A stretch of 64,000 nt of DNA from assembly GCA_963768425.1 (NCBI GenBank), contig CAVYHV010000014.1, positions 96,001 through 160,000 of the forward strand, given 5' to 3'. Below, one piece after another: positions 1 to 64,000 of the stretch. Position 1 is the stretch's first letter; every line of letters starts with the position of its first letter. The notes beneath the pieces are model-generated. The model worked only from the letters and a program-made list of their open reading frames with translations, did no database searches and was not told the origin of the DNA. The DNA is from Candidatus Bathyarchaeota archaeon. Its GTDB lineage: Archaea; Thermoproteota; Bathyarchaeia; Bathyarchaeales; Bathycorpusculaceae. The position numbers and the translations under genes are program-made.

Positions 1-409
1 GTATCTCAGCGTCTTTCATTAGTTCCTCGTATTTTTCGCCCCACGAATTAAAAGTCCAGTGAACCATCGCCAAATCCGTATCCCGTTTGACAAAAATGGG
101 ACCGTAATCTCGGAACCAGACATCAGCATAACCAAACTCAAAGAATCTTATCCGGTTAAGGTCAACTCCGTGACTTCGGAGTAGCTCAGAAACTTTATGC
201 TGCATAAATTGATCTTTAACGAATAAATTCACAAACTCGTCCTTGTGGAGTAAGCTGATGATTTGAACAAATGTTTCTTCAACCTTCTCAACGCCGGACG
301 TGAATGTTGTGGGGTCATGCGGCCAAGCAAGCCAGATTGCCTCGTGCTTTGACCATTCAGCAGGCATACAGTATCCGAGTTCACGAGGGGTAGTCGTCGC
401 GGCTCTCAT
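1..409 (-). CDS. aguA: agmatine deiminase (N-terminal part; runs off window)
   Basis: Hand translation from ATG 409: MRAATTTPRELGYCMPAEWSKHEAIWLAWPHD...WFRDYGPIFV...FNSWGEKY; ATGA overlap with the upstream nitrilase stop. Confidence 0.9.
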   Translation of the reverse strand, partial: MRAATTTPRELGYCMPAEWSKHEAIWLAWPHDPTTFTSGVEKVEETFVQIISLLHKDEFVNLFVKDQFMQHKVSELLRSHGVDLNRIRFFEFGYADVWFRDYGPIFVKRDTDLAMVHWTFNSWGEKYEELMKDAEI

Positions 410-1305
410 TTCTCAGTGTCCTCCACGAGCTTTTGGTAAGTTTCAGGTCGTCGGTTTCGAAGGAAACCCCAACCGTCCTGAATTTTCCTGTTTTTTGCAA
501 GATCCACCTTTGCAACTAAAGTTTCCTCTTTAGTGAAGCTGGCTTCTTTGAGCATCATGCCGAAAGAGTCGCATAGGAAGGAGCCGCCCCAAAAGTTGAG
601 GTGCCCCTCCACACCTACACGGTTTACGGCGGCAACATGAATTCCATTCGCGATGGCGTGTCCGCGTTGAACGGTCTTCCAAGCGTCATGCCAGTCTCCG
701 TCAGACTGATCGTCGCCTTCAACGTAGCCGATCGCTGTCGGATAAAAGATAATTTCTGCACCCTTCAAAGCGTTGATTCTTGCGGGTTCAGGGAACCACT
801 GGTCATAGCAGATAAGCACTCCTACGCGAGCGTAACGGGTTTCAAAGACACAGTAGCCGTTGTTTCCTGCTTCAAAAAAGTTTTTTTCGTAAAACAAAGG
901 GTCAAACGGCACATGCATCTTGCGATAGACACCCAAAGTTTTCCCGTCTGCGTCAATTACGACAGCCGAATTGTAGTATTTCCCGTTTGGAGCCTTCTCA
1001 AAAATAGGCGCTATTATGACTGTGCCGTTCTTTTTCGCCAGGGTGGAGAATGTTTTGGTGGTTTCGCCGGGAACTGTCTCCGCAAGGTTGCCGACGTCTA
1101 TTTTTTCTTCCTGCGGAAAATACCATGTTCTGTAAAGTTCAGGCAAGCAGATAATTTGAGCGCCCATCCTTGATGCTTCCTCAACTTTGTCAACAGTCCG
1201 TCTTATGTTGTCGGTTATGTCAGCTGAAAGAGCGGTTTGAATTAGCCCAACATTGACGATTTTTCTTTCATCCTGTGTATCAGAGGCGCTCGAAACTGTA
1301 ACCAT
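406..1305 (-). CDS. aguB: N-carbamoylputrescine amidase (carbon-nitrogen hydrolase)
   Basis: LPEL, YRKMHVP, ICYDQWFPE catalytic motifs; coupled to agmatine deiminase. Confidence 0.88.
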   Translation of the reverse strand: MVTVSSASDTQDERKIVNVGLIQTALSADITDNIRRTVDKVEEASRMGAQIICLPELYRTWYFPQEEKIDVGNLAETVPGETTKTFSTLAKKNGTVIIAPIFEKAPNGKYYNSAVVIDADGKTLGVYRKMHVPFDPLFYEKNFFEAGNNGYCVFETRYARVGVLICYDQWFPEPARINALKGAEIIFYPTAIGYVEGDDQSDGDWHDAWKTVQRGHAIANGIHVAAVNRVGVEGHLNFWGGSFLCDSFGMMLKEASFTKEETLVAKVDLAKNRKIQDGWGFLRNRRPETYQKLVEDTEK

Positions 1306-1471
1306 CCTTCTTCTTTGATGGCAAATATGTAAGTTTTGAAGGTAATAACTTTTCTGAAATATCTAAGAAATAGATTCAAGCCGTTTGTTTTAAAAGCCTT
1401 CTAAAGGCACATCGACGTTTAAGCAAACAGTTAATTTGTTGCCTTTCTAATTAGTTTATTGGTTAGGTTTT

Positions 1472-2737
1472 TTGGGTAAACAAGATGCCAGTTTGAAACC
1501 ACAACTTACTTTGTTCGACGCGATAGTTACTGGTCTCGCGGCAATTCTCGGCGCAGGCATATTCACTGTTATCGCGCCTGCAGCAGGGTTGGCTGGACCC
1601 GCAATTCTTGTTTCCTTTGGGATCGCTGCATTTGTAGCATTTTGTAACGCATCATCTTCTATCCAGTTGGCCGCTGTTTTTCCTCGGTCGGGAGGCACCT
1701 ACGAGTTCGGAAGACGCATGCTTGGCAACTGGTGGGGCTTCATTGCAGGCTGGATGTTCCTTGTGGCGAATACTGTTGGACCGGGTGTAAGCGCTTTGGC
1801 ATTTGGCAGTTACTTGCATGCAATTTGGCCAATCATTCCATTCCACGTAGCCGCGATTGGCGCAGCATCAGTTATGGTTATTCTTGATGCGGTGGGGATT
1901 CGCCGATCCATTCGTGTAACGGGAGTGATTGTTATTTTATCAATCGCTTCCTTATTGATTGTAACAATAATAGCTTTGCCATCGGCTCACTTAGGGAATT
2001 TTTCGCCTTTTGCGCCAGGCGGATTGGTTGGGGTTCTGCGCGCAACTGGTTTGCTTTTCTTTGCCTACACGGGATACAGCCGAATCGCAACGTTGGTTGA
2101 GGAAGTGAAAAACCCGAAACGAACTATTCCTAGAGCCTCTTTGATAGCGCTCGGCGGCGTGACATTTCTTTACCTGTTTGTGGTTGGGACCGCAATCGCA
2201 GTTTTAGGAGCCTCAGGCATGGCGAGTTCACCTTCACCTTTAGAAGCGCTGATGATAGCTGTTGGAAGCGCTTTGGGTGTGGCTTTAGTTGCTGGAGGCG
2301 CGTTGCTTACAACCTTCAACGAGGGACTCTCTGACCTTTTAGGCGTTTCCCGTGTAGCATTTTCAATGGGTAGGGAACGTGATTTACCTGCGGGCTTGGT
2401 CAAGCTAGGAGCTGAAAAAAACCCGTGGAGAAGCGTAATCTTCGTTGGCGCCATCACGCTTCTAGTTGCAGCTTTTGCACCCTTGGTATTGTCTGTGGCG
2501 ATATCCAGCTTCGGAACTCTTCTCTACTATTCGATAACTAATGTATCAGCCTTGAAGCTGCCACGTGCCCAACGAACTTTTCCTCGTGCCCTTGCAATAG
2601 CGGGGCTTGCCGGCTGCCTCGGATTAGCTTTCGCGCTCTCTCCACAATACATAGCAATTGGACTATTGATTCTTGGAGTCGGCGCAGTTTACTACATCAT
2701 ACGCAGAAGAATAATGCAAAAAAAGCCTGTTACTTAA
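1472..2737 (+). CDS. APC-family amino acid/polyamine permease
   Basis: GAGIF, PRSGGTY, FFAYTGY..EEVKNPKR motifs; about 12 TM segments. Confidence 0.88.
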   Translation: MGKQDASLKPQLTLFDAIVTGLAAILGAGIFTVIAPAAGLAGPAILVSFGIAAFVAFCNASSSIQLAAVFPRSGGTYEFGRRMLGNWWGFIAGWMFLVANTVGPGVSALAFGSYLHAIWPIIPFHVAAIGAASVMVILDAVGIRRSIRVTGVIVILSIASLLIVTIIALPSAHLGNFSPFAPGGLVGVLRATGLLFFAYTGYSRIATLVEEVKNPKRTIPRASLIALGGVTFLYLFVVGTAIAVLGASGMASSPSPLEALMIAVGSALGVALVAGGALLTTFNEGLSDLLGVSRVAFSMGRERDLPAGLVKLGAEKNPWRSVIFVGAITLLVAAFAPLVLSVAISSFGTLLYYSITNVSALKLPRAQRTFPRALAIAGLAGCLGLAFALSPQYIAIGLLILGVGAVYYIIRRRIMQKKPVT

Positions 2738-3024
2738 GTTGTTCTTGTTTGCTTGAGCACATAATCAAAATACTTTTCAACTGTTCCTTCGCAAGTCCAT
2801 TCTGCACGAAGCCTTGTCTTCTTTTCTGTCCGGCGCAACTCTGAAAGAAGCATGCGGTTGACGTCTTTTGCAGTTTCGCCTTTGAATTCAGCGGTTAAGT
2901 CGAATCCGTCGCTGGTTGGTTTAAGTGTGCCTTGGCTGCCGATTATTCGTTCCAAAAGAGGTTTTATGGCTAACGGGTTGGCGCTGCTTACGTTTGCCTT
3001 CAATTTCAGTTTTTTCTCAGGCAT
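2734..3024 (-). CDS. hypothetical protein
   Basis: ORF 2734..3060; ATG 3024 (MPEKKLK) preferred; protein-like composition. Confidence 0.6.
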   Translation of the reverse strand: MPEKKLKLKANVSSANPLAIKPLLERIIGSQGTLKPTSDGFDLTAEFKGETAKDVNRMLLSELRRTEKKTRLRAEWTCEGTVEKYFDYVLKQTRTT

Positions 3025-3112
3025 CAAACTCACTTGTGCTGTGTTGTCAATTGAATACAAGCTATGGCTTGTATATTTGAAAAAAATTAAACAGATATAG
3101 TTAAAACTTTTG

Positions 3113-3451
3113 TTACTTCTTGTGTCTTTTGATTCTTTCCTGCCGCTGCGTCTTCATACGCCAATCCTTCTTCCGCTGCGTCGTAACCGTGAATTTTCCG
3201 CCTTGCCTAGGCATCTGCTCAACTTTGCGGTAACGTGAAATGTTCATGTAGAATGTCTCGAGGTCTATTTTACTCGATTTCAAATCTTCAAGGTTCTGGT
3301 TAAGTTCCTTCCTCGCGTCCTCGCCTGCATGATCAAAAGCTTCCGAATAAACAAGGTACGCAGCGTGGAACTGAAAGCTTGAGGAGTCATCGATTAAAAG
3401 TTTCTCAATTTGGGGTTGGTTGGGGCTCGATTCGTTTGGTTGCTCGGTCAT
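3113..3451 (-). CDS. hypothetical protein with basic C-terminus
   Basis: 112-aa ATG ORF with no competing ORF. Confidence 0.65.
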   Translation of the reverse strand: MTEQPNESSPNQPQIEKLLIDDSSSFQFHAAYLVYSEAFDHAGEDARKELNQNLEDLKSSKIDLETFYMNISRYRKVEQMPRQGGKFTVTTQRKKDWRMKTQRQERIKRHKK

Positions 3452-3551
3452 GTTATTCAGCTTTTAACGATGAGCAACATTGTTTTTCCCTCTTTTATAT
3501 TTATGCCATGGGAAAAAGCCGTGTTTTGAGGTTTTTTTGATCGAGGTGGGG

Positions 3552-3974
3552 CTATCTCGGCTTACCCAAATTAGCCCTGATTTTTTCCGCATCTTGTTCC
3601 AGCAACTCGAGAGCCCGCAGGTCAACTTCGCGTCGGAACTGGTTTTGCGGCTTCATCGGGATAACGTGAACGTGAAGGTGGAATATGACTTGGGCAGCGT
3701 CTCTCCCGTTGTTCTGCACTATTCTGATGGCTTCCGTGCCTGTTGCCTCGCGAACAGCATGAGCGACCCTCTTAGCAACCCTAAAAAGGTAAGCTGCTTC
3801 ATCCTCCGAGATTTCGAAAATGTTGATGCAGTGTGTCTTGGGAACGACAAGCGTGTGCCCCTCGTTAACTGGGCGGTTGCTTAAGAAAGCAGCTACTTGC
3901 TCATCCTCGTAAACTATGCTTGCAGGAGCTTCTCGACGGATTATCTGGCAAAATACGCATTTTGTTTCGGTCAT
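3552..3974 (-). CDS. HIT family hydrolase
   Basis: CVFC N-terminus, GHTLVVPK, HLHVHVIP triad. Confidence 0.93.
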   Translation of the reverse strand: MTETKCVFCQIIRREAPASIVYEDEQVAAFLSNRPVNEGHTLVVPKTHCINIFEISEDEAAYLFRVAKRVAHAVREATGTEAIRIVQNNGRDAAQVIFHLHVHVIPMKPQNQFRREVDLRALELLEQDAEKIRANLGKPR

Positions 3975-4041
3975 GACTCATACCTTTTAGCGGTTTAAAG
4001 GTAGGGTTAGCTTTAATAGAATTTCTGTTGCCTACTTCTTT

Positions 4042-5175
4042 ATGGATACTTTGGTTGATGACGTCGGAAGTTTTCCCCTGCCCCCACGCGTGAACAAGGA
4101 GGCTTTCAGCGAAGCCTATCGCCGGTCAAGGGCGGCGGCAGTTGAAGGCAAAGACCTGCGGGCAGATGCTTTTTTGGAGACCACCTTTTGTTCCATCGTG
4201 CTTGAATCCTTCAGGTTCAAGCTTGCGTCGGGTTTAGATGTGGCGAATTTTCCTCAACACTATGAAGGGATGAGACAGGTTGGAGACGTTTTGCATGCGG
4301 CAATGGAAACGGGTTCCTTTCTTGTGAATGAGAAGTCAGCGGTTTTACCTGAGGTCTACCTGATCGGTCAAGAAGCCAAGACGCTAAGCGAAGAACTGGG
4401 CAGAAAAATCCAGCTGAGAGTCTCAATTTTTGGCCCGCTTGAACACTACTTGCACGAAATCGGGAACACGCCTTACCAAGATGTCTTGGAGGGTTTGGCT
4501 GGGACGATTCAGCGATTCGCGAAAAACAGCGTATTAAACAACAAGTACATCGAAACGGCTGTGGTTTCGATTGATGAGCCAAGTTTCGGCTTCAACAACA
4601 TTCAAGCCCCATCTGACGTCATCTGCGGAGTACTGGAGAAAACTTTTGACTTCAAAGGCGCAGTCCGTCAGATTCATCTTCATTCGGCTGCTGGAGTCCA
4701 CGATTTGCTGTCTGTAAAAAACCTTGATGTCCTCTCGTTCGAGTACGCCGCTTCACCGAAGAACATTGACGCAGTCCCAAAAAGCATGCTTGAAGGGGCG
4801 GATAAGCAGATTCGCGTAGGAATCGCCCGAACAGACATCGATAGCATTTTGGCTGAGCTTTACGAGAAAGGAGTTGGGAAACCTTTAGCCGACCAGTTGG
4901 TTGAACCAAAAGAGACGATAGAGAAAAGGTATAGGGTTGCGAAACAGAAATATGGCGATCGGATGACTTTTACGGGTCCTGACTGCGGGTTAGGAGGCTG
5001 GCCTAGCCAAGAATCGGCACAACTTTTGCTGGAACGCACAGTAAAAGCGGTAAAACTGGCCCAAAAAACTAGCATAAAAAATGAAGAAAGAAAAAGGGTT
5101 TGCCTTAACAGGATTATTCGGTTGATGTTGGTTTCTTCTTCGCCTGTTCCTGCTGTGCTTTGGTCAGGTCTTTGA
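4042..5175 (+). CDS. cobalamin-independent methionine synthase, catalytic-domain (MetE core) family
   Basis: DVGSFP, SIDEP, HLH, GPDCGLGGW motifs; true stop is probably TAG 5070-5072 (A6 run at 5063-5068 one base short). Confidence 0.8.
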   Translation: MDTLVDDVGSFPLPPRVNKEAFSEAYRRSRAAAVEGKDLRADAFLETTFCSIVLESFRFKLASGLDVANFPQHYEGMRQVGDVLHAAMETGSFLVNEKSAVLPEVYLIGQEAKTLSEELGRKIQLRVSIFGPLEHYLHEIGNTPYQDVLEGLAGTIQRFAKNSVLNNKYIETAVVSIDEPSFGFNNIQAPSDVICGVLEKTFDFKGAVRQIHLHSAAGVHDLLSVKNLDVLSFEYAASPKNIDAVPKSMLEGADKQIRVGIARTDIDSILAELYEKGVGKPLADQLVEPKETIEKRYRVAKQKYGDRMTFTGPDCGLGGWPSQESAQLLLERTVKAVKLAQKTSIKNEERKRVCLNRIIRLMLVSSSPVPAVLWSGL

Positions 5176-5944
5176 AGCCGTAGGTTCCAACTGGTGGCCA
5201 GCCTGCTTCCGGCATTACCGCTGGAATTAACATGATTGTGTTTGTTTGTGATTGTTGGCCTAACTCGTAGAGGATGTTCATCCATCTGAGTCTTAGTCCG
5301 TCTGGGCTTGCCTCGTACGCTTTTGCTGCTTCAATCATTTTTTGTGATGCTTCAAACTCGGCTGTGGCTAAGGTTACTCTTGCGATGCGTTCCCGTTCGG
5401 CTTGTGCTTGACGCGACATTGCATCTTGAAGGTTGCCTGGTATTATGACGTCTCGAACTTCGACGGCAGTCACTTTGATTCCCCAATTCTCCGTTTTCTC
5501 ATCGATGATTTCCCGCAGGGTTGCGCCGACTTTTTCGCGTTCCGCGAGTAGCTCATTTAGGCTTTGCTTGCCGATGACTTCCCGAAGAGTTGTCTGTGAA
5601 GCAAGTTGGGTTGCTTGGTAGTAGTTTTCAACTTGCAGAACAGCTTTTTCCAGATCAACGGGCTTCATGTAGAGTACTGAGTCTACGTTTACAGGAACGT
5701 TGTCTTTTGTTAGTGTTGATTCTGTTCGGAACTGTATCGTGTCCAGCCTAGTTGAAATTTTTAGAGGGGCTCTGTCGATTATTGGGACAAGGTAGATGAT
5801 TCCGGGGCCTTTAAGGCCGATGTAACGTCCTAAACGCAGAACAGGCATTCTTTCCCATTCTTTTAGTATTCGAATTCCGCTCAGCAAGAAGACAATTATA
5901 ATAAAGACAATAAAGCCGATCAAACCGATTAAAAGTGGATCCAT
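5114..5944 (-). CDS. SPFH/stomatin (slipin) family membrane protein
   Basis: RLGR..GPG, TKDNV, AMSRQAQAERE motifs; GAGGT SD before ATG 5944. Confidence 0.92.
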   Translation of the reverse strand: MDPLLIGLIGFIVFIIIVFLLSGIRILKEWERMPVLRLGRYIGLKGPGIIYLVPIIDRAPLKISTRLDTIQFRTESTLTKDNVPVNVDSVLYMKPVDLEKAVLQVENYYQATQLASQTTLREVIGKQSLNELLAEREKVGATLREIIDEKTENWGIKVTAVEVRDVIIPGNLQDAMSRQAQAERERIARVTLATAEFEASQKMIEAAKAYEASPDGLRLRWMNILYELGQQSQTNTIMLIPAVMPEAGWPPVGTYGFKDLTKAQQEQAKKKPTSTE

Positions 5945-5983
5945 TTTTTCAAACCTCAACTAGCTATTCAGCGGTTTATGGAA

Positions 5984-6379
5984 TTAAGCTTTTTGCTCGG
6001 CTGCTTTAACTATAAGCACGTTGCCGTCCAAAGCTATGACTTGCACGGTTTGGCCTAAAGTTATGGGTGCGTCTTTGGAGGTTGCTGCCCAGATTTCGCT
6101 GAAGACTCGAATTTCGCCTTTGGGGTTAAGATTAGTTGTTGCAACTCCTGTTGCTCCGATTAAGGCTTCTTTACCAGTTTTGACCCGTTGAAACTGTGAC
6201 TTGAATCCTGCCGCGAATATAAGAATCATGATTGCTGCGACGGCAAACAAGGTCGCAGCCAACGCGGCTTCGTCTGAAGCGCTTAACCCGATGAAGCTCA
6301 CGCCTACGAAAGCTACGTAAACGAGGAAGGCTCCAACTGCTACGAGCAATCCGATGACAAGCGCTAGCGAAACATGCAT
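5984..6379 (-). CDS. NfeD-like protein (short form, OB domain)
   Basis: TM helices plus TGKEALIG..LNPKGEIRV..EIWAA; adjacent to SPFH gene. Confidence 0.85.
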   Translation of the reverse strand: MHVSLALVIGLLVAVGAFLVYVAFVGVSFIGLSASDEAALAATLFAVAAIMILIFAAGFKSQFQRVKTGKEALIGATGVATTNLNPKGEIRVFSEIWAATSKDAPITLGQTVQVIALDGNVLIVKAAEQKA

Positions 6380-6510
6380 ACGACCCAGCTCAATATTGCA
6401 TAGACAGAATCAGCTTATAAGAGTTGACTGGCACGAGATATTGGCGCGTTTTTTGCTGTTTGTGTTTTGGGTTGCTTTTCTTGTTTAGGGCTCGGGTTGT
6501 TTGCAGGTTG

Positions 6511-6600
6511 AGTCAAAAAAAGTCAAGGAAAGTCAAAATAAGTCAATAAAAGTTAAAATAAGTCATAAAAAGTCAAAATAAGTCAAGAAAAGTTAGAAAC
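6511..6600. repeat. nine tandem copies of a 10-bp unit beginning AGTYA (modal AGTCAAAATA)
   Basis: agtcaaaaaa agtcaaggaa agtcaaaata agtcaataaa agttaaaata agtcataaaa agtcaaaata agtcaagaaa agttagaaac. Confidence 0.9.
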
Positions 6601-6626
6601 GATGATTAACTGAGCAAAAAAGTTTT

Positions 6627-7400
6627 TTAGGAGTCCAAGAGACTTTGCAGCAGCTTGATGGCTGACCATGCTGCCAGGGCGCTGGTATGGGGGTTGTCTG
6701 GGTGAGGGTCGTTTGCAAAACGCAGAAACATCTCACCGAACCGCCAGCTAACCTGGATTTCATGCGTGTTCCGCTTAACAGAGGGATCAGAGACTACGCG
6801 AACTTTTACTCTGACAGGCTTGACCGTCAATGCCAAAGTTGCAGCGACATTCATCTCCCGCGGAAACAGCTTCACAGCCTCCTCCGCGTACCCTTCGTAA
6901 ACAACAGCCTCAACCTTGTTGTCCTTGCTAAGAGCATTTGGGTTTTTGCGAGAAGTCAAAGTTACCTCATCGATCCCCGCCAGGGAGGCGCTGGAAAGAG
7001 CGTCCAACCCGCCGATAGCTCCAGAAGGGACATGAACCCGCCCTAAATCAAATTCCAACCCAAGCAGTGCACCGGTGCTCATCACGATGACCTCGGCGCC
7101 TGAAGAAGCAATCTTCGGTACAAAATCCCGAGCAGCCTTCTGCGACGCGGCTTCCACAACGACTTTAGGCTTTTTGGCGAGAAGTTCATCCACGCTCTTT
7201 ACAATTGTGACGGGAAACTTTAGGGCACCCATGAGTTTCTGCGCTTTCGAGTCGTCGATGTCGTAGACAAAAAGTTCGTCGCACACAACGAGTTTGCGCT
7301 CGATTGCTTCAGCTAAAACTGTGCCGATTGCGCCACACCCGATTAAACCAACCTTCTTTTTTGCTTTGCCACTCACGGTTTGTGCCTTCATGTTTCCCAT
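6627..7400 (-). CDS. nadX: L-aspartate dehydrogenase
   Basis: GLIGCGAIG, VEAAS, SGAIGGLD, FP..MNVAA, NPHTSALAA; start uncertain (7400, 7391 or 7376). Confidence 0.88.
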   Translation of the reverse strand: MGNMKAQTVSGKAKKKVGLIGCGAIGTVLAEAIERKLVVCDELFVYDIDDSKAQKLMGALKFPVTIVKSVDELLAKKPKVVVEAASQKAARDFVPKIASSGAEVIVMSTGALLGLEFDLGRVHVPSGAIGGLDALSSASLAGIDEVTLTSRKNPNALSKDNKVEAVVYEGYAEEAVKLFPREMNVAATLALTVKPVRVKVRVVSDPSVKRNTHEIQVSWRFGEMFLRFANDPHPDNPHTSALAAWSAIKLLQSLLDS

Positions 7401-7473
7401 TTTGCTTCTAGACGTTAAAGTTGACGGTAGGAAAACTAAAATACCTCCTAAAAACATTATCCCCTAAAGAAAA

Positions 7474-7564
7474 GTTCTCGGGGAGCTGGGAAAGACCCGG
7501 CTGAGAGGACGGCTATTTGCTGTCGACCCTTAGAACCTGAACCAGGTAATGCTGGCGGAGGGAA
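7474..7564 (+). ncRNA. TPP (thiamine pyrophosphate) riboswitch
   Basis: GGGGAGC...GCTGAGA...GACCC TTAGAACCTGA ACCAGGTAATGCTGGCGGAGGGAA matches the THI-box consensus; lies directly upstream of thiamine genes. Confidence 0.93.
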
Positions 7565-7567
7565 AAA

Positions 7568-8113
7568 ATGAACGCAAATATATTGAATGTAGCCGATAAA
7601 AACCAGATTTCTCAAACAAAAAGATTGTCATTAACAGGAGTTATGGCGGCGCTAATCGCTGTAACAACTATTATTGCAATACCTTTGCCACCTCCTCTTT
7701 CAACCATCAACTTGGCGCCTGTAATCATATTCACAGTATGCATACTTCTTGGACCATGGGTAGGCTTCACTTGTACTGTGATTGGGTGCGGCATCGGCTA
7801 TTTGGCTGGAACAAGTCTTGGAACTATAATTGTCCCACCCGGATTCCTGTACATCTACCTGGTCGGATTAGTAGCTGCACGAGGTCCAATGGCATTAGCT
7901 GTCGGTGGATTAAGAAAGAAAAGTGAGCCCGCAGGCATGGTTCTGGGAGTTGTCATTGAGACAATGATTTTCTTCAGTATTGACTTCATTCTATTCGGGC
8001 TTGGATTCGCGTTATTTGATCTAGGAACCTTTGTTGACTTAGTATTTGTACCCATAACTGTCGCGGTTCTTATTGCCATTAGAAGAATTTTCGATACCAA
8101 GTACCTATCCTAG
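7568..8113 (+). CDS. ECF transporter S component (thiamine or precursor)
   Basis: GVMAALIAV..IAIP..INL..LLGP..G pattern, about 6 TM; follows TPP riboswitch. Confidence 0.85.
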   Translation: MNANILNVADKNQISQTKRLSLTGVMAALIAVTTIIAIPLPPPLSTINLAPVIIFTVCILLGPWVGFTCTVIGCGIGYLAGTSLGTIIVPPGFLYIYLVGLVAARGPMALAVGGLRKKSEPAGMVLGVVIETMIFFSIDFILFGLGFALFDLGTFVDLVFVPITVAVLIAIRRIFDTKYLS

Positions 8114-8123
8114 ATGACAAAAA

Positions 8124-8801
8124 ATGGGCAGCAACACACGTTTTAAACAGGAACAAACAGCTAAAGATTATGAATCATATTATGAAACAAAATATAGAAA
8201 CGTCGACTTGCTTGAGAAGAAACTGATAAAGCAACTTTTTGAGCAGTTTCCTGAAGCAAAGAATGTTTTGGAAGTAGGTTGTGGAACCGGGCATTTTACT
8301 ATGTGGATAAAATCTTCTCTTCTCATAGAATCCATCGGCATCGACACATCAAAAGCCATGCTTAAAGAGGCAAAAATTCGTTGGCCTCAAGGCCCTTTGC
8401 TTCAAGGAGAAGCTACTCGATTACCGTTTATGGATAAATCCGTAGATGTTGTGGCGTTCATAACAAGCTTAGAATTCATCCAAGATGCCGTTGGAGCTCT
8501 TGAGGAAGCAGCGAGGGTAGCAAAGATCGGAATAAATCTGGGTCTTATGAATAAGAACAGCATAGGCACGTTGAAAAAAAGGTTTCAGGCTGCAACTCTA
8601 AAAGACTCATTCTATAGGCAAGCAAAATTTTATTCAGCTTCAGATATAGAAAAAATGTTGGAAAACATTCTTGCAAAAAAACATAATATTGCATTTTGCC
8701 GTACCACGGTTTTTCCTAAACCGTTCAGTGACAAGGAGTCCTCGATTTTCTTGTTCGGTGGGTTTCTTGGAATAGCAATAAAAATAGGGGATACCCCATG
8801 A
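8124..8801 (+). CDS. class I SAM-dependent methyltransferase
   Basis: VLEVGCGTG, LPF.D.S.D, SLEF..D..ALEEAARV. Confidence 0.9.
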   Translation: MGSNTRFKQEQTAKDYESYYETKYRNVDLLEKKLIKQLFEQFPEAKNVLEVGCGTGHFTMWIKSSLLIESIGIDTSKAMLKEAKIRWPQGPLLQGEATRLPFMDKSVDVVAFITSLEFIQDAVGALEEAARVAKIGINLGLMNKNSIGTLKKRFQAATLKDSFYRQAKFYSASDIEKMLENILAKKHNIAFCRTTVFPKPFSDKESSIFLFGGFLGIAIKIGDTP

Positions 8802-9850
8802 GTAAGACTGGAAAATTTCCTTATGACTTAATCGAGAAACTCATTTACCCTAAACTGGGCGCAGAGAGGGCGGAAGTGCTTATTGGTCCAGGTGCAGGCC
8901 GCGACAACGCAATAATCAGCTTAAAAGGAGGTCAAGTGTTAATAGCAACCGCTGATCCGCTGTCAGTCATACCTGCGTTGGGAGTTAAGGACTCAGCGTA
9001 CATCTCGGTCCATTTGCTTGCATCAGACTTAGTGACTTGCGGTTTTGCCCCGCAGTTTTTTATGGTTAACCTTAACTTACCCCCTGAAATGAGCGACAAA
9101 GACTTTGAAACATACTGGAAAACTATAGATGAAGAATGCAGAAAACTCGACGTCGCCATCGTCGGAGGGCACACAGGCAGATATCCAGGGTCAAGCTACA
9201 CAGTTGTCGGCGGAGGCGTAATGATGACGATTGCGCCTGAAAAACAATACGTTGCGAGCACTATGGCAAAACCTGGCGACCTGATAATAATGACCAAAGG
9301 AGTTGCAATAGCTACAACCGGGATACTTTCAAGAGTCTTTCCAAAAACAGTTGAAAAACGATACGGTAGCTCATTTCTGACTAAGGCTCAGCAATACCTT
9401 GGTTATTTTAGTGTGGTTGAGGATGCGTTAAGTGCGGCTTCAGCAGGTTTAAGGGATCGCGGGGTTACAGCCATGCATGACGTCACAGAAGGCGGATTAC
9501 TAGGAGCACTATACGAGTTTTCTGAGGCATCCAAAACAGGCTTAGAGGTAGACCTTTCTAAAGTTATAGTCACTGAGGAAACAAACGGGATTTGTCAACT
9601 GTTCAAGATTTCTCCTTACTCATCCCTAAGCGAAGGAACGCTTATCCTAACTGTTAAACCCGAAAAAGTCTCCGCCGTTCAGCAAGCATTAGATTTGAAT
9701 GGGATAAAAAACTCCGTGATCGGAAAAATGACTAACGCAAGGGATGGCAGATGGATTAAATCGGCAGATCAACGGGAGACTTTGCGTAAACCTGACTCTG
9801 ACCCTTATTGGGAAGCGTATCGCAAAGCAAGTAGTGAGGGTTGGAAATGA
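8798..9850 (+). CDS. AIR-synthase-like (PurM/HypE/ThiL superfamily) ATP-binding protein
   Basis: GPGAGRD, IVGGHT, AMHDVTEGGL, SEGTL. Confidence 0.88.
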   Translation: MSKTGKFPYDLIEKLIYPKLGAERAEVLIGPGAGRDNAIISLKGGQVLIATADPLSVIPALGVKDSAYISVHLLASDLVTCGFAPQFFMVNLNLPPEMSDKDFETYWKTIDEECRKLDVAIVGGHTGRYPGSSYTVVGGGVMMTIAPEKQYVASTMAKPGDLIIMTKGVAIATTGILSRVFPKTVEKRYGSSFLTKAQQYLGYFSVVEDALSAASAGLRDRGVTAMHDVTEGGLLGALYEFSEASKTGLEVDLSKVIVTEETNGICQLFKISPYSSLSEGTLILTVKPEKVSAVQQALDLNGIKNSVIGKMTNARDGRWIKSADQRETLRKPDSDPYWEAYRKASSEGWK

Positions 9851-10485
9851 AAAATCGTCATAAGCTTGCGGGTCTGTATCTTGTTGTCTCTCCAATTTTG
9901 CCTGATGAACAACTGTTGATTGCTGTTGAGAAGGCGTTGGACGGAGGAGTTGACATTCTGCAGTTTTCAGCTAGCAAAGAGAGTGTGGAGATGAGTATTT
10001 TAGCGAATGGACTTTCCGGTTTAGCAAGAAAGCATGGAATCCCGTTTATTGTTAACAATAACTTGGAGTTAGCTAGAGAAGTTAAAGCGGAGGGTGTTCA
10101 CTTGGACACTTTTGAGGTTTTTCCGGCCGAAGTTCGATCCCTACTCGGGGACGAATCAATAGTTGGTTACACTGTGAACTTTAATTTAGAAAAAACCAAA
10201 TTGGCGGAAAAAGTAAACGCAGATTACGTATCATTTTGCTCAGTTTTTCACCAATGCCCCGGTAACCAATGCCCAATAGTGCCAATTGACAAAATAAAAG
10301 AGGTAACATCAAGCACAAAGCTTTCGGTCTTCGCTGCAGGCGGAATAAACCTTGAAAACATCCTTTTGGTTCTTCAAGCGGGAGTCGACGGAGTTGCAGT
10401 AACAACTGCCATCCTTAAATCAAAAGACCCCCAGCAGACCGCGAAAGACCTCAAACAAGTTATAACTGAATATGGAAAAAATTAG
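9847..10485 (+). CDS. thiE: thiamine-phosphate synthase
   Basis: GLYLV, GGVDILQ, FIVNN, GVHL, AAGGI, GVDGVAV; ATGA overlap with previous gene. Confidence 0.88.
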   Translation: MKNRHKLAGLYLVVSPILPDEQLLIAVEKALDGGVDILQFSASKESVEMSILANGLSGLARKHGIPFIVNNNLELAREVKAEGVHLDTFEVFPAEVRSLLGDESIVGYTVNFNLEKTKLAEKVNADYVSFCSVFHQCPGNQCPIVPIDKIKEVTSSTKLSVFAAGGINLENILLVLQAGVDGVAVTTAILKSKDPQQTAKDLKQVITEYGKN

Positions 10486-10510
10486 TTTGAAAAGATTGCT
10501 CAGTGCGTAT

Positions 10511-11389
10511 TTATTTTTTAAGCTCGGACAGAACAAAGTTGACTATCTCTTCGGCTATGTTGATTTTGGCAACCACCTGCAGACCCTTCCAGCCTGGCTG
10601 ACTATTCACATCTACGATTCGCGGTCCATCAGGTCCTTCAAGGATGTCTACTCCAGCAATTTTGCAACCCACAGCTCGTGCTGACTTTATGGCTAAGTCT
10701 TCGAATTCCTTGCTGATTTCAGCCGGTGCAGGTTTGGCTCCTCTGCTGTAATTGGTTTTCCAGCCTTCTGCCACACGCCTCATAGATGAAACGACTTGGT
10801 CGCCAATTACGAAAGCTCGTATGTCAGAGTGCCCGTGGGGTACGAATTCCTGCATGTAAATGACTCCGTGGTGGAAGGTGATGGCTTTGAAAATGGTGTC
10901 GGCGATGTCTATGTCGTTTATCCGTGTTGCGCCTTGTCCGCGTGATCCAAAAATCGGTTTAACCACTATGTCGCCGCCCAACTCATCGAATGCTTTTAGG
11001 GCTTCGTTAACGCTTTCCGTGGCTAAAGTGCGTGGGACTGGAACCCCGATGTCCTCCAGGAGCGCAAGGATGTCGTATTTGTCTACACAATGCTCTATAG
11101 CTGTTGGCGGGTTGACCATGTAGAAGCCTTGGCGTTCAAGCTTGTAGAGCATGTCCATTCGGAAAACGAGTTCTTCTAGTGAGCCGCGTCCGATGGGTCG
11201 GATGATGAGTGCGTCTAAATCATCCAGCAGGCTTGTGTTGTTGGCTTTGAAGTATGGTTTGTACGCGAGCCTTGCGACGAGCCGTGGAAAAGTGAAGCAT
11301 TCATACTGGATGCCTCGCTTAATTAATGCTTCCCGAACTTGGCTGCTGCTCCATGCTTCCGGGTTCCGAGTCATTATCCCAAATTTCAA
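10511..11389 (-). CDS. RimK-family ATP-grasp alpha-L-glutamate ligase (MptN/CofF-like)
   Basis: VVKPIFGSRG, QEFV, DIRAFV, WKTNYSRG, AGVDIL..VNSQPGW. Confidence 0.9.
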   Translation of the reverse strand: MKFGIMTRNPEAWSSSQVREALIKRGIQYECFTFPRLVARLAYKPYFKANNTSLLDDLDALIIRPIGRGSLEELVFRMDMLYKLERQGFYMVNPPTAIEHCVDKYDILALLEDIGVPVPRTLATESVNEALKAFDELGGDIVVKPIFGSRGQGATRINDIDIADTIFKAITFHHGVIYMQEFVPHGHSDIRAFVIGDQVVSSMRRVAEGWKTNYSRGAKPAPAEISKEFEDLAIKSARAVGCKIAGVDILEGPDGPRIVDVNSQPGWKGLQVVAKINIAEEIVNFVLSELKK

Positions 11390-11477
11390 TGTAAATCTAA
11401 TCCTTATTTAGCTCTACTGAAAATGCTAAATGCCTTGCGCTCTTAAAGTTTCTGTGACCAAAGTCGGAAGAACACAG

Positions 11478-11978
11478 TTAATTGCCAAACTTGTCGTGGA
11501 AAAAAAGGCTGATCTTTTCTTTGTTCAAGCCGATCAAGTCGCCTATAAATGCACCTGAAGTCATGCAGATAATCAGGGTTGTTATGGCAAAGAAATAGTC
11601 TCCAACCGAACCAGCAAGTGTCGTCCAAAGACCTGTTAGCTGTGAAAGAAGGATGATTGCTGCCCATATTCCAAAGCCGAGGATGCAGGCTCCGATAAAA
11701 AGAAATGTGGCCCTGTCCGAGTTTTTCAGCAGGGATGGTTTGAATCTCAGGTAGTATGCAAAACCTATGATGAACAGAACGCTTGCCAGTAAAAGACCGA
11801 TTCCAGCTAAGACAACTTTCATCAGGTACCCATAAACTGAGCCGAAAACAACCATCATTAAAGTTAGTGTTAACCAGTAGGTTTTGCTTGACGTGATGCT
11901 TACATGTTTAGGTGCAAGCTTGTTTTTAGATTTCAACTTGACTTTTTTAGGCTGTTTCTTTGGGTAATTTTTTGTCAT
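11478..11978 (-). CDS. hypothetical membrane protein (about 4 TM)
   Basis: 166-aa ORF with basic N-terminus followed by hydrophobic helices. Confidence 0.7.
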   Translation of the reverse strand: MTKNYPKKQPKKVKLKSKNKLAPKHVSITSSKTYWLTLTLMMVVFGSVYGYLMKVVLAGIGLLLASVLFIIGFAYYLRFKPSLLKNSDRATFLFIGACILGFGIWAAIILLSQLTGLWTTLAGSVGDYFFAITTLIICMTSGAFIGDLIGLNKEKISLFFHDKFGN

Positions 11979-12308
11979 TGACTTTAAGTCAACTATTTGA
12001 TAGCTTATTAATTTTTCAAAATAAAGGGTACTTTTTCAGGGTAAACTTCCCTTTACGCACTATACACTGAATTGCCCAGGCGTTCCAACATTTTTTATAA
12101 CAAAAGTTAGCTAATGTTCTTAACACTTCTACTTTGCAACTGATAAGTTGTCACAACAAACTCCGCTCTCGAGATCAACATTCCTTAACCGCAGCATCCA
12201 ACGGCTATTGCTTTGGCGGCATTATTTGTTGATAATGAACGGGAACAATGAAATAAACGTCCATTCGATATCCACGTAGTTTTCCTTTTGGACTAATTTG
12301 CCTTCTCA

Positions 12309-14267
12309 CTATTTTACGCGTTCAAGTCGCAGAGAATTAAGCAAAAGAAGCATCGTGACTCCATCATCGCCTGCAATAACGGTTGCAAGCAATCCAGTCA
12401 CTCCGAGGACGCCTAATGCTCCTAAAATGAGTTTTATTACTAGGGAAGCGGCTATGTTTTGTCTGGCTATCCCCATTGTTTTGTCGCTGAGCCCAATCAA
12501 GTATGGGATTTGGGCCAGCTCGTCTTTTACCAGCACAATGTCCGCTGATTCCAACGCAACGTCGACCCCGGCTGCTCCCATTGCTATGCCGACGTCTGAA
12601 ACGGCCAGTGCGGGAGCATCGTTGACTCCGTCGCCGACCATCGCCACAAGCCCGTCTTTTCCCTTCATTTCCTCGATGCACTTGAGTTTGTCCTCAGGAA
12701 ACAGCTCAGCGTACACTTCGTCGATTTTCAGGGTTGCCCCAGTTTCTTTGGCGATTTCCGTTCGGTCGCCAGTAAGCATCGCTGTTTTTATGCCTTTTTT
12801 CTTTAAGTCGCTAACGGCTTTTAATGCATCTTCCCGCACCTGATCGATTACGCAGACCGTAGCTAACCCTTCTTTTCCGACGGCGACGCAGACTGAAGTA
12901 TGGGTGTCCGCCTCGTCTATTGCCATGGCTTCTTCGCAGTTACAGTCAAATTGTTTCATGAGTTCTGGGTTTCCGACTGCTACAAAGTTGCCGTTGACGC
13001 TTCCGATTATACCTTTGCCAGCGACCTCTGTGACGTCTGTGACTTTGTACTTGCTAAGGTCTATACCTCGCTCTGTTGCACGCCTCACTATGGCTTGGGC
13101 GACGGGATGATTAGAGAATTGGTCAAGCGCAGCTGCAAGTGCCAACGCTTCCAGCTCGGTTCTATGCGCCAGTCTAACTTCGTGGACAGAGGGTCTTCCC
13201 AGCGTTAAAGTTCCGGTTTTGTCGAAGACTACCCGTTTGACTTTGGCGAGTTTTTCCACGTAGATTCCGCCTTTGATGAGTACACCTCTTCGGGCAGCAA
13301 TAGTAATTGCTACGAAGACGGTTGCGGGAACCGAGATTATAAAGGCGCTTGGGCAAGAAACCACGATGAGGATAAGAGATCGGTAAAGCCAAGTGTTGAA
13401 GGACGCGTTGAAAACCAGTGTCGGCACCACAGCGGTTACTGCCGCAATTGCGATGACAATTGGAACGTAAATTTTTGCGAATCGGTCAACAAGCTTTTCT
13501 ATGGATGCCTTCCTCTTGCCGGATTCGGATACAAGGACCATGATTCTTGAAACAAGGGTTTCGCTTGCCTTTTTAGTAACCGCGATTTTTAGGACGCCGC
13601 TCATGTTTAAGGTGCCAGCGTAGACGCAATCATCGATTTTTTTGGTAACGGGTACGGATTCACCTGTTACCAGTGCTTGGTCCACATGCGAAAAACCTTC
13701 TGTCACGTTTCCGTCTAAGGGGATGCGTTCGCCGGGTCTTACCAGCAGGATCATGTTGGGTTGGACTTCGTTGACGCCGACGGTTTTTTCGGATCCGTCT
13801 ACTATGATTCGGGCGCGGTCAGGCATAAACTTTGACAGTTTTTCCACCGTTCGTCGTGCCCTGTCTTCGATGTAACCTTCAAGGTATTCGGCGATGGAGT
13901 AAAGAAAAAGCACTGTTGCTGCTTCAAAAAATGCGTGCAAATATAGGGCGCCAAGAGCCGCAACTGCCATTAGGAATTCCACGGAGAACCTTTTTTCCAC
14001 AAAAAGTTCTTTCAGTCCGACAAGGCCAATGTAGATTGAGGCGAAGAGAACTACGACGTAGTAGAGTATGATGCTTAAGCTGGCTTTGACACTAACGAGG
14101 GGGATTGTGAAGTTAAGGGGCACACCTTTGAAGATAAGATCTAGCAAGCCGCCTATGGTTATGGTTATGCCCAACAGAACGGCGAAAGTAACAATCACTT
14201 GTTTGCTCTTGGGTTGTACCTCTTTTTGCTCCTGTTTTTCAACGCAGGTTTTATCCTCAAAAGTCAT
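12309..14267 (-). CDS. P1B-type heavy-metal ATPase (ZntA/CadA-like)
   Basis: TGES, SCPS, DKTGT, HP, GDGVNDAPAL. Confidence 0.93.
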   Translation of the reverse strand: MTFEDKTCVEKQEQKEVQPKSKQVIVTFAVLLGITITIGGLLDLIFKGVPLNFTIPLVSVKASLSIILYYVVVLFASIYIGLVGLKELFVEKRFSVEFLMAVAALGALYLHAFFEAATVLFLYSIAEYLEGYIEDRARRTVEKLSKFMPDRARIIVDGSEKTVGVNEVQPNMILLVRPGERIPLDGNVTEGFSHVDQALVTGESVPVTKKIDDCVYAGTLNMSGVLKIAVTKKASETLVSRIMVLVSESGKRKASIEKLVDRFAKIYVPIVIAIAAVTAVVPTLVFNASFNTWLYRSLILIVVSCPSAFIISVPATVFVAITIAARRGVLIKGGIYVEKLAKVKRVVFDKTGTLTLGRPSVHEVRLAHRTELEALALAAALDQFSNHPVAQAIVRRATERGIDLSKYKVTDVTEVAGKGIIGSVNGNFVAVGNPELMKQFDCNCEEAMAIDEADTHTSVCVAVGKEGLATVCVIDQVREDALKAVSDLKKKGIKTAMLTGDRTEIAKETGATLKIDEVYAELFPEDKLKCIEEMKGKDGLVAMVGDGVNDAPALAVSDVGIAMGAAGVDVALESADIVLVKDELAQIPYLIGLSDKTMGIARQNIAASLVIKLILGALGVLGVTGLLATVIAGDDGVTMLLLLNSLRLERVK

Positions 14268-14350
14268 CGTTTACCAATAAAAAGAAAAACAAAGAGCAAA
14301 TATTAAGATGCTTGTGAAAAAAACGGTGCTTCTTAATAAAACACCTGCAG

Positions 14351-15336
14351 TTAAGGAAGGAATTGCTGGTAAACTGGGTGCGCTTTGAATCGCAAAGTAG
14401 TTTCTGATCGCTCTATGGTTCCGCTTGGCAAACGCATGCAAATTGAGTTAACAACCGCGCCGTCAGGAAGGATTCTAACACCGTCTAAGAGTTCGCCTTT
14501 CGTGACACCAGAAGCGGCAAACACCAGTTCTTTGCCTTTTGCTAATTCATCCTGATTGTATGTTTTTTTCACGTTAACGCCTGTTTTTCTTAAGCGGTCT
14601 AGGCGTTCGGCGTCGTCTTTTTTGTCCTGCCAGACTTTGGCAAGCATAGTCCCGCCCAAAATTTTTACGGCTGTCGCAGCGATCGTTGCTTCAGGTCCCG
14701 CGCCTGCCCCTATTAGCATGTCTACTCCACTATTCGGCTGACAACATACAACAGCGGCTGCAATGTCACCGTCTGGGATAAGCAATATACGCACACCAAG
14801 TTTTCGGAGTTTAGCAAGGATTTCGTTGTGTCGTTCGCGCTCAAGCATAATGACGGTGAATTTTGCCAGAGGCAAGCCTTTTTCTTTGGCCACTGTTCGT
14901 ACGAGTTCTTCAATGGACATCTCCATGGATATTTTTCCCATCGCGCAACTGTCCGCGGCGATTTTGAAGTAGTAACCATCGTCGGGTAAAACTTGGAAGC
15001 ATCCTGCGGGTGCGCAAGCCAATGCGGAGATCGCGTCTTTTCTGCCTTTGCTTGCTGCTGTTGTACCGTCAACTGGATCAACGATAAATTCAACTTTGGG
15101 TCCCAGCCTGTTCCCACTTTTTCGCGTCTTTCAAACGAGGGCGCGTGGTCTTTGGGTCCTTCACAGCAGATTACTTCGCCTTCTACATCTGTTTGAGCAA
15201 GGACAGCTCGTGAAAACTCCACGGCCTTCGCGTCAATTAAATCGCAGTCGCCTTGACCGACATGCAAAGCCGCACCGACGGCGGCTGCAACGGTTATTCT
15301 TGTTAAAGATGGGGCTAAAGCTCTAAGAGAAACCAT
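14351..15336 (-). CDS. glpX: fructose-1,6-bisphosphatase class II (1-nt frameshift near 15107)
   Basis: N-terminal ORF (CEG.KD.AP...EKVGTG) joins the DPVDGT...DGDI...GPEA...SGVT.GELL frame by adding one base. Confidence 0.85.
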
Positions 15337-15547
15337 GTTTACTCCTCATAGGGTTCTTTGGTTATCTCGTTGACGATTAACCAATATATGTTTTGCTCCA
15401 AAACCGTTTGCTCTAAAGAAGACATTGCAGCGTTTTAGAAGAATTCAAGTTGGAACACGTTTACCTGTTTAGTTCGTTTGCAGTCAAGTAGAGTATTCGA
15501 AACGTTTGGGGCAATCGTTAAATTGCGCTTTTTTGATTGCTTTTTCA

Positions 15548-15967
15548 ATGTCAAACAATCAGGAAATTCGAGGTAACACGCTCAAGGCGTACCTGTACCT
15601 TCTTAAACATGGTCCATGCGAGTTGCGGGAAGTTCAACGGGGACTCGACTTGTCTTCTGCGTCCCTGGCGTCTTATCATCTTGGGAAACTAATTGAAGTC
15701 AACTACGTAAAACAGGATGAGCAAGGAAAATACTTCGCTGTCAAAGACGCATCCGTAAAAGTCCTCGAAGGTTATTCCAAAGTCGGCCCGACACTTGTGC
15801 CGCAACTTTTCTTCTTCTCGCTACTCTTCACCATCTTAGCTGCAGTCTTTTCCTTCGAAGCGATCTACGGCTCAGGTTTCACTTTATGGCTTGTAGTTCT
15901 CAGTGTCACCATGGTTGCTGCATTCTGGTATGAAACCCTAATCCTCTGGCGAAGACTAACAGCTTAA
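15548..15967 (+). CDS. winged-HTH transcriptional regulator with two C-terminal TM helices
   Basis: REVQRGLDLSSASLASYHLGKL HTH followed by two hydrophobic segments. Confidence 0.78.
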   Translation: MSNNQEIRGNTLKAYLYLLKHGPCELREVQRGLDLSSASLASYHLGKLIEVNYVKQDEQGKYFAVKDASVKVLEGYSKVGPTLVPQLFFFSLLFTILAAVFSFEAIYGSGFTLWLVVLSVTMVAAFWYETLILWRRLTA

Positions 15968-16090
15968 CTAAGCGGCTTTCAACGCTTTTTAATCGCATTA
16001 AAGACTTTTGAAAGCGCGTTAAACAGAGCTTAAAGAACTTTAAAAAATATAGGTTATTATCGTAACTTGCTTACTCTTCCTCGATGAAAA

Positions 16091-17373
16091 ATGACTTCAA
16101 AATGGACTACAAAATATGGCTTAGCAGCAGTGCTTACAGCAGTTCTAGTAATATCCATTGCGTTTTTCGCTAACCCAAGCCTTGTGCCAAAGCAAGCTTC
16201 AGGGCAAACATCACTTGCAGTACTGCTCACTGACCCGCCTGTTGTGCCTGCTGGAACAACTGTGCTTAACCTGACTTACTCCGACATTTCATTACACGTC
16301 ACATATACCAACGGAACTTCGCAATGGCTTTCGGTGGGAACATCAGGAAGCGTAAACTCGTTCGAACTGATTAACATGACCAAAACTATCGCTTCTACAA
16401 CTATCCCAACTAACACTACCGTAGACAAAATCCAGTTCAATATAGAAAACGTTTCCGCAGTGATTAACGGTGTAACCTACAATGTGACTACACTCTCCAG
16501 CACCCTTGTAATGTCAGTTGCTAACAGCAGAGTTAACCAAACCCTCTCTGGCGTACTAGTGGATTTCAACCCCACACTCATTGAGATACAATCAGTTGAC
16601 GCAAACGGAAACCCAGTTAACTATTACGTGCTTGCTCCAAGCGCAACCGCTGCAGTCGTCGGCAGTTTGGACCAGTCCCAAGTTAGAGTTGGAACAATCG
16701 TAAAAATAGGTCAAAACGGCAGGGCGAGAATGGAACGCGTTGTTCAAGATTTCAGCCAGAGCCTTTCAATAACCGCTGCATCGCTTTCAGTCAAAGGCAA
16801 CACGACAAGCCTTTCAGTAACCCTCACAAACAACGGAGAGGTAACCTTCAGAGTCTTCGGCTTAATGCTCCAAGGCGACTTCAACTCAACACTGAACTGG
16901 GCACCGCAATTCCAAATGCCGAATCCCAACTCAAGCACTATTCCATTCCAAATCAACAACACCGATTTGGTTCCGCTTTTTGGGCCAAGCTTCGGAATGC
17001 ACCCATGATACCGCAAAATGTTCGACCTATGCCAATAACGCAGGCAGCGACTTTAGTGCAGCCACTTGACATGAGAATGGGTCAAAGTATCCAAAACGCA
17101 GGTCCTGATATAGGTGGAATGGGCATGGGCAGACAACCCTTTGGTCCCCAAGGAGGGCACGATGACAGAACAGGAGCCGCAGCTTCTTCGTATCTTGCTC
17201 TACAGCCCGGACAAACAGTCACTTTGACTTTCAGTGGCGTCATCGGCCTCCAACATGGACAAAACTTCAACGTTAGACCAGGGTTGACAATGACACCGTT
17301 ATTGGGAAACACCTACACGATACAGCTTACAGGCGAAGGTTTCCAAACCTACACGGTAACCGCAACAGCTTAA
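16091..17373 (+). CDS. membrane-anchored surface protein, DUF4382-like N-domain plus Ig-like C-domain; probably one gene split near 17003
   Basis: Signal/TM segment, LLTDPP motif, many N-x-S/T sequons; ORFs 16091..17008 and 17005..17373 together complete one beta-sandwich. Confidence 0.65.
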
Positions 17374-17452
17374 ACAAAAGAAAATCGCCTATCTCTAACT
17401 TTTTTGTTTTTTTCAAAACGTATAGCGGTCTTAATTCCTAAAATATTTTGGC

Positions 17453-18091
17453 CTAAAAAAAGCAGGGAATATACTCCCTAACCCTAAACTCTACGCCCAA
17501 ACCATCCGCCAACGCCTTCGCCTCCGACACATCTACTTCAGGCATCCTTATTGCCGTAGCCTCAACCTGCAAAACCGGCTTAGCGTTCCGAATAAACTCA
17601 ATAACTGCCTCGTACGCGCCATCGAAAGTCGGCTTACAAATCTGATTATATGTTTCCTTGTCTCCGGCGTTCAAGCTCACGCTTACTTTGTCAACACCCG
17701 CTGCTAGCAACTCGGCCACCAGATTTCTACACGGATTGAGCAAGTAGCCGTGCCCGTTTGTGTTTACCCGAACTTTTATTGGCCTACCGTAATGCTGTCT
17801 AACCCACGTTGCGAGTCCCAACAAAACATCAAGCCGCTCCGTCGGCTCACCGAACCCGCAGAAAACCACCTCAACCCAGTTCCGCATACCCAAAACCCCT
17901 TCAAGCTCAACTATGATTTGGCCAAGGCTAGGTTCCTCGGCGAATTTTAGGTTGAAGCCGCCAACACCACACTTAAAATTCCTAAGGCAGAAAAAGCAGC
18001 CGTTAGAGCAGCGGTTTGTGATATTCAAGTAAAGCTTATTCTCCAGCCAATATACAGCTTTGGGTTTTTCGTCTTTAGCCATCATTTCCAC
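17453..18091 (-). CDS. TatD-associated radical SAM protein
   Basis: LYLNITNRCSNGCFFC, VVFCGFGEPT, NTNGHG. Confidence 0.88.
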   Translation of the reverse strand: MEMMAKDEKPKAVYWLENKLYLNITNRCSNGCFFCLRNFKCGVGGFNLKFAEEPSLGQIIVELEGVLGMRNWVEVVFCGFGEPTERLDVLLGLATWVRQHYGRPIKVRVNTNGHGYLLNPCRNLVAELLAAGVDKVSVSLNAGDKETYNQICKPTFDGAYEAVIEFIRNAKPVLQVEATAIRMPEVDVSEAKALADGLGVEFRVREYIPCFF

Positions 18092-18117
18092 GTTTGTCTC
18101 TGAGTCGATTTCTACGT

Positions 18118-18405
18118 TTAGCCGCCTGTCATAAGCGACATTATGATTACGTTGTCCCCGTTTTTCAGTGGGGTGTTGACGCCCTGAAGCTGGTCCATTA
18201 AGACGCCGTTAACCATCGTTACGAAGGTTTGCTTCATTTCTTTTTTGGTTGGGTCATAAACTTCTTGTGTGAATGGTTTTCCGTATTTTTCGGCGACGAC
18301 ACAGAGCAGCTCCGAGAGGGGAAAAGCTTCAGCTAAGTCAAATTCATCTTGGCTTGTTCTTGTGAAGCTTTTGACTAGGCTCAGATAGTGAACTTTTACT
18401 TTCAT
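18118..18405 (-). CDS. MoaD/ThiS (SAMP) ubiquitin-like sulfur carrier
   Basis: VNG..L.NGD and C-terminal GG; divergent from AOR. Confidence 0.88.
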   Translation of the reverse strand: MKVKVHYLSLVKSFTRTSQDEFDLAEAFPLSELLCVVAEKYGKPFTQEVYDPTKKEMKQTFVTMVNGVLMDQLQGVNTPLKNGDNVIIMSLMTGG

Positions 18406-18502
18406 TTTTGACTCACTGTTAACTGAATTATGGATTGATTGTGGCGACTCATATGTTTTTTCTGCCTAAACTCGCTTTTTTTCCTGCGCGAATGTGAAAA
18501 GT

Positions 18503-18526
18503 CGTTATGTCTACCAGTTCATGACG
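18503..18526. promoter_or_regulatory. putative ModE-family operator between moaD and aor
   Basis: CGTTATG-N10-CATGACG, same architecture as the site at 53113-53136. Confidence 0.65.
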
Positions 18527-18632
18527 GCGACTTTAAAGCAACTATTTAAGTCATAGATTTCAAAATTAAAACCCATTAACTTAATATACTGTTCACAGGA
18601 GTAATTAGCTAAATTTAACGGAGGAACATTGG

Positions 18633-20489
18633 TTGCTCGGTTACGCAGGAAAGATTCTACGCGTGAATTTATCTACAGGCAAAATAGCTGTGGAAAAACT
18701 AGACGAGGAAACCGCCAAGAAATACATCGGTGGCATTGGCTTAGGCATGAAACTTTGGCTAGCCAACTCAAAAGCAGGAGTGGATGCATTTAGCCCTGAA
18801 AACCCGCTGGTTCTAGCAGTTGGACCAGTCTCAGCAACGATGTTCCCAACAGGCGGAAACGGGCACGCATTCATTTCAAAGTCACCTGAAACAGGCGCGG
18901 TCGGCGAAGCAGTGAGCCACGGTACCTTTGGGGCAGAAATAAAAAGAGCCGGCTACGACGCCATAATTTTAGTCGGGAAAGCCGAAAGACCCTCATATCT
19001 CTGGATTGACGATGAATCAGTGCAGCTGCTTGACGCAGAAAAAATCTGGGGTAAATCACCCGCTGAAACCGAAGATGCAGTTAAAGATGAACTTGGCGAC
19101 TACTATGTGCGCGTTGCATCAATAGGGTTGGCCAGGGGAAAAACAGTCTAAAATTGCCAACATAATTAATGAGAAAACCCGTGCAGCAGGGAGAACGGGG
19201 CTCGGCGCAGTTATGGGTTCAAAGAACCTTAAAGCGTTCGCTGTCCGTGGAACCAAAGACATCGTTGTAGCTAAACCCGAAGAATTTATTGAAATGGTCA
19301 AAGAGTTTCATGAAAGAATGAAGGGTCCAGCGGCACAAAAATATCGAACTTTGGGGTCGGCAGAAAACGTCATGATCCAAAACGCACTACACTGTTTGCC
19401 CACTCGCAACTACAACAACTCGTATTTTGACCACGCTGAAAGAGTAAGCGGTGAAATCCTTAACGAACGTTACATTGCAAAAATAATCGCTTGCAACTCG
19501 TGCGCAATGCGGTGCGAACATGAAGCGGTTATCCACGATGGACCCTACAAGGGAACAATGGCACGCATGGAGTACGATAACATTTGGGCTCTTGGCCGAA
19601 TTGCGGCGTGGATAAACTTGATGCAATAATCAAAGCGGCTGATCTGTGCAGCTACTACGGTTTAGATGCGACAAGCACAGGCGTTACGATTAGCTTCGTT
19701 ATGGATTGCCATGAAAAAGGCATCTTAACGCACGATGAACTCGGCGGAATAGATGCTCACTTCGGAAACGAAGTGGCACTACTGCAGCTTATCGAGAAAA
19801 TAGGCAAACGAGAGGGAATAGGCGAAATCTTGGCTGACGGAGTGAAAGTAGCCGCAGCGAAAATCGGAAAAGACTCAGACAAGCTTGCCCAAAACATCAA
19901 AGGATTAGAAGTCACAGGCTACGATTTACGATGCCTAAAAACCGCGGCTTTGGGATTTGCAGTTTCATTCCGTGGAGCTGACCACAATCGAAGCGGCGCA
20001 TACGCGTTTGACATTTCAGGCAAAGTCGACCGCCTTAAAGCTGAAAAAGGCCGAGGCAAACTTGTCAAAGACTCAGAAGACATCTACGCACTAATTGATT
20101 CGCTCATAATCTGCAAGAATGCGAGAGGCACCCTGTTCAAGGAGTTGCCGGACCTGTCGAAGCTTTACAAACTGATAACTGGGTACGAGATGACTACGCA
20201 GGAGTTGAGCCTTGCAGGCGAACGGATAAACACCCTTGCCAGACTAATCAACATCCGAGAAGGATTAAGCCGCAAAGACGACACGCTACCATGGAAAGTT
20301 ATGAACCAACCAATCTCAGACGATGGCCCAGGGAAAGGCTCAGTAGTAACCCAAGAGGAACTTGATCTGCTCCTTGACGACTATTACTTGGCACGCGGCT
20401 GGACATTGGATGGAGTACCAACAAAAGACGTTCTAACCAAGCTTGGATTGGACGATCTATCGGGTATAATTGAAGGAAAAGAGGATTAA
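18633..20489 (+). CDS. aor: tungsten aldehyde:ferredoxin oxidoreductase (frameshifts near 19132 and 19596)
   Basis: GYAGKILRVNLS, SKSP.TG, AAGRTGLGAVMGSKNLKA, C..C...C, EYD, YGLD, YY.ARGW spread over three ORFs. Confidence 0.9.
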
Positions 20490-20491
20490 GA

Positions 20492-20995
20492 ATGGTTAAA
20501 ATTCACGATAGAAAATTCGTTTCCGTCGACCCCGAAAAATGCGTAGGCTGCCAAATATGCGAATACGCTTGCTCATTCACTAAAGAAAAATGTTTCAACC
20601 CGTTGAAATCACGGATACGTGTCGTTAGGGTTAATCAAGTTGCTAACATGTCAGTCACATGCAGACTCTGCGAAGAACCAGCTTGCGTAGCAGCTTGCCC
20701 GAGAAATGCGCTTTCACAGTCAGAAGATACTGGGAACATTGTTCTTGACAAAGACAAATGCAACGGTTGCGGATGGTGCATCGAAGCATGTGACTACGGC
20801 GCAATAATGCTGCATCCAGAAACCAAAGTAGTCTACGTCTGCGACCTCTGCAAAGACAAACCCGACGGACCCCAATGCGTCAAATGGTGCCCAGAAGAAG
20901 CATTAACTCTTGTCACAAGCGATGTGCTAGCCCAAAAAGCAAGAATTAGCGCAATTAAGAAGCTGTTCCAAGAGTCAAAAGAAAAAATAAGCTAA
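20492..20995 (+). CDS. 4x[4Fe-4S] dicluster protein (AOR electron-transfer partner)
   Basis: Four Cys clusters: CVGCQICEYAC, CRLC..PAC...CP, CNGCGWC...C, CDLC...C...CP. Confidence 0.9.
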   Translation: MVKIHDRKFVSVDPEKCVGCQICEYACSFTKEKCFNPLKSRIRVVRVNQVANMSVTCRLCEEPACVAACPRNALSQSEDTGNIVLDKDKCNGCGWCIEACDYGAIMLHPETKVVYVCDLCKDKPDGPQCVKWCPEEALTLVTSDVLAQKARISAIKKLFQESKEKIS

Positions 20996-21036
20996 AAAAA
21001 GACCGAATCCTTTCCGCATGTTTTTGCCTGCTTATT

Positions 21037-21636
21037 TTAAAGAGCATTCTCTGCGGTGACGGATTGAACGCTGTCTCTGCCCGCTTGGAACGCTTTCAGA
21101 TTCACGTTGAGGTATTTTTCTTTCAACCTACCTGCAATGGCCTGCTTAAACGACTCAGCCTTAACAGGGACTTCGGGAAGCGCTGAAAGTGCCCCCAACA
21201 GAATCGTGTTGACGACTAAGAGGTTTCCGAGTTTCTCAGCGATTCCGGCTCCGTCTACTTCATGCACCTTGCCTTTCTCCCTTAAAATCTGCATCAACTC
21301 ATCTATCTTCTTAGGCTTCACATTTGAACCGGAAATACACGGCTGAATGTACTTCATATTAACGATCACGTCGCCGCCTCGCCTAAGCATCGGCAAAGCC
21401 CGCGCCGCCTCAAGAATCTCAAAACCCACCAGAACGTCTGCTTTCCCTGTTTCAATCAGCGGTGACTCGACTTTGTCGGCGATTCTCGCGTAAGCCACAA
21501 TTGAGCCTCCACGCTGCGCCATCCCATGAATCTCAGCCTTAGCAACATCAAAGCCCTCCAGAATCGCCGCTTCACAGAAAATGTCACTTAGCACTACCAC
21601 GCCCTGGCCGCCGACGCCGCTAAAAACGGTGTCCAA
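21037..21636 (-). CDS. iorB: indolepyruvate:ferredoxin oxidoreductase beta subunit
   Basis: GVGGQG, EIHGMAQRGGS, NTILLGA. Confidence 0.92.
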   Translation of the reverse strand: MDTVFSGVGGQGVVVLSDIFCEAAILEGFDVAKAEIHGMAQRGGSIVAYARIADKVESPLIETGKADVLVGFEILEAARALPMLRRGGDVIVNMKYIQPCISGSNVKPKKIDELMQILREKGKVHEVDGAGIAEKLGNLLVVNTILLGALSALPEVPVKAESFKQAIAGRLKEKYLNVNLKAFQAGRDSVQSVTAENAL

Positions 21637-21641
21637 ACTAT

Positions 21642-23834
21642 TCAGTCTTCCTTCCTCCTAACTGCATCGAAGGGACAGACGACTTCACAGACACCGCAAC
21701 CATAGCATAATGAAGCATCAACCGAAACCTTCCCATTTACTTTGTAGATGGCAGGGCACCCAAAGGCTTTTGTACACACTTCGCAGTCTGTGCATTTCTC
21801 AGTGATTTCTCTGGACTTGCCCCTTTCAACAAGGAGTGGACAGGGTCTCTGGGAGATGACGACTGAGGGACCGTCAAAATCAACTATTTTCCGTAACGCT
21901 GAAATCGTGCCGTCAACGTCGTAGGGGTCGACAACAACCACTTTGTCTATACCCAGCCCCCTTGCAACATCCGTCAGCTTCAGGATTTTAGCGTCTACGC
22001 CCATGGCGGTTTTTCCCGAGCCAGGCGTTGGCTGATGCCCCGTCATGGCAACCGTATTATTATCCATAATGACTACGCACACGTTAGCCTTATTGTAAAC
22101 GATGTTCATTAAGCCAGGCATGCCCGCGTGGAAGAAAGTTGAGTCGCCGATGACCGAGAACACCTTGTCTTTAACACCTGCATGAACCATACCTGCAGCC
22201 TGAGAAATCCCCGCACCCATGCAAAGGCAGCTTTGAACCGTGTTGACGGGAGGCAAAACGCCGAGCGTGTAGCAGCCAATGTCGCCTGTAACGATTTTGT
22301 CGTTTGAAGCTCCTGATAGACTCAGAGCTCCTTCGGGGCAGAATGGAATGCATTTGGGTTCGCCACCGCAAGTGTCGCATACCATAGCTTTGCGCGTAGT
22401 CGGATTCAAAGTTACTGAGCCGAACTCGCAGGCTTCAATGCACCAGTCACAACCCTTGCATTTGTCCTCGTCAACCACGATCGCTCCAGTTTGGGTTGAA
22501 CGCATCAAGGCTTTTTCTGGGCAAGCCATGATGCATGGTGCCTCTATGCAGGCTTTGCAAGTTATCGCCGTGTTGAAGGTCTGGCGAAGCCTTACTGAGC
22601 GGATGCGTGATTTAAGCGGGTTGAAAGCATGTTCTTTCTCGAAAGAGCAAATGTACTCGCAGATGTCGCAGCCGACGCATTTGTCGTTGTCGCAGTTAAC
22701 ATGCTGGTTCACCATGTTAAGCGCATAGTAAAATGCTCTGTGGGGACAACCTGGGCAAAGGTTAGGCGGTCTAGGCTGCAAAAACAACGGTTCCTGCGGC
22801 TCAGCTTTGGCTGTTAAGCCTAAACTTGAGAAAGCTTGACGTACACAATCGGGCGTTAACTCACCGATCTCCTCCAAACCCAACTGAGTCTTTCCTAATG
22901 GCTGCATACTCAGCCGTTGCAGATTCTCTTCAATGTACGGCCGCAGCTCCTCAATGACTATGAGTTTCTTTACCTTGAGAGCAAATCTCTGAACAATCTC
23001 ATGAGGAAATGGATGAACAAAACCCAGCTTTAACCAAGAAAACTTTTTTGTATCCAGCACTGAACGAGCATAGTAGTAGCCAACTCCGCTGCCTATGATT
23101 CCGATGTCGCAACCATTATCTTCGATCACATTGAATTTTGAGTGGTTGACAAGCGTTTTTGTTTCCGCCATCTTTACCTCTAAAACTCTGTGTTGCCGAA
23201 TAGCGTTTGAGGGAACCATCACCCATTTAGAGCCCTGCTTGTCAAAGTCGGGTTTGCGGGATAGATTATGGAGTCGACCAAGTTTCACTCGCGCCTTCCC
23301 ATGTGCAACCCTAGTCGTTAAACGCAAAATGATCGGCAAATGCAGCCGCTCGCTGAGTTCGAAGGCTTCCCTCGCCATATCCAAGGCTTCTTGCGGGTTC
23401 CCAGCGTCCAATAAGGGGAGCTTCGAATGGACCGCGAAGTATCGTGTGTCCTGTTCGTTTTGGCTGCTATGCAAAGCTGGGTCATCACAAACCGCGATTA
23501 TCATCCCGCCTTCGACACCTGTGTATGCCAAAGTCATGACGGCGTCTGCGGCGACGTTCAGGCCAACGTGCTTCATGGAAACGATGGAGCGCACGCCTGC
23601 CATCGAAGCGCCCGCGGCTACCTCAACAGCAACGATCTCGTTTATGCTCCATTCGGCGTAGATGCCGAATTCTTTTGATGCCTCAGCGAGGGTTTCCAAA
23701 ATTTCTGTAGCCGGCGTGCCAGGGTAAGAAGCAGCAACTTTAACCGAAGCTTCAACGGCGCCTCTTGCGACTGCTTCATCGCCGTTAAGCAAGGCAAAAC
23801 GGCCCGGCTTATCTACAGCAATTTTGGAAGTCAT
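21642..23834 (-). CDS. iorA: indolepyruvate:ferredoxin oxidoreductase alpha subunit with an internal ferredoxin insertion
   Basis: G.EAVARG, YPGTP, MKHVGLNVAAD, SSQNEQD, CPGCPHR, GDIGCY, IGDSTFFH..DN..AMTG. Confidence 0.93.
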   Translation of the reverse strand: MTSKIAVDKPGRFALLNGDEAVARGAVEASVKVAASYPGTPATEILETLAEASKEFGIYAEWSINEIVAVEVAAGASMAGVRSIVSMKHVGLNVAADAVMTLAYTGVEGGMIIAVCDDPALHSSQNEQDTRYFAVHSKLPLLDAGNPQEALDMAREAFELSERLHLPIILRLTTRVAHGKARVKLGRLHNLSRKPDFDKQGSKWVMVPSNAIRQHRVLEVKMAETKTLVNHSKFNVIEDNGCDIGIIGSGVGYYYARSVLDTKKFSWLKLGFVHPFPHEIVQRFALKVKKLIVIEELRPYIEENLQRLSMQPLGKTQLGLEEIGELTPDCVRQAFSSLGLTAKAEPQEPLFLQPRPPNLCPGCPHRAFYYALNMVNQHVNCDNDKCVGCDICEYICSFEKEHAFNPLKSRIRSVRLRQTFNTAITCKACIEAPCIMACPEKALMRSTQTGAIVVDEDKCKGCDWCIEACEFGSVTLNPTTRKAMVCDTCGGEPKCIPFCPEGALSLSGASNDKIVTGDIGCYTLGVLPPVNTVQSCLCMGAGISQAAGMVHAGVKDKVFSVIGDSTFFHAGMPGLMNIVYNKANVCVVIMDNNTVAMTGHQPTPGSGKTAMGVDAKILKLTDVARGLGIDKVVVVDPYDVDGTISALRKIVDFDGPSVVISQRPCPLLVERGKSREITEKCTDCEVCTKAFGCPAIYKVNGKVSVDASLCYGCGVCEVVCPFDAVRRKED

Positions 23835-23846
23835 AGGTTTAGTCCT

Positions 23847-25166
23847 TTACATTTTGCCTTTACGTAAGTCCAGAACCCGCTTTGCTTTCCCCTCAGTCCT
23901 TGGAAGCTCACCCGGCTTCACAATTTCTACGTCTGCCGAAATGCCTGTCACGATGTGTATTTGCTTTTGAATGCCGTTTTTCAACGCGTTCGGATCCAAT
24001 TTTGGATCTTTGGCTGCTTTCTCGGATAATTCAACTTTTACAACGAACGTGTCTAACGCGCCTGGTCTGTCGAGGACGATTAGGTATTGTGTGGCAAGTT
24101 CCGAGAAGCACATGACCGCGTATTCGATTTGCGACGGGAATACGTTTACTCCGCGGATAATGAGCATGTCGTCTGACCTGCCTTGAACACGCATCATTCG
24201 GGCATGTGTTCGTCCGCAGGCGCATGTCTCTGTCTCTATTTTGGACATGTCTCGGGTTCGGTATCTGAGCATAGGCAGGCCCTGCTTTGTCAAGCCTGTG
24301 AAAACTATTTCGCCTTCTTCTCCTGGAGGCAGAACCTCGCCTGTGTCAGAATCAATCGTTTCCACGATAAAGTGATCCTCCCAAATATGCAGCCCCTTAT
24401 GTTCAGCGCATTCTACGGCGACGCCTGGACCGCAAAGCTCGGTTAAACCGTAAACGTCAAAAGCCGAAATTCCCAAGTCCTGCTCTATTCTTTCCCGTAG
24501 CTTGTCTGACCAAGGCTCCGCTCCAAACAGCCCAAGTTTAAGTTTAAGGTCTTTTTTCGGGTCAACGTTTTCCTGAGCCATGGTTTCAGCAAGGTAAACT
24601 GCAAAGCTCGGGGTACAAGCCAAAATCGTGACGCCTAAATCTTTCATAAGCTTAATTTGGCGTTGTGTCATGCCGCCGCTTGCAGGGACGATTTTCGACC
24701 CGATTTTTTGGGCGCCGTAATGGAATCCTAAGCCACCGGTGAATAGACCGTAACCGTAGGCGATGTGTATTGTGTCTTGGCGTCTTCCACCAGCTGTATA
24801 GATGGATCTTGCCATAAGCTCCTGCCAAACATCCATGTCGCCTTTTGTGTATGCTCCAACAATCGGATTCCCAGTAGTCCCGCTTGACGCATGGATCTCC
24901 ACTATTTCGTCAAGTTTAGCAGCGACCATTCCAAATGGGTAGTTGTCTTTCAGATCGCTCTTTATAGTGAAAGGAATCTTTGTAAGATCATCAAGTGAAC
25001 GTATACTTTCAGGTTTTACCCCTGCGCCGTCAAGTCTCTTCTTGTAAAAAGCACTATTCTCATAACAATGCTTCACCAGCTCTTTCAGCTCCTTAAGCTG
25101 AAGTTTCTTTATTTCTTGAGCAGGCATGGTTTCGATTTTTTGGTTCCAGTATTTTTGGTCTACCAT
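23847..25166 (-). CDS. paaK: phenylacetate-CoA ligase
   Basis: HASSGTTG, YGYGLFTGGLG, GAEPW, YGLTE, RYRTRD, GRSDDMLIIRGVNVFPSQIE, GKAKRV. Confidence 0.93.
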   Translation of the reverse strand: MVDQKYWNQKIETMPAQEIKKLQLKELKELVKHCYENSAFYKKRLDGAGVKPESIRSLDDLTKIPFTIKSDLKDNYPFGMVAAKLDEIVEIHASSGTTGNPIVGAYTKGDMDVWQELMARSIYTAGGRRQDTIHIAYGYGLFTGGLGFHYGAQKIGSKIVPASGGMTQRQIKLMKDLGVTILACTPSFAVYLAETMAQENVDPKKDLKLKLGLFGAEPWSDKLRERIEQDLGISAFDVYGLTELCGPGVAVECAEHKGLHIWEDHFIVETIDSDTGEVLPPGEEGEIVFTGLTKQGLPMLRYRTRDMSKIETETCACGRTHARMMRVQGRSDDMLIIRGVNVFPSQIEYAVMCFSELATQYLIVLDRPGALDTFVVKVELSEKAAKDPKLDPNALKNGIQKQIHIVTGISADVEIVKPGELPRTEGKAKRVLDLRKGKM

Positions 25167-25316
25167 TTTCGCGCCCCCTTTAAGGGTCTTGCTTACCACT
25201 CTTTTATTTGACTATTAGATAAAAGTTCCCTACTTCTACCCAAAACATGATTCTTTCGGACAACCAAGAAATCAAAGCTTGCTCAGCCAAAAGACCGTTA
25301 AAAAAAGGAGGCATTT

Positions 25317-25982
25317 TCAGAACTGCACTATGGAACTGGAGAATCTGCGTGTGATGAGTTTATACTGCCTTCGCAAGGTAAGTGTGAATGGAATCGCCTG
25401 CCCAAAGGGCGCACAATCCCCCTTTGCAACCGCTTTGACTATCGCGTCGACGGTGGGTTCAGAATCGATAGCTGTGTACCCGTACCCGATTGTTGGGCCA
25501 TAATGCGCGTCAGTTCCACCTACCTGAGGCAGATGAAGTTTCTGCGCCACTTCCATTGCTTTGCGTTTGCTGCGACCAAATGGGAAAGCATTAGCATTCA
25601 AGGTCTCCACAGCGTCGAATTTTGCGTCCCTCACATGGCTTGTCAAGCTCCCTTTAAACCAAGCGTAAGGGTGAACCGCAATAGCTATTCCGCCTGCCGA
25701 GTGGATTTTGTCAACAGTTTCCTTGGCGCTTAAACTTCTGGGAATCAACTCTTTAATGTTCAATGCGACAATGTGACCGTCTGCGCTTGAAACCTCCATA
25801 CCTGGAATAACCAGAAAATCAACTTCCTTTGCAATTTTCCAGCTGCCCTCAATCTGATTATGGTCAGTCACAGCAACAGCGCTCAAGCCACGCTTCTTGG
25901 AGTAATAAACGAGTTCTTGGGGGGTTATGAGCGAATCCTTTGAGTAGTTGCTGTGAACGTGAAGGTCAGCGTTAATTCGCAC
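25317..25982 (-). CDS. PHP-domain phosphoesterase
   Basis: DLHVHS, TDHN, GME, HP, GGTDAH. Confidence 0.9.
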   Translation of the reverse strand: MRINADLHVHSNYSKDSLITPQELVYYSKKRGLSAVAVTDHNQIEGSWKIAKEVDFLVIPGMEVSSADGHIVALNIKELIPRSLSAKETVDKIHSAGGIAIAVHPYAWFKGSLTSHVRDAKFDAVETLNANAFPFGRSKRKAMEVAQKLHLPQVGGTDAHYGPTIGYGYTAIDSEPTVDAIVKAVAKGDCAPFGQAIPFTLTLRRQYKLITRRFSSSIVQF

Positions 25983-25997
25983 GGTTTAGCCTCTCTC

Positions 25998-27699
25998 TCA
26001 TTTGGGCTGATTTGCCAGTTTCTTTCTAACTTCAGCCAATTGTTCTTCCAGCTTTGCCTCATCTGCATCTATCTTATGGAACAAAGGTTTCGGCTTAGCT
26101 ATCTTATGCCCTGCATCTAGGGGTTTTGTGGCTTCACTCCAGCTGCCTTCGCTTACCTTCCCAGGCAAATTCAGCGTTTGCCAAAGCTGCTCCGCCGTGT
26201 CGGGGATAAAGGGCGAAGAAACCACAGTGGCAGCTTTCACCACTTGAGCAGCGACATAAAATATAGTCGCAGCTTTTTCCTTGTCCGTTTTCATCAGGTT
26301 CCATGGTTCCTTGGTGTTGAGGTACTGGTTTCCAATTCGGCTAACTGACACAAGGGTGTTTACGGCGGATAGAAGTTTTGAAGCTTCAATTTCTTGGGCT
26401 GCTGCGTCTATTTTTTCCTTGATGGTCTGCATAATGGCCTCGTCGTCTTTGTCAAGTTTCGTGGGCTCCGGGATTGTGTAGTCGAATTTTGAGGCTATGA
26501 AGCTTAGGGTTCGATGTATAAAGTTACCGAATGTGTCATTTAAGTCGGCGTTGATTTTGTCTATAAACGCGTTCCAGGTGAAGTTTGTGTCTTTGCTTTC
26601 GGGTCTCGTGGCGATGAGGAAGAAACGCCAGTAATCCGCCGGGAACATCTCCAGGGCTTCGTCTATCCAGATGCCGACGCGTTGGCTTTTTGATGCTTTT
26701 TGCCCCTTGAACTGCAGAAACTCTGTCGCGGAAACGTTCCAGGGCAAGTTGTAGCCTTGGCCTGAAGCTAAAAGCAGTGCTGGTAGGATTATTGTATGGA
26801 ATGGGATGTTGTCTTTTCCGACGAAGTAGAGGGTTTTGGCTTGTTTGTCAAACCAAAAGTCTCGCCACCTCTCAGGCTGACCCAGCCGCTGACATTGTTC
26901 AATAGTTGCCGACACATAGCCCAAAACGGCGTCGACCCAAACGTAGATGGTTTTGCCTTCCGCCCCAGAGAAAGGTGCGGGTATTCCCCATTCAACGTCT
27001 CGGGTGACAGCACGAGGTTTTAAGCCTTCTTTTATCCAGTTTAAACTGAAGCTTTTGACGTTGCTTGGAAGCTGTTGGTTGCCCTGCAGATACTTCGTCA
27101 GGGATTCGGCAAGTTTTGAGAGGTCGATGTACCAGTGCCGCGTGGATTTTAACGGTTGGTTTGTTTTTGCAGATTACGCAGTACGGATCCACCAAGGCTG
27201 TTGGCTCGAGCAGCCTGCCACACATATCACATTGGTCGCCGCGGGCTTTTTCGCAGCCGCAGTACGGACATTTGCCTTCTACGAAGCGGTCAGGCAGGAA
27301 CCGTTGGTCATGTTCGCAGTATAACATTTGAGTTTCTTGCTCGAAAATGTAGCCGTTTTTCTGGATTTCAAGCAGGGTTTTCTGAACAAACTGCTTGTGA
27401 ATTGGGCTTTCGGTGCTTGTATAATTGTCAAATGACGCTTCCCATCGGCGGAATAGTTCAGCGACGCGGGCATGGTTGCGGTCGGTCAATTCTTTAGGTT
27501 TGACCCCTTGTTTTATGGCTTCGACCTCAATGGGTGTGCCATGTGTGTCTGAACCACTGACCATCAATACCTCGTCGCCCTTTAGGCGGTAGTAACGTGC
27601 GGTGACGTCGGCGGAGAGCACCGAGCCTACGAGGTTACCCAAGTGAGGTGTAACGTTGATGTATGGCCAAGCGGAGGTAACCAAAACTTTTTCAGGCAA
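25998..27699 (-). CDS. metG: methionyl-tRNA synthetase (1-nt frameshift near 27148)
   Basis: PHLGN (HIGH-like), Zn knuckle, [23 protein letters not shown]; removing one A from the 27147-27150 run fuses the frames. Confidence 0.93.
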
Positions 27700-27947
27700 A
27701 CTTAATCATCACAAACGGTTTGGTACCGCCCCTATTTAAAATTACTAGCAGTCAACTACGCATGGTTGCGTGCTATTTTCATTATTCTCGTCATTTTTTT
27801 CGTTGATTTTCTGTCACAAATCTATGGACCCCTTCAGGGTCGTGTTCTCTCACATACCTTGGACTAACGGTCAACTAGATGATCCAAATTTGAACCTTAG
27901 ATTTCATTTATAGCACTTTCTAAATCAAAGAAAGAAAGCGGAGTTAG

Positions 27948-28328
27948 CTATTGGAGAGGTGATCTCTCTGATAACAGCGGGGTAACCTGCATTGAAATGT
28001 TGCTATCGGTTGACAAGTTTTTGCAGATGAAGTTGAGTGAACTTTCGGTGAAGTTTAAAACACTTTTCCCATCGCTGGTAAGGGAGTAAATTTTTCTCGG
28101 TCTTTCCGCATTCATATTCCAAGCGCTTTTAACATAGCCTTTTTTCTCTAGATGAGTTAGCAGGGGGTAAATTGTGCTGGGTCCGAAGTAGACACCGAAG
28201 TTTTTGCGGATTGTTGTGATAAGTTGGTATCCATGCATTGATTCCTTGCCTAAGTACTGTAAGATGATCATATCTAGGAGACCTTTTGTGAGTTTTGTTT
28301 GAGTTTCTTTTTGGTAGTTTTTTATCAT
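27948..28328 (-). CDS. PadR family transcriptional regulator
   Basis: MHGYQL, GPSTIYPLL..LEKKG, RPRKIYSLT..G. Confidence 0.92.
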   Translation of the reverse strand: MIKNYQKETQTKLTKGLLDMIILQYLGKESMHGYQLITTIRKNFGVYFGPSTIYPLLTHLEKKGYVKSAWNMNAERPRKIYSLTSDGKSVLNFTESSLNFICKNLSTDSNISMQVTPLLSERSPLQ

Positions 28329-28367
28329 TTTTTCTTTTTCTCCTGTTGATGTGTTGTACAGGGGTAC

Positions 28368-28390
28368 AATATGTCTTTTTAAGACATATT
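28368..28390. promoter_or_regulatory. perfect 10-bp inverted repeat, candidate PadR operator
   Basis: AATATGTCTT-TTT-AAGACATATT, 40 bp upstream of the padR start. Confidence 0.6.
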
Positions 28391-28713
28391 TCTTATGTCT
28401 TCATATTGTCAAAACTGCCACATAAACCCTCGCACATAACCCAAACATATCAAAACACTCAGTTGTCCAACACAACGCCACATCAATACATAAAAACCCA
28501 ATTAAAAAATCAAAATTCCAAAAGCCCCGGCCGCTCAATAGAAACTGTACAACACTTAAACAGAAAACCAAACTACAACATGACCCTGTCCGAAAAAAGG
28601 CAGTGAAAAATCAGAAATTTTGAGCCAAGAACGAACCGAAGGGTCTGATTCACAAATACAGTTAATCTTATTTAGATTGATTTGATATTAGGCACGATTT
28701 AGAGACGACAAGA

Positions 28714-29076
28714 ATGAAGGGAAAAGATCATTTTGCGGATGCTCTGGGAATTCAGCTGGTTGAAGCCAGAGACGGACATGCTAAAGTAGAGATGAAAGTT
28801 GAGAAAAACCACACCAACGCCTTGGGGTATACTCATGGCGGAGCAATCTTCTCGCTCGCAGACTACGCATTCGCACAAGCATGCAACTACGGCGACAACG
28901 TTGCCGTCGCAGTCCAAGTAAGCATCAATTTTCTGAAGCCCTCCGCTGAAGGCGACGTTTTGACGGCTATAGCGGAGCGGATTTCAGATGGAAAAACGAC
29001 TGGATTGTATCAAGTGACTGTTAAGAGCGGGGATAAGATTGTGGCTTTCTTTACGGGGTTAGCTTTCAAAAAATAG
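28714..29076 (+). CDS. PaaI-like hotdog-fold thioesterase
   Basis: N..G.THGGAIFSLADYAFA.ACN. Confidence 0.9.
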   Translation: MKGKDHFADALGIQLVEARDGHAKVEMKVEKNHTNALGYTHGGAIFSLADYAFAQACNYGDNVAVAVQVSINFLKPSAEGDVLTAIAERISDGKTTGLYQVTVKSGDKIVAFFTGLAFKK

Positions 29077-29162
29077 ATACCCTAAAATCTCGATCGCCAA
29101 TTTTGGACTTGGAAACTTAAAAAGAGGGTACGTCGGTTAAATCCGACGATCAGTTTGGTAAA

Positions 29163-29216
29163 TTATTTTTTCTTCGCTGGTTTAACTTCTTTCTTTGCAG
29201 GTTTCTTAGCTGGCAA
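29163..29216 (-). CDS. 17-aa Lys/Pro/Ala-rich micropeptide MPAKKPAKKEVKPAKKK
   Basis: TTG start with GAGGT SD; TTATAAA TATA at 29261-29255; hairpin at 29131-29148 and T-tract downstream. Confidence 0.6.
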   Translation of the reverse strand: MPAKKPAKKEVKPAKKK

Positions 29217-29458
29217 CAATTGAACCTCAGGGATTAATTGTTGTATGATTTTGTTTATAAGAACTTCTATTATCGAGTCTGAAGAAATCCGTCAGCTAAA
29301 GCATTTCAACTTTCAGGAGTCTTTTGCAGGGCCAAAAGAGCAGTCCTGACCTTGCATTCCTAATGTTTGATGAAGTGCGATTTTCTTTTTTTGCCTTTCA
29401 GAAATGATTAAGGCACGAACGGTAACGCTTTTACGTTGAAAAGTTGAATTATAGCGCT

Positions 29459-30133
29459 ATGAGCCCCGCCAGGAAATCTCCTCCGCTAAAAAAGCGCAGA
29501 CAGACACGCCCTTGGGTAGTTATTGTTTCAGTCGCTTTACTTGTTGGATCAATGCTGGCAACTGTACATTTTTGGTCCACATCAGTCAACAAGGATTCCG
29601 TAAACAATCAGTTAACCCCCGCGAACACCGACCCAGCTTTTGAAGCTTTCACCAATCATTACCTTGACATAATGAAAAATTTGAATTCAAGCCAAACCAA
29701 AACCAAAATGCTATCTCTGCTTAACCCTGACTACAACCAAACTCAACTTTTCAGTTGGGAAGGCAGCAAGATGACATTTGCCTCGGACCCAACCGGCTTT
29801 TTTGAGGACCCATTCCAAATTCTGGATAGAGGCCAAGGCATCTGCGTGCAATGGAGCATAGTTTATGTTTCAGCTTGTTTAGCGCTTGGGTACCAAAGCA
29901 GACTTGTTGTGGCTGTTGACACCCAAGGCTGGAGCTATATTCATGTCTGGGCTGAAGACTACTACAACGGCAAATGGGTTCACGTGGATCCGTCAGACAA
30001 AGTTTGGAACGCCCCACACAGGTACCTGAGTTGGGATTGGGGACCATACATTGGATCGACAGTCAAAGTCTACGCGTTTGAAGACAACCTATACCAAGAC
30101 GTAACATCCACCTACAGCGCCAACTCAAGCTAA
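29459..30133 (+). CDS. membrane-anchored transglutaminase-like protein
   Basis: G.C (GQGIC), HVWAE, WVHVDPS catalytic triad; N-terminal TM. Confidence 0.85.
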   Translation: MSPARKSPPLKKRRQTRPWVVIVSVALLVGSMLATVHFWSTSVNKDSVNNQLTPANTDPAFEAFTNHYLDIMKNLNSSQTKTKMLSLLNPDYNQTQLFSWEGSKMTFASDPTGFFEDPFQILDRGQGICVQWSIVYVSACLALGYQSRLVVAVDTQGWSYIHVWAEDYYNGKWVHVDPSDKVWNAPHRYLSWDWGPYIGSTVKVYAFEDNLYQDVTSTYSANSS

Positions 30134-30254
30134 AAGGCGCGGAGCGCACATAAGGCTCATATCATCCTTTGGCTATGCGGCAATTTCTTAAATAATCGAG
30201 CAACCAAAGAATAAGGAAGAAACATGTTACGTCAAATGTTAAACGGACGGCAAA

Positions 30255-31262
30255 ATGTTAACCATCAATAAACTCAGGAAAGATGAAGGCGGACAATGGC
30301 GCTCCGACAATTTAGAGGTTCTGCCCGACAAAATCGATGAGGATTCCATCCTGTGGGTTGACGCTGAAGATCCTGATGAAGCTGAAATGGCGAAGTTAGC
30401 AAGCTATTTCGAGTTAGTTAATTTCAATGTGAAGGAATTTGACGAGCATGGACGTCGGTCGAAAATTGAAGAAGTTGAGAACCGTGTTTCCTGCTTTGTG
30501 AGTTATCCGAGCAGCGGCGAGTTTATGCCGGTGGCAAGAACAAAATGGATTGCCTTAACCATAAGCAACAGATGGATCGTTTCCGTTCACAAAGGTCACT
30601 CAGACATAACCTGCGAAATCTACAAGAAAATCAGCACCCACGGCTACTTTGCCCTTTCACTCGAACCGTCTACGGATATCCTACTGTACATAATATTAGA
30701 CCTGATTCTGAACGAGTGCTTCCTAGTTTCTGACATGGCTCACGAAAGGCTTCAGTTTTTAAGCCAAGAAGCTGCAAAAGGCTTCAGACAGCGACCGAAG
30801 GAGCAAAACAGGAACATAGGGGTGGAAATTGCCAGGTCAAGAGAGCAAGTCTTGGCTCTTAGGCAGGCGATAGGACCTCTCCGTGAAGTTGCAGCAAGGA
30901 CGGCAAGAGGCGAATTCGCCATAGTTTCAAGTGCAACGCTTCCGCGTTTTGAAGATCTTTACGATAGGACAATATCACTCATAGACGTTGTAGATACTCA
31001 CCGAGAAGAAATCCAGGACATCGTCGATATCGTTATCAACGCCCAAACTTTGACAACTAACAACATAATCAGGGTATTAACCATCATTTCAGCGATTTTT
31101 CTGCCGCTCACCTTGATTGCGGGCATTTACGGGACAAACTTCGGACGGGGATTCTCAGTGCCAGGAAGTAATTACAGTTACGGTTTCTACATCATGATTG
31201 TGGTGATGATCAGCGTTTCAGCGGGGCTCATCGCTGTTTTTCGAAGAAAAGGCTGGATCTAA
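30255..31262 (+). CDS. corA: CorA family Mg/Co transporter
   Basis: WVDAEDP, LTIISAIFLPLTLIAGIYGTNF (GMN variant), KGWI. Confidence 0.88.
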   Translation: MLTINKLRKDEGGQWRSDNLEVLPDKIDEDSILWVDAEDPDEAEMAKLASYFELVNFNVKEFDEHGRRSKIEEVENRVSCFVSYPSSGEFMPVARTKWIALTISNRWIVSVHKGHSDITCEIYKKISTHGYFALSLEPSTDILLYIILDLILNECFLVSDMAHERLQFLSQEAAKGFRQRPKEQNRNIGVEIARSREQVLALRQAIGPLREVAARTARGEFAIVSSATLPRFEDLYDRTISLIDVVDTHREEIQDIVDIVINAQTLTTNNIIRVLTIISAIFLPLTLIAGIYGTNFGRGFSVPGSNYSYGFYIMIVVMISVSAGLIAVFRRKGWI

Positions 31263-31453
31263 AGAGAACGTTCTGCTGTCTTGTTTGAACGCTTGCCAAT
31301 GGGTTAGTTTTATATATTAACCGATACAATATTTTTAGAACTATGTTGCATAAAAAGCAATATGGAAACAGGGATAGCTTAGGGCAACAGTTCGCTTTTC
31401 CGTTAATTTCGCATAAAATTTCGTTAACAACGACATTTGGAGGCATGAACTAA

Positions 31454-32938
31454 TTGACTGACGCAGTGCCTAATGCTCCGACTCAAGGGGAAATAGACGG
31501 CGCAAAAATAATTGCTCGCCAAGATCGGATTCCCATTTGGTCGCTCTCTTACTTGTTCTTGGGCATACTTGGAATTGGATACATCTTCATTTTCTTCGAT
31601 ATTTTTAACATCAACGTTTCTTTTATTCAGACCGCGTTAACGCTCGGCTGGGCGACGTCTCCCACTTCATCAGCGATAACGAGCCTAGAAGGACTTGTTG
31701 TTCTTTTGAACCTGATTGGCTACGTTATTGGCGCTTTGGCTCTCAGCCCATTCTCAGATAGGTTCGGAAGAAGAGAAATGCTTATAGTAACTCTTTTGAT
31801 AACAGGAATTGGCTCTCTTTTCAATGCGGTCGTCACAAATTACTGGGAATTCACCGCTGCAAGGTTCATTACAGGCATTGGAGTTGGTGCCGACCTTGCC
31901 ATCGTCAACTCATACATTAATGAGGTGGCTCCAAAAAATGGCAGAGCAAAATACACGTCATTCTTATTCGTTCTTGCAGGAATCGGAACCGTTTTGGCCG
32001 TATGGGTTGGCCTCGTATTGACCACGCCAGCTACTGCATTTCCCAATGGTCTTCCGTTTGCGCTTGCGAACGCTGGAACATTTTTGGCAACGAACGGATG
32101 GCGAGTAATGTACGCGATAGGAGGTCTCCTTGCGCTCATAGGCGTATTGCTTAGATTTGGGTTGCCTGAATCGACTCGTTGGCTTATAACGCATGGTCGT
32201 CCCAAAGAAGCCGATAGAATTGTTACGGAAATGGAAACACGCGCCTTGGAGTCTATGGAAGAACTTCCGCCCCTACCCGAATCACTTCCAATAGTCCAGA
32301 AGCCGCAACCAGTTCCATACAGGGAAATATTCACGAATAAGCTTTACAGAAACAGAACTATCCTTCTCTTCTTCGTGTGGTTCTTCGGCTACATGACTGT
32401 CTACATCAACGCTGCTGGGCTGTCAACAATTCTTGCGGGCGCAGGGTTCGCTTTTCCAGAAAACGGAATAGTTGTTGCTTTAGGTATCTTCGGATTCGTC
32501 GTTGCAGGAATAATGGCGTTCTTCTTAGGAGACAAAATGGAAAGGAAGCTTTGGCTACCCATCTCCGCAGCCATCACCTTCGTAGGTGGTATACTCATTG
32601 CTTTCGGCATCAGCAATTTAGGGCTTGCAGCCATAGGCGCACTGCTCATCTTCATAGGCATGGACTTCTTCGTTCCCATAACCTACACTTGGGTCACAGA
32701 AAGCTATCCAACGCGTGCAAGGGCCACTGGATTCGCAATGGCGGACGGACTAGGGCACTTAGGCGGCGGTATAGGACTGATAATCGTCGGGGCACTTTTA
32801 TCAATAATGAAATCTGCCTCGGTCGAATCGATACTTGTGCTATTCGTGATAATCGCGATGTTCCAGGTAATATCCGCAATAATAGCGCAATTTGGACCGA
32901 AAACAGCCAACAAAAGACTAGACGAGGTTTCACCTTAG
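31454..32938 (+). CDS. MFS transporter (sugar/aromatic acid porter-like)
   Basis: SDRFGRR, ARFITGIGVG, PESTRWL, ESYPTRARATG. Confidence 0.9.
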   Translation: MTDAVPNAPTQGEIDGAKIIARQDRIPIWSLSYLFLGILGIGYIFIFFDIFNINVSFIQTALTLGWATSPTSSAITSLEGLVVLLNLIGYVIGALALSPFSDRFGRREMLIVTLLITGIGSLFNAVVTNYWEFTAARFITGIGVGADLAIVNSYINEVAPKNGRAKYTSFLFVLAGIGTVLAVWVGLVLTTPATAFPNGLPFALANAGTFLATNGWRVMYAIGGLLALIGVLLRFGLPESTRWLITHGRPKEADRIVTEMETRALESMEELPPLPESLPIVQKPQPVPYREIFTNKLYRNRTILLFFVWFFGYMTVYINAAGLSTILAGAGFAFPENGIVVALGIFGFVVAGIMAFFLGDKMERKLWLPISAAITFVGGILIAFGISNLGLAAIGALLIFIGMDFFVPITYTWVTESYPTRARATGFAMADGLGHLGGGIGLIIVGALLSIMKSASVESILVLFVIIAMFQVISAIIAQFGPKTANKRLDEVSP

Positions 32939-32973
32939 AAACGGCTTTCCCCGCAGCAATTTTTTTCTTTTTT

Positions 32974-33681
32974 TTAGTTTAATTTGAAGTAGATGCGTCT
33001 GTTACTTTTTCCTTTATTCTCAGTTTTCAAAAGCTCGACTTGCCCAACTTCCCGCAGGTTCTTGACATGAGTCCCTCCGTCCGCTTGTTTGTCAACGCCG
33101 ACGATTTCGACGATTCTCAGTGACGGCAGTTCAGGTGGGAACGCTCCAGCCATCTTTATAACGCCGGGAATTTTCATAGCTTCTTCACGGGGCAACTCAT
33201 ACCATTTCACGGCAACGTCGGTGCCAAAAAACCTGTTAGCCTTCGCGAAGTACGTTTCTAAGACTTGGCGGTCGAACGTTTCCAGATTGAAGTCGAATCT
33301 AATGTGGTCCAATTCAAGCTGGTTGCCCGTGATAAGAGCGCCCGTGCCCTGATTAAGCAGTGAAGCGACAACGTGGGCTGCTGTGTGACTGCGCATTAGT
33401 TTGTACCTCCGCTCCCAATCCAGTACTAGATGGACCTTATCACCTACTTGGAGCCCCTGACGGTCAACTTCATGTGAAATTTCGCCCGAAAACTTACCTA
33501 CATAAATCACGCTGTAAACTTCGGAGCCTTTGATTATTTTGCCTGTGTCGTTTGGTTGTCCTCCGCCTTTAGCGTAAAAGATTGTTTGGTCTAAAACAAC
33601 GAATTTTCCCTCATTAACCGCAACCACTTGCGCATCGGATTCTTTGAGGTAACTGTCAATCAAGAATAATGCTTTAGTCAT
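32974..33681 (-). CDS. alaXM: AlaX-M alanyl-tRNA editing protein
   Basis: FYAKGGGQP.D.G, MRSHTAAH, ADGGTHV, KGKSNRR. Confidence 0.9.
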   Translation of the reverse strand: MTKALFLIDSYLKESDAQVVAVNEGKFVVLDQTIFYAKGGGQPNDTGKIIKGSEVYSVIYVGKFSGEISHEVDRQGLQVGDKVHLVLDWERRYKLMRSHTAAHVVASLLNQGTGALITGNQLELDHIRFDFNLETFDRQVLETYFAKANRFFGTDVAVKWYELPREEAMKIPGVIKMAGAFPPELPSLRIVEIVGVDKQADGGTHVKNLREVGQVELLKTENKGKSNRRIYFKLN

Positions 33682-33782
33682 ATCCTTGTCGCCGTTAAGC
33701 GTCTATGCGCTGAAAAGCATATCAATTTTGCGCAGTTAAAAGAAAAAGCAAAATAGCACTTGCTTAGACAGTAATCTGTTGA

Positions 33783-35048
33783 TTGTTAATGCAGTTGGCG
33801 AAGTCTAGAAAAGCCCTCACTGACCCATACTTCTTGATTCTGTGCGTCATGGGAGCCTTCGCCATCTTAAGCTCCACCATGTCAAAAGACCCAGTTCTAC
33901 CCTTTTTCGTCTCAAAACTCAACACTCCCGCTGACCTTACCGGGTTCATCGCTGCCGCCTCCACTATCCCGGGAATCTTGGTCAGTTTGCCAGCCGCTTC
34001 ATTATCAGATCATTTTGGCCGAAGAAGATTTGTCCTACTTGCAACCTTCATCTTCGCCTCGGCGCCTTTCCTGTACTTGCTGGTTACGGCTTGGTGGCAA
34101 CTTGCACTCGTCAGGTTTTACCATGGCTTTGCAACCGCGATTTTTGTACCTGTTGCTGAAGCAACGATTGCAGAGCAGTTCCCAGCGAAAAAAGGCGAAC
34201 GTATTTCCGATTTCAACGCTGCAACATATGTTGGGAGAGGACTTGCACCCGCTTTGGGCGGTTACATATTGCTTTTGACAAATCAAGGCTTATCAACTCC
34301 GAGTAACTTTGCAACGTTATACGTAGCTGTCGGCGTCTCAGGCATAGTTGCGTTTGCAATTGCGCTACTTTTGCTTAGGGAGACAAAACCCATGCTCGCA
34401 GACGCTCCGAAGGCGCAGTTTTCAACCAGGAGCCTGTTGAGGGGTTGGCTTGAGGTTGCAACTAATAAGGGCACTTTGGTCGTTACGTTTGTTCAGTCAG
34501 TGCAGTATTACGTTTTCGGTGTCGTGGAATTCTATTTGGTGTTGTACATGCAGAAGGTTGCGGGTCTTAACTCGTTTGAAATAGGCATCGTCATGACTGT
34601 GCAAATCGTTTCTTTGATAGTGTCTAGACCTCTAATGGGACGTTTCTCCGATAGAACCAGCCGACGCATACCCGTCGTCATAGGCTGCCTCTTAAGCGGG
34701 GCGCTTCTGCTCATAATTCCATTTATCACGCAATACTGGGTATTCATTCTGATTTCCATTGGCTACGGCTTAGGCTTTGCCATGGTGGTTTCGTCAACTT
34801 CACCAATCATGGTTGAGGTCAACAGAGACTGCCTCATAGGCACTTCAATGGGTTTCTTGAGCACCATGATGGACATAGGACAAGCTATCGGACCCATAAT
34901 AAGCGGCGTAATCCTAGCGTCAATTCTCAGCTACACCGGCCTCTTTTCATCTTTGACGTTACTGCTTGCCGCGTCGGCTGTAGTCTTTTTTGTGTCAGGC
35001 GTAGCCAAAACAAGAGAAAAGAAAGAAAAAGCTGCCGAAAAACATTGA
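33783..35048 (+). CDS. MFS transporter
   Basis: SDHFGRR and GRFSDR motif A repeats; about 12 TM. Confidence 0.88.
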   Translation: MLMQLAKSRKALTDPYFLILCVMGAFAILSSTMSKDPVLPFFVSKLNTPADLTGFIAAASTIPGILVSLPAASLSDHFGRRRFVLLATFIFASAPFLYLLVTAWWQLALVRFYHGFATAIFVPVAEATIAEQFPAKKGERISDFNAATYVGRGLAPALGGYILLLTNQGLSTPSNFATLYVAVGVSGIVAFAIALLLLRETKPMLADAPKAQFSTRSLLRGWLEVATNKGTLVVTFVQSVQYYVFGVVEFYLVLYMQKVAGLNSFEIGIVMTVQIVSLIVSRPLMGRFSDRTSRRIPVVIGCLLSGALLLIIPFITQYWVFILISIGYGLGFAMVVSSTSPIMVEVNRDCLIGTSMGFLSTMMDIGQAIGPIISGVILASILSYTGLFSSLTLLLAASAVVFFVSGVAKTREKKEKAAEKH

Positions 35049-35062
35049 AAAACGTTTTCCAA

Positions 35063-35479
35063 TTAGGCTTTAGCTTTTTTACCGCCAAAATATTCTTTGA
35101 GCGGATTCCAATACCATTCTATCCAGCCGTCGGCAGCGTCATCTGCTATTTCTTCCGGAAAATCCGTTTGAACCATGACAAGCTCCGTTCCCTCAGGTAC
35201 CTTGTTAAAACACAGCTCCAGCCGTGAAGGGCCGTAGCCTTCTGGAAAATCAGTCGATGTCCACTCTTGAACTACCCGTTTTCCATCCTCAAGCTCAAGG
35301 TATTTTCCAGAAATATACCCGTCCCAAGCTGTAAATTTGCCTCCGACTGCTGCTTTGCCAGTGGCTTTGCTTCCTGTAAATTTGCTGTGTTTTTTCGGGT
35401 CAACATATGCATCGTAAACTTCTTTGGGAGATGCTGGAATTACCGCTTTTTGTTTTAGAGTTCTGACTTTTGTTTTCAT
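35063..35479 (-). CDS. SRPBCC/AHSA1-domain protein
   Basis: VYDAY, GGKFTAWDG.I.G, VQEW, GW...YW; GGTGA SD before ATG 35479. Confidence 0.85.
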   Translation of the reverse strand: MKTKVRTLKQKAVIPASPKEVYDAYVDPKKHSKFTGSKATGKAAVGGKFTAWDGYISGKYLELEDGKRVVQEWTSTDFPEGYGPSRLELCFNKVPEGTELVMVQTDFPEEIADDAADGWIEWYWNPLKEYFGGKKAKA

Positions 35480-35550
35480 AAAAAGCTCACCATAAAATCT
35501 AATGTGGAAGGGTTTTTTAACTTTAACTGTTAACTTACAATTGACCAAAA

Positions 35551-35772
35551 ATGGGAAGATGCACGGTAACGAAAGGTCAACGAAGAATCGGTAGAACCAT
35601 TCGGAAGCTTGAGGGAAGCGTGGAGCTCAGCGACAAAGAAAGTAAAGCCAAAGTAGCAGAGAAAAGCTATAGGCAAAAAACCCAAGCCGCTTCAGGGTAT
35701 ACGGATGATTCGCCCATTCAGAATTTGCGTGACCCAGCTAAATGGGAAAAGACAGATAAAAAGCAGCAGTGA
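35551..35772 (+). CDS. small basic hypothetical protein
   Basis: 73-aa ORF; start uncertain. Confidence 0.45.
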   Translation: MGRCTVTKGQRRIGRTIRKLEGSVELSDKESKAKVAEKSYRQKTQAASGYTDDSPIQNLRDPAKWEKTDKKQQ

Positions 35773-35789
35773 AAAAATATTTTGTCAAA

Positions 35790-35910
35790 AAGAACGAATT
35801 GCCCAGCGAACCGAACGTTCAACAAGAGGTAGGTAAGATCGGGAATCCGTCTCTCTGGGGTTAATGGGGCATCTTGTTAAACGCCGATTCGCTGAAGCTT
35901 TGCTCTCTGA
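35790..35910 (-). ncRNA. candidate structured small RNA (23-bp stem with G-U pairs)
   Basis: Arms 35872-35894 and 35804-35827 pair; all mismatches are G-U on the minus strand; U-rich tail follows. Confidence 0.55.
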
Positions 35911-36029
35911 TCGCTATGTGCTATTCTCGGCAAAAAAACAATCACTTTTGATCTCTTATTAGTTTCACAAATAATCTATAGAAAATCTATAGCAGGCATT
36001 TAGGATGTCTTAAGTTTTTTAAGGCGGAA

Positions 36030-36413
36030 ATGTCTAGTTTTATTTGTGATTTTATGTCTGCTTCTTTGAATGTTGATAATAACTGGAACTTTAGGGTCTT
36101 TGATAAGCGGTTGATTGTTGTAAAAACCAAGAATGAACGCATTCGCAAAGCTGCTATTTTGGACGTTTTAACAAACGTGATGTTCGCCGTTGAAGTGCCA
36201 GATATTATTTCTATGGGGGAACTCGCAGTAGAAAAGGAGTATTCGGCTAACCTCAGAGTCTACACCGCGAAAAACATTGAAGGCGTCGACATGGACTTTG
36301 TTGATTTTTTTGAAGTTGTAGACGTAGACCAAGACATTGAAGACTTCATAAAAGCGTACTGGATTTACCCAAGCAAAATCCGTTTTGAACTAATCGATCT
36401 TGAAGAACCCTAA
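36030..36413 (+). CDS. hypothetical protein
   Basis: 127-aa acidic ATG ORF. Confidence 0.6.
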   Translation: MSSFICDFMSASLNVDNNWNFRVFDKRLIVVKTKNERIRKAAILDVLTNVMFAVEVPDIISMGELAVEKEYSANLRVYTAKNIEGVDMDFVDFFEVVDVDQDIEDFIKAYWIYPSKIRFELIDLEEP

Positions 36414-36824
36414 ATTAACAAGCAAATTGTTAAGACACAACATGTTTACTTCAGAATATTTAGGCTAATCACCATCAGACCGCATGCAAAGCTCTTGTGA
36501 GTATTGAATAATACATTTCACTTATTTGCAACTTAACTGAGATGGGGCTAAAGGAAACACGATTAATTCAACCGTTTCAGTGTCAGTTTTTTCCGTTGGC
36601 TTTTTCTTTTGCTGCAAATTTTCTTCCAAATATCTAGTTTGGTAATTTAGTAAATTACACATGATTGTTATTTTGAAATTTTACCTATTAGGTTTTATGA
36701 ATTGGTGATCCATAAAAGATGTACCGTTGACATCTCCGCAGCGCTGATTCAAATCAACCCTTTGCGTCCCAATTTTTTTGTGGATTCCTAAAAGAACTTA
36801 AAATTAAGTCAAAACAAACCTAAA

Positions 36825-37730
36825 TTAACGTAGAACCATGTTCACAAATTTTTCAGGGTTAAACAGTTCCAGATCCTTATATGTTTGACCAACTCCGATA
36901 AAGAGAATCGGCTTTTGAGTCACATAGGTCACGCTGAGAGCTGAACCTCCTTTCACGTCAGCATCAACTTTCGTCAAAATTGTCGCATCTATGGCGACAG
37001 CTTTGTTGAATTCTTCTGCCTGCATAACCGCATCGTTGCCAATCAGCGAATCCACCGTTAAAACCGTCAGGTCAGGGCATACGACTCGTTTCACCTTGAT
37101 CAGCTCATTCATCAGGTTCTGGTTAGTTTGCATCCTGCCCGCCGTGTCAATCAAAACAATGTTGATTCCGTGAGCCTTCGCGTGGTTAACAGCGTCGTAG
37201 GCAACTGCCGCCGGGTCACCTCCATAGTTACTTTTGATAACACGTAAGCCCAAACGTTTCGCATGCTCTTCCAACTGCTCGATTGAGCCAGCCCGGTAGG
37301 TGTCTGCGCCAGCAAGCACCACAGAATAGCGTTTATCGGTAAAAAATTGGGCTACCTTGGCTATAGTTGTAGTTTTTCCCGTGCCGTTGATGCCGACAAA
37401 CATTAAGATAAAGGGCTCTTTATTCTTCCGCTTTTCCTCAGCTAACTTTAGCAAATCAACTTTTACGTTCGTTAACATGACTTCTAAAAGGACTTGACGA
37501 AGGTTTTCCTCAACGATTTTCTTGCGATCATCCAACCTCTTAACTTGGACGCCGACAAGGCGCTTTTCAAGGTCTTCGCTGATTTTGTCTGCCACTGGAA
37601 AAGCAACGTCATTCTGGCAAAGGCTCATTTTGAAATCTGATAAAATAGGATTCAGGTTTTCGTGTTTAAACTCGGTTGTAGTAACCTTACTTACTAAGCC
37701 TTTAAAACCCGACTTGAGCTTCTCAAACAT
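36825..37730 (-). CDS. ftsY: signal recognition particle receptor FtsY
   Basis: GINGTGKTTTIAK, DTYRAG, DTAGR, TKVD..KGG; start MFEKLK at 37730. Confidence 0.95.
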   Translation of the reverse strand: MFEKLKSGFKGLVSKVTTTEFKHENLNPILSDFKMSLCQNDVAFPVADKISEDLEKRLVGVQVKRLDDRKKIVEENLRQVLLEVMLTNVKVDLLKLAEEKRKNKEPFILMFVGINGTGKTTTIAKVAQFFTDKRYSVVLAGADTYRAGSIEQLEEHAKRLGLRVIKSNYGGDPAAVAYDAVNHAKAHGINIVLIDTAGRMQTNQNLMNELIKVKRVVCPDLTVLTVDSLIGNDAVMQAEEFNKAVAIDATILTKVDADVKGGSALSVTYVTQKPILFIGVGQTYKDLELFNPEKFVNMVLR

Positions 37731-37734
37731 CGCT

Positions 37735-38175
37735 TCAAGGTTTCCCTTCTCTAGCTGATGAAAGCATATTTTCAAGCCTGCTTCTACCCGTGTTTATCCG
37801 TTCAGCCACCTGACTGAACTGTTGCTGGGCTGCATTCATGGTTTTTTCCAGTTCATCAAGCCGTTGTTTAAGGGTTACTTTTGCTTCAGCCAACGTTTTT
37901 TCAATCGAAACTCCGGCACCCATTCCCACGATAACTGTGTTTGTGTCGGCAAGTTTTGCTTTTACGTATGCGCTTCCTCCGATGGGAACCAGGAGTTCAG
38001 TGTTTTCTTTTTCTTTTTCTATTCCGTCTAACGTCATGTTTGCGTATGTCAGGTCTGAGATGGCGGCGTTTACCATGCTTATGCGTTGCTGCAGGGTTTC
38101 CGCAGTTTGCTCAAGATATCGCATTTCGACGCTGAGGCGTCTTAATTCTTCTTCCGATTTGTCTTGTTGCGCCAA
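37735..38175 (-). CDS. pfdA: prefoldin alpha subunit
   Basis: Coiled coils flanking LLVPIGG...VIVGMGAG; conserved position upstream of ftsY. Confidence 0.93.
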   Translation of the reverse strand: MAQQDKSEEELRRLSVEMRYLEQTAETLQQRISMVNAAISDLTYANMTLDGIEKEKENTELLVPIGGSAYVKAKLADTNTVIVGMGAGVSIEKTLAEAKVTLKQRLDELEKTMNAAQQQFSQVAERINTGRSRLENMLSSAREGKP

Positions 38176-38189
38176 ATCCTTATTCCTCC

Positions 38190-38417
38190 TTACATTTCCG
38201 TGACTATTTTTTTCAGAATTGGATTTTCAATCTGGTCGGCTGTGATTTCTTGGACATCATTAATTGTAATGTGGCATCTTTTAACGCGGTGTCTGCTGCC
38301 TATTTCGGCGTAAACCTTCTCCACTGCATGCTCGCTCTTGTCAGCCAACAGTTCTCTCACGAACGGAGTCTTCAAATTCGGCTTGCTGATTTGGCCGCTA
38401 ACTTTGAAAGCTTTCAT
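38190..38417 (-). CDS. rpl18a: 50S ribosomal protein LX (L18Ae/eL20)
   Basis: A.EKVY..IGSRHRVKR..I.I motif; conserved gene order. Confidence 0.92.
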   Translation of the reverse strand: MKAFKVSGQISKPNLKTPFVRELLADKSEHAVEKVYAEIGSRHRVKRCHITINDVQEITADQIENPILKKIVTEM

Positions 38418-38730
38418 TTTTCATCTTTCCGCACAACAACCACAGCGTTCCCAATAATAAACATATTCACCGAAAAACATGTCTAAACTGTACAAACTAC
38501 GCAGGGCCGCAAAAGCAGTTGAAACCAAAGATTATCAGACGCTTTTTGTGAAGGACCTTCCAAACTTATCGCGTAAGCGGAAGTCTGTAAGAAGAAGACA
38601 CTGGGAGATTATTCATAGTCGACAAACCCACTTTCAACGAGATTTTCCTGAATTTTTGGGGATAAACTTAGCGTTGGCTGGATCTGCGTTTTTAAAAAAT
38701 GATTTTTTTGGGATAAAAAGACTGGGATTT

Positions 38731-39399
38731 TTACAAAGTGCCTAAAGCATGCTCGATAATGAACATTTCAGGCCCAGTTGTCATGGATCCAGCGACCGAT
38801 GCATAAGAGTTAGCAATCAAGCCGGTTCCGACATATGGGACACCACAGTTAATTGTACCTACGTCAACGGGAACTTTGAAAACAGTCTCCAGGATTTTTC
38901 TTTCCTCATCCTTCAGCAGCGGGTGAGCAAGCACTCCCTTGTTGGTTGCCACAGCCAACGAGCCAACATATGGCAATGCAGCTATTTCCGTCGGCACCAC
39001 TTCGACGCCGAGGGTTTCGCTGATTTTCTTGATTTCAGCCTCTTTGAAACGCGGGTCGCAGACAGCGCCTTTGTCATTGGCTAAGACCAGGTTGCCGTAA
39101 GCGGTCTTCTTGGTTTCCATGATCGTGATTTTTCCTTCGTAAGCTGCTTTGATCTCTACGAGTTCCTCCTCGCGCATATAATTTGGCAGTAGCATGCCAT
39201 TGGAGTTTGCACAAATCAAAGCCCCTGCCAGAACCGACCCGCCTACTGCTGTGTAAACAAGCTTAGCGTTAAGCCAATCGGCGATTTCTTGGGCTTTTTC
39301 TTTCGGCACCATGCGCGGAATCATCACTATGTTCTCGGTTGCCATCGAATAGACGCCGATGCTTGGGCTTCCGACTATGCTGGATAAGTAAACAGTCAA
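38731..39399 (-). CDS. eif6: translation initiation factor 6 (aIF-6)
   Basis: IGVY, ANSNG, GNLVLANDKGA, GTINCG..YVG.G, TTGPE. Confidence 0.93.
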   Translation of the reverse strand: MTVYLSSIVGSPSIGVYSMATENIVMIPRMVPKEKAQEIADWLNAKLVYTAVGGSVLAGALICANSNGMLLPNYMREEELVEIKAAYEGKITIMETKKTAYGNLVLANDKGAVCDPRFKEAEIKKISETLGVEVVPTEIAALPYVGSLAVATNKGVLAHPLLKDEERKILETVFKVPVDVGTINCGVPYVGTGLIANSYASVAGSMTTGPEMFIIEHALGTL

Positions 39400-39521
39400 G
39401 AACTAATTTCTCCTTGGAAGACTCACAGTGTCGATGTTTCATGCAAACACCCTATTTTAGATTGCGGTGACATCAACATTTTCTGAAAGAAATAGATAAA
39501 AAAAGAAGAAATTGGGGAAAT

Positions 39522-41156
39522 TTATTTCATGATTGCGTCGAGATCTTCGTCAGGTGTCTTTATCGGCATTATGTTGAATTTTTCAACCAACACATTGAGT
39601 ATGCCTGGGGTTATGAATGCAGGCAGACTTGGTCCGATACGGATGTCTTTAATGCCGAGATACAGTAGCGACAGCAAAATGGCTACAGCTTTCTGTTCAT
39701 ACCATGACAGCACCAGCGAAAGCGGCAATTGGTTGATTGACACTCCAAATGCATCTGCCAACGCTTGCGCTATTTTAACGGCTGAGTAAGCGTCGTTGCA
39801 TTGTCCAATATCCAGCAGCCGCGGGATTTCGTCAATTGCGCCGAGATCTTTGTCGAAGAAACGGAATTTGCCACATGCCAACGTTAGTATGACGGTGTTT
39901 TTAGGTGCTTTCTCTACGAATTCGGTGTAGTAGCTTCTGCCTGGTTTTGCTCCATCGCATCCCCCGACCAAAATGAAGCGTTTGATGTGTCCACTCTTAA
40001 CTGACGCTATCACTTTGTCTGCTACGCTTAGCACCGCGTTTCTGCCGAACCCGACCAGAACCGTTTTGCCCTCAGCATCATCTGAAAACCCTGGGAGTTC
40101 GAGGGCTTTTTGGATTACAACTGAGAAGTCTCTGCCGCTGATATGCAGGACGCCAGGGTAACCGACTGGTCCCGAAGTGAAGATGTTACCTTTGTAACTG
40201 TCCACGGGGCGCTGGATACAGTTGGTCGTCATCAATATGGCGCCTGGAAAAGCGGCGAACTCTTTCTGCTGATTCTGCCATGCTGTCCCATAGTGACCAT
40301 AGAAATGCGCGTATTTTTTCAATCCGGGGTAGCCGTGAGTGGGCAGCATTTCGCCATGAGTGTAAACGCTTATCCCTTTACCTTCGCTTTGCTTGAGAAT
40401 CGCCTCTAAATCGATGAGGTCATGTCCCGAGACAAGAATTGCTTTGCCTTTTTTGTGTCCCAACGGCACCTTTGTAGGTGTGGGGTGCCCGTAAGTTTCG
40501 GTGTTTCCCGCGTCCAGCAACTCCATTGCGCGGACGTTGATTTCTCCGCATTTGAAAACCAAAGTTACAAAATCGTTGACTCCTAGTGCCATATCAAGGG
40601 GTGCGGCAAGTCCTTGGTTGATGAAATCGAAGACTTTATCGTCTTTTTTGCCGAGAAGCGCAGCGTGAAAAGTGTAGGCGGCAACTCCTTTTAGCCCATA
40701 GGTGAGCAGCCACTGAAGCGAGTGAAGGTCAGCGTTGACGACGGGGTCGGAATTTATTCCATATTTTTTGCCCTGCAAAATTAAGCCGGCAGTGGTTTTC
40801 TCAAGTGCCAGGTTGAATTTGGAGTTGACTACGCCTTTTATCGCGTAAAGTCTGCTTCGTAGTTGTTCTTCACGCTGGGCGGTTTTTCTGATGTAAGCGG
40901 CAATGGCTTCTGGGTCGAAGTTTACGTTTGTGAGGGTGGCGAAGAGGGCTTCGCAGGTGAAGAGGTCAGTTTCCGCGTCCCTTACTCCTGCAGCTTTGGC
41001 TTCGGTTGAAAGTTGCCCCAGCCCGCGGAGCATGTAGACAAGCAGGTCTTGAAGTGCAGCCACGTCGGATGTTTTTCCGCAGACGCCGGCAACCGTGCAG
41101 CCTTGCCCTTTGGCTGTTTGTTCACATTGATAACAGAACATTTGATTTTGACTCAT
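39522..41156 (-). CDS. hcp: hybrid cluster protein (hydroxylamine reductase)
   Basis: MFCYQCEQT..C...GVCGK, SGHD, YTHGEM, TTNC, GGCDG, GQCNDAYS, SWYEQK. Confidence 0.95.
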   Translation of the reverse strand: MSQNQMFCYQCEQTAKGQGCTVAGVCGKTSDVAALQDLLVYMLRGLGQLSTEAKAAGVRDAETDLFTCEALFATLTNVNFDPEAIAAYIRKTAQREEQLRSRLYAIKGVVNSKFNLALEKTTAGLILQGKKYGINSDPVVNADLHSLQWLLTYGLKGVAAYTFHAALLGKKDDKVFDFINQGLAAPLDMALGVNDFVTLVFKCGEINVRAMELLDAGNTETYGHPTPTKVPLGHKKGKAILVSGHDLIDLEAILKQSEGKGISVYTHGEMLPTHGYPGLKKYAHFYGHYGTAWQNQQKEFAAFPGAILMTTNCIQRPVDSYKGNIFTSGPVGYPGVLHISGRDFSVVIQKALELPGFSDDAEGKTVLVGFGRNAVLSVADKVIASVKSGHIKRFILVGGCDGAKPGRSYYTEFVEKAPKNTVILTLACGKFRFFDKDLGAIDEIPRLLDIGQCNDAYSAVKIAQALADAFGVSINQLPLSLVLSWYEQKAVAILLSLLYLGIKDIRIGPSLPAFITPGILNVLVEKFNIMPIKTPDEDLDAIMK

Positions 41157-41221
41157 ATTTTTTCCCTGCCAACATAGGGGCGGCATCCCATTTAGTCATT
41201 GTCCCGAATATTTTAGGGATT

Positions 41222-42175
41222 TCAAAACTTAGTAAAATCCACACCCAGCCGCTTCGACAATTTAGGCAAATCATTCAAAACGTAAACGAAGGCGTAACCC
41301 ATCCAGCCATCCCACCGCTTCTCCGCAATCTCCCTCAAAGCTGGGATAGCCTCCCTCGGGTCAACGGGTTTTTCGCCGTTGAAAAGGACGCTAAAGATTT
41401 TTGCGCTCCAAACATCCAGCGGAAAACCCATCCGCGGCATCACAAGCTCCGCCGAGTAATCGCCGATTCCCTTTAGGGTACGAAGCTTCTTCTTTGCTTC
41501 TTCAGGAGCCATAACCCACAAGTCATCCATGCTGGGAAAACCTTGGTTCAACGCCTCCGCAATCGCTTTGAGGTTTTTAGCTCTGTACCCAAGTTTAGCC
41601 GTCGCCATCAGCTTCTCAACCGACGCCTTCGCGATCGTTTCGGTTAAAGGCCAGTAACGCATAGTTTTTCCGTCAAAACTGGCTTTGTCGCCGAATTCTG
41701 CAATGAGTAAATCCATCATTTGATTACTCCTTTTTATTGGAGCCATCTGAAGAGTAAGGGCTAGAATCAATGCTGGAAACAGCTCAGGCCAACCCACCGT
41801 GTGCATCCCGAACAAGTCCTTGACTACGTCCCGCAGGATGTTGTCTTTATTGCTGAGTTTGTAGAATTCCTTCAAGTCTTCTTCGGTTTTCAAGGCTCGT
41901 CTCAGCATACGGGTCACGATCTGTTTTTTGGAGGCGTCAAAGGCATCTTTGGAATAAATTGTGCATTGGATTTTGGGTTTCTGCACTGTTCCCGTGGACC
42001 ACAATTTTAGACCCAAAAGTTCGCCAGAGAATCGAGTGACTGTCCAGCAGGTTCCTGCCTCGTATACTTCGTCGGGTGTAGACCACCACCAACCAGCTGG
42101 CTTACGCAAAGTAAGGTCAAAACTGTAGGGTGGAACTGGTTCGAACTCGTCAGAGAATGCTTCCTTCAAATTCAA
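41222..42175 (-). CDS. HhH-GPD DNA glycosylase (AlkA/Ogg-like)
   Basis: LGYRAK, LKGIGDYSAE, FPLDVW. Confidence 0.85.
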   Translation of the reverse strand: MNLKEAFSDEFEPVPPYSFDLTLRKPAGWWWSTPDEVYEAGTCWTVTRFSGELLGLKLWSTGTVQKPKIQCTIYSKDAFDASKKQIVTRMLRRALKTEEDLKEFYKLSNKDNILRDVVKDLFGMHTVGWPELFPALILALTLQMAPIKRSNQMMDLLIAEFGDKASFDGKTMRYWPLTETIAKASVEKLMATAKLGYRAKNLKAIAEALNQGFPSMDDLWVMAPEEAKKKLRTLKGIGDYSAELVMPRMGFPLDVWSAKIFSVLFNGEKPVDPREAIPALREIAEKRWDGWMGYAFVYVLNDLPKLSKRLGVDFTKF

Positions 42176-42235
42176 AAAGAAACCCTAAGTATTCAAGAGT
42201 ATGCTCAGATAAAAAAAGATTACACAAAAAAAGAG

Positions 42236-43393
42236 TTAGATTTTGTAGTATCTCGCGTACAGAACTATGCCTGCCGCCAAGATAGCTACGCAAGAAATCG
42301 AAACCACCGCCAAATCAACGAGGACTGCTGGTCTTGTGATTGCTGCGCCTCGGAGGAAAAGCGACGACAACGCGTTTGTGACATAGTAGCTGGGGACGAA
42401 TTTGCCTGCGACTTGAGCGCTTGAGGATAGGGATGCGCCGACAAACGTGCCTAAGAAAAGCTGGGGAAGTACGAAGAGAAAGCTTATGCCTGTTGCTGCA
42501 CCTGCGGATCTTGAGATTGTTGCTGTAATTAAGCCGAACCCAACGTTTGAAAGCGAGAATATTAACACGATTAAGAAAGCGAACGAGTATGAGGATGCTC
42601 CGACCGCAGGTCTGAAGCCTAAAGCGTACGTCATTGCGAAAACTAAGGCTGCTTGGATCAGAGCGATGCACATGTATGAAACTACTTGGCTTGCCATGAA
42701 CTCTGAAGGGGTTGTAGGCGATATTCGGATGCGTTTCATCATTCCGTTTTCCCTGTCTGTTGTGAACGATTGAGCAACCATCATTATCAGAAAGATCGAC
42801 GCAAACGTGAACATACCAGGCGCGATGTAGTCAAGTGCGGAGGTGGTTTTCGTTTCCACGAGAGATGCGGTTTGGATTTGAAAGGGGATCTGCAACTGCC
42901 GGGTTTGCCCTGCTACGGATGCGAGGGCTTGTTGGATTATTGGCGGGATCGCTTGGGTTGCAACTAAGGAGCCTTTGTCTAGATACAATTGAACCGAAGT
43001 GTTTGTCCACTTTGACGGTTCATTGGAGAATGCTTGGTAACTGGCTAGGCTGCCGCTGAAATCTGACGGAATAACAATTACTGCCTGCACATTACCTTGG
43101 GAAAGGTCGCTTTGCGCTGTCGCGTTGCTGGCGTAAACATCAAGATTGATTATTTTCGTATTAACTAGAGCTGTGACAAGTATCTGGGAAGCGTTAACGT
43201 TGCTGGCTTGGTCCATGTTGACGACGCCGATGTGGTAGCTAACTGTTTGGGCGCCGCCTACTCCGCCGAACGATGCTCCGAAAGCGAATACAAAGACTAT
43301 TGGGAAAAGGAAAATCATGAAAAGCACTGCCGGCTCGCGAATTGTCCGTTTAAGTTCCTTTTTGGCTAATGCTGCCATTCGCTGGAGTTTCAA
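42236..43393 (-). CDS. ABC-2 type exporter permease
   Basis: KE.....R, GVVNMD, DRENG...RI..SP. Confidence 0.88.
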   Translation of the reverse strand: MKLQRMAALAKKELKRTIREPAVLFMIFLFPIVFVFAFGASFGGVGGAQTVSYHIGVVNMDQASNVNASQILVTALVNTKIINLDVYASNATAQSDLSQGNVQAVIVIPSDFSGSLASYQAFSNEPSKWTNTSVQLYLDKGSLVATQAIPPIIQQALASVAGQTRQLQIPFQIQTASLVETKTTSALDYIAPGMFTFASIFLIMMVAQSFTTDRENGMMKRIRISPTTPSEFMASQVVSYMCIALIQAALVFAMTYALGFRPAVGASSYSFAFLIVLIFSLSNVGFGLITATISRSAGAATGISFLFVLPQLFLGTFVGASLSSSAQVAGKFVPSYYVTNALSSLFLRGAAITRPAVLVDLAVVSISCVAILAAGIVLYARYYKI

Positions 43394-44146
43394 TTAGGGT
43401 TCCCCCTGATGTTTCTTCCCGTGAGTTTAATGAAAAGCTCCTCAAGATTCTTGACTTGGTGTTCTGCAATGAGTGCTTCAGGCGAACCCTCCGCGATGAG
43501 TTTGCCACGGTCAATTATGCCTACGCGATCACATAGTTCCTCGGCTTCCTCCATATAATGGGTGGTTAAAACTACAGTTTTGCCCTGGTTTTTTTGGTTT
43601 TTTATGAAATCCCAGACGGCGTGGCGAGACTGCGGATCCATAGCAACGGTGGGTTCATCCAGAAACACGACTTGGGGGTCATGAATTAATGCCAAAGCCA
43701 AGCTCAGACGCCGCTTCATTCCGCCACTATATTTCGCCGCGATCCTTTTCGCGTCTTCTTTAAGATCCAAGGTGGCAAGCAGAAGTTTACTTCTTTCTTT
43801 TAGCAGCTTTCTGTTCATGCAGTGAAGGTTCCCAAATAGCTCCAGGTTTTCTGCTCCTGACAGGTAGGGATAGACGGCTGTTTCTTGTGGGCAAACCCCG
43901 ATTAACTCTTTGACTTGCCGGGTTTCCTTTTGAACGTCGTGGCTGTAGATTTTGGCTGTTCCGCCTGAGGGTTTAACGAGTCCACAGAGGATGTTTATTG
44001 TGGTAGTTTTGCCTGCGCCGTTTCCCCAACAGCCCAAATAGTTCGCCTTTGGTGACTTCCAAATTGAGGCTGTCCAGCGCAGTTTTGTCTTCGAATTTTT
44101 TGGTGAGGTTTTGGATTTCTATTGCTGGTTCCGACATTTTTGTCAT
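43390..44146 (-). CDS. ABC exporter ATP-binding protein (frameshift near 44023)
   Basis: Upstream frame MTKMSEPAIEIQNLTKKF...GELFGLLG joins NGAGKTT; YSGGM, LDEPT, TTH. Confidence 0.88.
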
Positions 44147-44275
44147 CTCAAGTTCTCAGTAGGCATTGCGGAATTTAGTTTCATGTTCAGGGGTTGCAGA
44201 AAGAAAAAGCTCTTTGTAATGCGTATAAAGGCTGTTTTCGACTAAAGTGGGTGAAAGAAAAGGACTTGCCCAGTT

Positions 44276-45172
44276 TTATGGAATGTCATCCGTCCATGTG
44301 GGGAAAATGTAACCTGTGTATAGGATATTTGGGGAAACGGCTTGTACAGTTGATTCGTTTTCTAGGCTTTCCCGAATCTCGCGCAGTTCTTTTGCGGTAG
44401 GTGTCCAAGCGAGGAAAAGGTAGTTGTTGGGTATGTTGCTGAACCCCCAATAGAAGAGCGTGTTCGGATAATGTTTCTGCCAGATGACGTTAACAGCGTT
44501 CGGGTCAGCTTCAGGTTTTAACTGAACGTGGAAAGCACTGATTATGTCGTTCGAAGCGTCTGGGTACCAATCGATAGATAACGTAATAAGATAGTTTTTT
44601 ACCATTCGATCAAGCCTACGGCGAACCGTTTTCGCTGATACACCGATTTCCTCAGCAACCGTTGAAGTTGCTTTGCGCGAGTTATCCTTCAAGGATAGAA
44701 CAATTTTGTAGTCGAGCTCACAAAGTTTCGTTTCAGGATTAAAGTTGAATAGCATGGAAGCGGGGACAGGAGAAACAGTTATTCCAACGATAGGTTCAGG
44801 CATCTGAGCGGCTTCTTTGACGAAGTGGACCAGCCTGCCTAATTCAGCTATGTTTTTCAGGTATGCGCCGATATACAGAACGTTTCCGCCGCCGAGTGCC
44901 AGCCAGTAAATGGACCCGTTCTTTTCCAGTTTTGGGTTAAGATCACGGGTCGAATTGAGTTTGGATGTTCCGAAGATTAGGATAGATATGCCGTTTTTCG
45001 CGATTAAGCTGAGTTTAGCGGTGAATTTGCGTATGATTCCAAGCTGGATTAAGGATTGAATGCGGTTGTGAACTGCGGTTACAGACAGGTTCAGTTTCTC
45101 CCCTAATTCGCGGTATGAAAGTCGGGAATCTGAGAGCAATAACTGACAAAGAATCACATCTGTCTTGTCCAA
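44276..45172 (-). CDS. Lrp/AsnC family regulator with duplicated HTH
   Basis: LDKTD..I...L..DSRLSYRELG and LDYKI..L..NSRK..AEEIGVS; TTG start at 45172. Confidence 0.85.
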   Translation of the reverse strand: MDKTDVILCQLLLSDSRLSYRELGEKLNLSVTAVHNRIQSLIQLGIIRKFTAKLSLIAKNGISILIFGTSKLNSTRDLNPKLEKNGSIYWLALGGGNVLYIGAYLKNIAELGRLVHFVKEAAQMPEPIVGITVSPVPASMLFNFNPETKLCELDYKIVLSLKDNSRKATSTVAEEIGVSAKTVRRRLDRMVKNYLITLSIDWYPDASNDIISAFHVQLKPEADPNAVNVIWQKHYPNTLFYWGFSNIPNNYLFLAWTPTAKELREIRESLENESTVQAVSPNILYTGYIFPTWTDDIP

Positions 45173-45321
45173 GAGCCGACACCTTTGCCGTCTGTTATAT
45201 TGCGGATTGCTTAAAGCCTTTAGCATTTGCTTCTTGAACTGTTGCACTTGTTTCATAAGTTTTGGAATAGAAGCAGATAAGTGGATGAAAACGGCTAAGT
45301 ATTTCCGGTGACGCAAACTAG

Positions 45322-47027
45322 GTGAAGCATAGAAAAATCTTGATTGCGACGGTTCTCATAGTAATTTTGGTTGTGTCTTTTTTTTAGCGTCTGACCTTCT
45401 TGCGCCGGCAAAACAAACCGTGGGCCCTTCAAAGCCGTTTTACGTGGGAATTGAAACAGGTTGGAACGCTACGGTTGCCGACTGCGAAGCCTTGATTGAT
45501 CAAGTTAAAGATTACATTAACATGTATATTATCGCCTCGCCGCAAGTCATCAAGAACGTGACAGAGCTTAACGAGGTGTGTGACTACGCTTATGCTGCTG
45601 GATTGTACTTTATGCCCGAGTTCTACGAACAGTTCTTTCTCAACGACACAGGATATATTCCCTCCGAATGGTTTAATGCGGCTCAAGAACGGTATGGAAG
45701 TCATTTGCTAGGCGTCTACTACTATGATGAACCAGCTGGAAGCCAACTGGACACGACTCAAATCATAAAAAACACAGTCATAACTCCAACTTCCCCAGCA
45801 AAAAGTTACCTGGACTACAGCAACTACTTCTTTTGGCTTTGGAACCATGGCAGCGGCGGCGGTTTAACACTAACTTCAAGTTACCTTAAAAATGTAAATT
45901 CTTCCCTTTTTACTTCAGACTACGGCTTGTACTGGTTCGACTTCGAACTCGGATACAACACGATTTTAGCGCAGTTCGGCTGGAACAACAGCAGACCAAT
46001 GCAGATTAGCTTAGTTAGGGGTGCGGCGGAAGCACAAAACAAAAGTTGGGGCGCAATAGTCACTTGGACATACAATGGGTCACAAAACGGGGGAACCTAC
46101 CTGGAACCGCCATCACAGATGTACAGCGACATGGTTTTGGCCTACAATAGCGGCGCATCGTACGTATCAATCTACGATTCATCACAAAACTATGTTAACA
46201 CAACGTTAACTCCTGACTACAAAAACGAATTGAAGCATTTTTGGAACTATGTCCAGCAAAACCCTGACAAACACGGCAGCCAGAAAGCTACCGTCGCAGT
46301 TGTGCTGCCTCAGGATTACGGTTTCGGCTTCCGTAGCCAAGACGATTCAGTATGGCAATACCACAGTGCAACAAGCTGGACACAGCAACTTTACATGAAC
46401 GTTACAAACCTTCTCAGCCAGTACAAATCAAGTCTAGACATTGTTTACAGTGACCCGCAGTTCCAAAGCACGATTAAAAGCGAGTACAAAAAAATCTTGT
46501 ATTGGCCGCAGGACTTTGAAAACAACGTAAACTATCAGGTTACGGACCTTAATGACAGTTTAGGGTACAACACTATCCAAGACGCCGTGTCGTCCTTCGC
46601 AACCTATGAAGGCCAAACGGTTATGGTTAATCTCGGCACGTACCAAGAAAACGTCGCCATAAACAAACCAGTAACCCTAACCACCGAAAACAAGAACGCC
46701 ACCATAATAGAAAGCAGGATGAACGGGACAGCGCTGACAATTGACGCTGACAACGTGACCGTGGCGGGATTCACGTTAAAGAACGCCGTCAGCCCTTTAC
46801 CGACGGCAGGTATTGGAATAATGCTTGAAGACGCCCATAACTGCAGCATAACGAACAACATCGTTACCGATGACTACGTGGGAATCCTTCTTGCAAACTC
46901 AAGCTACAACGTTTTCAGAAATAACGAAATCAGAAGCAACACCTTCAACCTGATTCTTCAAAATTCCGAGCCAAATAGCATCGATACTTCGAACATTGTT
47001 GATGGCAAACCATATTCCTTCGGTTAA
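45322..47027 (+). CDS. secreted protein, glycoside-hydrolase-like N-domain plus NosD/CASH beta-helix; signal peptide out of frame at T8 45378-45385
   Basis: GTG 45322 gives MKHRKILIATVLIVILVVSFF; YYDEP motif; C-terminal TIQDAV..GTYQEN..I.K and parallel beta-helix repeats. Confidence 0.7.
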
Positions 47028-47099
47028 CTAGCTTTGCCGTGCGCTCGAAAATTTACTGAAAAATGAAATTTCAATTCACAATTCAAATCAGAAAGGTCT

Positions 47100-47148
47100 C
47101 CGACCGGGGAGGTAGGTTCTTTCTTGTGTGTACAAGCCGACCGGTCGG
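47100..47148 (-). ncRNA. candidate stem-loop RNA (CCGACCGG/CCGGTCGG stem with internal hairpin)
   Basis: 8-bp GC stem, CTTGT/ACAAG inner hairpin, ACCTACCTC adjoining the 3' arm. Confidence 0.35.
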
Positions 47149-47153
47149 GTCAA

Positions 47154-47189
47154 TGTCAATACACTTTGTCAATACACTTTGTTGATACA
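47154..47189. repeat. 13-bp direct repeat TGTCAATACACTT x2 plus a degenerate third copy
   Basis: tgtcaatacactt tgtcaatacactt tgttgataca. Confidence 0.75.
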
Positions 47190-47318
47190 GCAGGCAAGCA
47201 TATGCTTTTCTAGACTTGCATTAAGATTTCGTTTTTGTCATCCCCCTTTGTTTCCCATAGAAACTCTTGTTGTAGGCATCACACAGTAACAACTTCTAAA
47301 AAGCACCCCTGAACCCCA

Positions 47319-47915
47319 TTGAGTGAGGTAAAACCTTTGAAAATTGCAATAATCGGAAAAGGCAATGTCGGCACAGCACTCAGCAAAGGCTTAAGTGGCA
47401 AGCACGAAGTGAAGTTTGGTCACCGAGACCCTGCGGAACCTGTCGCTGACGCAGCAAAATGGGGAGAAGTAATCATTTTGGCAGTACCCTACGACAACGC
47501 AGAAGACGCGATTAAAGAAGTCAAGCCTTACGCGGACGGAAAGGTTGTCATCGATGTCATGAACGCTATAGGATCGAAGATGGAGCTGAACATAAGCTGC
47601 ACGACCTCTACCGCAGAGGAAACCCAAAAGAAGCTGCCTAAGGCGCGGGTTGTCAAAGCGTTCAATACCGTTTTCGCGAGTAACCAAAACACGGGTAAAA
47701 TTGGCATGGAACAGTTGACGGCTTTTATCGCAGGCGACGATTCGAAGGCTAAACAAACGGTTGATCAACTAACGCGGGACATAGGGTTCGACCCAGTCGA
47801 CGTCGGACCTCTTAAGTCTGCGCGGTATCTTGATGCCATGGCCATAATGGTAATTAATTTGGCCTACAGCTATGGCATGGGACCAAAAATAGGCTACAAG
47901 CTGGTCAAAGCTTAA
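47319..47915 (+). CDS. F420H2:NADP+ oxidoreductase-like Rossmann protein
   Basis: IIGKGNVG, ILAVPY, VVKAFNT, GDD, D.GPL..AR. Confidence 0.88.
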   Translation: MSEVKPLKIAIIGKGNVGTALSKGLSGKHEVKFGHRDPAEPVADAAKWGEVIILAVPYDNAEDAIKEVKPYADGKVVIDVMNAIGSKMELNISCTTSTAEETQKKLPKARVVKAFNTVFASNQNTGKIGMEQLTAFIAGDDSKAKQTVDQLTRDIGFDPVDVGPLKSARYLDAMAIMVINLAYSYGMGPKIGYKLVKA

Positions 47916-48004
47916 GCTCGGGCAAAATGCTGCCGAAATAAACTATCTATTTTAACTGCGTAAGACACTTTATGATCATCACAGTCCACTATGTAGCGAA
48001 ACAA

Positions 48005-48514
48005 ATGAGTAGCGATTTTCCGAGATTTTTCGCGGTAGCCGCGATCATTGTTGTTTTGCTAGCCGTAGGCGTGCTCGGAATAATTATAGGTTATAATCTG
48101 AAACCAGCAACTTCCATCAGTGCTTCCAGCGAGAAAGCGGGCATTACGTTGGTTGTTCAAAGCGACTTAACTCTTGGCCCCGACGACCAACTGCATGACA
48201 GTTTCGTTCCCTGCAACTTCACTGTCTACGCAAAACAAGTTGTAGACCTCACCGTCGTTAATTATGACAGCGGAGAGCACTCATTTACAAGCCCAAGTTT
48301 GGGCGTGAATTTTGCGATACCGCCAAGCAACGTCACAGGGTCACCCACAGTTTCCAATTTCCAATTCACTGAAGCCAACGCAGGAGTTTACCGCTGGTAC
48401 TGCACTTACCCATGCGACACAGACGCAGGGGGCTGGGCAATGACTGCTGGCACCGACGGGCAACCTGGTCAAATCGGTTTTATGGGCGGGTTTGTTACCG
48501 TGCTACCGGGGTAA
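48005..48514 (+). CDS. membrane-anchored cupredoxin-like protein
   Basis: N-terminal TM, N.D...HSF, G.YRWYC..PC...M...G.MGG.V.V. Confidence 0.7.
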   Translation: MSSDFPRFFAVAAIIVVLLAVGVLGIIIGYNLKPATSISASSEKAGITLVVQSDLTLGPDDQLHDSFVPCNFTVYAKQVVDLTVVNYDSGEHSFTSPSLGVNFAIPPSNVTGSPTVSNFQFTEANAGVYRWYCTYPCDTDAGGWAMTAGTDGQPGQIGFMGGFVTVLPG

Positions 48515-48678
48515 GTCATCGGTCGTTTCCGAAGGATTATGATGCGGTTATACGAATGCGACCGGTAAGCATCAAAAGGAATGCGGAAAAAGTGCTCGGG
48601 AAGTTGTGTTTTGAGGGAAAAGTTTAAGGGTTAAAGTAAGTTATGGTTTGCCGTATTCCTGATCTTGAGGTTTATAGT

Positions 48679-49236
48679 TTGGCAACTAAACTTGGAACAA
48701 TTGAAGAACGCAAGGCAGAAGTCCTGATTAAACTCCGAAAATACAAGCTTATTGAAAAAGAAGCAGGCAAGTATGAAGGCGCAGTAGCATACATAATTGA
48801 TATTCCGCAGGACAAAGAAAAAGCATTAATCTGGTGTATTTTAGGCGAAGCAACCGTAGGCATAGCCGCAATGAATACCCTGTACAAAGTGATGAAAGAA
48901 AAAGAAATTGACCGCGCAATAGTCGTCACCGAAGGACGTTACACCCATGCCGTGAAGCTTGGTGCAAAAAAGAAGCAGGTTGAACTGCTACCCAAGTCTT
49001 TCCCAGTTTTCGACATTTTCGAACATGCACTTGTGCCGCTGCATGAAATCCTAAGTGAAAAAGAAAGAACCCAGCTTCTGACACAATACAAAGTTAAGCC
49101 CTACCAGATGCCACAAATAAAATCAGGCGACCCTGCAGTCAAAGCGATAGGCGCAAAACCAGGCGACGTGCTTAAAATCACGAGAAAAAGCACTACCGCT
49201 GGCGAACACATCACCTACAGATACGTGGTAGAGTAA
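48679..49236 (+). CDS. rpo5: RNA polymerase subunit H (Rpo5/RPB5) with N-terminal restriction-endonuclease-like domain
   Basis: C-terminal [16 protein letters not shown]...[31 protein letters not shown]; about 110 extra N-terminal aa. Confidence 0.9.
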
Positions 49237-49331
49237 AAAAACTCAACCCCAACTCTATTTTTTGTTCGTACAAAAAAATAGTATTTGAGGCATTCTTGAT
49301 TAATAAAAAGGAATTAAACAATTTAAAAGAG

Positions 49332-49889
49332 TTATTTGGCGATCATTACTTCTGTTGACTTTACGATTGCTTCTACTTCGTCGCCTACCTTGATGTCTAA
49401 GTCCTCAACTGCATCCTTAGTTATGACGGCGGTAACAATTACGGGCATTTTTACTTCAACCTTCACTTTAGCGGTAATGACGCCTTTTTCAACGGCTACA
49501 ACTTTCCCTTTAAAACGGTTTCTTGCACTCAACTTCAAACTTTTCACCTCCACTTTTGCTGAATTAGACAAAACAGTTCCCAAATAGCTCTCAACCTGCT
49601 TATACTCAACCAGCAAACTTCGCCCTAAATCCGTCAGCTTCGCGCCGCCGCCCCCAGACTTGCCGCCCTTGTATGTTTCCAATATTGGCTGCTCAATTGT
49701 GTCCTGAATTTCTTGTAAGTAATTCCAAACGTAACGATAGGACATGCTCAAGCTTTCGGCCGCTTTTGAAATAGAGTTTTCTTTATCTACAGCTTCTAGA
49801 ATTTCTGCGCCGCCTTTGCCAATCAAAGGCTTGTCTTTGTATTCCAACCAAACTTTGCATGAGAGCTTATGTTTTTTGTCAGTTGACAT
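49332..49889 (-). CDS. modE: ModE-family regulator (wHTH + TOBE)
   Basis: SISKAA..L.MSYR..W, GGKSGGGAKLT, SARN, TAVIT...DL..GD.V.A.VKS. Confidence 0.9.
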   Translation of the reverse strand: MSTDKKHKLSCKVWLEYKDKPLIGKGGAEILEAVDKENSISKAAESLSMSYRYVWNYLQEIQDTIEQPILETYKGGKSGGGGAKLTDLGRSLLVEYKQVESYLGTVLSNSAKVEVKSLKLSARNRFKGKVVAVEKGVITAKVKVEVKMPVIVTAVITKDAVEDLDIKVGDEVEAIVKSTEVMIAK

Positions 49890-49949
49890 TCTATCATTGG
49901 TTATGTTAAGAAAACCTTATAAATCTGATTAGACGCGGTTGGAGACGTT

Positions 49950-50123
49950 TCAGATTTTTCTCTTAGCCTTTATTCCGCCTAAGCAAATTATGGTGCCTGC
50001 GGCTCCTCCACTTAGAATCGGAAGCACATGGGAATTTGTGCCTCCAAAAACTATTGAAGATGCAACAATCACCACAGCCCAAATTAACACAACCCCGATA
50101 ACTACGACACGAAACCTCTCCAA
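49950..50123 (-). CDS. 57-aa two-TM membrane protein between tupC and modE
   Basis: Hand translation MERFRVVVIGVVLIWAVVIVASSIVFGGTNSHVLPILSGGAAGTIICLGGIKAKRKI; GAAGG upstream. Confidence 0.55.
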   Translation of the reverse strand: MERFRVVVIGVVLIWAVVIVASSIVFGGTNSHVLPILSGGAAGTIICLGGIKAKRKI

Positions 50124-50190
50124 CTCAAAGCGCCTTCCAAAATTTGATTGATGCTTTCTAAGGTTTAAAATTTCTGAAAAGCATGAAAGG

Positions 50191-50907
50191 TCAAAATTCT
50201 AATTCTCCGCTGATGAATTTGCGTGATATCTCGCTTTTCGGGTTTTCAAAGAAGTCTGTGGGTTTAGCGACCTCCACTATTTTGCCGTTGTAGATATGGA
50301 CTATTTCATCCGCAAGTCTTCTTGCCTGAGTGAGGTCATGGGTCGCCATAACTATAATGCGTTGAGCATCTTTCCGGTTTACTATGGCTTTCTCGATGAT
50401 GACGGAGTTGTTCGGGTCCAAATTGGCTGTCGGCTCGTCTAAAAGCAGAACATGGGGTTCAATCAGGAAAGCTCTGGCTAAAGCGATTCTTTGTTGTTCT
50501 CCACCCGAAGTCTTTTTTGCTCTGCGTTTTTCAAATCCTGAAAGCCTCACCGCTTGTAAAGCGTCAGCCACTTTTTTTGTGATTTGATCTTTTGGCACTT
50601 TCCTTATGCGCAAGCCATATACTAAGTTTGAGAAAACATTTGTGCTAAACATTACACTCTTCTGGAACACCAGAGTGGAAACTTTACGTAAAGCTTTGCA
50701 TTCGATAGGTTGATTATTGAAAAACAGTTTTCCAGCGTCGGCGTTTTCTAAGCCAGCCATAATCCGCATAAGTGTAGTTTTGCCTGCTCCGTTAACACCT
50801 AAAAGGACAATTATTTTGCCGCCCTGCAGATCTAGCGAAACTGAATGCAGAGCCTTTACGGCTCGATAGCTCTTCTTGACATCTACCAGCTGAAGACGGG
50901 CACTCAC
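50191..50907 (-). CDS. tupC: tungstate ABC transporter ATP-binding protein
   Basis: GVNGAGKT, SGGEQQR, LDEPTANLD; operon context. Confidence 0.85.
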   Translation of the reverse strand: MSARLQLVDVKKSYRAVKALHSVSLDLQGGKIIVLLGVNGAGKTTLMRIMAGLENADAGKLFFNNQPIECKALRKVSTLVFQKSVMFSTNVFSNLVYGLRIRKVPKDQITKKVADALQAVRLSGFEKRRAKKTSGGEQQRIALARAFLIEPHVLLLDEPTANLDPNNSVIIEKAIVNRKDAQRIIVMATHDLTQARRLADEIVHIYNGKIVEVAKPTDFFENPKSEISRKFISGELEF

Positions 50908-50910
50908 GTT

Positions 50911-51657
50911 TTAACCTCCACCTAAACCTCGCCAAAAGGACATTTTACCCCATAATCCCTCTTCTTGCCTGACCCGCTCTACGAGGCTTATCGTCAAAGC
51001 TAAAACGATCACTATTGCCATAAGCAATATCGCGTATGCCATGGCGACGTCGAAGTTTCCGAAGTCTATTTCCGTTGCAATAGCAGTGGTTAAAACTCTT
51101 GTTTCTCCAAGCAAGTTTCCGCCTACGATTGTTGCTATACCTAATTCGCCAAAACCTCTGTTAAAAGACGCAGTTATGGAAAGCACCATTGACCACACAG
51201 TTTCCCGAATAAGTGTTAGGTTCGTTCTGAACCCTGACGCACCAAGGGTTTTAGCTAAATCTCTTAGTTGAGTATCAGCTGTGCCCAGCGCGTTAGCGGT
51301 GAAACTTACTATGATAGGGGTAACCAAAATGGCTTCGCCGATTGCGATTCCATTTAGAGTGTAAAGCAAACGTAAAGAACCAAATTCACCATTCCTAATA
51401 AATAACAAAAACAAAAGTAATCCCAGCGCAACCGTCGGTATCCCTATTAACGCATTAAAGACGCCTTTGACGAACCATTTTCCCCTGAAATTGTATAAGC
51501 CTAAAGCTACAGCTATTGGAATACTCCATATGCAAGACAGTAGTGTTCCTAAACCCGCGACGTAAATTGATCTATAGACTGTTGAGTAAACTTCAGGATT
51601 GCCACTTATGATCAAGTTGATAGCTTGCTGAAAGGCTTTTACGATTATATCAGCCAT
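50911..51657 (-). CDS. tupB: tungstate ABC transporter permease
   Basis: IPTVALGL, G.L.LLYT, F.R...ELG...IVGGN....TRVLTTAI. Confidence 0.88.
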   Translation of the reverse strand: MADIIVKAFQQAINLIISGNPEVYSTVYRSIYVAGLGTLLSCIWSIPIAVALGLYNFRGKWFVKGVFNALIGIPTVALGLLLFLLFIRNGEFGSLRLLYTLNGIAIGEAILVTPIIVSFTANALGTADTQLRDLAKTLGASGFRTNLTLIRETVWSMVLSITASFNRGFGELGIATIVGGNLLGETRVLTTAIATEIDFGNFDVAMAYAILLMAIVIVLALTISLVERVRQEEGLWGKMSFWRGLGGG

Positions 51658-51705
51658 TCACATCACAAAAGAAATGGGGGGAAATTTATTTGAGCTTTTC
51701 CATTA

Positions 51706-53097
51706 TTATTCTTCGGTTATTTTACCGCCGCTTTGAGTGTAGTTTATCGGTTGAGTCATAACAGGTTTTTGGCTGTCAGCGAAAATATAATTTGCGTAGT
51801 TCAGCGAAGAACTGGGTTCCATGTTTGCCATTTGTACATCGTACGATGAAGTGTACAGGTTGCCTGCCTCGTATCGGTACTGTGGTGGGCATTCGGTACC
51901 ATTAGCGTTGATCACGGGAACTGAATTTATGTAAGCATAGCTTTGGATCCAACTGTATAACGTGGAGTTAGATGAAGGGTTGTTTGCTAAAGGCACAAAT
52001 GGGTTAAACAATGTCTGATTATAGCTCGCTACTCCATAGTTCGTAATTACCTGTTGACCTGCAGTGGAAACTAGCCAGTTGACAAAAGTCATCGAAGCAT
52101 TAAAGTTTGTATTCGCCAAGTTGGCGTTTTGTGGGTTGTCAATTATTGCGCTGTACACATTAAGAAGCGATTGTTGACCTTGAATCTGGATTTGGAGTTG
52201 TATATCTCCATCGTCATGGTATGCGTAGTATGTTCCCGTATCTGAAAGTGTATATCCGCCGATGTTGCCATAATAGTTGGCTGCTAGCAGAGTCGGTCCC
52301 ATGCCTGTGCCGGTAGCTTTGAACCACGGTAGAGTAAGAAGTTGAGTATAGTTGCTGAAGCCTGCGGCCTTCCAAAGAGCAATCTCTTTAGTATTTGTCC
52401 CAGAAGCATCGTCCCTTGAGAACCAAAGCACATTGCTTCCTGGGGTTTGTGCTGCGTTGTAGATATCTATCATCGCTTGGGTAACGTTAGTCATGCCGTT
52501 AATGTGTGCAGGGTCACTTGCTGGACCGACTATGACGAAGAAGTTATAAGCTACGATTTTTCGGTCTACGCCGTAACCGTCTGTTAAGAATGGCAGTTCC
52601 TGTGATGGAGAGTGGACCAGTAGCATGTCTGCTGAGCCTGACTCTGCATCAGTAATGGCAACGCCGGTTCCTACGGCAACGAAGTTAACTGTAATCCACG
52701 GATATGTTGCCTGGAAAGAATCTTTGATGTCGTCTTTAATTGTAGTTCCATTGGCCAAAACTTCTGGTTGGTCTTCAAGTCCTGTATCATAAAGGCTTGT
52801 GGTTGTTGCAACTGTTAACGTAGTCGGGCTAGGGGTCGGTGTTGGAGATGGAGTGGGAGATGGCGTGGGAGTTGGGCTTGAAGTCGGCGAAGCTGTTGCG
52901 GTTGGTGAGGGCGTTGCAGTTGTTTTGGGCGATGAGGTTGGGGTAGGTTTAGGTGTTGCTGTAGGCGTAGGTGTTGGCGTTGGTGTAGGCTTAGTGGAGG
53001 AACCTGAGTAAGATATGTAACCGAAAACTCCAACTATTATGATGACGATTACTACGATTGCTGCGATAATTACATAAATGCTTTTCATTTTTTTCAC
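51706..53097 (-). CDS. tupA: tungstate-binding protein with Pro/Thr linker
   Basis: [11 protein letters not shown] signature, GTG.A, VHSP, N.F..VGP..DPA, SRDD.SGT..KE. Confidence 0.88.
52824..52990 (-). repeat. Pro-Thr/Ser coding low-complexity linker in TupA
   Basis: [21 protein letters not shown]...SPTPTPSPT. Confidence 0.85.
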
Positions 53098-53112
53098 TGA
53101 TTTTAGGGAAAA

Positions 53113-53136
53113 CGATATGCTTATTTAAACATAACG
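53113..53136. promoter_or_regulatory. putative ModE-family operator overlapping the tupA TATA box
   Basis: CGATATG-N10-CATAACG; the spacer contains TTTAAATA on the minus strand. Confidence 0.7.
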
Positions 53137-53203
53137 GTGCAACTAAACGTTCTTATCACTATACTGCACAAAAAAGCAAAAGGGCGACAAAAACACAAAG
53201 CAC

Positions 53204-53428
53204 CTAAACGGGCAGCTTTCGTTCTTCCAGCAACTCGCCGAGAATTACCAATGCTTCTGCAAGCGGCATCCCAAGTCTTTCAGCCAACTCAGACGCGGTC
53301 ACATCTGCTTTCTGCGGCAAAATGCTCGAGCGGGTGTAAGCTTTATGGGTTGGGTACATTACTGAAGCGTGAATGGCTTCGACAAGCAACTGCCAAAGCC
53401 GATCTTTTGTGTACTCTTCGGGATTCAT
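53204..53428 (-). CDS. small hypothetical protein (HTH-like C-terminus)
   Basis: 74 aa; VTASELAERLGMPLAEAL. Confidence 0.6.
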   Translation of the reverse strand: MNPEEYTKDRLWQLLVEAIHASVMYPTHKAYTRSSILPQKADVTASELAERLGMPLAEALVILGELLEERKLPV

Positions 53429-53544
53429 GTGTGTTCAAACATGCATGTGTTAATGGAGTTATTAACCTAACGCAAAGCTAAAGACTATGTGCAATAAACT
53501 TAATACCTTGCCTTCGCCGATGGAATATTAGAGGTTGAAGTTTT

Positions 53545-54516
53545 TTGAGGGCAGTTGTTTATAGCGGACCACACAAAATCAATGTTGAAGAGGTCCCTGA
53601 ACCCAAACTGATAGGCAACAGGGTTCTTGTGAAATTTAAAGCTGGAAGCATCTGTGGCACCGATATGCATCTCTACAAGGGTGACTGGAAATGGATGAAG
53701 AAAGGCAGAATCCTTGGGCACGATGCTTGGGGAGTGCGCGTTGACACGGGCGAACGTGTGATTATGGTTCCTATCGTTAACTGCGGGCATTGTTATTTTT
53801 GCCTGCGGGGATTGCCCACTTACTGCACAAAAGGTAAGTTTTACGGGTTGACTCGGGACGGTTTCTTTGCCGAATCAAAAGCGATGTTGCCAAGAAGCTT
53901 AATTCCTGTACCTGAAAACGTCAGCGATGAAGAAGCAGCGGTCGTGGAGCCTGTTGCCTTGGCGCTTCGTGTGCTCGATTACATGAAGCCGAATCTTGGC
54001 GATTGGGTGACGATTATTGGGCAGGGACCGATTGGGTTGCTTATGACGCAGGTGGCTCAGTTGAAAGGTTGCCGCGTTATCGCGGTTGACCTGGATGATT
54101 ACCGGCTTGAATATAGCGAGAAGTTTGGTGCAGACGCGGTTGTTAACCCAAAAGACGAAGATGTTGTGAATGCGGTTAGGAAGCTAACAAAGCATGGTTC
54201 AGACTTAGTTATTGAAGCTGCAGGGAATAGAGAAACTGTTGAGCAGACGCCATTTTTGGTTAGGAAGGCTGGGAAGGTGGCTCTGGTAGGTGAATCGAAG
54301 GGGTACTTGAATTTGGAGGATGCTGATGAAGCATCGTTTTTTACAATTTATATTTCTCCTGTTGAATATCCGTCGGCTGTGGAGCTAATCGCTAGAAAAC
54401 TGGTGGATGTGAAAGGTCTCATAACCCACAGGTTCAAGCTTTCAGAATTTGAGAAAGCCTTGCAAACCGTCGACACTCCGGCAGAGAAACCTCTCAAAGT
54501 GATAATAACAGCATAG
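53545..54516 (+). CDS. zinc-dependent MDR alcohol dehydrogenase
   Basis: ICGTD.H, GHD, CGHCYFC..G...C, VEP, G.GPIG. Confidence 0.92.
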   Translation: MRAVVYSGPHKINVEEVPEPKLIGNRVLVKFKAGSICGTDMHLYKGDWKWMKKGRILGHDAWGVRVDTGERVIMVPIVNCGHCYFCLRGLPTYCTKGKFYGLTRDGFFAESKAMLPRSLIPVPENVSDEEAAVVEPVALALRVLDYMKPNLGDWVTIIGQGPIGLLMTQVAQLKGCRVIAVDLDDYRLEYSEKFGADAVVNPKDEDVVNAVRKLTKHGSDLVIEAAGNRETVEQTPFLVRKAGKVALVGESKGYLNLEDADEASFFTIYISPVEYPSAVELIARKLVDVKGLITHRFKLSEFEKALQTVDTPAEKPLKVIITA

Positions 54517-54627
54517 CTTTTCAAACTTTCACCATCAAGGATTTGCTGCACCCAATCATCTCAGGTGAACCGGGAAACTCAACATTTTATAATATAATGA
54601 TGTAAACTGTACTGAAGAGGAGCGCTT

Positions 54628-55425
54628 GTGTGGGAAGCGTTTTTGCCCGTTATCGGATTTCTAATCGGGCTGGTCTCAGTGATGGTTGGGCTCGGGGGAG
54701 GATTCTTAGTTGTCCCCCTGTTGACCTTGGTCTACGCTTTTGCTCCAGCGAACGCCGTCGGAACTAGCTTAGCAACAATTCTAATGACAACAGCTGTTGC
54801 ATCAGCGTACTTTGCAAAACAAAAGCAAACTTATTACAAAACGGGCCTAATCTTGGCTGTAGCCGCAGTTCCCGGGGCGATCTTGGGAAGTTACTTGACA
54901 GCAGAAGTGTCAGGGCAGATGATAGGCCTGCTTATCGGTGTTTTCTTGGTTTTTGTGGCGTGGCAAATGGCCAGTAGAAAAGGCGCAACGAATAGTTGTG
55001 AAAATTCAGAAGTTGATTCGGGTTTTTCTGAAAAAGAATTGCTCTCCAGAAAGAAAAGCGTGTTGTTTGGGCTTGTTCTCTGTTTTTTTGCAGGTTTATG
55101 TGGTGGTTTGCTGAGCATTCCAGGGGTGCTTCTGGTCCCCATTATGGTTTTGGTTTTGCGTATGCCATTTAAGACCGTAGCGGCAACTTCGGTTTTCATA
55201 ATGGTTTTCATTTCGTCAGCAGGGGTTGCTCAACATATCAGTTTAGGAAACATCAATCTTGAGTATGCGTTGCTTATAGGGTCTGGCTCGATGTTTGGAG
55301 GATTAATCGGTGTACATCTTTGCAAAATCACCAAGAGCCAAACGTTGCGTTGGGTTTTGGCAGGATTGCTTCTTTTTATTAGTTTACAGATGTTTCTAAA
55401 GTTCGGTTTGGGATTTAATTATTAG
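54628..55425 (+). CDS. TauE/SafE (TSUP) family transporter
   Basis: GLGGG..VP, AVGTSL, A.ATS; about 8 TM. Confidence 0.88.
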   Translation: MWEAFLPVIGFLIGLVSVMVGLGGGFLVVPLLTLVYAFAPANAVGTSLATILMTTAVASAYFAKQKQTYYKTGLILAVAAVPGAILGSYLTAEVSGQMIGLLIGVFLVFVAWQMASRKGATNSCENSEVDSGFSEKELLSRKKSVLFGLVLCFFAGLCGGLLSIPGVLLVPIMVLVLRMPFKTVAATSVFIMVFISSAGVAQHISLGNINLEYALLIGSGSMFGGLIGVHLCKITKSQTLRWVLAGLLLFISLQMFLKFGLGFNY

Positions 55426-55617
55426 ACGGCAAATTGGTTGGAAAAGCCATCATGCAAACTTGCCATGCCTCAGTTTTCTCATTTACTATGAACCAGTTAA
55501 AAATGAAAAGTCAACAAAATTGCGTATTGCCCCGTATCTCAGAAAAAAGAAACAAACTGCAAAAATCTTTTATTCATATCATGTTTAAGTTACGTAAATA
55601 CGTACTTGAGGGATAAA

Positions 55618-58258
55618 ATGGCTTCTTTTCCAACAAGCAAAAAGAAACTAAAAAGGAAAACGGAATCGGAACAAACTGGCACTAAGCGCAAGAAAACTGA
55701 AGATTCTCCAAAAGAGGCCAGGGAGCAAACAGAGTTTGACAGGAAACGCTTGGAAACCATCTTGGAGACGATTCCTTCAGCTGTGGTCATTATTGACGCC
55801 CCAAGCGGAAAAATCTCATACGTTAACAAACGTGCCATGCAGCTCTACGGTTTTGACACGTTAGGTCTTGGCTTGGACGAAAACGCGGCGAAAGTTAAGG
55901 CTAGGCGAGCGGACGGAACCGACTACCCAATCGAGGAAATGCCCGTAAGCCGTTCCCTAAAGTTCGGTCAAGAAGTGCGCAACGAAGAAATGATAATCGA
56001 ACGTCCCGACGGACAAGCCTTACTTATAGCCGCAAGCACGGCACCGCTAAGTGACATGAAAGGCAACATAACTGCAGCCATCGTCGTATTTGAAGACATA
56101 ACCGAACGCAAAAAGGCGGAAAAAGATCTGTTTAATCTCGCAAAGTTTCCGTCAGAGAATCCCTTTGCGGTGCTTCGAATCAACAGGGACGGCACGGTCA
56201 TGTATGCGAATGCAGAAAGTCGGCGGCTACCAAAACCAATCAGCGTTGAAGTCGGTGACATCGTCCGTCCGCTTTGGCTTAAGTATGTAACGGAGGCCTT
56301 ATCGTCTAACAGCAGGTCAGATTTTGAGGAAAGTGCTGAAGGCCGATGGTTCGAGTTTAAGGTAGCGCCAATTCTTTCCGAAGGTTATGTCAATATTTAC
56401 GGATCAGATATTACTAAACGCAAGGAAGCTGAAGAAGCAGCCAGAAAAGGCGAAGCTGCAATCGTTGCTTCAAAATATGCCAGAAGCCTAATTGAAGCCA
56501 GCTTAGATCCGCTGGTAACAATCAATGCTGAAGGCAAAATTACGGATGTCAACAACGCCACAGAGAAGCTACAGGATGCTCCAGAGGCAAATTATTGGAA
56601 GTGATTTTTCTGATTACTTCACTGAACCAGAAAAAGCCAAGCAAGGCTACCAAGAAGTTTTCGTCAAAGGATTCGTAAAAGATTACCCTTTGGCAATCCG
56701 CCACATATCTGGAAAAGTCACTGACGTCTTATACAACGCCACCGTTTACCGAAATGAAAGTGGAAAGATTCAAGGGGTTTTTGCAGCAGCGAGGGATGTT
56801 ACCGAACGAAAGAAAGCGGAAGCAGCGGTGCAGGCAGAACGGAAACGATTGTTTGATGTCCTTGAAACGCTTCCTACAATGGTTTGCTTGCTGACACCCG
56901 ATCATCATGTTGTTTTTGCCAACCGAAGTTTCCGCGAAAAGTTTGGCGAATCTCAAGGCAGGCACTGTTACGATTATTGTTTTGGAAACAAAGAGCCATG
57001 CAAGTTCTGTGAAAGCTTTGTTCCGTTCAAAACGGGGCAGCCTCATCATTGGGAAGTTAAAGCGCCAGATGGAAGCGTAATTGACGCCTACGATTACCCA
57101 TTCACTGACGTTGACGGTTCAAACTTAATCCTTGAGATGGACATTGACATAACGCCACGCAGGAGAGCCGAGGAACAGTTGCGCACCGCTTCATTATATG
57201 CAAGAAGCTTGCTGGAAGCCAGTCTTGATCCGCTGGTAACCATTAGCTCAGAAGGAAAAATTACCGATGTGAACAAGGCAACTGAAGACGCAACCGGATG
57301 TTCCCGTGAATTATTAATCGGAAGCGATTTCTCAGACTATTTTACCGAACCAGAAAAAGCTAAGGCTGGCTACGAAAAGGCGTTTACAGATGGCTTCGTG
57401 AAAGATTATCCGTTAGCAATACGGAACAAATCGGGAAAAATAACAGACGTTTTGTACAACGCAACAGTCTACCAAAACGCCGAAGGAAAAAACCAAGGAG
57501 TTTTCGCAGCCGCAAGAGACATCACCCAACGAAAAGCCATGGAGAACGAGCTCAGACAAACACTTGAAAAACTCAGACAGTCCAATGCCGAACTAGAGCA
57601 ATTCGCTTACGTTGCGTCGCATGATCTTCAGGAGCCATTGCGCATGGTTGCAAGCTATGTGCAGTTACTCCAACGTAGATACCAAGGAAAACTTGACGCG
57701 GAAGCCGACGAATTCATCGCCTACGCGGTTGATGGCGCCAATCGGATGCGCGGATTAATCGACGACCTTCTGACCTACTCACGTGTTGGAAGACTTGGCA
57801 AACCCTTCGAACCGACGAATCTCGATTCAACATTGAACATCGCTCTCAAGAATCTGCAAGCGTCAATCGCAGAAAACAAGGCCATTATAACACACGACAA
57901 ACTCCCAGTCCTCAAAGCCGACGGAGGACAGCTTGTTCAGCTATTCCAGAATCTAATAGGAAACGCTATCAAATTCCACGGTGCAGATCCTCCTTGCATT
58001 CATGTGTCAGCTAAAGATAAAGGAGGAGAAATTCAGTTTTCCGTGAAGGATAACGGTATAGGCATCGACCCGCAATACTTCGACCGATTGTTCAAGATTT
58101 TCCAGCGTCTTCACACCCGAGAAGAATATCCTGGGTCGGGAATTGGATTGGCAGTGTGCAAAAAGATCGTGGAGCGGCATGGGGGGCGAATCTGGATTGA
58201 GTCGGAACTGGGGAAAGGTTCAACTATTTATTTTACACTAAGTAAAAAGAAAGTGTGA
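55618..58258 (+). CDS. multi-PAS sensor histidine kinase (frameshift near 56565-56590)
   Basis: Repeated PAS unit YARSL.EASLDPLVTI; ASHDLQEPLR H-box, NLIGNAIKF, DNGIG, G.GIGL; two missing bases inferred by alignment to the internal repeat. Confidence 0.9.
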
Positions 58259-58262
58259 GAAT

Positions 58263-58703
58263 ATGAATGAAGTTAGGCCCGTCGATATTTTGCTTGTGGA
58301 AGACAATCCCGGCGATGTTCGGTTAACCAAGGAAGCGCTGAGAGACGCGAAAGTGCTGAATGAAATCTTCGTTGCCAGAGACGGTGTTGAAGCTATGGAA
58401 TTTTTGGGTAGAAAAGGACGATTTTCAAAGGTGCCTTTGCCTGATTTAATATTGCTTGACCTCAACTTGCCCAGAAAAGACGGACGCGAAGTATTGGCTG
58501 AAATCAAAGAAGACCCAATTCTCAAGCATATCCCAGTTGTTGTGTTGACGACCTCTAAGGCTGACGAAGACATAGTCAAAACCTACAACCTACACGCCAA
58601 CGCCTACATAACTAAGCCAGTTGACCTCAACCGATTTGCAGAAATCATCCATGTACTCAACGAATTCTGGTTCACAATAGTCAAGCTGCCGCCGAAGGAG
58701 TAA
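58263..58703 (+). CDS. response regulator receiver (Rcp1-like)
   Basis: ILLVEDNPGD, LLDLNLP, LTTS, ANAYITKP. Confidence 0.93.
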   Translation: MNEVRPVDILLVEDNPGDVRLTKEALRDAKVLNEIFVARDGVEAMEFLGRKGRFSKVPLPDLILLDLNLPRKDGREVLAEIKEDPILKHIPVVVLTTSKADEDIVKTYNLHANAYITKPVDLNRFAEIIHVLNEFWFTIVKLPPKE

Positions 58704-58709
58704 CCACCG

Positions 58710-60122
58710 ATCAAAATTCTTTTGATTGAAGATAACCCAGGCGATGCCCGCCTAATTAAGGAAATGTTAAAGGAAGAAAAATTCTCAGCTGAGAACTTGG
58801 AGCATGTTGAAAGACTTTCAACGGCGCGAAGCCTTCTAGCCGAAGGCGCCACAGATGTGGTGTTGCTGGATTTAGGTTTGCCTGACAGTCAAGGGCTCGA
58901 CACCTTTGAAAAGGTGCATTCCGCCCACCCACAAGTGCCCATCGTAATATTGACTGGGTTAAAAGACGACACTCAAGCCGTCGAAGCAGTCCGCAGGGGA
59001 GCACAGGACTACCTCAGCAAAGGAAAACTCGACGGACCACTCTTAGCCCGCGCACTAAAATATGCGGTTGAACGCAAAAAACTGGATGAAGCCGTCCAGA
59101 GGCAAGCTGACCTCATCGACCTCAGCCCAGATGCTATAATCACAAAAAAGCCTGATGACACCGTTACTTTTTGGAGTTTAGGCGCAGAAAAAATGTATGG
59201 CTATACAAGAGCCGAGGCTCTTGGGAAAAAAACACGGGCGCTTTTCAGAACAAAATTTTCGTCGCAGATGGAGAATATTGAAGAGCGACTGAAGAAAGAG
59301 GGAAAATGGTCTGGCGAGCTCTGTCACGAAACAAAGTCTGGATGTGAGTTGTCAATTCAAAGCTATTGGCAGGCGAGGTTTGACGAGAACGGTAACATGC
59401 TAGAAATCTTCGAGTCTAACGTGGATATAACTGAACGCAAGAACGCGGAGCGGCTGGCTGCTATTGGCGCAACTGCAGGCATGGTTGGGCATGACATCCG
59501 CAATCCGCTTCAGACAATTGCAGGCGAAGTGTTCTTGGCTCAGGGTGCATTAGTCGGCGTGCCCGACGGGGATTGCAAAGCAAGCCTTGAGGAAAGCCTT
59601 GACATCATCGAGCACCAGACAGAATACGTGAACAAAATCGTTCAAGACCTCCAAGACTACGCCAAGCCAATCAAGCCAGTCATAAAAGAAGTAGATTTGG
59701 AGAATGTCTGCGAAGAATTGCTTTCAAAAGCTAAAGTTCCCCAGAACGTTTCGGTGTCATGCCAAGTTGAACCTGAGGTTAAGCTTTTGTTGTCTGATCC
59801 CGACATAATTAAACGGGTTATGGTTAATTTGGTGACGAATGCAGTTCAAGCGATGCCTAAAGGCGGAAAACTCTGCATAAAAGCTTACCTGGACGGCAGC
59901 GACACCGTTCTAGTCGTTGATGATACAGGCTGCGGAATCCCCCAGGATGTTGGCGCAAAACTCTTCACACCACTATTTACGACAAAGGCTAAAGGTCAAG
60001 GCTTCGGATTAGCAGTTGTTAAACGAATGACGGACGCTTTAGGCGGCACTGTGAAGTTTGAAAGCGAAGTCGGGAAAGGAACCAAATTTTTTGTCCGTTT
60101 ACCCAAAGCAAAAAGCGAGTGA
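58710..60122 (+). CDS. hybrid REC-PAS histidine kinase
   Basis: IKILLIEDNPGD, LLDLGLPD, PAS, GHDIRNPL, NAVQAM, G.G.GL; start ATC 58710 or TTG 58722. Confidence 0.9.
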   Translation: MKILLIEDNPGDARLIKEMLKEEKFSAENLEHVERLSTARSLLAEGATDVVLLDLGLPDSQGLDTFEKVHSAHPQVPIVILTGLKDDTQAVEAVRRGAQDYLSKGKLDGPLLARALKYAVERKKLDEAVQRQADLIDLSPDAIITKKPDDTVTFWSLGAEKMYGYTRAEALGKKTRALFRTKFSSQMENIEERLKKEGKWSGELCHETKSGCELSIQSYWQARFDENGNMLEIFESNVDITERKNAERLAAIGATAGMVGHDIRNPLQTIAGEVFLAQGALVGVPDGDCKASLEESLDIIEHQTEYVNKIVQDLQDYAKPIKPVIKEVDLENVCEELLSKAKVPQNVSVSCQVEPEVKLLLSDPDIIKRVMVNLVTNAVQAMPKGGKLCIKAYLDGSDTVLVVDDTGCGIPQDVGAKLFTPLFTTKAKGQGFGLAVVKRMTDALGGTVKFESEVGKGTKFFVRLPKAKSE

Positions 60123-60260
60123 AAACTGTTTTTTTCGCGTTCCAATAGTATAGACCTCCATGAAATAATGCAAACTTTCGACTGAGAATTTTACCGCAAA
60201 GTATATTGCTCGTCGAGTTAGTGTTAACCCCAGTTTCGATTTGACTGGGAGCCAACATCT

Positions 60261-60947
60261 TTGCCAATAGAAGCAGTAATATTTGATTTAGACGGAACCC
60301 TTGCCAACTTCAACCTGGACTTCAAAGCGCTGCGTGCAGATGTGAGAAGCCACCTAATAAGAGCAGGCGTCCCAACATCAGTCCTGACCGTTAACGAAAG
60401 CATATTTGAAATGCTGAAAAAATCCGAAATATTCTTCAAAAATGGCGACAAAACGAATTCTGCCAAAGTTTTTGAACAAGTTCGCACTCAAGCTTTGGCT
60501 ATAGCTGAAAAATACGAAATGGAAGCCGCTACAACAACAAGCTTGCAAACAGGCGCCGTTGAAATGTTGAAAGAACTGAAGGCCATGAGTCTAAAGATTG
60601 GTTTATGCACCACAAACAGCGAAAAAGCGGCGAAGTACATTCTTCAACGCTTCAAAATCGAGGATTATTTTAAAACGATTGTCTCTCGAGACAAAGTCAA
60701 ATACGTCAAGCCGCACACGGAGCAGTTCGAGTTAGCGCTTAAAGCGTTGAGCGCAAAGGCGCAAGGAACCGTCATCGTCGGCGACAGCGTCGTTGATATG
60801 CAAAGCGCTAAAGAACTAAAAGCCATCGCCGTGGGAATTCCAACGGGCACAGCTACTTTAGAGCAGCTTAAGAAGGCCTCTTCAAACTTCATTATAACTT
60901 CTCTAAGTGACCTGCCAATGCTCATCAAAGAAATAAATAAACCTTAG
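60261..60947 (+). CDS. HAD family phosphatase
   Basis: FDLDGTL, TTN, KP, VGDS..D. Confidence 0.9.
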   Translation: MPIEAVIFDLDGTLANFNLDFKALRADVRSHLIRAGVPTSVLTVNESIFEMLKKSEIFFKNGDKTNSAKVFEQVRTQALAIAEKYEMEAATTTSLQTGAVEMLKELKAMSLKIGLCTTNSEKAAKYILQRFKIEDYFKTIVSRDKVKYVKPHTEQFELALKALSAKAQGTVIVGDSVVDMQSAKELKAIAVGIPTGTATLEQLKKASSNFIITSLSDLPMLIKEINKP

Positions 60948-63900
60948 GCAACGGTAACGACGCCTTCTTTGATTATGAGTTTTCTGTCCCTGACGAGTCG
61001 CCTAAGGATTTCGGTAAACACGTCTGGAACACTTTCAGCTGAATGGTTAAGCCCAAAAACCCTTGCGGTCTCCCAAATCAGCGATTCTTGGCTAATCCCC
61101 AACGCGTAACGTGTGACGAGCAACATTGCGGATTCGACTTCTTCAGGTGGAATGTATTCGGCTCTGCGTTTTGACTCAGGAATGCCTTGTACTGGAACCC
61201 GAATCGGGGTTTCTTTCAGATTGGGTGACCAAAGGAAGCTGCCTTTAAGCACCACTTTTTGTTCCTTCAGCAGATTGCTTAGTGCTCCTTTTACAGAGTG
61301 AGTTATCTGCGGCGTCACCTGTTTTATTCCCCATGCAGCTGCTAAACGCTCCACGGCGTAATCAAAGTGAACGGGTCCTTCATTTTGGACGAGTTCAATG
61401 AGGAGTTTGGTTTGGTTTTCTCGGTTTTCTGGAAAGTGAAACTGGTTCTTCTGTTTCGAATCCATTGAGCCGTTCGTTGAAGCGACTTTAATATACGGGT
61501 TAAATGAAGCTTTGAGAGGGTAGATTTTGTAGGGGATACCGATTTTTTCTATGCCTGCAAACTCGATTTTCTGCACGTCGGTCCTTGGTGCCATACCTTC
61601 TTTTACTTCAATTACTGGTTTTTGCGTCTCTTTGTCAAGCTGCTGTTTGCTGGCTTGCTCCAAGTTTTCTTTTAGCCGTCGGATTTCTGAGTCGCGTCTT
61701 GCAACCCAAGCCGGAGACCAAACACGGTGAATACGCCAGCCCAGTTGTCTTAGGACTTGTTCGCGGAGACGATCTCTGTCTCGTGCACTGCTGCTTGATT
61801 TGTATGAAACTCCGTCGCACTCTACGCCGAGCAAAAAGTTTCCTGGGTTAACTGGGTCGACTACACCGATGTCTATTCTGTAGCCGCTGCATCCTACTTG
61901 CGGGACAACTTCGTAACCCATCTTCTTGATTTCCGCAGCCACATCCTCGTCAAGAGCTGATTCAAACTCTCCTTCTCGGGCCTTAACCGACTCCAACGTT
62001 TCAGGTCCGTGCTCTGCGTAGTCAAGGTAGTACCGTAGGGTTTGGACGCCGACTGCTTTAGTTTCAGGGTCAACGTCGGTAGCTTTGATGGAGGCTACTA
62101 GAACGACTTTTTCTCGGGCTCTTGTGACTGCAACGTTCAAGCGTCGCTCTCCACCGGGTTTGTTGAGCGGACCGAAGTTCATCGCCATTTGCCTTTGATC
62201 GTCGTAGCCGTAGCCGACGCTGAAGAAGATTACGTCCCGCTCGTCGCCTTGAACGTTCTCCAAGTTTTTGACGAAGAAGCCTTCCAAACGGTCTTCTTTA
62301 AAGAAAGATTCGAAGTTGGGTTGCTCTTTAAGTCGACGATCTATAGCGTCTTCAACAGTTTCCATCTGGGCTATGCTGAAGGTCACAACGCCAAGGGTTT
62401 TCTTTGGGTAAAGTCTGAAATGTTCGAAAACAAGGTCCGCTACTTTTTCTGCTTCTTTAAGGTTGTTTCTTTTACCACCTCGGTCGTAGATGCCGTCTGG
62501 GACATAAACCAGCTTAACGCCTAAAGTATCAACTTGGGCTTGCGCAGCTGGGAAAGTTACAAGGGTATCATCGTAGAAACGATAGTTCGAAAACGCAATT
62601 AGACTTTCATGCTTGCTGCGGTAATGCCAGCGTAATGTTTTTACTGGTAGCCCTATGCCGAGGCACTCATCAAGTATGCTTTCGAAGATTTCTACGTCTT
62701 CGTCGCTGAGTTCATCCCAATCTACATCGTCAATCAGGCTTTTCTGGAAGAAAGATGTGGGCGGCAACTGCTTGTTATCGCCTGCGACAACCAGTGTTTT
62801 TCCGCGGTAAATTGAGCCGATGGCGTCTTCGGGAACAATTTGGGAAGCCTCGTCGAATAGGACGAGGTCGAATTTGCTGTCAGGCGGGAGGAATTGGCTG
62901 ACGCTTATGGGACTCATCAGTAAGCAGGGTTTCAGTTTGACGAGCAAGTTGGGGATTTTTTGGAAGAGCACTCGAATCGGCATAAGCTGCCTCTTTTTGG
63001 CGGCTTCTTTCTGAAGAATTGCAGCCTCCGTGTCGGCTGCTTGAATTAGAATGTCTTGGGGTTTACGGCTGTTTGCCTTTTCGATGACCATGCTGGAGCT
63101 CAGTCTGATGAGGCTCTGGTCGAGTTTTTTGAAGTCTGCGATTAACTGCTCATGGTTTTCCCATCTGAACCTGCCCAACGCAAGATCTTCATTGTATAAG
63201 GTGTTGATCCATTCTTGGTAAACTCCTTTGCGGAATACATCAATTAAATCCGCTGCCGGAAGTTTCTGTTCAGCAAGGCGATTAAAGAAAGGTTCTAAGC
63301 CTCGGAGGGCAAAGCGGTTTTTGATGTCTTTGAAGTCAACCCAAACTTGAATGTCGTCAACATGGTCGCGGAGAGTTTGGATGCGTTCGCCGATAACATT
63401 TATTTTCAAATCCTTTAGAAACTGGTTTTGGTACTTCATCGGCGACTCGAAACGAGCCTCGAAGCCACTTAGAACTTTCAAGGAAGCATCCCGTTTTTCG
63501 ATCAACTCAGTGTTGGATGGAGCTGCTGAGGGACCTTGAGCTGCGATTTGTGCGAAAGCTTCGGGAACCGCAATGTCCTGGAAAGCTGCCTGTACTTTTT
63601 GTGCCCATTCTAGAACAGTAACGATGTCTTGCCAGTTTGTTTCAAGTTCGTTGAAGCGTGAGCCGAATTTTTCGTGAAGCTGCACTTTTTCCCCGACGAT
63701 AGCGGTTTCTTTCTTGCGTACGTCTTCGGCGTTTTTGAGGTCTTCCAATAACTGCTTGTAGCTTTTGGGTTCCTCTTTAGATGTGGCAAGGGCATCCTTT
63801 GTTAACTCGCATAGTGAGCTCAATTGTTTTTCTGTTTCGCTAGCCCATTCTTCAATCAGCGACAAAGGTGTTTGCGTGAGTGTGGTTGTTGATTTTGGAA

Positions 63901-64000
63901 CGTTTGATGGTGTGAACAATTGATGGTCGTTGAGCTGTTGCTCCCATTTGCCTGTGGATTCCTGAAGCTCCAACCCCAAATTCTTAATCATGGGGGATGG
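60944..64000 (-). CDS. SF1 (Dna2/Upf1-like) helicase with Vsr-like nuclease and DUF3320-like C-terminus; 5' end beyond window
   Basis: LMSPISVSQFL, FDEASQ, GDNKQLPPT, HYRS, ENVQGDERD, RRLNVAVTRAR, ID.G...GVECDG..Y...RDRDRLR..L..LGW; frame open to the window edge. Confidence 0.9.
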   Translation of the reverse strand, partial: PSPMIKNLGLELQESTGKWEQQLNDHQLFTPSNVPKSTTTLTQTPLSLIEEWASETEKQLSSLCELTKDALATSKEEPKSYKQLLEDLKNAEDVRKKETAIVGEKVQLHEKFGSRFNELETNWQDIVTVLEWAQKVQAAFQDIAVPEAFAQIAAQGPSAAPSNTELIEKRDASLKVLSGFEARFESPMKYQNQFLKDLKINVIGERIQTLRDHVDDIQVWVDFKDIKNRFALRGLEPFFNRLAEQKLPAADLIDVFRKGVYQEWINTLYNEDLALGRFRWENHEQLIADFKKLDQSLIRLSSSMVIEKANSRKPQDILIQAADTEAAILQKEAAKKRQLMPIRVLFQKIPNLLVKLKPCLLMSPISVSQFLPPDSKFDLVLFDEASQIVPEDAIGSIYRGKTLVVAGDNKQLPPTSFFQKSLIDDVDWDELSDEDVEIFESILDECLGIGLPVKTLRWHYRSKHESLIAFSNYRFYDDTLVTFPAAQAQVDTLGVKLVYVPDGIYDRGGKRNNLKEAEKVADLVFEHFRLYPKKTLGVVTFSIAQMETVEDAIDRRLKEQPNFESFFKEDRLEGFFVKNLENVQGDERDVIFFSVGYGYDDQRQMAMNFGPLNKPGGERRLNVAVTRAREKVVLVASIKATDVDPETKAVGVQTLRYYLDYAEHGPETLESVKAREGEFESALDEDVAAEIKKMGYEVVPQVGCSGYRIDIGVVDPVNPGNFLLGVECDGVSYKSSSSARDRDRLREQVLRQLGWRIHRVWSPAWVARRDSEIRRLKENLEQASKQQLDKETQKPVIEVKEGMAPRTDVQKIEFAGIEKIGIPYKIYPLKASFNPYIKVASTNGSMDSKQKNQFHFPENRENQTKLLIELVQNEGPVHFDYAVERLAAAWGIKQVTPQITHSVKGALSNLLKEQKVVLKGSFLWSPNLKETPIRVPVQGIPESKRRAEYIPPEEVESAMLLVTRYALGISQESLIWETARVFGLNHSAESVPDVFTEILRRLVRDRKLIIKEGVVTVA

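Follow-up and report, generated by a model that had tools for sequence, protein, structure and literature searches.

A conserved TPP riboswitch upstream of a thiamine-salvage operon in Bathyarchaeia with a putative ribosome-binding site in its P4 helix

Organization of the locus

The window analysed in this report is the whole stretch of 64,000 nt (GCA_963768425.1 CAVYHV010000014.1:96001-160000), and all positions are window positions. A TPP aptamer lies between a predicted archaeal promoter and four genes that are closely spaced or overlapping (Table 1). The product of the first gene, an ECF-type S component, is 27% identical to the ThiW protein (PF09512) of a relative (pairwise E 5e-4); no NCBIfam match was found for it. 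All NCBIfam matches of the methyltransferase are below their cut-offs. The PurM-fold protein reaches 88.2 bits with the thiL model TIGR01379 (cut-off 184), and the models of HypE and SelD score nearly as high. ThiE scores 131 bits with TIGR00693, below the cut-off of 145. Its translation may alternatively start at ATG 9847, which is preceded by GAGGG.

The predicted promoter (GGAAAACTAAAATA) combines a BRE-like GGAAAA with the TATA-like sequence CTAAAATA at 7436-7443. Archaeal transcription is expected to start about 23 nt past the end of the TATA element. The transcript should start at about 7464-7470, approximately 10-15 nt upstream of the aptamer core. In 37 distinct upstream regions of relatives, 26 matches to C(Y)TAWAW start between -47 and -37 relative to the GGGG of the aptamer. 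A fixed distance of 36 nt between TATA and aptamer, noticed by eye in three sequences, was discarded, as the starts spread over this range and some lie elsewhere. Because of this spread only a short leader can be claimed. At the other end of the operon, the T-rich tract TTTATTTTTT is a possible terminator, since archaeal transcription terminates at oligo-T.

None of the RNA data sets among the sequencing runs listed contains the locus. Three metatranscriptome contig sets contain matches to the aptamer, which were rejected as a signal of expression. They cover 40 nt (7524-7564) with four mismatches and are embedded in unrelated, GC-rich flanks. These matches are aptamers of other organisms and are therefore uninformative on the expression or the transcription start of the locus.

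An archaeal 16S rRNA gene was identified on the contig of the window (C14), scoring 1470.8 bits against the archaeal SSU model, and the closest named relatives of the gene downstream of the aptamer come from Candidatus Bathyarchaeota/Bathyarchaeia archaeon MAGs and from Candidatus Bathycorpusculum termitum. Both observations support the original prediction that the host is a Bathyarchaeion. A ThiN domain (PF10120), as in regulators of the ThiR type, was not found in the host genome, which is 91% complete; the domain is present in all four archaeal control genomes. In an incomplete genome, such a gap does not prove absence. ThiT was not found in the host genome either.

Table 1. Positions of the promoter, the aptamer elements and the genes in the window
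Feature	Position	Strand	Basis or remark
Predicted archaeal promoter, BRE-like and TATA-like elements	7430-7443	+	sequence read
Short 5' leader with the region of the predicted transcription start (about 7464-7470)	7464-7479	+	inferred; includes GUUCU 7474-7478, the nominal P1 5' strand in the Rfam alignment
TPP aptamer core	7479-7563	+	RF00059 alignment and 75-sequence alignment
Nominal P1	7474-7478 (GUUCU)/7564-7568 (AAAAA, including the A of ATG)	+	Rfam register
P2	7479-7482/7527-7530	+	Rfam and 75-sequence alignment
P3	7485-7489/7497-7501	+	Rfam and 75-sequence alignment
CUGAGA	7501-7506	+	Rfam and 75-sequence alignment
P3a	7508-7512/7520-7524	+	Rfam and 75-sequence alignment
J2/4	7531-7535	+	Rfam and 75-sequence alignment
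P4	7536-7539/7558-7561	+	pairs C7536-G7561, C7537-G7560, U7538-A7559
P5	7542-7545/7552-7555	+	Rfam and 75-sequence alignment
SD-like GGAGG	7557-7561	+	G7557, P5/P4 bulge; G7558, variable N; A7559, G7560 and G7561, P4 3' strand
Junction GA	7562-7563	+	invariant junction; Rfam and 75-sequence alignment
A-rich spacer (nominal P1 3' strand, 7564-7568) and start codon ATG (7568-7570)	7564-7570	+	the orthologues of relatives begin at the corresponding position
Gene 1, 181-residue ECF-type S component, distantly ThiW-like	7568-8113	+	PF07155, 35.5 bits
Gene 2, class I SAM-dependent methyltransferase	8124-8801	+	PF08241, 68 bits
Gene 3, AIR-synthase-related (PurM-fold) protein, ThiL-like	8798-9850	+	PF00586, PF02769
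Gene 4, ThiE, thiamine-phosphate synthase	9841-10485	+	PF02581, 129 bits
T-rich tract after thiE, possible terminator	10511-10520	+	sequence read

Identification and conservation of the aptamer

An Infernal search with Rfam identified the TPP riboswitch family RF00059 at 7469-7580 on the plus strand with 64.7 bits (E 2.1e-10); the curated gathering score of this family is 54.3 bits. The match spans positions 1-105 of the model, which is its full length, and is not truncated. It is the sole Rfam match in the 64 kb scanned, and a search of the 2.96-Mb genome with RF00059 returned a single copy, at this same locus. The 3' end of the aptamer, GGCGGAGGGAA at 7564, is followed by AAA and then by the start codon. 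A full THI-box aptamer ending 3 nt before this ATG had been proposed initially, and the Rfam match confirms the element, its coordinates and its proximity to the start codon.

The motifs of the ligand pocket are present as CUGAGA, AACCUGA (7534-7540) and GCGGAGGGA (7555-7563). The corresponding columns (CUGAGA, ACCUGA and GCG-N-AGGGA) are invariant across 75 aligned relatives. Pairing in this alignment amounts to 90% for P2, 99.7% for P3, 100% for P3a and 89.5% for P4/P5, and two-sided changes occur at 15 pairs of the aptamer. The covariation score is 0.287 compared to 0.140 for shuffled alignments, none of 500 of which reaches 0.287, and it is 0.131 or less in slid registers. The aptamer furthermore resides where a TPP riboswitch belongs, in the leader of thiamine genes, with the ECF S component, the ThiL-like protein and ThiE encoded downstream.

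The aptamer is common in relatives of the host. Within the genus, RF00059 matches 34 of the 36 other genomes sampled; for other families of the order the count is 9 of 24 genomes. In the class, 93 of 151 genomes, from 48 of 79 genera, have a match, which is above the cut-off in 92 of them. Among 151 genomes drawn from the phylum, 30 have a match; outside the class there are 20 in about 131 genomes by our own count from per-genome rows and family tallies. The notion that archaeal TPP switches are found mainly in Thermoplasmatales thus fails as a confinement. Twelve of 13 scanned proteins encoded downstream of the aptamer in relatives are thiamine-related, namely ThiT (PF09515), ThiW (PF09512), a permease of the cytosine/purine/thiamine type, ThiC and solute-binding proteins. 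The remaining one of the 13 has no Pfam match.

Location of the GGAGG sequence

According to the helix registers of the Rfam and the 75-sequence alignments, GGAGG is not part of P1; it extends from the P5/P4 bulge into the 3' strand of P4. The equivalents of C7536-G7561 and C7537-G7560 are C-G pairs in all 75 aligned aptamers. The original prediction had assumed an overlap between GGAGG and the 3' strand of P1, with TTCTC at 7475-7479 as the opposite strand. This is incorrect, as GGAGG belongs to P4 and the adjoining J5-4 region. The UUCUC:GGGAA helix implied by the assumption is moreover absent in relatives with the leaders GGUAAUUC, CCGGUUA, CCCACAA and CUCAAUA. The same prediction left no room for a separate 3' expression platform, and in this respect it is supported.

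P1 is weak in aptamers close to the start codon

In the window, P1 consists of three A-U pairs in five positions. It is 54.4% paired over all 75 aligned aptamers. A set of close relatives (L001-L038, 36 distinct sequences) has on average 2.58 of 5 pairs in P1 and in no case all five, and a local P1 duplex of -3 kcal/mol or below is found in none of the 36. No alternative register of P1 that pairs consistently was found between leader and 3' flank at offsets of -3 to +11 in 38 distinct sequences. According to RNAduplex, leader and 3' flank pair about as well as shuffled sequences (mean z +0.06). A helix between leader and first codons (GUUC/GAAC in the window), suspected by eye, found no support in RNAduplex when compared to shuffles and was dropped.

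The strength of P1 varies with the position of the start codon. Eighty distinct aptamer loci of relatives were classified by a crude ORF rule, which left the start codon of 17 unresolved. The start lies 3-12 nt past AGGGA in 50 loci (direct type) and farther than 12 nt in 13 (long spacer). The mean best local P1 duplex is -0.72 kcal/mol for the direct type, with three duplexes at -3 kcal/mol or below, and -5.77 kcal/mol for the long-spacer type, with nine. P1 helices of textbook quality are present in other lineages (CCCCU/AGGGG, GCAUCC/GGAUGC and GGUAGCU/AGCUACC), some of them with an obvious downstream platform. As the strength of P1 follows the architecture, its near absence here is apparently a feature of the direct type and not a sign of decay. 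The P1 of the window appears to be vestigial.

GGAGG as a putative ribosome-binding site

The 3' end of the 16S rRNA encoded on the same contig, CACCUCCU / GGAUCACCUCCU, contains the anti-SD sequence CCUCC, which is complementary to GGAGG 7557-7561. A survey of 2316 ORFs of at least 150 codons (our own ORF calls) yielded 6, 4, 16, 18, 9, 7 and 4 cases of GGAGG starting at -17 to -11, respectively, with a background of about one per position. GGAGG has its genome-wide peak at -15/-14, and the maxima of GGAG, GAGG and AGGA fall into this region too. This enrichment indicates that the genome uses SD sequences, for a minority of the ORFs as called. No more than about one in ten of the called ORFs is preceded by an SD-like tetramer, and SD-independent initiation must therefore be common as well.

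In the direct-type loci the start codon has a spacing that suits an SD sequence. Its position could be resolved for 32 aptamers of L001-L038, where it lies 4-10 nt after AGGGA with a mode of 7. This puts GGAGG at -17 to -11 (mode -14), which equals the SD range of the genome. In the window, ATG 7568 is 4 nt past AGGGA (7563) and 6 nt separate it from GGAGG. With its start at -11, GGAGG is located at the short edge of the genomic range (the position with four cases) and off the peak.

At the variable N of GCG-N-AGGGA, 45 of 50 direct-type and 7 of 13 long-spacer aptamers have a G; the Rfam consensus is u. Counts of this kind are not independent, since the relatives are close kin (34 of 36 genomes sampled from one genus). 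A G at this position does not help P4, as only 12 of 75 aptamers form a standard pair at the column pair 80-99, to which it belongs. Some of the SD likeness comes for free, because the purine-rich AGGGA is a conserved feature of the aptamer anyway. RNAfold predicts P4/P5 to be partly folded even without ligand. Complementarity and spacing suggest that ribosomes may use GGAGG 7557-7561 as their binding site. The structural basis of the original claim that TPP directly occludes the ribosome site, an SD sequence in P1, is wrong, whereas the claim itself fits the comparative data on spacing, SD peak and anti-SD.

This arrangement corresponds to a described class. In the text of Barrick and Breaker 2007 (PMC2258182) drawn on here, direct translation attenuation is defined by a distance of no more than 15 nt between aptamer core and start codon. 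There, burial of the ribosome-binding site in the core is described as most common for TPP, preQ1 and SAM-I, and for TPP the conserved purine-rich 3' region is stated to substitute for the ribosome-binding site, with reference to Rodionov 2002. As ATG 7568 follows AGGGA after 4 nt and overlaps the nominal 3' strand of P1, it falls within the limit given in that text. The putative ribosome-binding site is likewise part of the core, with GGAGG complementing CCUCC of the 16S rRNA at a spacing within the genomic range. By its layout, this genuine and conserved TPP riboswitch belongs to the known class of direct translation attenuation.

Proposed mechanism

Probably, the element is a direct-translation-attenuation TPP riboswitch located right at the 5' terminus of an archaeal mRNA for thiamine salvage. 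Direct attenuation is supported by the aptamer and its conservation, the thiamine context, the spacing, the SD usage of the genome and the anti-SD. Further arguments are the G at the variable N of most direct-type aptamers, their nearly missing P1 and the negative search for a ThiN domain in the host genome. The mRNA would start about 10-15 nt before the aptamer. GGAGG would be the SD sequence and, at the same time, part of the pyrophosphate-sensing arm (P4 3' strand and P5/P4 bulge), with the start codon 6 nt farther on, where the 3' strand of a normal P1 would be. In the absence of TPP, the small ribosomal subunit, with CCUCC at the end of its 16S rRNA, could open the short P4/P5 arm and the nearly missing P1. 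TPP would clamp the two arms of the aptamer together and lock P4, so that GGAGG and the start region become buried. The first cistron would then not be translated and the riboswitch would act as an OFF switch. We infer that transcription starts in the predicted region, that TPP is bound and that binding lowers translation. The functional idea of an SD sequence hidden by TPP is supported by comparison only.

Alternative explanations

In an extension of the proposed mechanism, the leader could act as an upstream switching strand. In the ligand-free RNA, GUUCU 7474-7478 would pair with AGAAC 7532-7536, break P4 and free GGAGG. In relatives, AAGGU(UU) would pair with (GA)ACCU(G), and TPP would displace the leader into the few A-U pairs of P1. 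The minimum free energy structure of 7466-7600 (RNAfold, -39.0 kcal/mol, z -2.62) indeed contains a perfect leader helix of five base pairs, 7474-7478/7532-7536, along with a shifted P4, and A7559-G7562 are unpaired. For the 36 distinct sequences of L001-L038, complementarity of the leader to J2/4-P4 has a mean E of -4.14 and a mean z of -1.27 relative to shuffled sequences, with p of 0.05 or below in 25%; the P1-type pairing with the 3' flank, by contrast, stays at the shuffled level given above. The leader types GUUCU, GGUCUC, GGUAAUUC and AAGGUUUA all keep complementarity to GAACC. These leaders are, however, related by descent, and their pairing to J2/4-P4 cannot show covariation because the target is invariant. 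Complementarity is missing in four leaders (L007, L012, L014 and the first aptamer of L037) and is weak in 39 other sequences, which include direct-type aptamers (mean z -0.32). The conservation of the leader could instead reflect the region of the transcription start. Native leaders have a predicted SD unpaired probability of 0.568 compared to 0.538 for shuffled ones and exceed them in 30 of 42 cases, values that were obtained for CGGAG, one base off GGAGG. In the window, the predicted accessibility of the SD sequence is not raised by the native leader. A switching leader is considered rather unlikely.

The lineage-wide form of this explanation, a TPP variant of Bathyarchaeia that lacks a stable P1 and any 3' platform, carries the SD sequence in the pyrophosphate-sensor helix and has a leader of 7-15 nt as its sole switching strand, which would alternate between J2/4-P4 (ligand-free, SD sequence accessible) and a vestigial A-U P1 (bound, SD sequence buried), is unlikely. 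If true, no translational riboswitch mechanism would have been defined in archaea before this one, and no TPP switch would previously have had its expression platform upstream.

It is very unlikely that the aptamer acts on the RNA itself. TPP would then alter decay that depends on the 5' end, or early termination, and the SD likeness would be a by-product of AGGGA. The predicted position of the aptamer within about 15 nt of the 5' end is compatible with such an effect. It is, moreover, not evident how a block in translation of the first cistron alone would control genes 2 to 4; no SD sequence is visible for gene 2, and GGGG or GAGGG is found upstream of genes 3 and 4. However, there is no oligo-T between aptamer and ORF or in the first codons, and an effect on the RNA leaves both the tight spacing of 3-12 nt and its match to the SD spacing of the genome unexplained.

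Concealment of the SD sequence in a P1 that is stabilized by TPP, as originally predicted, is highly improbable. UUCUC 7475-7479 and GGGAA 7560-7564 do offer five complementary positions (U-A, U-A, C-G, U.G and C-G). In the predicted ensemble of several relatives with a GUUCUU leader (L005, L006, L023 and L027) the leader pairs with GGAGGGAA, and the SD sequence has an unpaired probability of 0.02-0.24 compared to 0.24-0.43 with shuffled leaders. This helix clashes with the ligand-binding fold, in which G7560 and G7561 pair with C7537 and C7536, the pairs that are C-G throughout the alignment. It also deviates from the Rfam register, where P1 is formed by other residues (Table 1) and G7562-A7563 is the invariant junction. 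The pairing is missing in relatives with other leaders. Moreover, the window leader is without effect on the predicted SD unpaired probability (0.58 vs 0.61).

That the aptamer is a decaying, non-functional remnant, as its nearly absent P1 with three of five A-U pairs might suggest, is hardly conceivable, given a score above the curated threshold, its retention in most of the genomes sampled from genus and class, in every case with compensatory changes and unvarying motifs for ligand contact, and the thiamine-related proteins encoded downstream in 12 of 13 cases.

Comparison with known riboswitches

Direct attenuation of translation with the ribosome-binding site buried in the aptamer core, the preferred explanation, is not a new mechanism, as it is already known for bacterial TPP riboswitches (PMC2258182, in the text drawn on here). 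The family is known and the element ordinary for it, although the lineage has been little studied, and it leaves the understanding of how TPP riboswitches work unchanged. Its relevance lies in its distribution. It is present in most sampled genomes of Bathyarchaeia and in several other lineages of the phylum, while censuses call archaeal riboswitches sparse. The usual minimal form, in which the sensor holds the ribosome-binding site, is a compact and testable case of SD-dependent translational control in an uncultured class of archaea. Additionally, the aptamer is a practical marker of genes for thiamine transport and salvage, including the S component, the methyltransferase and the PurM-fold protein of this operon.

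TPP and fluoride riboswitches are named as the two classes known from archaea in the portion of McCown et al. 2017 (PMC5473149) used here. According to that portion, archaea use few classes sparingly, with 79 representatives in Euryarchaeota, six in Crenarchaeota and one each in Korarchaeota and Thaumarchaeota. The riboswitch of this report is from Bathyarchaeota, which do not appear in these counts. As stated in the corresponding part of Born et al. 2021 (PMC8241225), the fluoride switch of Thermococcus is the sole natural archaeal riboswitch determined experimentally. No description of a TPP riboswitch from Bathyarchaeia was found in the literature searched.

The thiM riboswitch of E. coli is a translational TPP switch that operates with an anti-SD/anti-anti-SD platform. 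Its P1 is stable, and its SD sequence is sequestered in a downstream platform by an anti-SD hairpin of its own. The element of Bathyarchaeia shares with it P1-P5, CUGAGA, GCG-N-AGGGA, the proposed OFF logic and the control of translation initiation. Unlike in thiM, the SD sequence is inside P4/J5-4, 6 nt from AUG.

Closer counterparts are the bacterial TPP riboswitches with direct attenuation, with which the element shares the aptamer family, a start codon at most 15 nt from the core, the purine-rich 3' region as ribosome-binding site and the lack of a separate platform, as far as the cited text describes them (PMC2258182). It differs from these in its host from Bathyarchaeia, the predicted BRE/TATA promoter, the very short leader and a P1 of few A-U pairs. 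The preQ1 and SAM-I switches with the SD sequence in the aptamer follow the same principle in that text, as the aptamer stabilized by its ligand itself hides the ribosome site (PMC2258182). They differ in fold and ligand, and the ribosome-binding site of SAM-I is located in the 3' strand of P1, whereas here it is located in P4.

Genes of the thiamine operon and its divergent neighbor

The gene led by the TPP aptamer encodes an S component whose sole match is a weak one to the riboflavin-type ECF S model; no NCBIfam model matched. The S component is maintained downstream of TPP aptamers in several related genomes (loci L005, L031–L035 and L037) and may represent an unnamed, ThiW-related subfamily of S components for thiamine precursors.

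The AIR-synthase-fold protein encoded further downstream reaches 88 bits on the thiL model (cut-off 184) and scores nearly as high on HypE (77 bits) and SelD (74 bits). The protein does not qualify as a standard ThiL. Within the riboswitch-led operon, a class I SAM methyltransferase gene separates the S-component gene from this ThiL-like gene; no family match above the cut-off was obtained for the methyltransferase. To our knowledge, this methyltransferase has no known role in thiamine metabolism.

The divergent neighbor upstream of the operon is a NadX-like aspartate dehydrogenase gene. Only ~20 nt separate its start from the BRE/TATA predicted for the thiamine operon, so that a very short intergenic region is common to both promoters.

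Coordinates of the genes and TPP aptamer loci discussed in the text
Feature	Sequence	Position	Strand	Models
Aspartate dehydrogenase, NadX-like	window	6627–7457	-	PF01958, PF03447
S component	window	7568–8113		
Class I SAM methyltransferase	window	8124–8801		
AIR-synthase-fold protein	window	8798–9850		
Aptamer locus with ACG codon	L024	1512–1620		
First TPP aptamer	L036	2909–2991		
Second TPP aptamer	L036	4269–4353		
First TPP aptamer	L037	2869–2956		
Second TPP aptamer	L037	4222–4307		
TPP aptamer	L069, L072, L075, L082, L083	~1512–1595, plus 45–55 nt downstream		

TPP aptamers of related genomes

Two relatives (L036 and L037) each carry two TPP aptamers with a spacing of ~1.35 kb, whereas a single one is present in the genome of the window. 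One of these two relatives is named Ca. Bathycorpusculum termitum. The first aptamer is located upstream of the ThiW-like S component that is also present in the window. Downstream of the second lies the gene for a protein that bears an N-terminal ILAEI-type signature, as found in the ThiT genes of relatives; no match to ThiT was obtained in the genome of the window.

In one close relative (L024), ACG is found where the ATG start codon is expected (AAAAAACGCAAAC), and the matching site of L010 and L030 reads AAAAAATGAAAC. No ORF was detected downstream of the L024 aptamer with the ORF rule applied here. The gene may be a pseudogene, the ACG may serve as a non-canonical start, or the base may be a sequencing error.

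Five TPP aptamers from another lineage of the phylum (L069, L072, L075, L082 and L083) have a strong P1 of 7 bp, followed by a platform of 43–53 nt and a solute-binding-protein gene. This platform includes the anti-SD-like CUCCUUCU; another of its segments is complementary to the 5' strand of P1 (GGCGGUAG ... CUACCGCC). It is a predicted expression platform of the classical two-state type.

What the first reader, a model, noticed from the sequence alone, without database searches (positions are those of the whole stretch)
7568..10485. Riboswitch-controlled thiamine operon with two unexplained enzymes
Seen: ECF S component, SAM methyltransferase, PurM/ThiL-fold protein and thiE, joined by a 10-nt gap and two ATGA overlaps. 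No thiM or thiD is in the operon. Known: ThiE needs thiazole-P and HMP-PP, PurM-fold proteins include the kinase ThiL, and no canonical thiamine pathway uses a class I methyltransferase. Inference: an undescribed salvage route. The AIRS-like protein may be a non-orthologous thiazole or thiamine kinase, and the methyltransferase may repair or modify an imported precursor or analogue.
Basis: partly seen in the sequence, partly recalled or inferred. Interest (0 to 1): 0.72.

Follow-up and report, generated by a model that had tools for sequence, protein, structure and literature searches.

The report
Riboswitch-controlled thiamine salvage operon, new enzymes
A vitamin-B1-sensing RNA switch in this soil archaeon controls a transporter and three enzymes, two of unknown function and one an altered thiamine-phosphate synthase, which look like an undescribed way to rebuild the vitamin in microbes that lack the usual genes.

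Summary
A TPP riboswitch (window 7469-7580) precedes four tightly packed genes: an ECF S-component, a class I SAM methyltransferase (MT), a PurM/AIRS-fold protein and a ThiE homologue.

- **Gene content:** the genome (91% complete) has a canonical ThiL elsewhere. ThiC, ThiD, ThiM, Thi4, ThiN and TenA were not found.
- **Conservation:** MT-AIRS-ThiE is colinear in 78 of 80 related loci from Bathyarchaeia and Bacteroidota. A TPP switch lies upstream in all 77 loci whose upstream DNA is present.
- **ThiD:** carriers lack it, 0 of 12 against 70 of 139 other sampled Bathyarchaeia.
- **AIRS-like family:** it is a separate PurM-superfamily branch. Elsewhere it is fused or adjacent to ThiN, canonical ThiE, Thi4 and NUDIX. 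One ThiE-less family has only switch, S-component and AIRS.
- **Cassette ThiE:** it has lost every aligned residue that I recall as binding pyrophosphate and Mg, and has two invariant cysteines. ThiE next to AIRS without MT keeps the canonical residues.
- **MT partner:** bacterial cassettes add a Trm112 gene, and the window's MT is predicted to bind the genome's Trm112.

Best reading: a route to thiamine phosphate that needs neither ThiD nor ThiM. The AIRS-like protein would be a pathway kinase, probably for hydroxyethylthiazole and thiamine. MT plus the altered ThiE would bypass HMP-PP. No enzyme function is proven.

The parts
7469..7580 (+). TPP riboswitch aptamer. Its 3' part contains a Shine-Dalgarno-like GGAGGG (7555-7560) just before the ATG at 7568.
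   Evidence: RF00059 scores 64.7 bits against a gathering score of 54.3, over model positions 1-105. It is the only TPP match in the genome. Control by sequestering the ribosome-binding site is inferred.
7568..8113 (+). ECF-type S-component (substrate-binding membrane protein), substrate unknown; thiamine and/or a thiamine moiety is inferred.
   Evidence: PF07155 scores 35.5 bits against a cut-off of 26.7, with no ThiW, ThiT or other specific family, no NCBIfam hit and no PDB relative. Homologues are present in 17 of 18 archaeal-type loci, where the one miss is a cut contig, and in 0 of 62 bacterial loci. The same family pairs with AIRS-like alone in family f29.
8124..8801 (+). Class I SAM-dependent methyltransferase, probably Trm112-dependent, substrate unknown.
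   Evidence: Methyltransf_11 scores 68 bits. Motif I (LE.GCGT) and 32 columns are invariant across 36 sequences. It always lies before AIRS-like in the cassette. The predicted complex with the genome's Trm112 scores 0.90 against a best control of 0.01.
8798..9850 (+). PurM/AIRS-fold ATP-utilising enzyme of an uncharacterised branch. It is inferred to be a kinase of the thiamine pathway, most likely for the hydroxyethylthiazole or thiamine alcohol, alternatively for HMP-P.
   Evidence: - **Family:** AIRS and AIRS_C. The best NCBIfam match is thiL at 88.2 bits, under the 184.15 cut-off.
- **Structure:** AF2 pLDDT is 92.8. HypE, SelD and ThiL are about equally similar folds.
- **Tree:** it forms a clade separate from ThiL.
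- **Context of relatives:** fusions and neighbourhoods tie the family to thiamine genes.
9847..10485 (+). ThiE-fold protein with a rebuilt leaving-group pocket. It may start at the TTG at 9841.
   Evidence: - **Family:** PF02581 scores 129.4 bits. TIGR00693 scores 131, under the 145.1 cut-off.
- **Fold:** 2tps, TM 0.86.
- **Lost residues (76 cassette proteins):** the canonical R, K, K159 and D93 equivalents are absent in all 76.
- **Gained residues:** C133 and C144 in 76 of 76, D89 in 74 of 76.
- **Kept residues:** GGI and G.A..S.

Best explanation
This is a TPP-riboswitch-repressed salvage operon. It lets a thiamine auxotroph make thiamine monophosphate (TMP) without ThiD or ThiM.

**Shown**
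- The switch, the four genes and their tight packing.
- The absence from the genome of the other known routes to TMP, beside a canonical ThiL.
- The conservation of the cassette with its switch in two domains of life.
- The link between the MT and a rebuilt ThiE pocket.

**Inferred**
1. The S-component imports thiamine and/or its moieties.
2. The AIRS-like protein is an ATP-dependent kinase of the pathway. My best guess is that it phosphorylates the hydroxyethyl group shared by hydroxyethylthiazole (giving HET-P for the synthase) and thiamine (giving TMP directly).
3. The methyltransferase, working with Trm112, uses SAM to turn a salvaged pyrimidine into a donor whose leaving group is not pyrophosphate.
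4. The ThiE-like protein joins that donor to HET-P. It keeps the thiazole-phosphate site but has lost the pyrophosphate/Mg site and gained two cysteines and an aspartate.
5. The canonical ThiL then makes TPP.
6. TPP binding to the aptamer hides the ribosome-binding site and shuts the operon off.
For: **The genome has no other known route to TMP.**
- ThiL scores 246.7 bits on another contig, and the operon's ThiE is the single PF02581 copy.
- ThiC, ThiN and TenA give no match.
- The only Thi4 hits are short FAD-motif matches.
- The weak ThiD and ThiM hits fall on a NAD(P)H-hydrate dehydratase.

**The cassette and its switch are conserved.**
- MT-AIRS-ThiE is colinear in 78 of 80 loci.
- A TPP aptamer lies upstream in 77 of 80.
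- Rfam places a TPP switch next to the cassette in 26 of 26 genomes, 25 of them over the gathering score.

**Carriers are auxotrophs that keep ThiL (26 carrier genomes).**
- Full-length ThiD 1, ThiC 1 and ThiG 1, all in the same genome.
- No convincing ThiM.
- ThiL over its cut-off in 25.
- TPK in 4 of 27.

**Controls for ThiD.**
- ThiD is in 76 of 201 sampled Bacteroidota but in 0 of the 5 carriers among them.
- ThiD is in 70 of 151 sampled Bathyarchaeia but in 0 of the 12 carriers.

**The AIRS-like family belongs to thiamine metabolism.**
- Fusions exist with ThiN (P0169, P0176, P0184) and with canonical ThiE (L150).
- In 80 metagenome loci it neighbours ThiE in 15, NUDIX in 10, Thi4 in 8 and ThiL in 3. 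TPP aptamers occur in 11 of these loci.

**Evidence for an alcohol-kinase role.**
- In family f29 the module is switch, S-component and AIRS only, in genomes with no PF02581 (0 of 7). The one genome tested also has no ThiN.
- True ThiD genes (297 and 275 bits) lie about 3 kb from ThiE-NUDIX-AIRS in L186 and L162.
- The sister clade AIRS2 sits beside a RibU-like S-component.

**MT and the ThiE pocket go together.**
- With MT (76 proteins): R59-equivalent 0, K61-equivalent 0, K159-equivalent 0, D93-equivalent 0, C133 76, C144 76.
- Without MT (13 proteins): R 12, K 12, K159 13, D93 13, D112 13, C133 0.

**Trm112.**
- A Trm112-like gene follows ThiE in 62 of 62 bacterial loci.
- The window's MT with the genome's Trm112 scores ipSAE 0.90 in three runs, against a best control of 0.01. 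That mark was reached by 58 of 80 solved complexes and 2 of 110 mismatched pairs. Partner pLDDT is 93-94 and the runs agree in at least 98% of contacts.
Against: - **No activity was measured,** and no RNA data exist for this locus.
- **ThiL-type chemistry points another way.** ThiL phosphorylates a phosphate, which would more naturally predict an HMP-P kinase. An alcohol kinase is unprecedented in the PurM superfamily as far as I recall.
- **Some contexts fit a ThiD substitute.** AIRS-ThiN fusions mirror the archaeal ThiD-ThiN fusion. L148 and L149 carry ThiC, ThiL and ThiN-AIRS without ThiD on short contigs. The genome-wide exclusion of ThiD also fits.
- **No substrate for the MT is known.** All solved Trm112 partners that I recall act on RNA or protein.
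- **The residue roles are recalled.** The roles of R59, K61, K159, D93 and D112 in B. subtilis ThiE come from memory of the structure papers. Two library look-ups did not find them.
- **The genomes are mostly MAGs.** Absences are 'not found' in assemblies that are 77-100% complete.
- **Untested points.** Thi4 was tested only in the window's genome, and ThiN only in 6 genomes. The ECF energising module was not sought.
- **Scores over cut-off that I discounted.** At Pfam's own cut-offs 17 of 26 genomes score for PF08543 and 14 of 26 for PF05690. I set these aside as short partial matches of at most 55.5 and 33.4 bits.
Confidence: 0.5

Rival explanations
1. The AIRS-like protein is a non-orthologous HMP-P (or HMP) kinase that replaces ThiD. 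The ThiE homologue does the ordinary HMP-PP plus thiazole-P reaction, and the MT has an accessory role.
For: - The family is a paralogue of ThiL, which phosphorylates a phosphomonoester.
- ThiN-AIRS and AIRS-ThiN fusions mirror ThiD-ThiN, and there is an AIRS-ThiE fusion.
- L148 and L149 hold ThiC, ThiL and ThiN-AIRS with no ThiD on the contig.
- ThiD is absent in 0 of 12 and 0 of 5 carriers, against 70 of 139 and 76 of 196 non-carriers.
Against: - True ThiD genes lie beside ThiE-NUDIX-AIRS in L162 and L186.
- The two-gene S-component-AIRS module occurs in genomes without ThiE (0 of 7). ThiN was also absent in the one genome tested, so HMP-PP would have no use there.
- Cassette genomes would still lack any source of thiazole phosphate, with ThiM in 0 of 26 and true ThiG in 1 of 26.
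- The cassette ThiE has lost all aligned pyrophosphate and Mg residues.
Confidence: 0.22
2. The cassette repairs or detoxifies a damaged or antagonistic thiamine analogue. The MT would modify the analogue and the ThiE-like protein would exchange a moiety. It would not build TMP from precursors. TMP would come only from imported thiamine phosphorylated by the AIRS-like kinase.
For: - The AIRS-like protein works without MT and ThiE in family f29.
- The rebuilt ThiE pocket with two invariant cysteines recalls cysteine-dependent pyrimidine transfer in thiaminases. That comparison is from memory and was not tested.
- One carrier (G015) also has a complete de novo pathway.
Against: - Expression when TPP is low fits supply better than detoxification.
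- The thiazole-phosphate site of ThiE is kept.
- The trio is kept together in 78 of 80 loci in organisms with no other TMP synthase.
Confidence: 0.12
3. The MT is an ordinary Trm112-dependent RNA or protein methyltransferase that merely travels with thiamine genes. Only the AIRS-like and ThiE proteins act on thiamine compounds.
For: - The MT is predicted to bind Trm112.
- The Trm112 partners I recall modify tRNA, rRNA or release factors.
- In the window's genome Trm112 sits beside a TRM5/TYW2-type tRNA methyltransferase.
Against: - Order and overlap with AIRS are conserved in 78 of 80 loci across Archaea and Bacteria, under a TPP switch.
- Bacteria carry an extra Trm112 gene inside the cassette (62 of 62).
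- MT presence tracks the rebuilt ThiE pocket exactly.
Confidence: 0.06
4. The AIRS-like protein is simply a second, divergent TMP kinase (a ThiL isozyme).
For: - The superfamily is the same, and the best NCBIfam match is thiL.
- Fusion or adjacency to TMP synthases would fit a synthase-kinase pair.
Against: - It scores 88 bits against the 184-bit cut-off and is 22% identical to the genome's ThiL.
- A canonical ThiL is present in 25 of 26 carriers and lies adjacent to the AIRS-like gene in L148, L149 and L157.
- It forms a separate, long-branched clade.
Confidence: 0.05

Closest known systems
TPP-riboswitch-controlled precursor-salvage operons of the thiW/thiM/thiE or thiM-thiD-thiE type (recalled from comparative genomics of thiamine genes in bacteria)
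   Same: A TPP aptamer precedes an S-component-type transporter, a kinase-like enzyme and a ThiE-fold synthase. These occur in organisms that salvage moieties and finish with ThiL.
   Different: No ThiM or ThiD family protein is present. A PurM-fold protein and a SAM methyltransferase stand in their place. The ThiE is atypical. The S-component matches no ThiW, ThiT or HmpT family.
ThiL, thiamine-monophosphate kinase (TIGR01379; PDB 3c9t, 5cc8, 8yks)
   Same: It has the PurM/AIRS two-domain fold (Foldseek TM 0.62-0.69). The aspartate-rich ATP/Mg motifs are conserved, with D36, D53, D77 and D228 invariant. It has a thiamine context.
   Different: It scores 88 bits against a cut-off of 184. It forms a separate clade. 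It has its own invariant N-terminal G-K and C-terminal DPYW..GWK. It coexists with true ThiL.
ThiE, thiamine-phosphate synthase (B. subtilis 2tps/1g4t; P. furiosus 1xi3)
   Same: It has the same TIM-barrel fold (TM 0.86) and scores over the Pfam cut-off. The Q57, H107 and S130-like residues and the GGI/G.A..S phosphate site are kept.
   Different: - It scores below the NCBIfam equivalog cut-off (131 against 145.1).
- QxRxK becomes Q-F-S-A-S here and Q-I-W-D-N in bacteria.
- The K159 and D93 equivalents are absent in 76 of 76.
- New invariant C133, C144 and D89 appear.
Fused thiamine enzymes: archaeal ThiD-ThiN (seen as about 460-aa ThiD-bearing ORFs) and fungal THI6, ThiE-ThiM (PDB 3nl2)
   Same: Relatives of the AIRS-like protein are fused to ThiN or ThiE in the same way.
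   Different: The fused kinase domain is PurM-fold, not ribokinase-fold. In the window the genes are separate.
Trm112-methyltransferase holoenzymes (Trm9, Trm11, Mtq2, Bud23 with Trm112; recalled)
   Same: This is a class I MT predicted to bind Trm112 through the strand around residues 91-107. A Trm112 gene is built into the bacterial cassettes.
   Different: The known partners modify RNA or protein. This one is locked into a thiamine operon, so a small-molecule substrate is inferred.

Membership tests
TPP riboswitch (Rfam RF00059) | The covariance-model score reaches the gathering score over the full aptamer. | tested here: met
   64.7 bits against 54.3, model positions 1-105 of 105.
TPP riboswitch (Rfam RF00059) | Ligand-dependent control of the downstream gene. 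| not testable with these tools
   The only evidence is position: the aptamer's 3' part overlaps the GGAGGG and ATG of the first gene.
ThiE thiamine-phosphate synthase (PF02581 / TIGR00693) | Family HMM scores over the curated cut-offs. | tested here: inconclusive
   Pfam scores 129.4 against 27, which is met. The NCBIfam equivalog TIGR00693 scores 131 against 145.1, which is not met.
ThiE thiamine-phosphate synthase (PF02581 / TIGR00693) | The residues that hold pyrophosphate and Mg (B. subtilis R59, K61, K159, D93, D112; roles recalled). | tested here: not met
   They align to S43, S45, G141, N73 and E92 of the window protein. Across 76 cassette proteins R, K61, K159 and D93 are each 0 of 76 and D112 is 11 of 76. 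In the 13 non-cassette ThiE beside AIRS-like genes they are 12-13 of 13.
ThiE thiamine-phosphate synthase (PF02581 / TIGR00693) | TIM-barrel fold with the C-terminal phosphate-binding GGI / G.A..S site. | tested here: met
   AF2 pLDDT is 92.9. 2tps matches at TM 0.86. G167 and G168 are invariant, and I169, G184, A186 and S189 are at least 90% conserved.
ThiL thiamine-monophosphate kinase (TIGR01379) | Equivalog HMM score over the cut-off. | tested here: not met
   88.2 bits against 184.15. The genome's true ThiL scores 246.7.
PurM/AIRS superfamily (PF00586 + PF02769) | Both domains are present and the fold matches. | tested here: met
   54.3 and 78.4 bits. Foldseek finds HypE, SelD, ThiL and PurM at E of 1e-16 or better.
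ThiD (PF08543) or ThiM (PF02110) kinases | Ribokinase-fold family HMM match. | tested here: not met
   No operon protein matches. The genome's only weak hit is a NAD(P)H-hydrate dehydratase.
Class I SAM-dependent methyltransferase | Rossmann-type MT domain with the glycine-rich SAM motif. | tested here: met
   Methyltransf_11 scores 68 bits. L49, E50, G52, C53, G54, T55 and D74 are invariant in 36 sequences. SAM binding itself was not tested.
Trm112-dependent methyltransferases | Forms a complex with Trm112. | tested here: inconclusive
   The model supports binding: 0.90 against a best control of 0.01, a mark reached by 58 of 80 solved complexes and 2 of 110 mismatched pairs. Similar complexes are solved, so the pass may reflect likeness. 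Gene linkage holds in 62 of 62 bacterial loci.
ECF transporter S-component (PF07155 clan) | Family HMM over the cut-off, and a small multi-helix membrane protein. | tested here: met
   35.5 bits against 26.7.
ECF transporter S-component (PF07155 clan) | An EcfA/A'/T energising module is present in the genome. | not tested

The most novel reading that the evidence does not exclude
Methylation replaces pyrophosphorylation as the way to activate the thiamine pyrimidine.

- The Trm112-dependent MT would use SAM to make a pyrimidinyl-methyl donor with a methylated leaving group. Candidates are an ammonium made from aminomethylpyrimidine, a sulfonium, or a methyl-phosphate ester of HMP-P.
- The rebuilt ThiE would couple that donor to thiazole phosphate. 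Its Arg/Lys/Mg pocket has become Trp/Asp/Cys, and it may act through a thiaminase-like cysteine adduct.
- The PurM-fold protein would be the first alcohol kinase of its superfamily, serving both hydroxyethylthiazole and thiamine.

Together these three enzymes would do the work of ThiD, ThiM, ThiK and ThiE.
Probability: 0.2. Interest if true: 0.92.

Novelty: new variant of a known kind. Interest (0 to 1): 0.8.

Why it matters
Thiamine biosynthesis is usually treated as a solved pathway, and B1 auxotrophy in genomes and metagenomes is called from ThiC, ThiD, ThiE, ThiG and ThiM.

- **Scale.** A PurM-fold family with 957 clusters at 50% identity (E up to 1e-30) is tied to thiamine genes by riboswitches, fusions and neighbourhoods, yet it is annotated only as 'AIR synthase family' or 'HypE'.
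- **Effect on auxotrophy calls.** Hundreds of soil, sediment and aquatic Bacteroidota and Bathyarchaeia species carry a full cassette that current reconstructions would read as a stray ThiE in an auxotroph. If the cassette makes TMP from environmental moieties, predictions of vitamin dependence and cross-feeding for these groups are wrong.
- **New chemistry.** A ThiE without its pyrophosphate site, locked to a SAM methyltransferase, promises new enzyme chemistry.
- **Archaeal salvage.** It may also answer how archaea without a thiamine pyrophosphokinase salvage thiamine.
- **Testability.** Everything can be tested directly with cultivable carriers and four small proteins.

Tried and rejected
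**Hypotheses rejected**
- **AIRS-like protein as the genome's ThiL.** A true ThiL exists.
- **Weak ThiD and ThiM hits as hidden kinases.** They are NAD(P)H-hydrate dehydratases.
- **ThiG and ThiH as the recurring neighbours of AIRS relatives.** Pfam showed a PP-loop ATPase, cysteine desulfurase and BirA instead.

**Searches that gave nothing decisive**
- **Assigning the S-component to ThiW, ThiT or HmpT.** There was no family beyond PF07155 and no PDB relative.
- **Nearest solved structures.** HypE, SelD and ThiL are equidistant from the AIRS-like protein. The MT's nearest structures are uncharacterised.
- **ESM Atlas.** It returned only 'putative AIR synthase' clusters.
- **Longer fused forms.** The word-index search found none, which is weak evidence. 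The exhaustive search then found three.
- **RNA evidence.** No RNA holder is listed, and read laying was not used.

**Residue roles.** The roles in B. subtilis ThiE were not found in PMC3144219 (term search of the text only) or by a library search. They remain recalled.

**Literature.** Ten full-text searches found no paper describing this cassette, the AIRS-like family in thiamine metabolism, or a Trm112-thiamine link. I saw search listings and abstract starts for all hits, and matching passages only for PMC11223231, PMC3144219 and PMC6593275. Subscription journals are not covered and supplements were closed, so earlier mentions, for example in regulon tables, cannot be excluded.

**Considered from memory and not tested**
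- The bacimethrin cluster of Clostridium botulinum, which has a TPP switch plus an O-methyltransferase. I set it aside because that cluster has ThiD-like and thymidylate-synthase-like genes that are absent here.
- A SelD-like sulfur-activating role for the AIRS relatives that sit beside NifS. This would make no sense in Thi4-less auxotrophs.

**Direction of transfer between Archaea and Bacteria is unresolved.** The two groups are sister clades. Their aptamers differ by a P3 extension. Trm112 hints at an archaeal origin and the riboswitch at a bacterial one.

Full report
**What is in the window.**

The + strand carries four ORFs: 7568-8113, 8124-8801, 8798-9850 and 9841-10485.
- **Spacing:** a 10-nt gap separates the first two. 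The other junctions are two ATGA stop/start overlaps, at 8798-8801 and 9847-9850. The second overlap makes ATG 9847 the likelier ThiE start.
- **Families:** Pfam calls an ECF-type S-component (35.5 bits), a class I methyltransferase (Methyltransf_11, 68 bits), an AIRS plus AIRS_C protein, and a TMP-TENI protein at 129.4 bits.
- **Riboswitch:** Rfam finds one family in the whole window, a full-length TPP riboswitch at 7469-7580 scoring 64.7 bits against a gathering score of 54.3. Its 3' part overlaps a GGAGGG and the ATG of the first gene. It is the only TPP switch in the genome.
- **Flanks:** the flanking genes are on the other strand. They are an aspartate dehydrogenase at 6627-7457 and a RimK/MptN-like ligase at 10511-11389, so the unit is bounded.

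**The genome around it.**

The window lies in a 2.96-Mb assembly of 33 contigs, 91.29% complete with 4.75% contamination. Its relatives are titled Bathyarchaeota or Bathyarchaeia.
- **Present:** a canonical ThiL scores 246.7 bits on another contig, whereas the operon's AIRS protein scores 87.7. The operon's ThiE is the only PF02581 match.
- **No match:** ThiC, ThiN and TenA.
- **Discounted matches:** the only Thi4 hits are 28-bit matches to the FAD-binding start of the model. The only ThiD and ThiM hits (19 and 22 bits) fall on one ORF that Pfam identifies as a NAD(P)H-hydrate dehydratase at 186.5 bits.

The organism can therefore finish TPP from TMP. By known genes, however, it has no way to feed its only TMP synthase.

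**Conservation of the cassette.**

A scan of one genome per species found 556 relatives of the AIRS-like protein, and the best 80 loci were kept. They comprise:
- 16 loci titled Bathyarchaeota or Bathyarchaeia at 62-82% identity;
- one 'Acidoferrum' MAG contig at 65% that carries the archaeal gene order;
- one further Bathyarchaeia locus at 39% (L046);
- one Gammaproteobacteria MAG at 45%;
- 61 Bacteroidota at 37-43%.

The gene content of these loci is as follows.
- **Core trio:** tblastn with the window's four proteins shows MT, AIRS and ThiE in that order in 78 of 80. The exceptions are L031, whose contig starts inside AIRS, and L046, which has S-component plus AIRS only.
- **S-component:** it is present in 17 of the 18 archaeal-type loci and in none of the 62 bacterial ones.
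- **Trm112:** every bacterial locus (62 of 62) has a fourth gene after ThiE, a Trm112p-like protein (PF03966). No archaeal-type locus has it.
- **Riboswitch, own model:** a covariance model built from 14 of these aptamers hits 77 of 80 loci, always on the + strand upstream of the cassette. The three misses are contigs that begin inside the operon.
- **Riboswitch, Rfam:** Rfam's own model places a TPP switch next to the cassette in 26 of 26 whole genomes, 25 over the gathering score and one at 44.1 bits.
- **TonB receptor:** in two Algoriphagus loci a TonB-dependent receptor lies between the switch and the MT. In other Bacteroidota a second TPP switch controls such a receptor elsewhere.

**Carriers are auxotrophs that keep ThiL.**

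Counts for the 26 carrier genomes:

| Gene | Result |
|---|---|
| ThiC | 1 of 26 |
| ThiD | one full-length match (179.9 bits, the same genome) |
| ThiG | one full-length match (363.5 bits, the same genome) |
| ThiM | three genomes with matches of 40-43 bits |
| ThiL | 25 of 26 over the equivalog cut-off; the 26th is split |
| Thiamine pyrophosphokinase | 4 of 27 |

- **ThiD:** sixteen further genomes pass Pfam's 27-bit cut-off, but only with partial matches of at most 55.5 bits on ribokinase-type ORFs.
- **ThiG:** thirteen further genomes have partial matches of at most 33.4 bits.
- **ThiM:** two of the three matching ORFs are about 520 aa long. The third (275 aa) is a NAD(P)H-hydrate dehydratase.

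Controls from wider samples:
- **Bacteroidota:** in an even sample of 201 genomes, the AIRS-like protein is in 5 and ThiD (E up to 1e-30) is in 76, none of them among the 5.
- **Bathyarchaeia:** in 151 genomes it is in 12, including the window's, and ThiD (E up to 1e-25) is in 70, none of them among the 12.
- **Same genus:** none of the five sampled genomes of the window's own genus has it, so its distribution is patchy.

Kin are not independent, so these contrasts are descriptive rather than statistical.

**What the AIRS-like protein is.**

- **Not an equivalog of any named family:** the best match is thiL at 88 bits against a cut-off of 184. The nearest PDB sequences are HypE at 37 bits and ThiL at 31 bits.
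- **Fold:** a confident model (pLDDT 92.8) is about equally similar to HypE, SelD and ThiL, with TM 0.6-0.8.
- **Own motifs:** the family keeps the superfamily's aspartates and has invariant motifs of its own, an N-terminal G-K and a C-terminal DPYW..GWK.
- **Size:** a profile search of 1.84 billion representatives finds 957 clusters at E up to 1e-30.
- **Fusions:** three of the best 150 hits are fused to the archaeal TMP synthase ThiN, in both orders.
- **Tree:** the cassette proteins, L046 and these fusions group apart from a sister clade ('AIRS2') and far from ThiL.

Eighty metagenome loci around relatives of the P0176 fusion show the following (with Pfam checks in 108, 109, 111, 122).

| Context in the metagenome loci | Loci |
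|---|---|
| ThiC and ThiL beside ThiN-AIRS | L148, L149 |
| AIRS-ThiE fusion with a 218-bit canonical ThiE domain | L150 |
| ThiE next to AIRS | 15 |
| NUDIX next to AIRS | 10 |
| Thi4 next to AIRS | 8 |
| ThiL next to AIRS | 3 |
| PP-loop ATPase, cysteine desulfurase, AIRS, BirA operon (one lineage) | NifS in 27 |
| TPP aptamers | 11 |

The family is therefore a thiamine-pathway enzyme that works beside TMP synthases.

**Which reaction it catalyses.**

Two readings fit.

*HMP-P kinase.* This fits ThiL-like chemistry, the parallel with ThiD-ThiN fusions, and the exclusion of ThiD.

*Kinase for the hydroxyethyl group of the thiazole or of thiamine.* I weight this reading higher, at roughly 2:1, for five reasons.
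- In family f29 of the Bathyarchaeia the TPP switch controls only an S-component and the AIRS-like gene. Six of seven loci have a switch over the gathering score.
- Those genomes show no ThiE (0 of 7, at 77-94% completeness) and no ThiD (0 of 11 for the family). The one genome tested has no ThiN but does have ThiL. There the protein can only be useful on something already containing both rings.
- True ThiD genes (297 and 275 bits) lie about 3 kb from ThiE-NUDIX-AIRS in two loci.
- Cassette genomes would otherwise have no source of thiazole phosphate.
- The sister clade AIRS2 sits next to a 127-bit RibU-type S-component. That suggests a general 'import and trap' role.

**The ThiE homologue is not ordinary.**

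Its fold is ThiE (2tps, TM 0.86), and it keeps the C-terminal GGI / G.A..S phosphate site.

The pairwise alignments to B. subtilis and P. furiosus ThiE put B. subtilis residues opposite window residues as follows. The PDB chain index plus 8 reproduces the residue numbers I recall.

| B. subtilis ThiE | Window protein |
|---|---|
| R59 | S43 |
| K61 | S45 |
| D93 | N73 |
| D112 | E92 |
| K159 | G141 |
| G151 | C133 |
| T162 | C144 |

From memory of the structure papers, R59, K61 and K159 hold the pyrophosphate and D93 and D112 hold the Mg. I could not confirm this in the library, although a K159A structure is in the PDB list.

Counts at these positions:

| Position | 76 cassette proteins (with MT) | 13 ThiE next to or fused with AIRS (no MT) |
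|---|---|---|
| R59 equivalent | 0 (Trp in 63) | 12 |
| K61 equivalent | 0 | 12 |
| K159 equivalent | 0 | 13 |
| D93 equivalent | 0 | 13 |
| D112 equivalent | 11 | 13 |
| C133 | 76 | 0 |
| C144 | 76 | 5 |
| D89 | 74 | 0 |

In the no-MT group the one sequence lacking R and K is truncated. The loss of the anion-binding pocket therefore goes with the presence of the methyltransferase. I infer that the MT supplies a pyrimidine donor whose leaving group is not pyrophosphate. What that group is remains open.

**The methyltransferase and Trm112.**

- **MT:** it has the SAM motif and 32 invariant columns, but no informative relative.
- **Trm112 in bacteria:** bacterial cassettes encode a Trm112-like protein.
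- **Trm112 in the window's genome:** two near-identical homologues, 33-38% identical to the bacterial ones over their full length, lie beside a TRM5/TYW2-type methyltransferase.
- **Predicted complex:** a fold of the window's MT with that Trm112 supports binding. The score is 0.90 in three runs against a best control of 0.01. That mark was reached by 58 of 80 solved complexes and 2 of 110 mismatched pairs. Partner pLDDT is 93-94 and the runs agree in at least 98% of contacts.
- **Caveat:** my own alignments were used and similar complexes are solved, so this shows likeness and not proof of binding.

**How it probably works, and how sure I am.**

- **Shown:** the anatomy, the riboswitch, the conservation, the gene-content pattern, the fusions, and the correlation between MT and pocket.
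- **Inferred:** import by the S-component; ATP-dependent phosphorylation by the AIRS-like protein; SAM-dependent preparation of the pyrimidine by MT-Trm112; coupling by the rebuilt ThiE to give TMP; ThiL to TPP; and shut-off by TPP at the ribosome-binding site.

I give the overall scheme about 0.5. The ThiD-substitute variant gets 0.22, a repair or detoxification role 0.12, and the remaining rivals less.

**Novelty.**

Ten full-text searches found no description of the cassette or of this PurM-fold family in thiamine metabolism. Sources name the protein 'HypE', 'hydrogenase maturation factor' or 'AIR synthase family protein'. Subscription journals and supplements were not searchable. I file it as a new variant of a known kind, a riboswitch-controlled thiamine salvage operon built from non-orthologous and remodelled enzymes. 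There is a real chance that it carries new chemistry.

Noticed in passing
G000 contig C14, about 206,600-207,760 (locus L004 604-2268); outside the window: A second module sits on the same contig. A RibU-type ECF S-component (PF07155, 127 bits) is followed by a paralogue of the AIRS-like protein ('AIRS2', 127 bits to the window protein). That paralogue is split by a frameshift into 113-aa and 257-aa ORFs. No TPP switch is present. Intact AIRS2 genes occur in five other Bathyarchaeia, two of them directly next to an S-component-like ORF. This may be an import-and-phosphorylate pair for another vitamin.
   Followed up: partly
Alignment A5 (window 7469-7580 against L041, L053, L054, L073, L076): The Bathyarchaeia TPP aptamers carry an extra helix (GGATGGC...GCCATC) that the Bacteroidota cassette aptamers lack. 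The switches of the two domains are therefore not recent copies of each other, even though the cassettes are homologous.
   Followed up: no
G000 C7:8993-9262 and C23:9256-9525: Two 96%-identical Trm112 homologues lie on two contigs, each downstream of a TRM5/TYW2-type methyltransferase. The C7 copy of that methyltransferase appears split into 139-aa and 175-aa ORFs. This may be strain heterogeneity or contamination in the assembly (4.75% contamination).
   Followed up: partly
Genome search of the class: None of the five sampled genomes of the window's own genus has the AIRS-like gene, while more distant families do (f29: 7 of 11). The cassette is patchily distributed, which suggests gain by transfer or repeated loss.
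   Followed up: no
L025 (contig DASPTR010000132.1, titled Candidatus Acidoferrum sp.): A MAG labelled as an Acidobacteriota genus carries the archaeal-type cassette with S-component, 65% identical to the window's AIRS-like protein. This is probably a misbinned Bathyarchaeia contig.
   Followed up: no
Metagenome loci L153, L167, L170, L185, L190, L194, L201, L203: In one lineage the AIRS-like relative sits in an overlapping operon: PP-loop ATPase, cysteine desulfurase, AIRS-like, BirA. In L153 this is next to Thi4 and a BioB-like gene. The meaning of the sulfur-transfer neighbours is unexplained.
   Followed up: partly
L001 1447-2406 (G000 C8, the canonical ThiL): The ThiL ORF ends at a TAG about 20 model positions before the end of the thiL model, and the match was reported with one TAG inside. 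I read it as a slightly short C-terminus and did not test other explanations.
   Followed up: partly
window 5114-6379 (-), 6627-7457 (-), 10511-11389 (-), 12309-14267 (-): The operon's neighbours are a stomatin/NfeD-like pair (named from reading the sequences, not searched), an aspartate dehydrogenase (NadX, 223 bits), a RimK-family ligase closest to tetrahydromethanopterin:glutamate ligase MptN (269 bits, under its 350-bit cut-off), and a heavy-metal P-type ATPase-like ORF (not searched).
   Followed up: partly

Follow-up and report, generated by a model that had tools for sequence, protein, structure and literature searches.

Two palindromes and the genes around them

The window, i.e., the whole stretch of 64,000 nucleotides analyzed here, contains two similar 24-bp palindromes, one upstream of an aldehyde:ferredoxin oxidoreductase gene (aor) and one upstream of a tupA-like transporter gene. 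An earlier note had read them as parts of a candidate tungsten regulon, in which a single oxyanion sensor could switch AOR on and uptake off. The locus thus raises the question whether both palindromes are operators of one ModE-type regulator and with which sign each of them would act. Reading the sequence confirmed both palindrome strings, at 18503–18526 and at 53113–53136. The first lies in a 227-bp gap that separates the divergent MoaD/radical-SAM and aor gene sets, with the following features:

17453–18091, minus strand: radical SAM gene, 3′ of the MoaD-family gene (Pfam Radical_SAM, 2e-14)
18118–18405, minus strand: MoaD/ThiS-family gene, divergent from aor (Pfam ThiS, 2.8e-6)
18446–18463, minus strand: conserved block on the MoaD side (plus-strand consensus TCTsATATcTtTTTTCt)
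18503–18526, no strand assigned: candidate ModE-type box at aor, CGTTATG-N10-CATGACG, i.e., CGTTATGTCTACCAGTTCATGACG, between two divergent promoters
18549–18567, plus strand: second conserved block (consensus AgCC.TGaATTT.cAAA)
18572–18588, plus strand: conserved BRE/TATA of aor, TATA at 18581–18588 (consensus AACCCATTAAsTTAATATA)
18620–18624, plus strand: GGAGG ribosome-binding site of aor, conserved, 8 nt ahead of the TTG start
18633–20489, plus strand: aor, aldehyde:ferredoxin oxidoreductase family (Pfam AFOR_N, 3.4e-51; AFOR_C, 4.3e-20 and 9.9e-92)
20492–20995, plus strand: gene for a 4Fe-4S dicluster protein, 3′ of aor (Pfam Fer4_11, 5.9e-15)

The assignment of aor was borne out by its matches to both AFOR_N and AFOR_C, which are spread over three ORF pieces (18633–19151, 19213–19629, and 19584–20489). 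The MoaD-family gene reaches 40.5 bits with NCBIfam moaD_arch, under the cut-off of 49.5. Its radical SAM neighbor exceeds the cut-off of TIGR04038 with 205 bits and attains merely 51.5 of 380 bits with the tungsten-cofactor maturase model TIGR04317.

The two breaks in the aor frame coincide with homopolymer-length differences at 19134 and 19595. These became visible in contigs from four RNA-library runs, which stem only from close relatives (90–99% alike) and show neither transcription starts nor levels. The contigs span aor and the MoaD/radical-SAM genes in part and leave 18363–18576 uncovered. Compared to the window, they lack one base of a GGGGAAAAAA run at 19134 and contain an additional C after 19595 (CCC, not CC); given these two differences, the relatives' aor would be single-frame. 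Likewise, glpX (14351–15336) looks frameshifted and is present as two overlapping ORFs. Since other genes of the window look frameshifted, assembly indel errors are as likely as a true aor pseudogene.

The second palindrome heads a cluster with the following features:

49332–49889, minus strand: ModE-like regulator, 185 aa, winged helix plus one Mop/TOBE domain (Pfam HTH_1, TOBE)
50191–50907, minus strand: tupC-like ABC ATPase gene (Pfam ABC_tran, 3.7e-32)
50911–51657, minus strand: tupB-like permease gene (NCBIfam TupB, 4.3e-43, 147.7 bits, under the cut-off of 320)
51706–53088, minus strand: tupA-like gene for a substrate-binding protein with a signal anchor and a Thr/Pro linker (Pfam PBP_like_2, 1.3e-23)
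53113–53136, no strand assigned: candidate ModE-type box at tupA, CGATATG-N10-CATAACG, i.e., CGATATGCTTATTTAAACATAACG
53122–53129, minus strand: TATA box of tupA (TTTAAATA), within the box spacer, as judged from its sequence and from orthologous spacers
53204–53428, minus strand: small conserved 74-aa ORF just 5′ of tupA, with a weak winged-helix signal

On the minus strand the tupA box reads CGTTATG-TTTAAATAAG-CATATCG and lies 24 nt ahead of the ATG at 53088; its upstream half-site overlies the BRE position. The tupA-like protein matches NCBIfam TupA with 5.1e-42 and 144 bits, under the cut-off of 400. The earlier note had placed modE at the end of the tup cluster, and a gene with HTH_1 and TOBE domains indeed follows tupA/B/C, separated from the ATPase gene by 301 bp.

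The ModE-like protein

The N-terminal domain of the 185-aa protein matches TIGR00637 with 8e-22 and 77.2 bits, under the NCBIfam cut-off of 98.5 bits, and its score with Pfam HTH_1 (29.8 bits) is over the cut-off of 26.6. Among structures, PDB 2ijl was matched with an E-value of 1.1e-11 and E. coli ModE (1b9m) with 4.5e-8 over residues 29–150. Both Mop/TOBE models were matched above their cut-offs, Pfam TOBE with 50.5 bits (cut-off 22.3) and TIGR00638 with 67.9 bits (cut-off 55), and an alignment to ModG (1h9j) revealed the SARN motif and a C-terminal Lys. Equivalence to full-length bacterial ModE was not found, as NF007957 gave 60.7 of 369 bits for a protein of 185 aa with a single TOBE domain. 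Judged by these matches, the predicted protein belongs to the single-Mop “ModE-like” architecture. It is also the sole TOBE match of the genome.

Two further candidates for a binding protein are encoded in the same genome (G000). One is an HTH-only ModE paralogue (C12:46514–46813; TIGR00637, 4.2e-14), at whose locus in G000 the box is absent. The other is the product of the 74-aa ORF, which is kept ahead of tupA in the same-genus loci extending that far and has sub-threshold HTH matches (IclR-type, 0.0048), all under the respective cut-offs.

Counts of the palindrome in one genome and in related genomes

Within the window, the expression CGWTATG-N10-CATNWCG gave three matches, which represent two sites, the tup site being matched on either strand, and 100 shuffles gave 0.00; however, the expression was derived from both sites, so this figure overstates the significance. 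A genome-wide scan (2,958,400 bases, 33 contigs), which the earlier note had proposed, returned the aor and tup sites as sole matches. The same two sites were again the only ones in the 2.96-Mb genome when the expression was relaxed to CGWTAT-N12-ATNWCG or CGNTATG-N10-CATNNCG. We further counted near-perfect sites, defined as having at most one mismatch to CGTTATG-N10-CATAACG. Two were present with a gap of 10, and 0, 0, 1, and 1 with gaps of 8, 9, 11, and 12, respectively. The reversed genome contained one near-perfect site against the two real ones, a ratio that a chance origin could produce. Sites with exactly two or three mismatches numbered 6 and 57 in the genome and 7 and 68 in the reversed genome; the six two-mismatch sites are located elsewhere in the genome, two within ORFs and four between ORFs. 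Motif counts from one genome alone are weak, being no better than the controls, and therefore the case rests on position and conservation. An extension of the aor palindrome to a longer inverted repeat (AAAGTCG…CGACTTT) was dropped, as its flanks vary among relatives.

Over 41 genomes, 23 near-perfect sites were found in 19 of them, compared to 10 for the reversed pattern. An enrichment at Mo/W genes, as the earlier note had expected for a genuine regulon, was seen: 18 of the 23 sites are situated at aor (nine) or at Mo/W transporter or modE promoters (nine). The latter comprise Tup-like operons in G000, G003, G029, and G030, the modE/tupA gap of G025, a ModA-like/modE locus in G037, and a Peripla_BP_2-FecCD-ABC-modE operon (MolA-like transporter) in G004. 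In G012 and G002, the site precedes an HTH-only ModE paralogue and a ModA-like transporter. The five remaining sites, three located within unrelated genes or at their ends and two intergenic, fit the background rate of the control.

Conservation of the aor box and its promoter

For phylogenetic footprinting, aor orthologues were taken from 40 related genomes and the best palindrome match was sought within 330 nt upstream. With G017, G036, and G035 left out, 27 genomes were assessable. The aor box, with at most two mismatches and at −128 to −132, was present in 12 of the 27; its overall distance to the aor start codon in 12 congeneric genomes is 127–133 nt. Carriers are the host genome G000 and 11 of those 12 relatives whose aor is most similar (78–85% identity in the C-terminal part); G011 likewise carries the box according to the one-mismatch scan. 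In the other 15 genomes, the best match in the 330 nt upstream of aor had at least four mismatches, and the positions of these matches were scattered. Among 80 public aor loci of Bathyarchaeia, a box with at most three mismatches was found at −126 to −134 in 37; 32 of the 80 have at most two mismatches and 24 at most one.

An alignment of 38 unique aor promoters revealed four discrete conserved blocks amid diverged DNA, namely 18446–18463, both half-sites of the box, 18549–18567, and 18572–18588, followed by GGAGG and the TTG start. The best conserved block of the intergenic alignment is 18572–18588, which we take to be BRE/TATA on the basis of the archaeal promoter consensus. Its TATA (TTAATATA) is located 51–55 nt 5′ of the start codon, and the distance from the start of the box to the start of TTAATATA is 76–79 bp in 44 of 44 promoters. 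On the other side, 54–58 nt separate the start of block 18446–18463 from that of the box in 43 of 44 promoters; this block is likely the promoter of the divergent MoaD-family/radical-SAM genes. The box center is thus about 70 bp from the center of the aor TATA and about 60 bp from this candidate promoter. While the spacing between box and promoter elements is constant, the DNA between them has diverged. Block 18549–18567 also occurs 5′ of the aor2 paralogue and in several relatives without the box. Of two TATA-like elements that the earlier note had listed at aor, 18581–18588 proved to be conserved, whereas 18532–18549 varies among relatives. For the latter as a promoter on either strand, including a minus-strand promoter by which the box would come to lie over a start site of the MoaD-family gene, conservation is absent, and no conserved TATA adjoining the aor box was found in the promoter alignments.

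Across all 43 distinct boxes, positions 0, 1, 3, 5, 19, 22, and 23 never vary, and the spacer is free. The right half-site is CATGACG in 32 of the 43, so that a slight departure of the aor box from symmetry is itself conserved. The T:G departure at pair 3/20 would still wobble-pair in RNA, as a hairpin allows. However, compensatory double changes were observed in 0 of the 7 half-site pairs and changes in the half-sites are one-sided, both of which speak against an RNA structure. A search for an RNA element or terminator gave no credible Rfam match (best E-value 0.82, an unrelated lncRNA) and no terminator-like site. In the host genome, the only related site among three other AOR-family genes is that of aor2 (C6), with three mismatches.

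The box and a full-length orthologue of the ModE-like protein occur together in 12 genomes. Such orthologues (72–87% identity) were found in 12 of 24 same-genus genomes. One box carrier is an exception, G020, where the aor box is degenerate and only a fragment of the ModE gene is seen, at the end of a contig; conversely, G022 has a ModE orthologue without an aor box. About nine same-genus genomes are without both; of these, G005 and G008 hold only more distant ModE relatives (46 and 61% identity). Descent confounds this co-occurrence, since the genomes with a box are those most closely related.

Conservation of the box at transporter promoters

At tupA loci of the same genus, the palindrome surrounds a TATA-like spacer 14–50 nt before the ATG in eight of eight cases; four of these fit the strict expression, and the rest are off by one to three letters as judged by eye. 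The spacers of the orthologous boxes are of the TTTAAATA or TTTATATA type. Phylogenetic footprinting showed for aor and tup promoters that the box is kept, the half-sites more so than the spacer, and conservation is the decisive evidence for both boxes. In nine further loci, which belong to other families of the order or to a more distant same-genus paralogue, the box, complete or as its right half, follows a TATA-like element and precedes the start codon, often with the ModE gene divergent.

In relatives, transporters of the Tup-like, ModA-like, or Peripla_BP_2/FecCD type are linked to the ModE-like gene or divergent from it. Of 41 public modE loci, 28 have a transporter operon headed by a box with at most two mismatches, 2.9–3.8 kb upstream of modE; 12 of the 41 are without a box at this threshold and one has a stray match only. 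At least 22 of the 41 have a box with at most three mismatches 13–43 nt ahead of a long ORF's ATG; this is a minimum, since several ORFs are broken or had their start placed at an ATG within the box. In G012 and G002, a TATAAAA element directly precedes the box of the ModA-like operon, apparently a repressor position. Altogether, the earlier suggestion that the two palindromes share a motif is upheld: they form one conserved motif class, enriched at aor and Mo/W transporter/modE promoters.

Proposed regulation and alternative explanations

From the sequence data we infer binding by the 185-aa protein, its effector, repression of tup, and the sign at aor. Both palindromes are very probably ModE-type operators. 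The ModE-like protein of 49332–49889, probably dimeric, would bind both of them. With tungstate or molybdate as its presumed ligand, it would bar TBP/TFB from the tupA promoter and stop the uptake of tungstate. The TATA of tupA lies inside the box spacer and, therefore, occupancy should exclude TBP/TFB. A box over TATA is the geometry expected of a repressor, and from this geometry we consider repression of tup by a ModE-like regulator likely. Tup and AOR point to tungstate as the candidate effector. Nevertheless, the genome contains putative molybdenum-enzyme genes (one MoCoBD_1, two Oxidored_molyb), so tungstate is not the sole candidate signal; it also contains a ModA-like transporter. No member of the DMSO-reductase family was found in the genome, the assembly of which is 91% complete.

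Most likely, the aor box modulates from upstream the transcription of aor, that of the divergent genes, or both. Being 76–79 bp 5′ of the aor BRE/TATA and 54–58 bp from the MoaD-side block, it cannot occlude either core promoter. The upstream position expected of an archaeal activating site is found here, and the constrained distance to a conserved BRE/TATA (44 of 44) fits the proposed activator geometry. Activation, favored when the oxyanion is available, is our preferred sign at aor, with a probability close to even. The combined reading of ModE-like operators, tup repression, and modulation of aor explains both boxes and the regulator best, and we regard it as moderately probable. The fuller scheme, in which an archaeal ModE activates the tungsten AOR, perhaps together with the MoaD/radical-SAM genes, and blocks tungstate uptake, so that one sensor acts with two signs, is more tentative. 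Such a two-sign tungsten circuit would have evolved in Bathyarchaeia by the addition of a box to an older promoter.

Relatives without the box retain the same near-consensus BRE/TATA ahead of aor, and therefore this strong promoter probably works without an activator. This observation favors a different sign: the palindromes would be ModE operators as proposed, with bound ModE lowering transcription of aor, of the MoaD/radical-SAM genes, or of both. Such a negative site might cooperate with the block beside the BRE, as 18549–18567 opens with a CATGA-like half-site that lies about 32 bp away from the box's right half, or the protein might oligomerize from distal sites like ModE of Methanosarcina acetivorans. 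The latter represses anf and vnf from 160–633 bp before the start codons and produces two shifted species in EMSA (PMC12327845). However, occlusion of TBP/TFB is impossible from 76–79 bp upstream of TATA. The same lineage places the box over or right after TATA where repression is expected, i.e., at tup and at the ModA-like operon, and block 18549–18567 also occurs where the box and a ModE orthologue were not found. Further, the logic of jointly repressing a tungstoenzyme and the uptake of tungstate is not obvious. We therefore consider a negative aor site unlikely.

Less probable still is that the motif is real and bound by another protein, either the HTH-only ModE paralogue or the 74-aa ORF product. 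The paralogue shares the ModE-type domain and the box precedes its gene in G012 and G002, and the 74-aa ORF is conserved ahead of tupA. Both candidates are without a sensor domain, though, and the HTH matches of the latter fall under every cut-off. In contrast, the full-length ModE-like gene is the one tied to box-headed transporters across families, and the validated M. acetivorans protein consists of an HTH and one Mop domain (PMC12327845). Finally, a chance match, a palindrome without regulatory role, or an RNA hairpin instead of a DNA operator is hardly credible in view of fixed positions, near-invariant half-sites, and free spacers in dozens of genomes, a tup spacer that is the TATA box itself, and the enrichment among near-perfect sites, a rejection which owes nothing to the one-genome counts.

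Significance and comparison with known systems

Bathyarchaeia are abundant uncultured archaea of soil and sediment, and to our knowledge almost nothing is known of their gene regulation. The aor and tup boxes appear to form a ModE regulon of a known kind, whose DNA motif agreed with this assignment at every sequence-level comparison. The result extends a known type of metal regulon to this little-studied group, ties the tungsten enzyme AOR to it, and offers a candidate regulator–operator pair whose footprint is well resolved. For activation by an archaeal ModE, those relatives that share the aor promoter but not the box provide a natural comparison set. If true, activation of aor would make this ModE the first archaeal one to act as a transcriptional activator; if the aor site merely represses or is neutral, an ordinary extension of the known regulon remains. 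The first prediction of archaeal ModE sites was reportedly made by Studholme and Pau in 2003. Judged by titles and the beginnings of abstracts, none of the papers listed by literature searches ties ModE to AOR in archaea, with that prediction as a possible exception, and the word “aldehyde” is absent from PMC12327845.

The closest known system is that of M. acetivorans, for which the following is taken from one study (PMC12327845). Its ModE is likewise an archaeal protein with a winged helix and a single Mop/TOBE domain, encoded after a Mo/W ABC transporter, and its sites precede transporter genes, a radical-SAM gene, and the pterin enzyme Fmd. Binding in EMSA requires RTTATGT-N8-RCATAAY (PMC12327845). 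The tup site (minus strand) matches 13 and the aor site 12 of the 14 specified positions, and both 24-mers appear to be this motif in the same register with one extra base per side. In Bathyarchaeia aor boxes, the outermost bases of the 24-mer are an invariant C and an invariant G, unlike in the M. acetivorans motif. Molybdate left DNA binding of the M. acetivorans protein in vitro unchanged; it is described as the only archaeal ModE tested and as a repressor, with an activator role left open by the authors (PMC12327845). Further differences are that a different phylum (Bathyarchaeia) is concerned here, that no nitrogenase targets were seen, and that the box serves a tungsten AOR gene from which MoaD/radical-SAM genes diverge.

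In E. coli, ModE is a dual regulator, under which uptake is repressed and Moco biosynthesis activated, as stated in the same source (PMC12327845). The logic of this system resembles the arrangement found here, where the box precedes a MoaD-family gene as well as the gene of a pterin enzyme, and the N-terminal domain of E. coli ModE (PDB 1b9m, 1o7l) can be aligned to the Bathyarchaeia protein. However, bacterial ModE carries two Mop domains and comprises about 260 aa, compared to one domain and 185 aa, and the bacterial promoter machinery differs from the archaeal one.

The archaeal regulators SurR, TrmBL1, and Ptr2 activate from upstream of BRE/TATA and repress from positions over or downstream of it. 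A sign that depends on position in this way would suit the boxes described here, which lie over or after TATA at transporters and upstream of BRE/TATA at aor. Usual archaeal activator sites directly adjoin the BRE, however, and the aor box, about 70 bp from the TATA center, is farther away.

A bacterial counterpart is TaoR of Desulfovibrio alaskensis, reportedly the subject of a study by Rajeev et al. in 2019. As cited in two sources, it exerts tungstate-responsive control of a tungsten aldehyde oxidoreductase and of Mo/W transport (PMC12327845, PMC11980592), and it is composed of HTH-17 and PBP-like domains (PMC11980592). TaoR is bacterial and of an architecture unrelated to ModE, but reportedly follows the same one-sensor logic as proposed here for aor and tup.

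Promoter of a second aor gene

Outside the window, the source genome (G000) carries a second AOR paralogue, aor2, which is 52–55% identical to aor1, the aor gene of the window. Two features are compared here:

G000 contig C6, approx. 113670–113797: promoter of aor2 (aor2 loci L244–L255)
Window 18549–18567: conserved block, consensus AgCC.TGaATTT.cAAA, directly 5′ of the aor BRE

The aor2 promoter is homologous to that of aor1, with the same BRE/TATA and the same CCGTGAATTTTTAAA-like block, plus one half of the 24-bp palindrome predicted to be the ModE operator (the box). This half-box keeps a conserved position (−124 to −134), and its left half is retained as CGTTrTG while the right half reads CArGwCG. 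The pattern, including the half-box, was found in 13 of the 13 genomes examined, among them the relatives G021 and G022; for G021, the comparison covered the aor2 promoter only. In G022, the aor1 box was not found, although the aor2 half-box is present there. The half-box could bind ModE weakly or be the target of a different factor. The block at 18549–18567, common to the aor1 and aor2 promoters, also occurs in several relatives lacking the box and is therefore independent of ModE.

Reading frames and neighboring genes in the window

Compared with RNA-library contigs of close relatives, the aor frame is broken by two homopolymer-length differences, at window positions 19134 and 19595. The FBPase gene glpX (14351–15336) is likewise split, into two overlapping ORFs. 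That both genes are broken suggests indel errors of the assembly rather than gene decay.

The radical-SAM gene next to the MoaD-family gene and divergent from aor (17453–18091, minus strand) scored best against the TatD-associated radical SAM family (TIGR04038, 205 bits) and weakly against the tungsten-cofactor maturase (TIGR04317, 51.5/380 bits), so that a role in tungsten cofactor synthesis is not established. Two further genes lie near the tup cluster:

48643–49236, plus strand: RNA polymerase subunit H (Rpb5 C-terminal domain, 4.5e-30)
53204–53428, minus strand: ORF of 74 aa, ending approx. 67 nt before the tup box

The subunit H gene adjoins the modE-like gene, and the N-terminus of its product contains a restriction-endonuclease-like domain (Mrr_cat 2.9e-6, NA-iREase1 4.7e-7). 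The 74-aa ORF is kept before tupA in those same-genus loci which reach that far (...ELAERLGMPLgEAlvIL...). Its winged-helix matches are all sub-threshold (HTH_IclR, E 0.0048), and the product may be a small DNA-binding protein.

Boxes and ModE homologs elsewhere

Further loci were found as follows:

G000 contig C12:46514–47263 (L082): HTH-only ModE paralogue; counterparts L075 (G012) and L081 (G002)
G001 contig C3:882428 (L080): near-perfect box (TATA-like spacer) 22 nt upstream of a cluster of three genes
G004 contig C10 (L083): ModE orthologue, following a Peripla_BP_2-FecCD-ABC transporter

The HTH-only paralogue has approx. 110–118 aa and lacks a TOBE domain; downstream of its gene lies a ModA-like (SBP_bac_11) ABC transporter. 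The G012 and G002 loci carry a box approx. 100 nt before the paralogue gene, preceded by a TATAAAA element; no box was found at the G000 locus, where the transporter genes appear fragmented. The G001 cluster encodes products of 230, 259 and 185 aa, whose sole matches are weak (TiaS TCKD domain and ABC_cobalt permease component), and its box may mark a further regulon member or be a chance site.

In G004, the ModE orthologue is preceded by the Peripla_BP_2-FecCD-ABC transporter in place of Tup, and the gene for the transporter's binding protein has a box 13 nt upstream. This transporter may represent a MolABC-like Mo/W importer of type II that is controlled by ModE.
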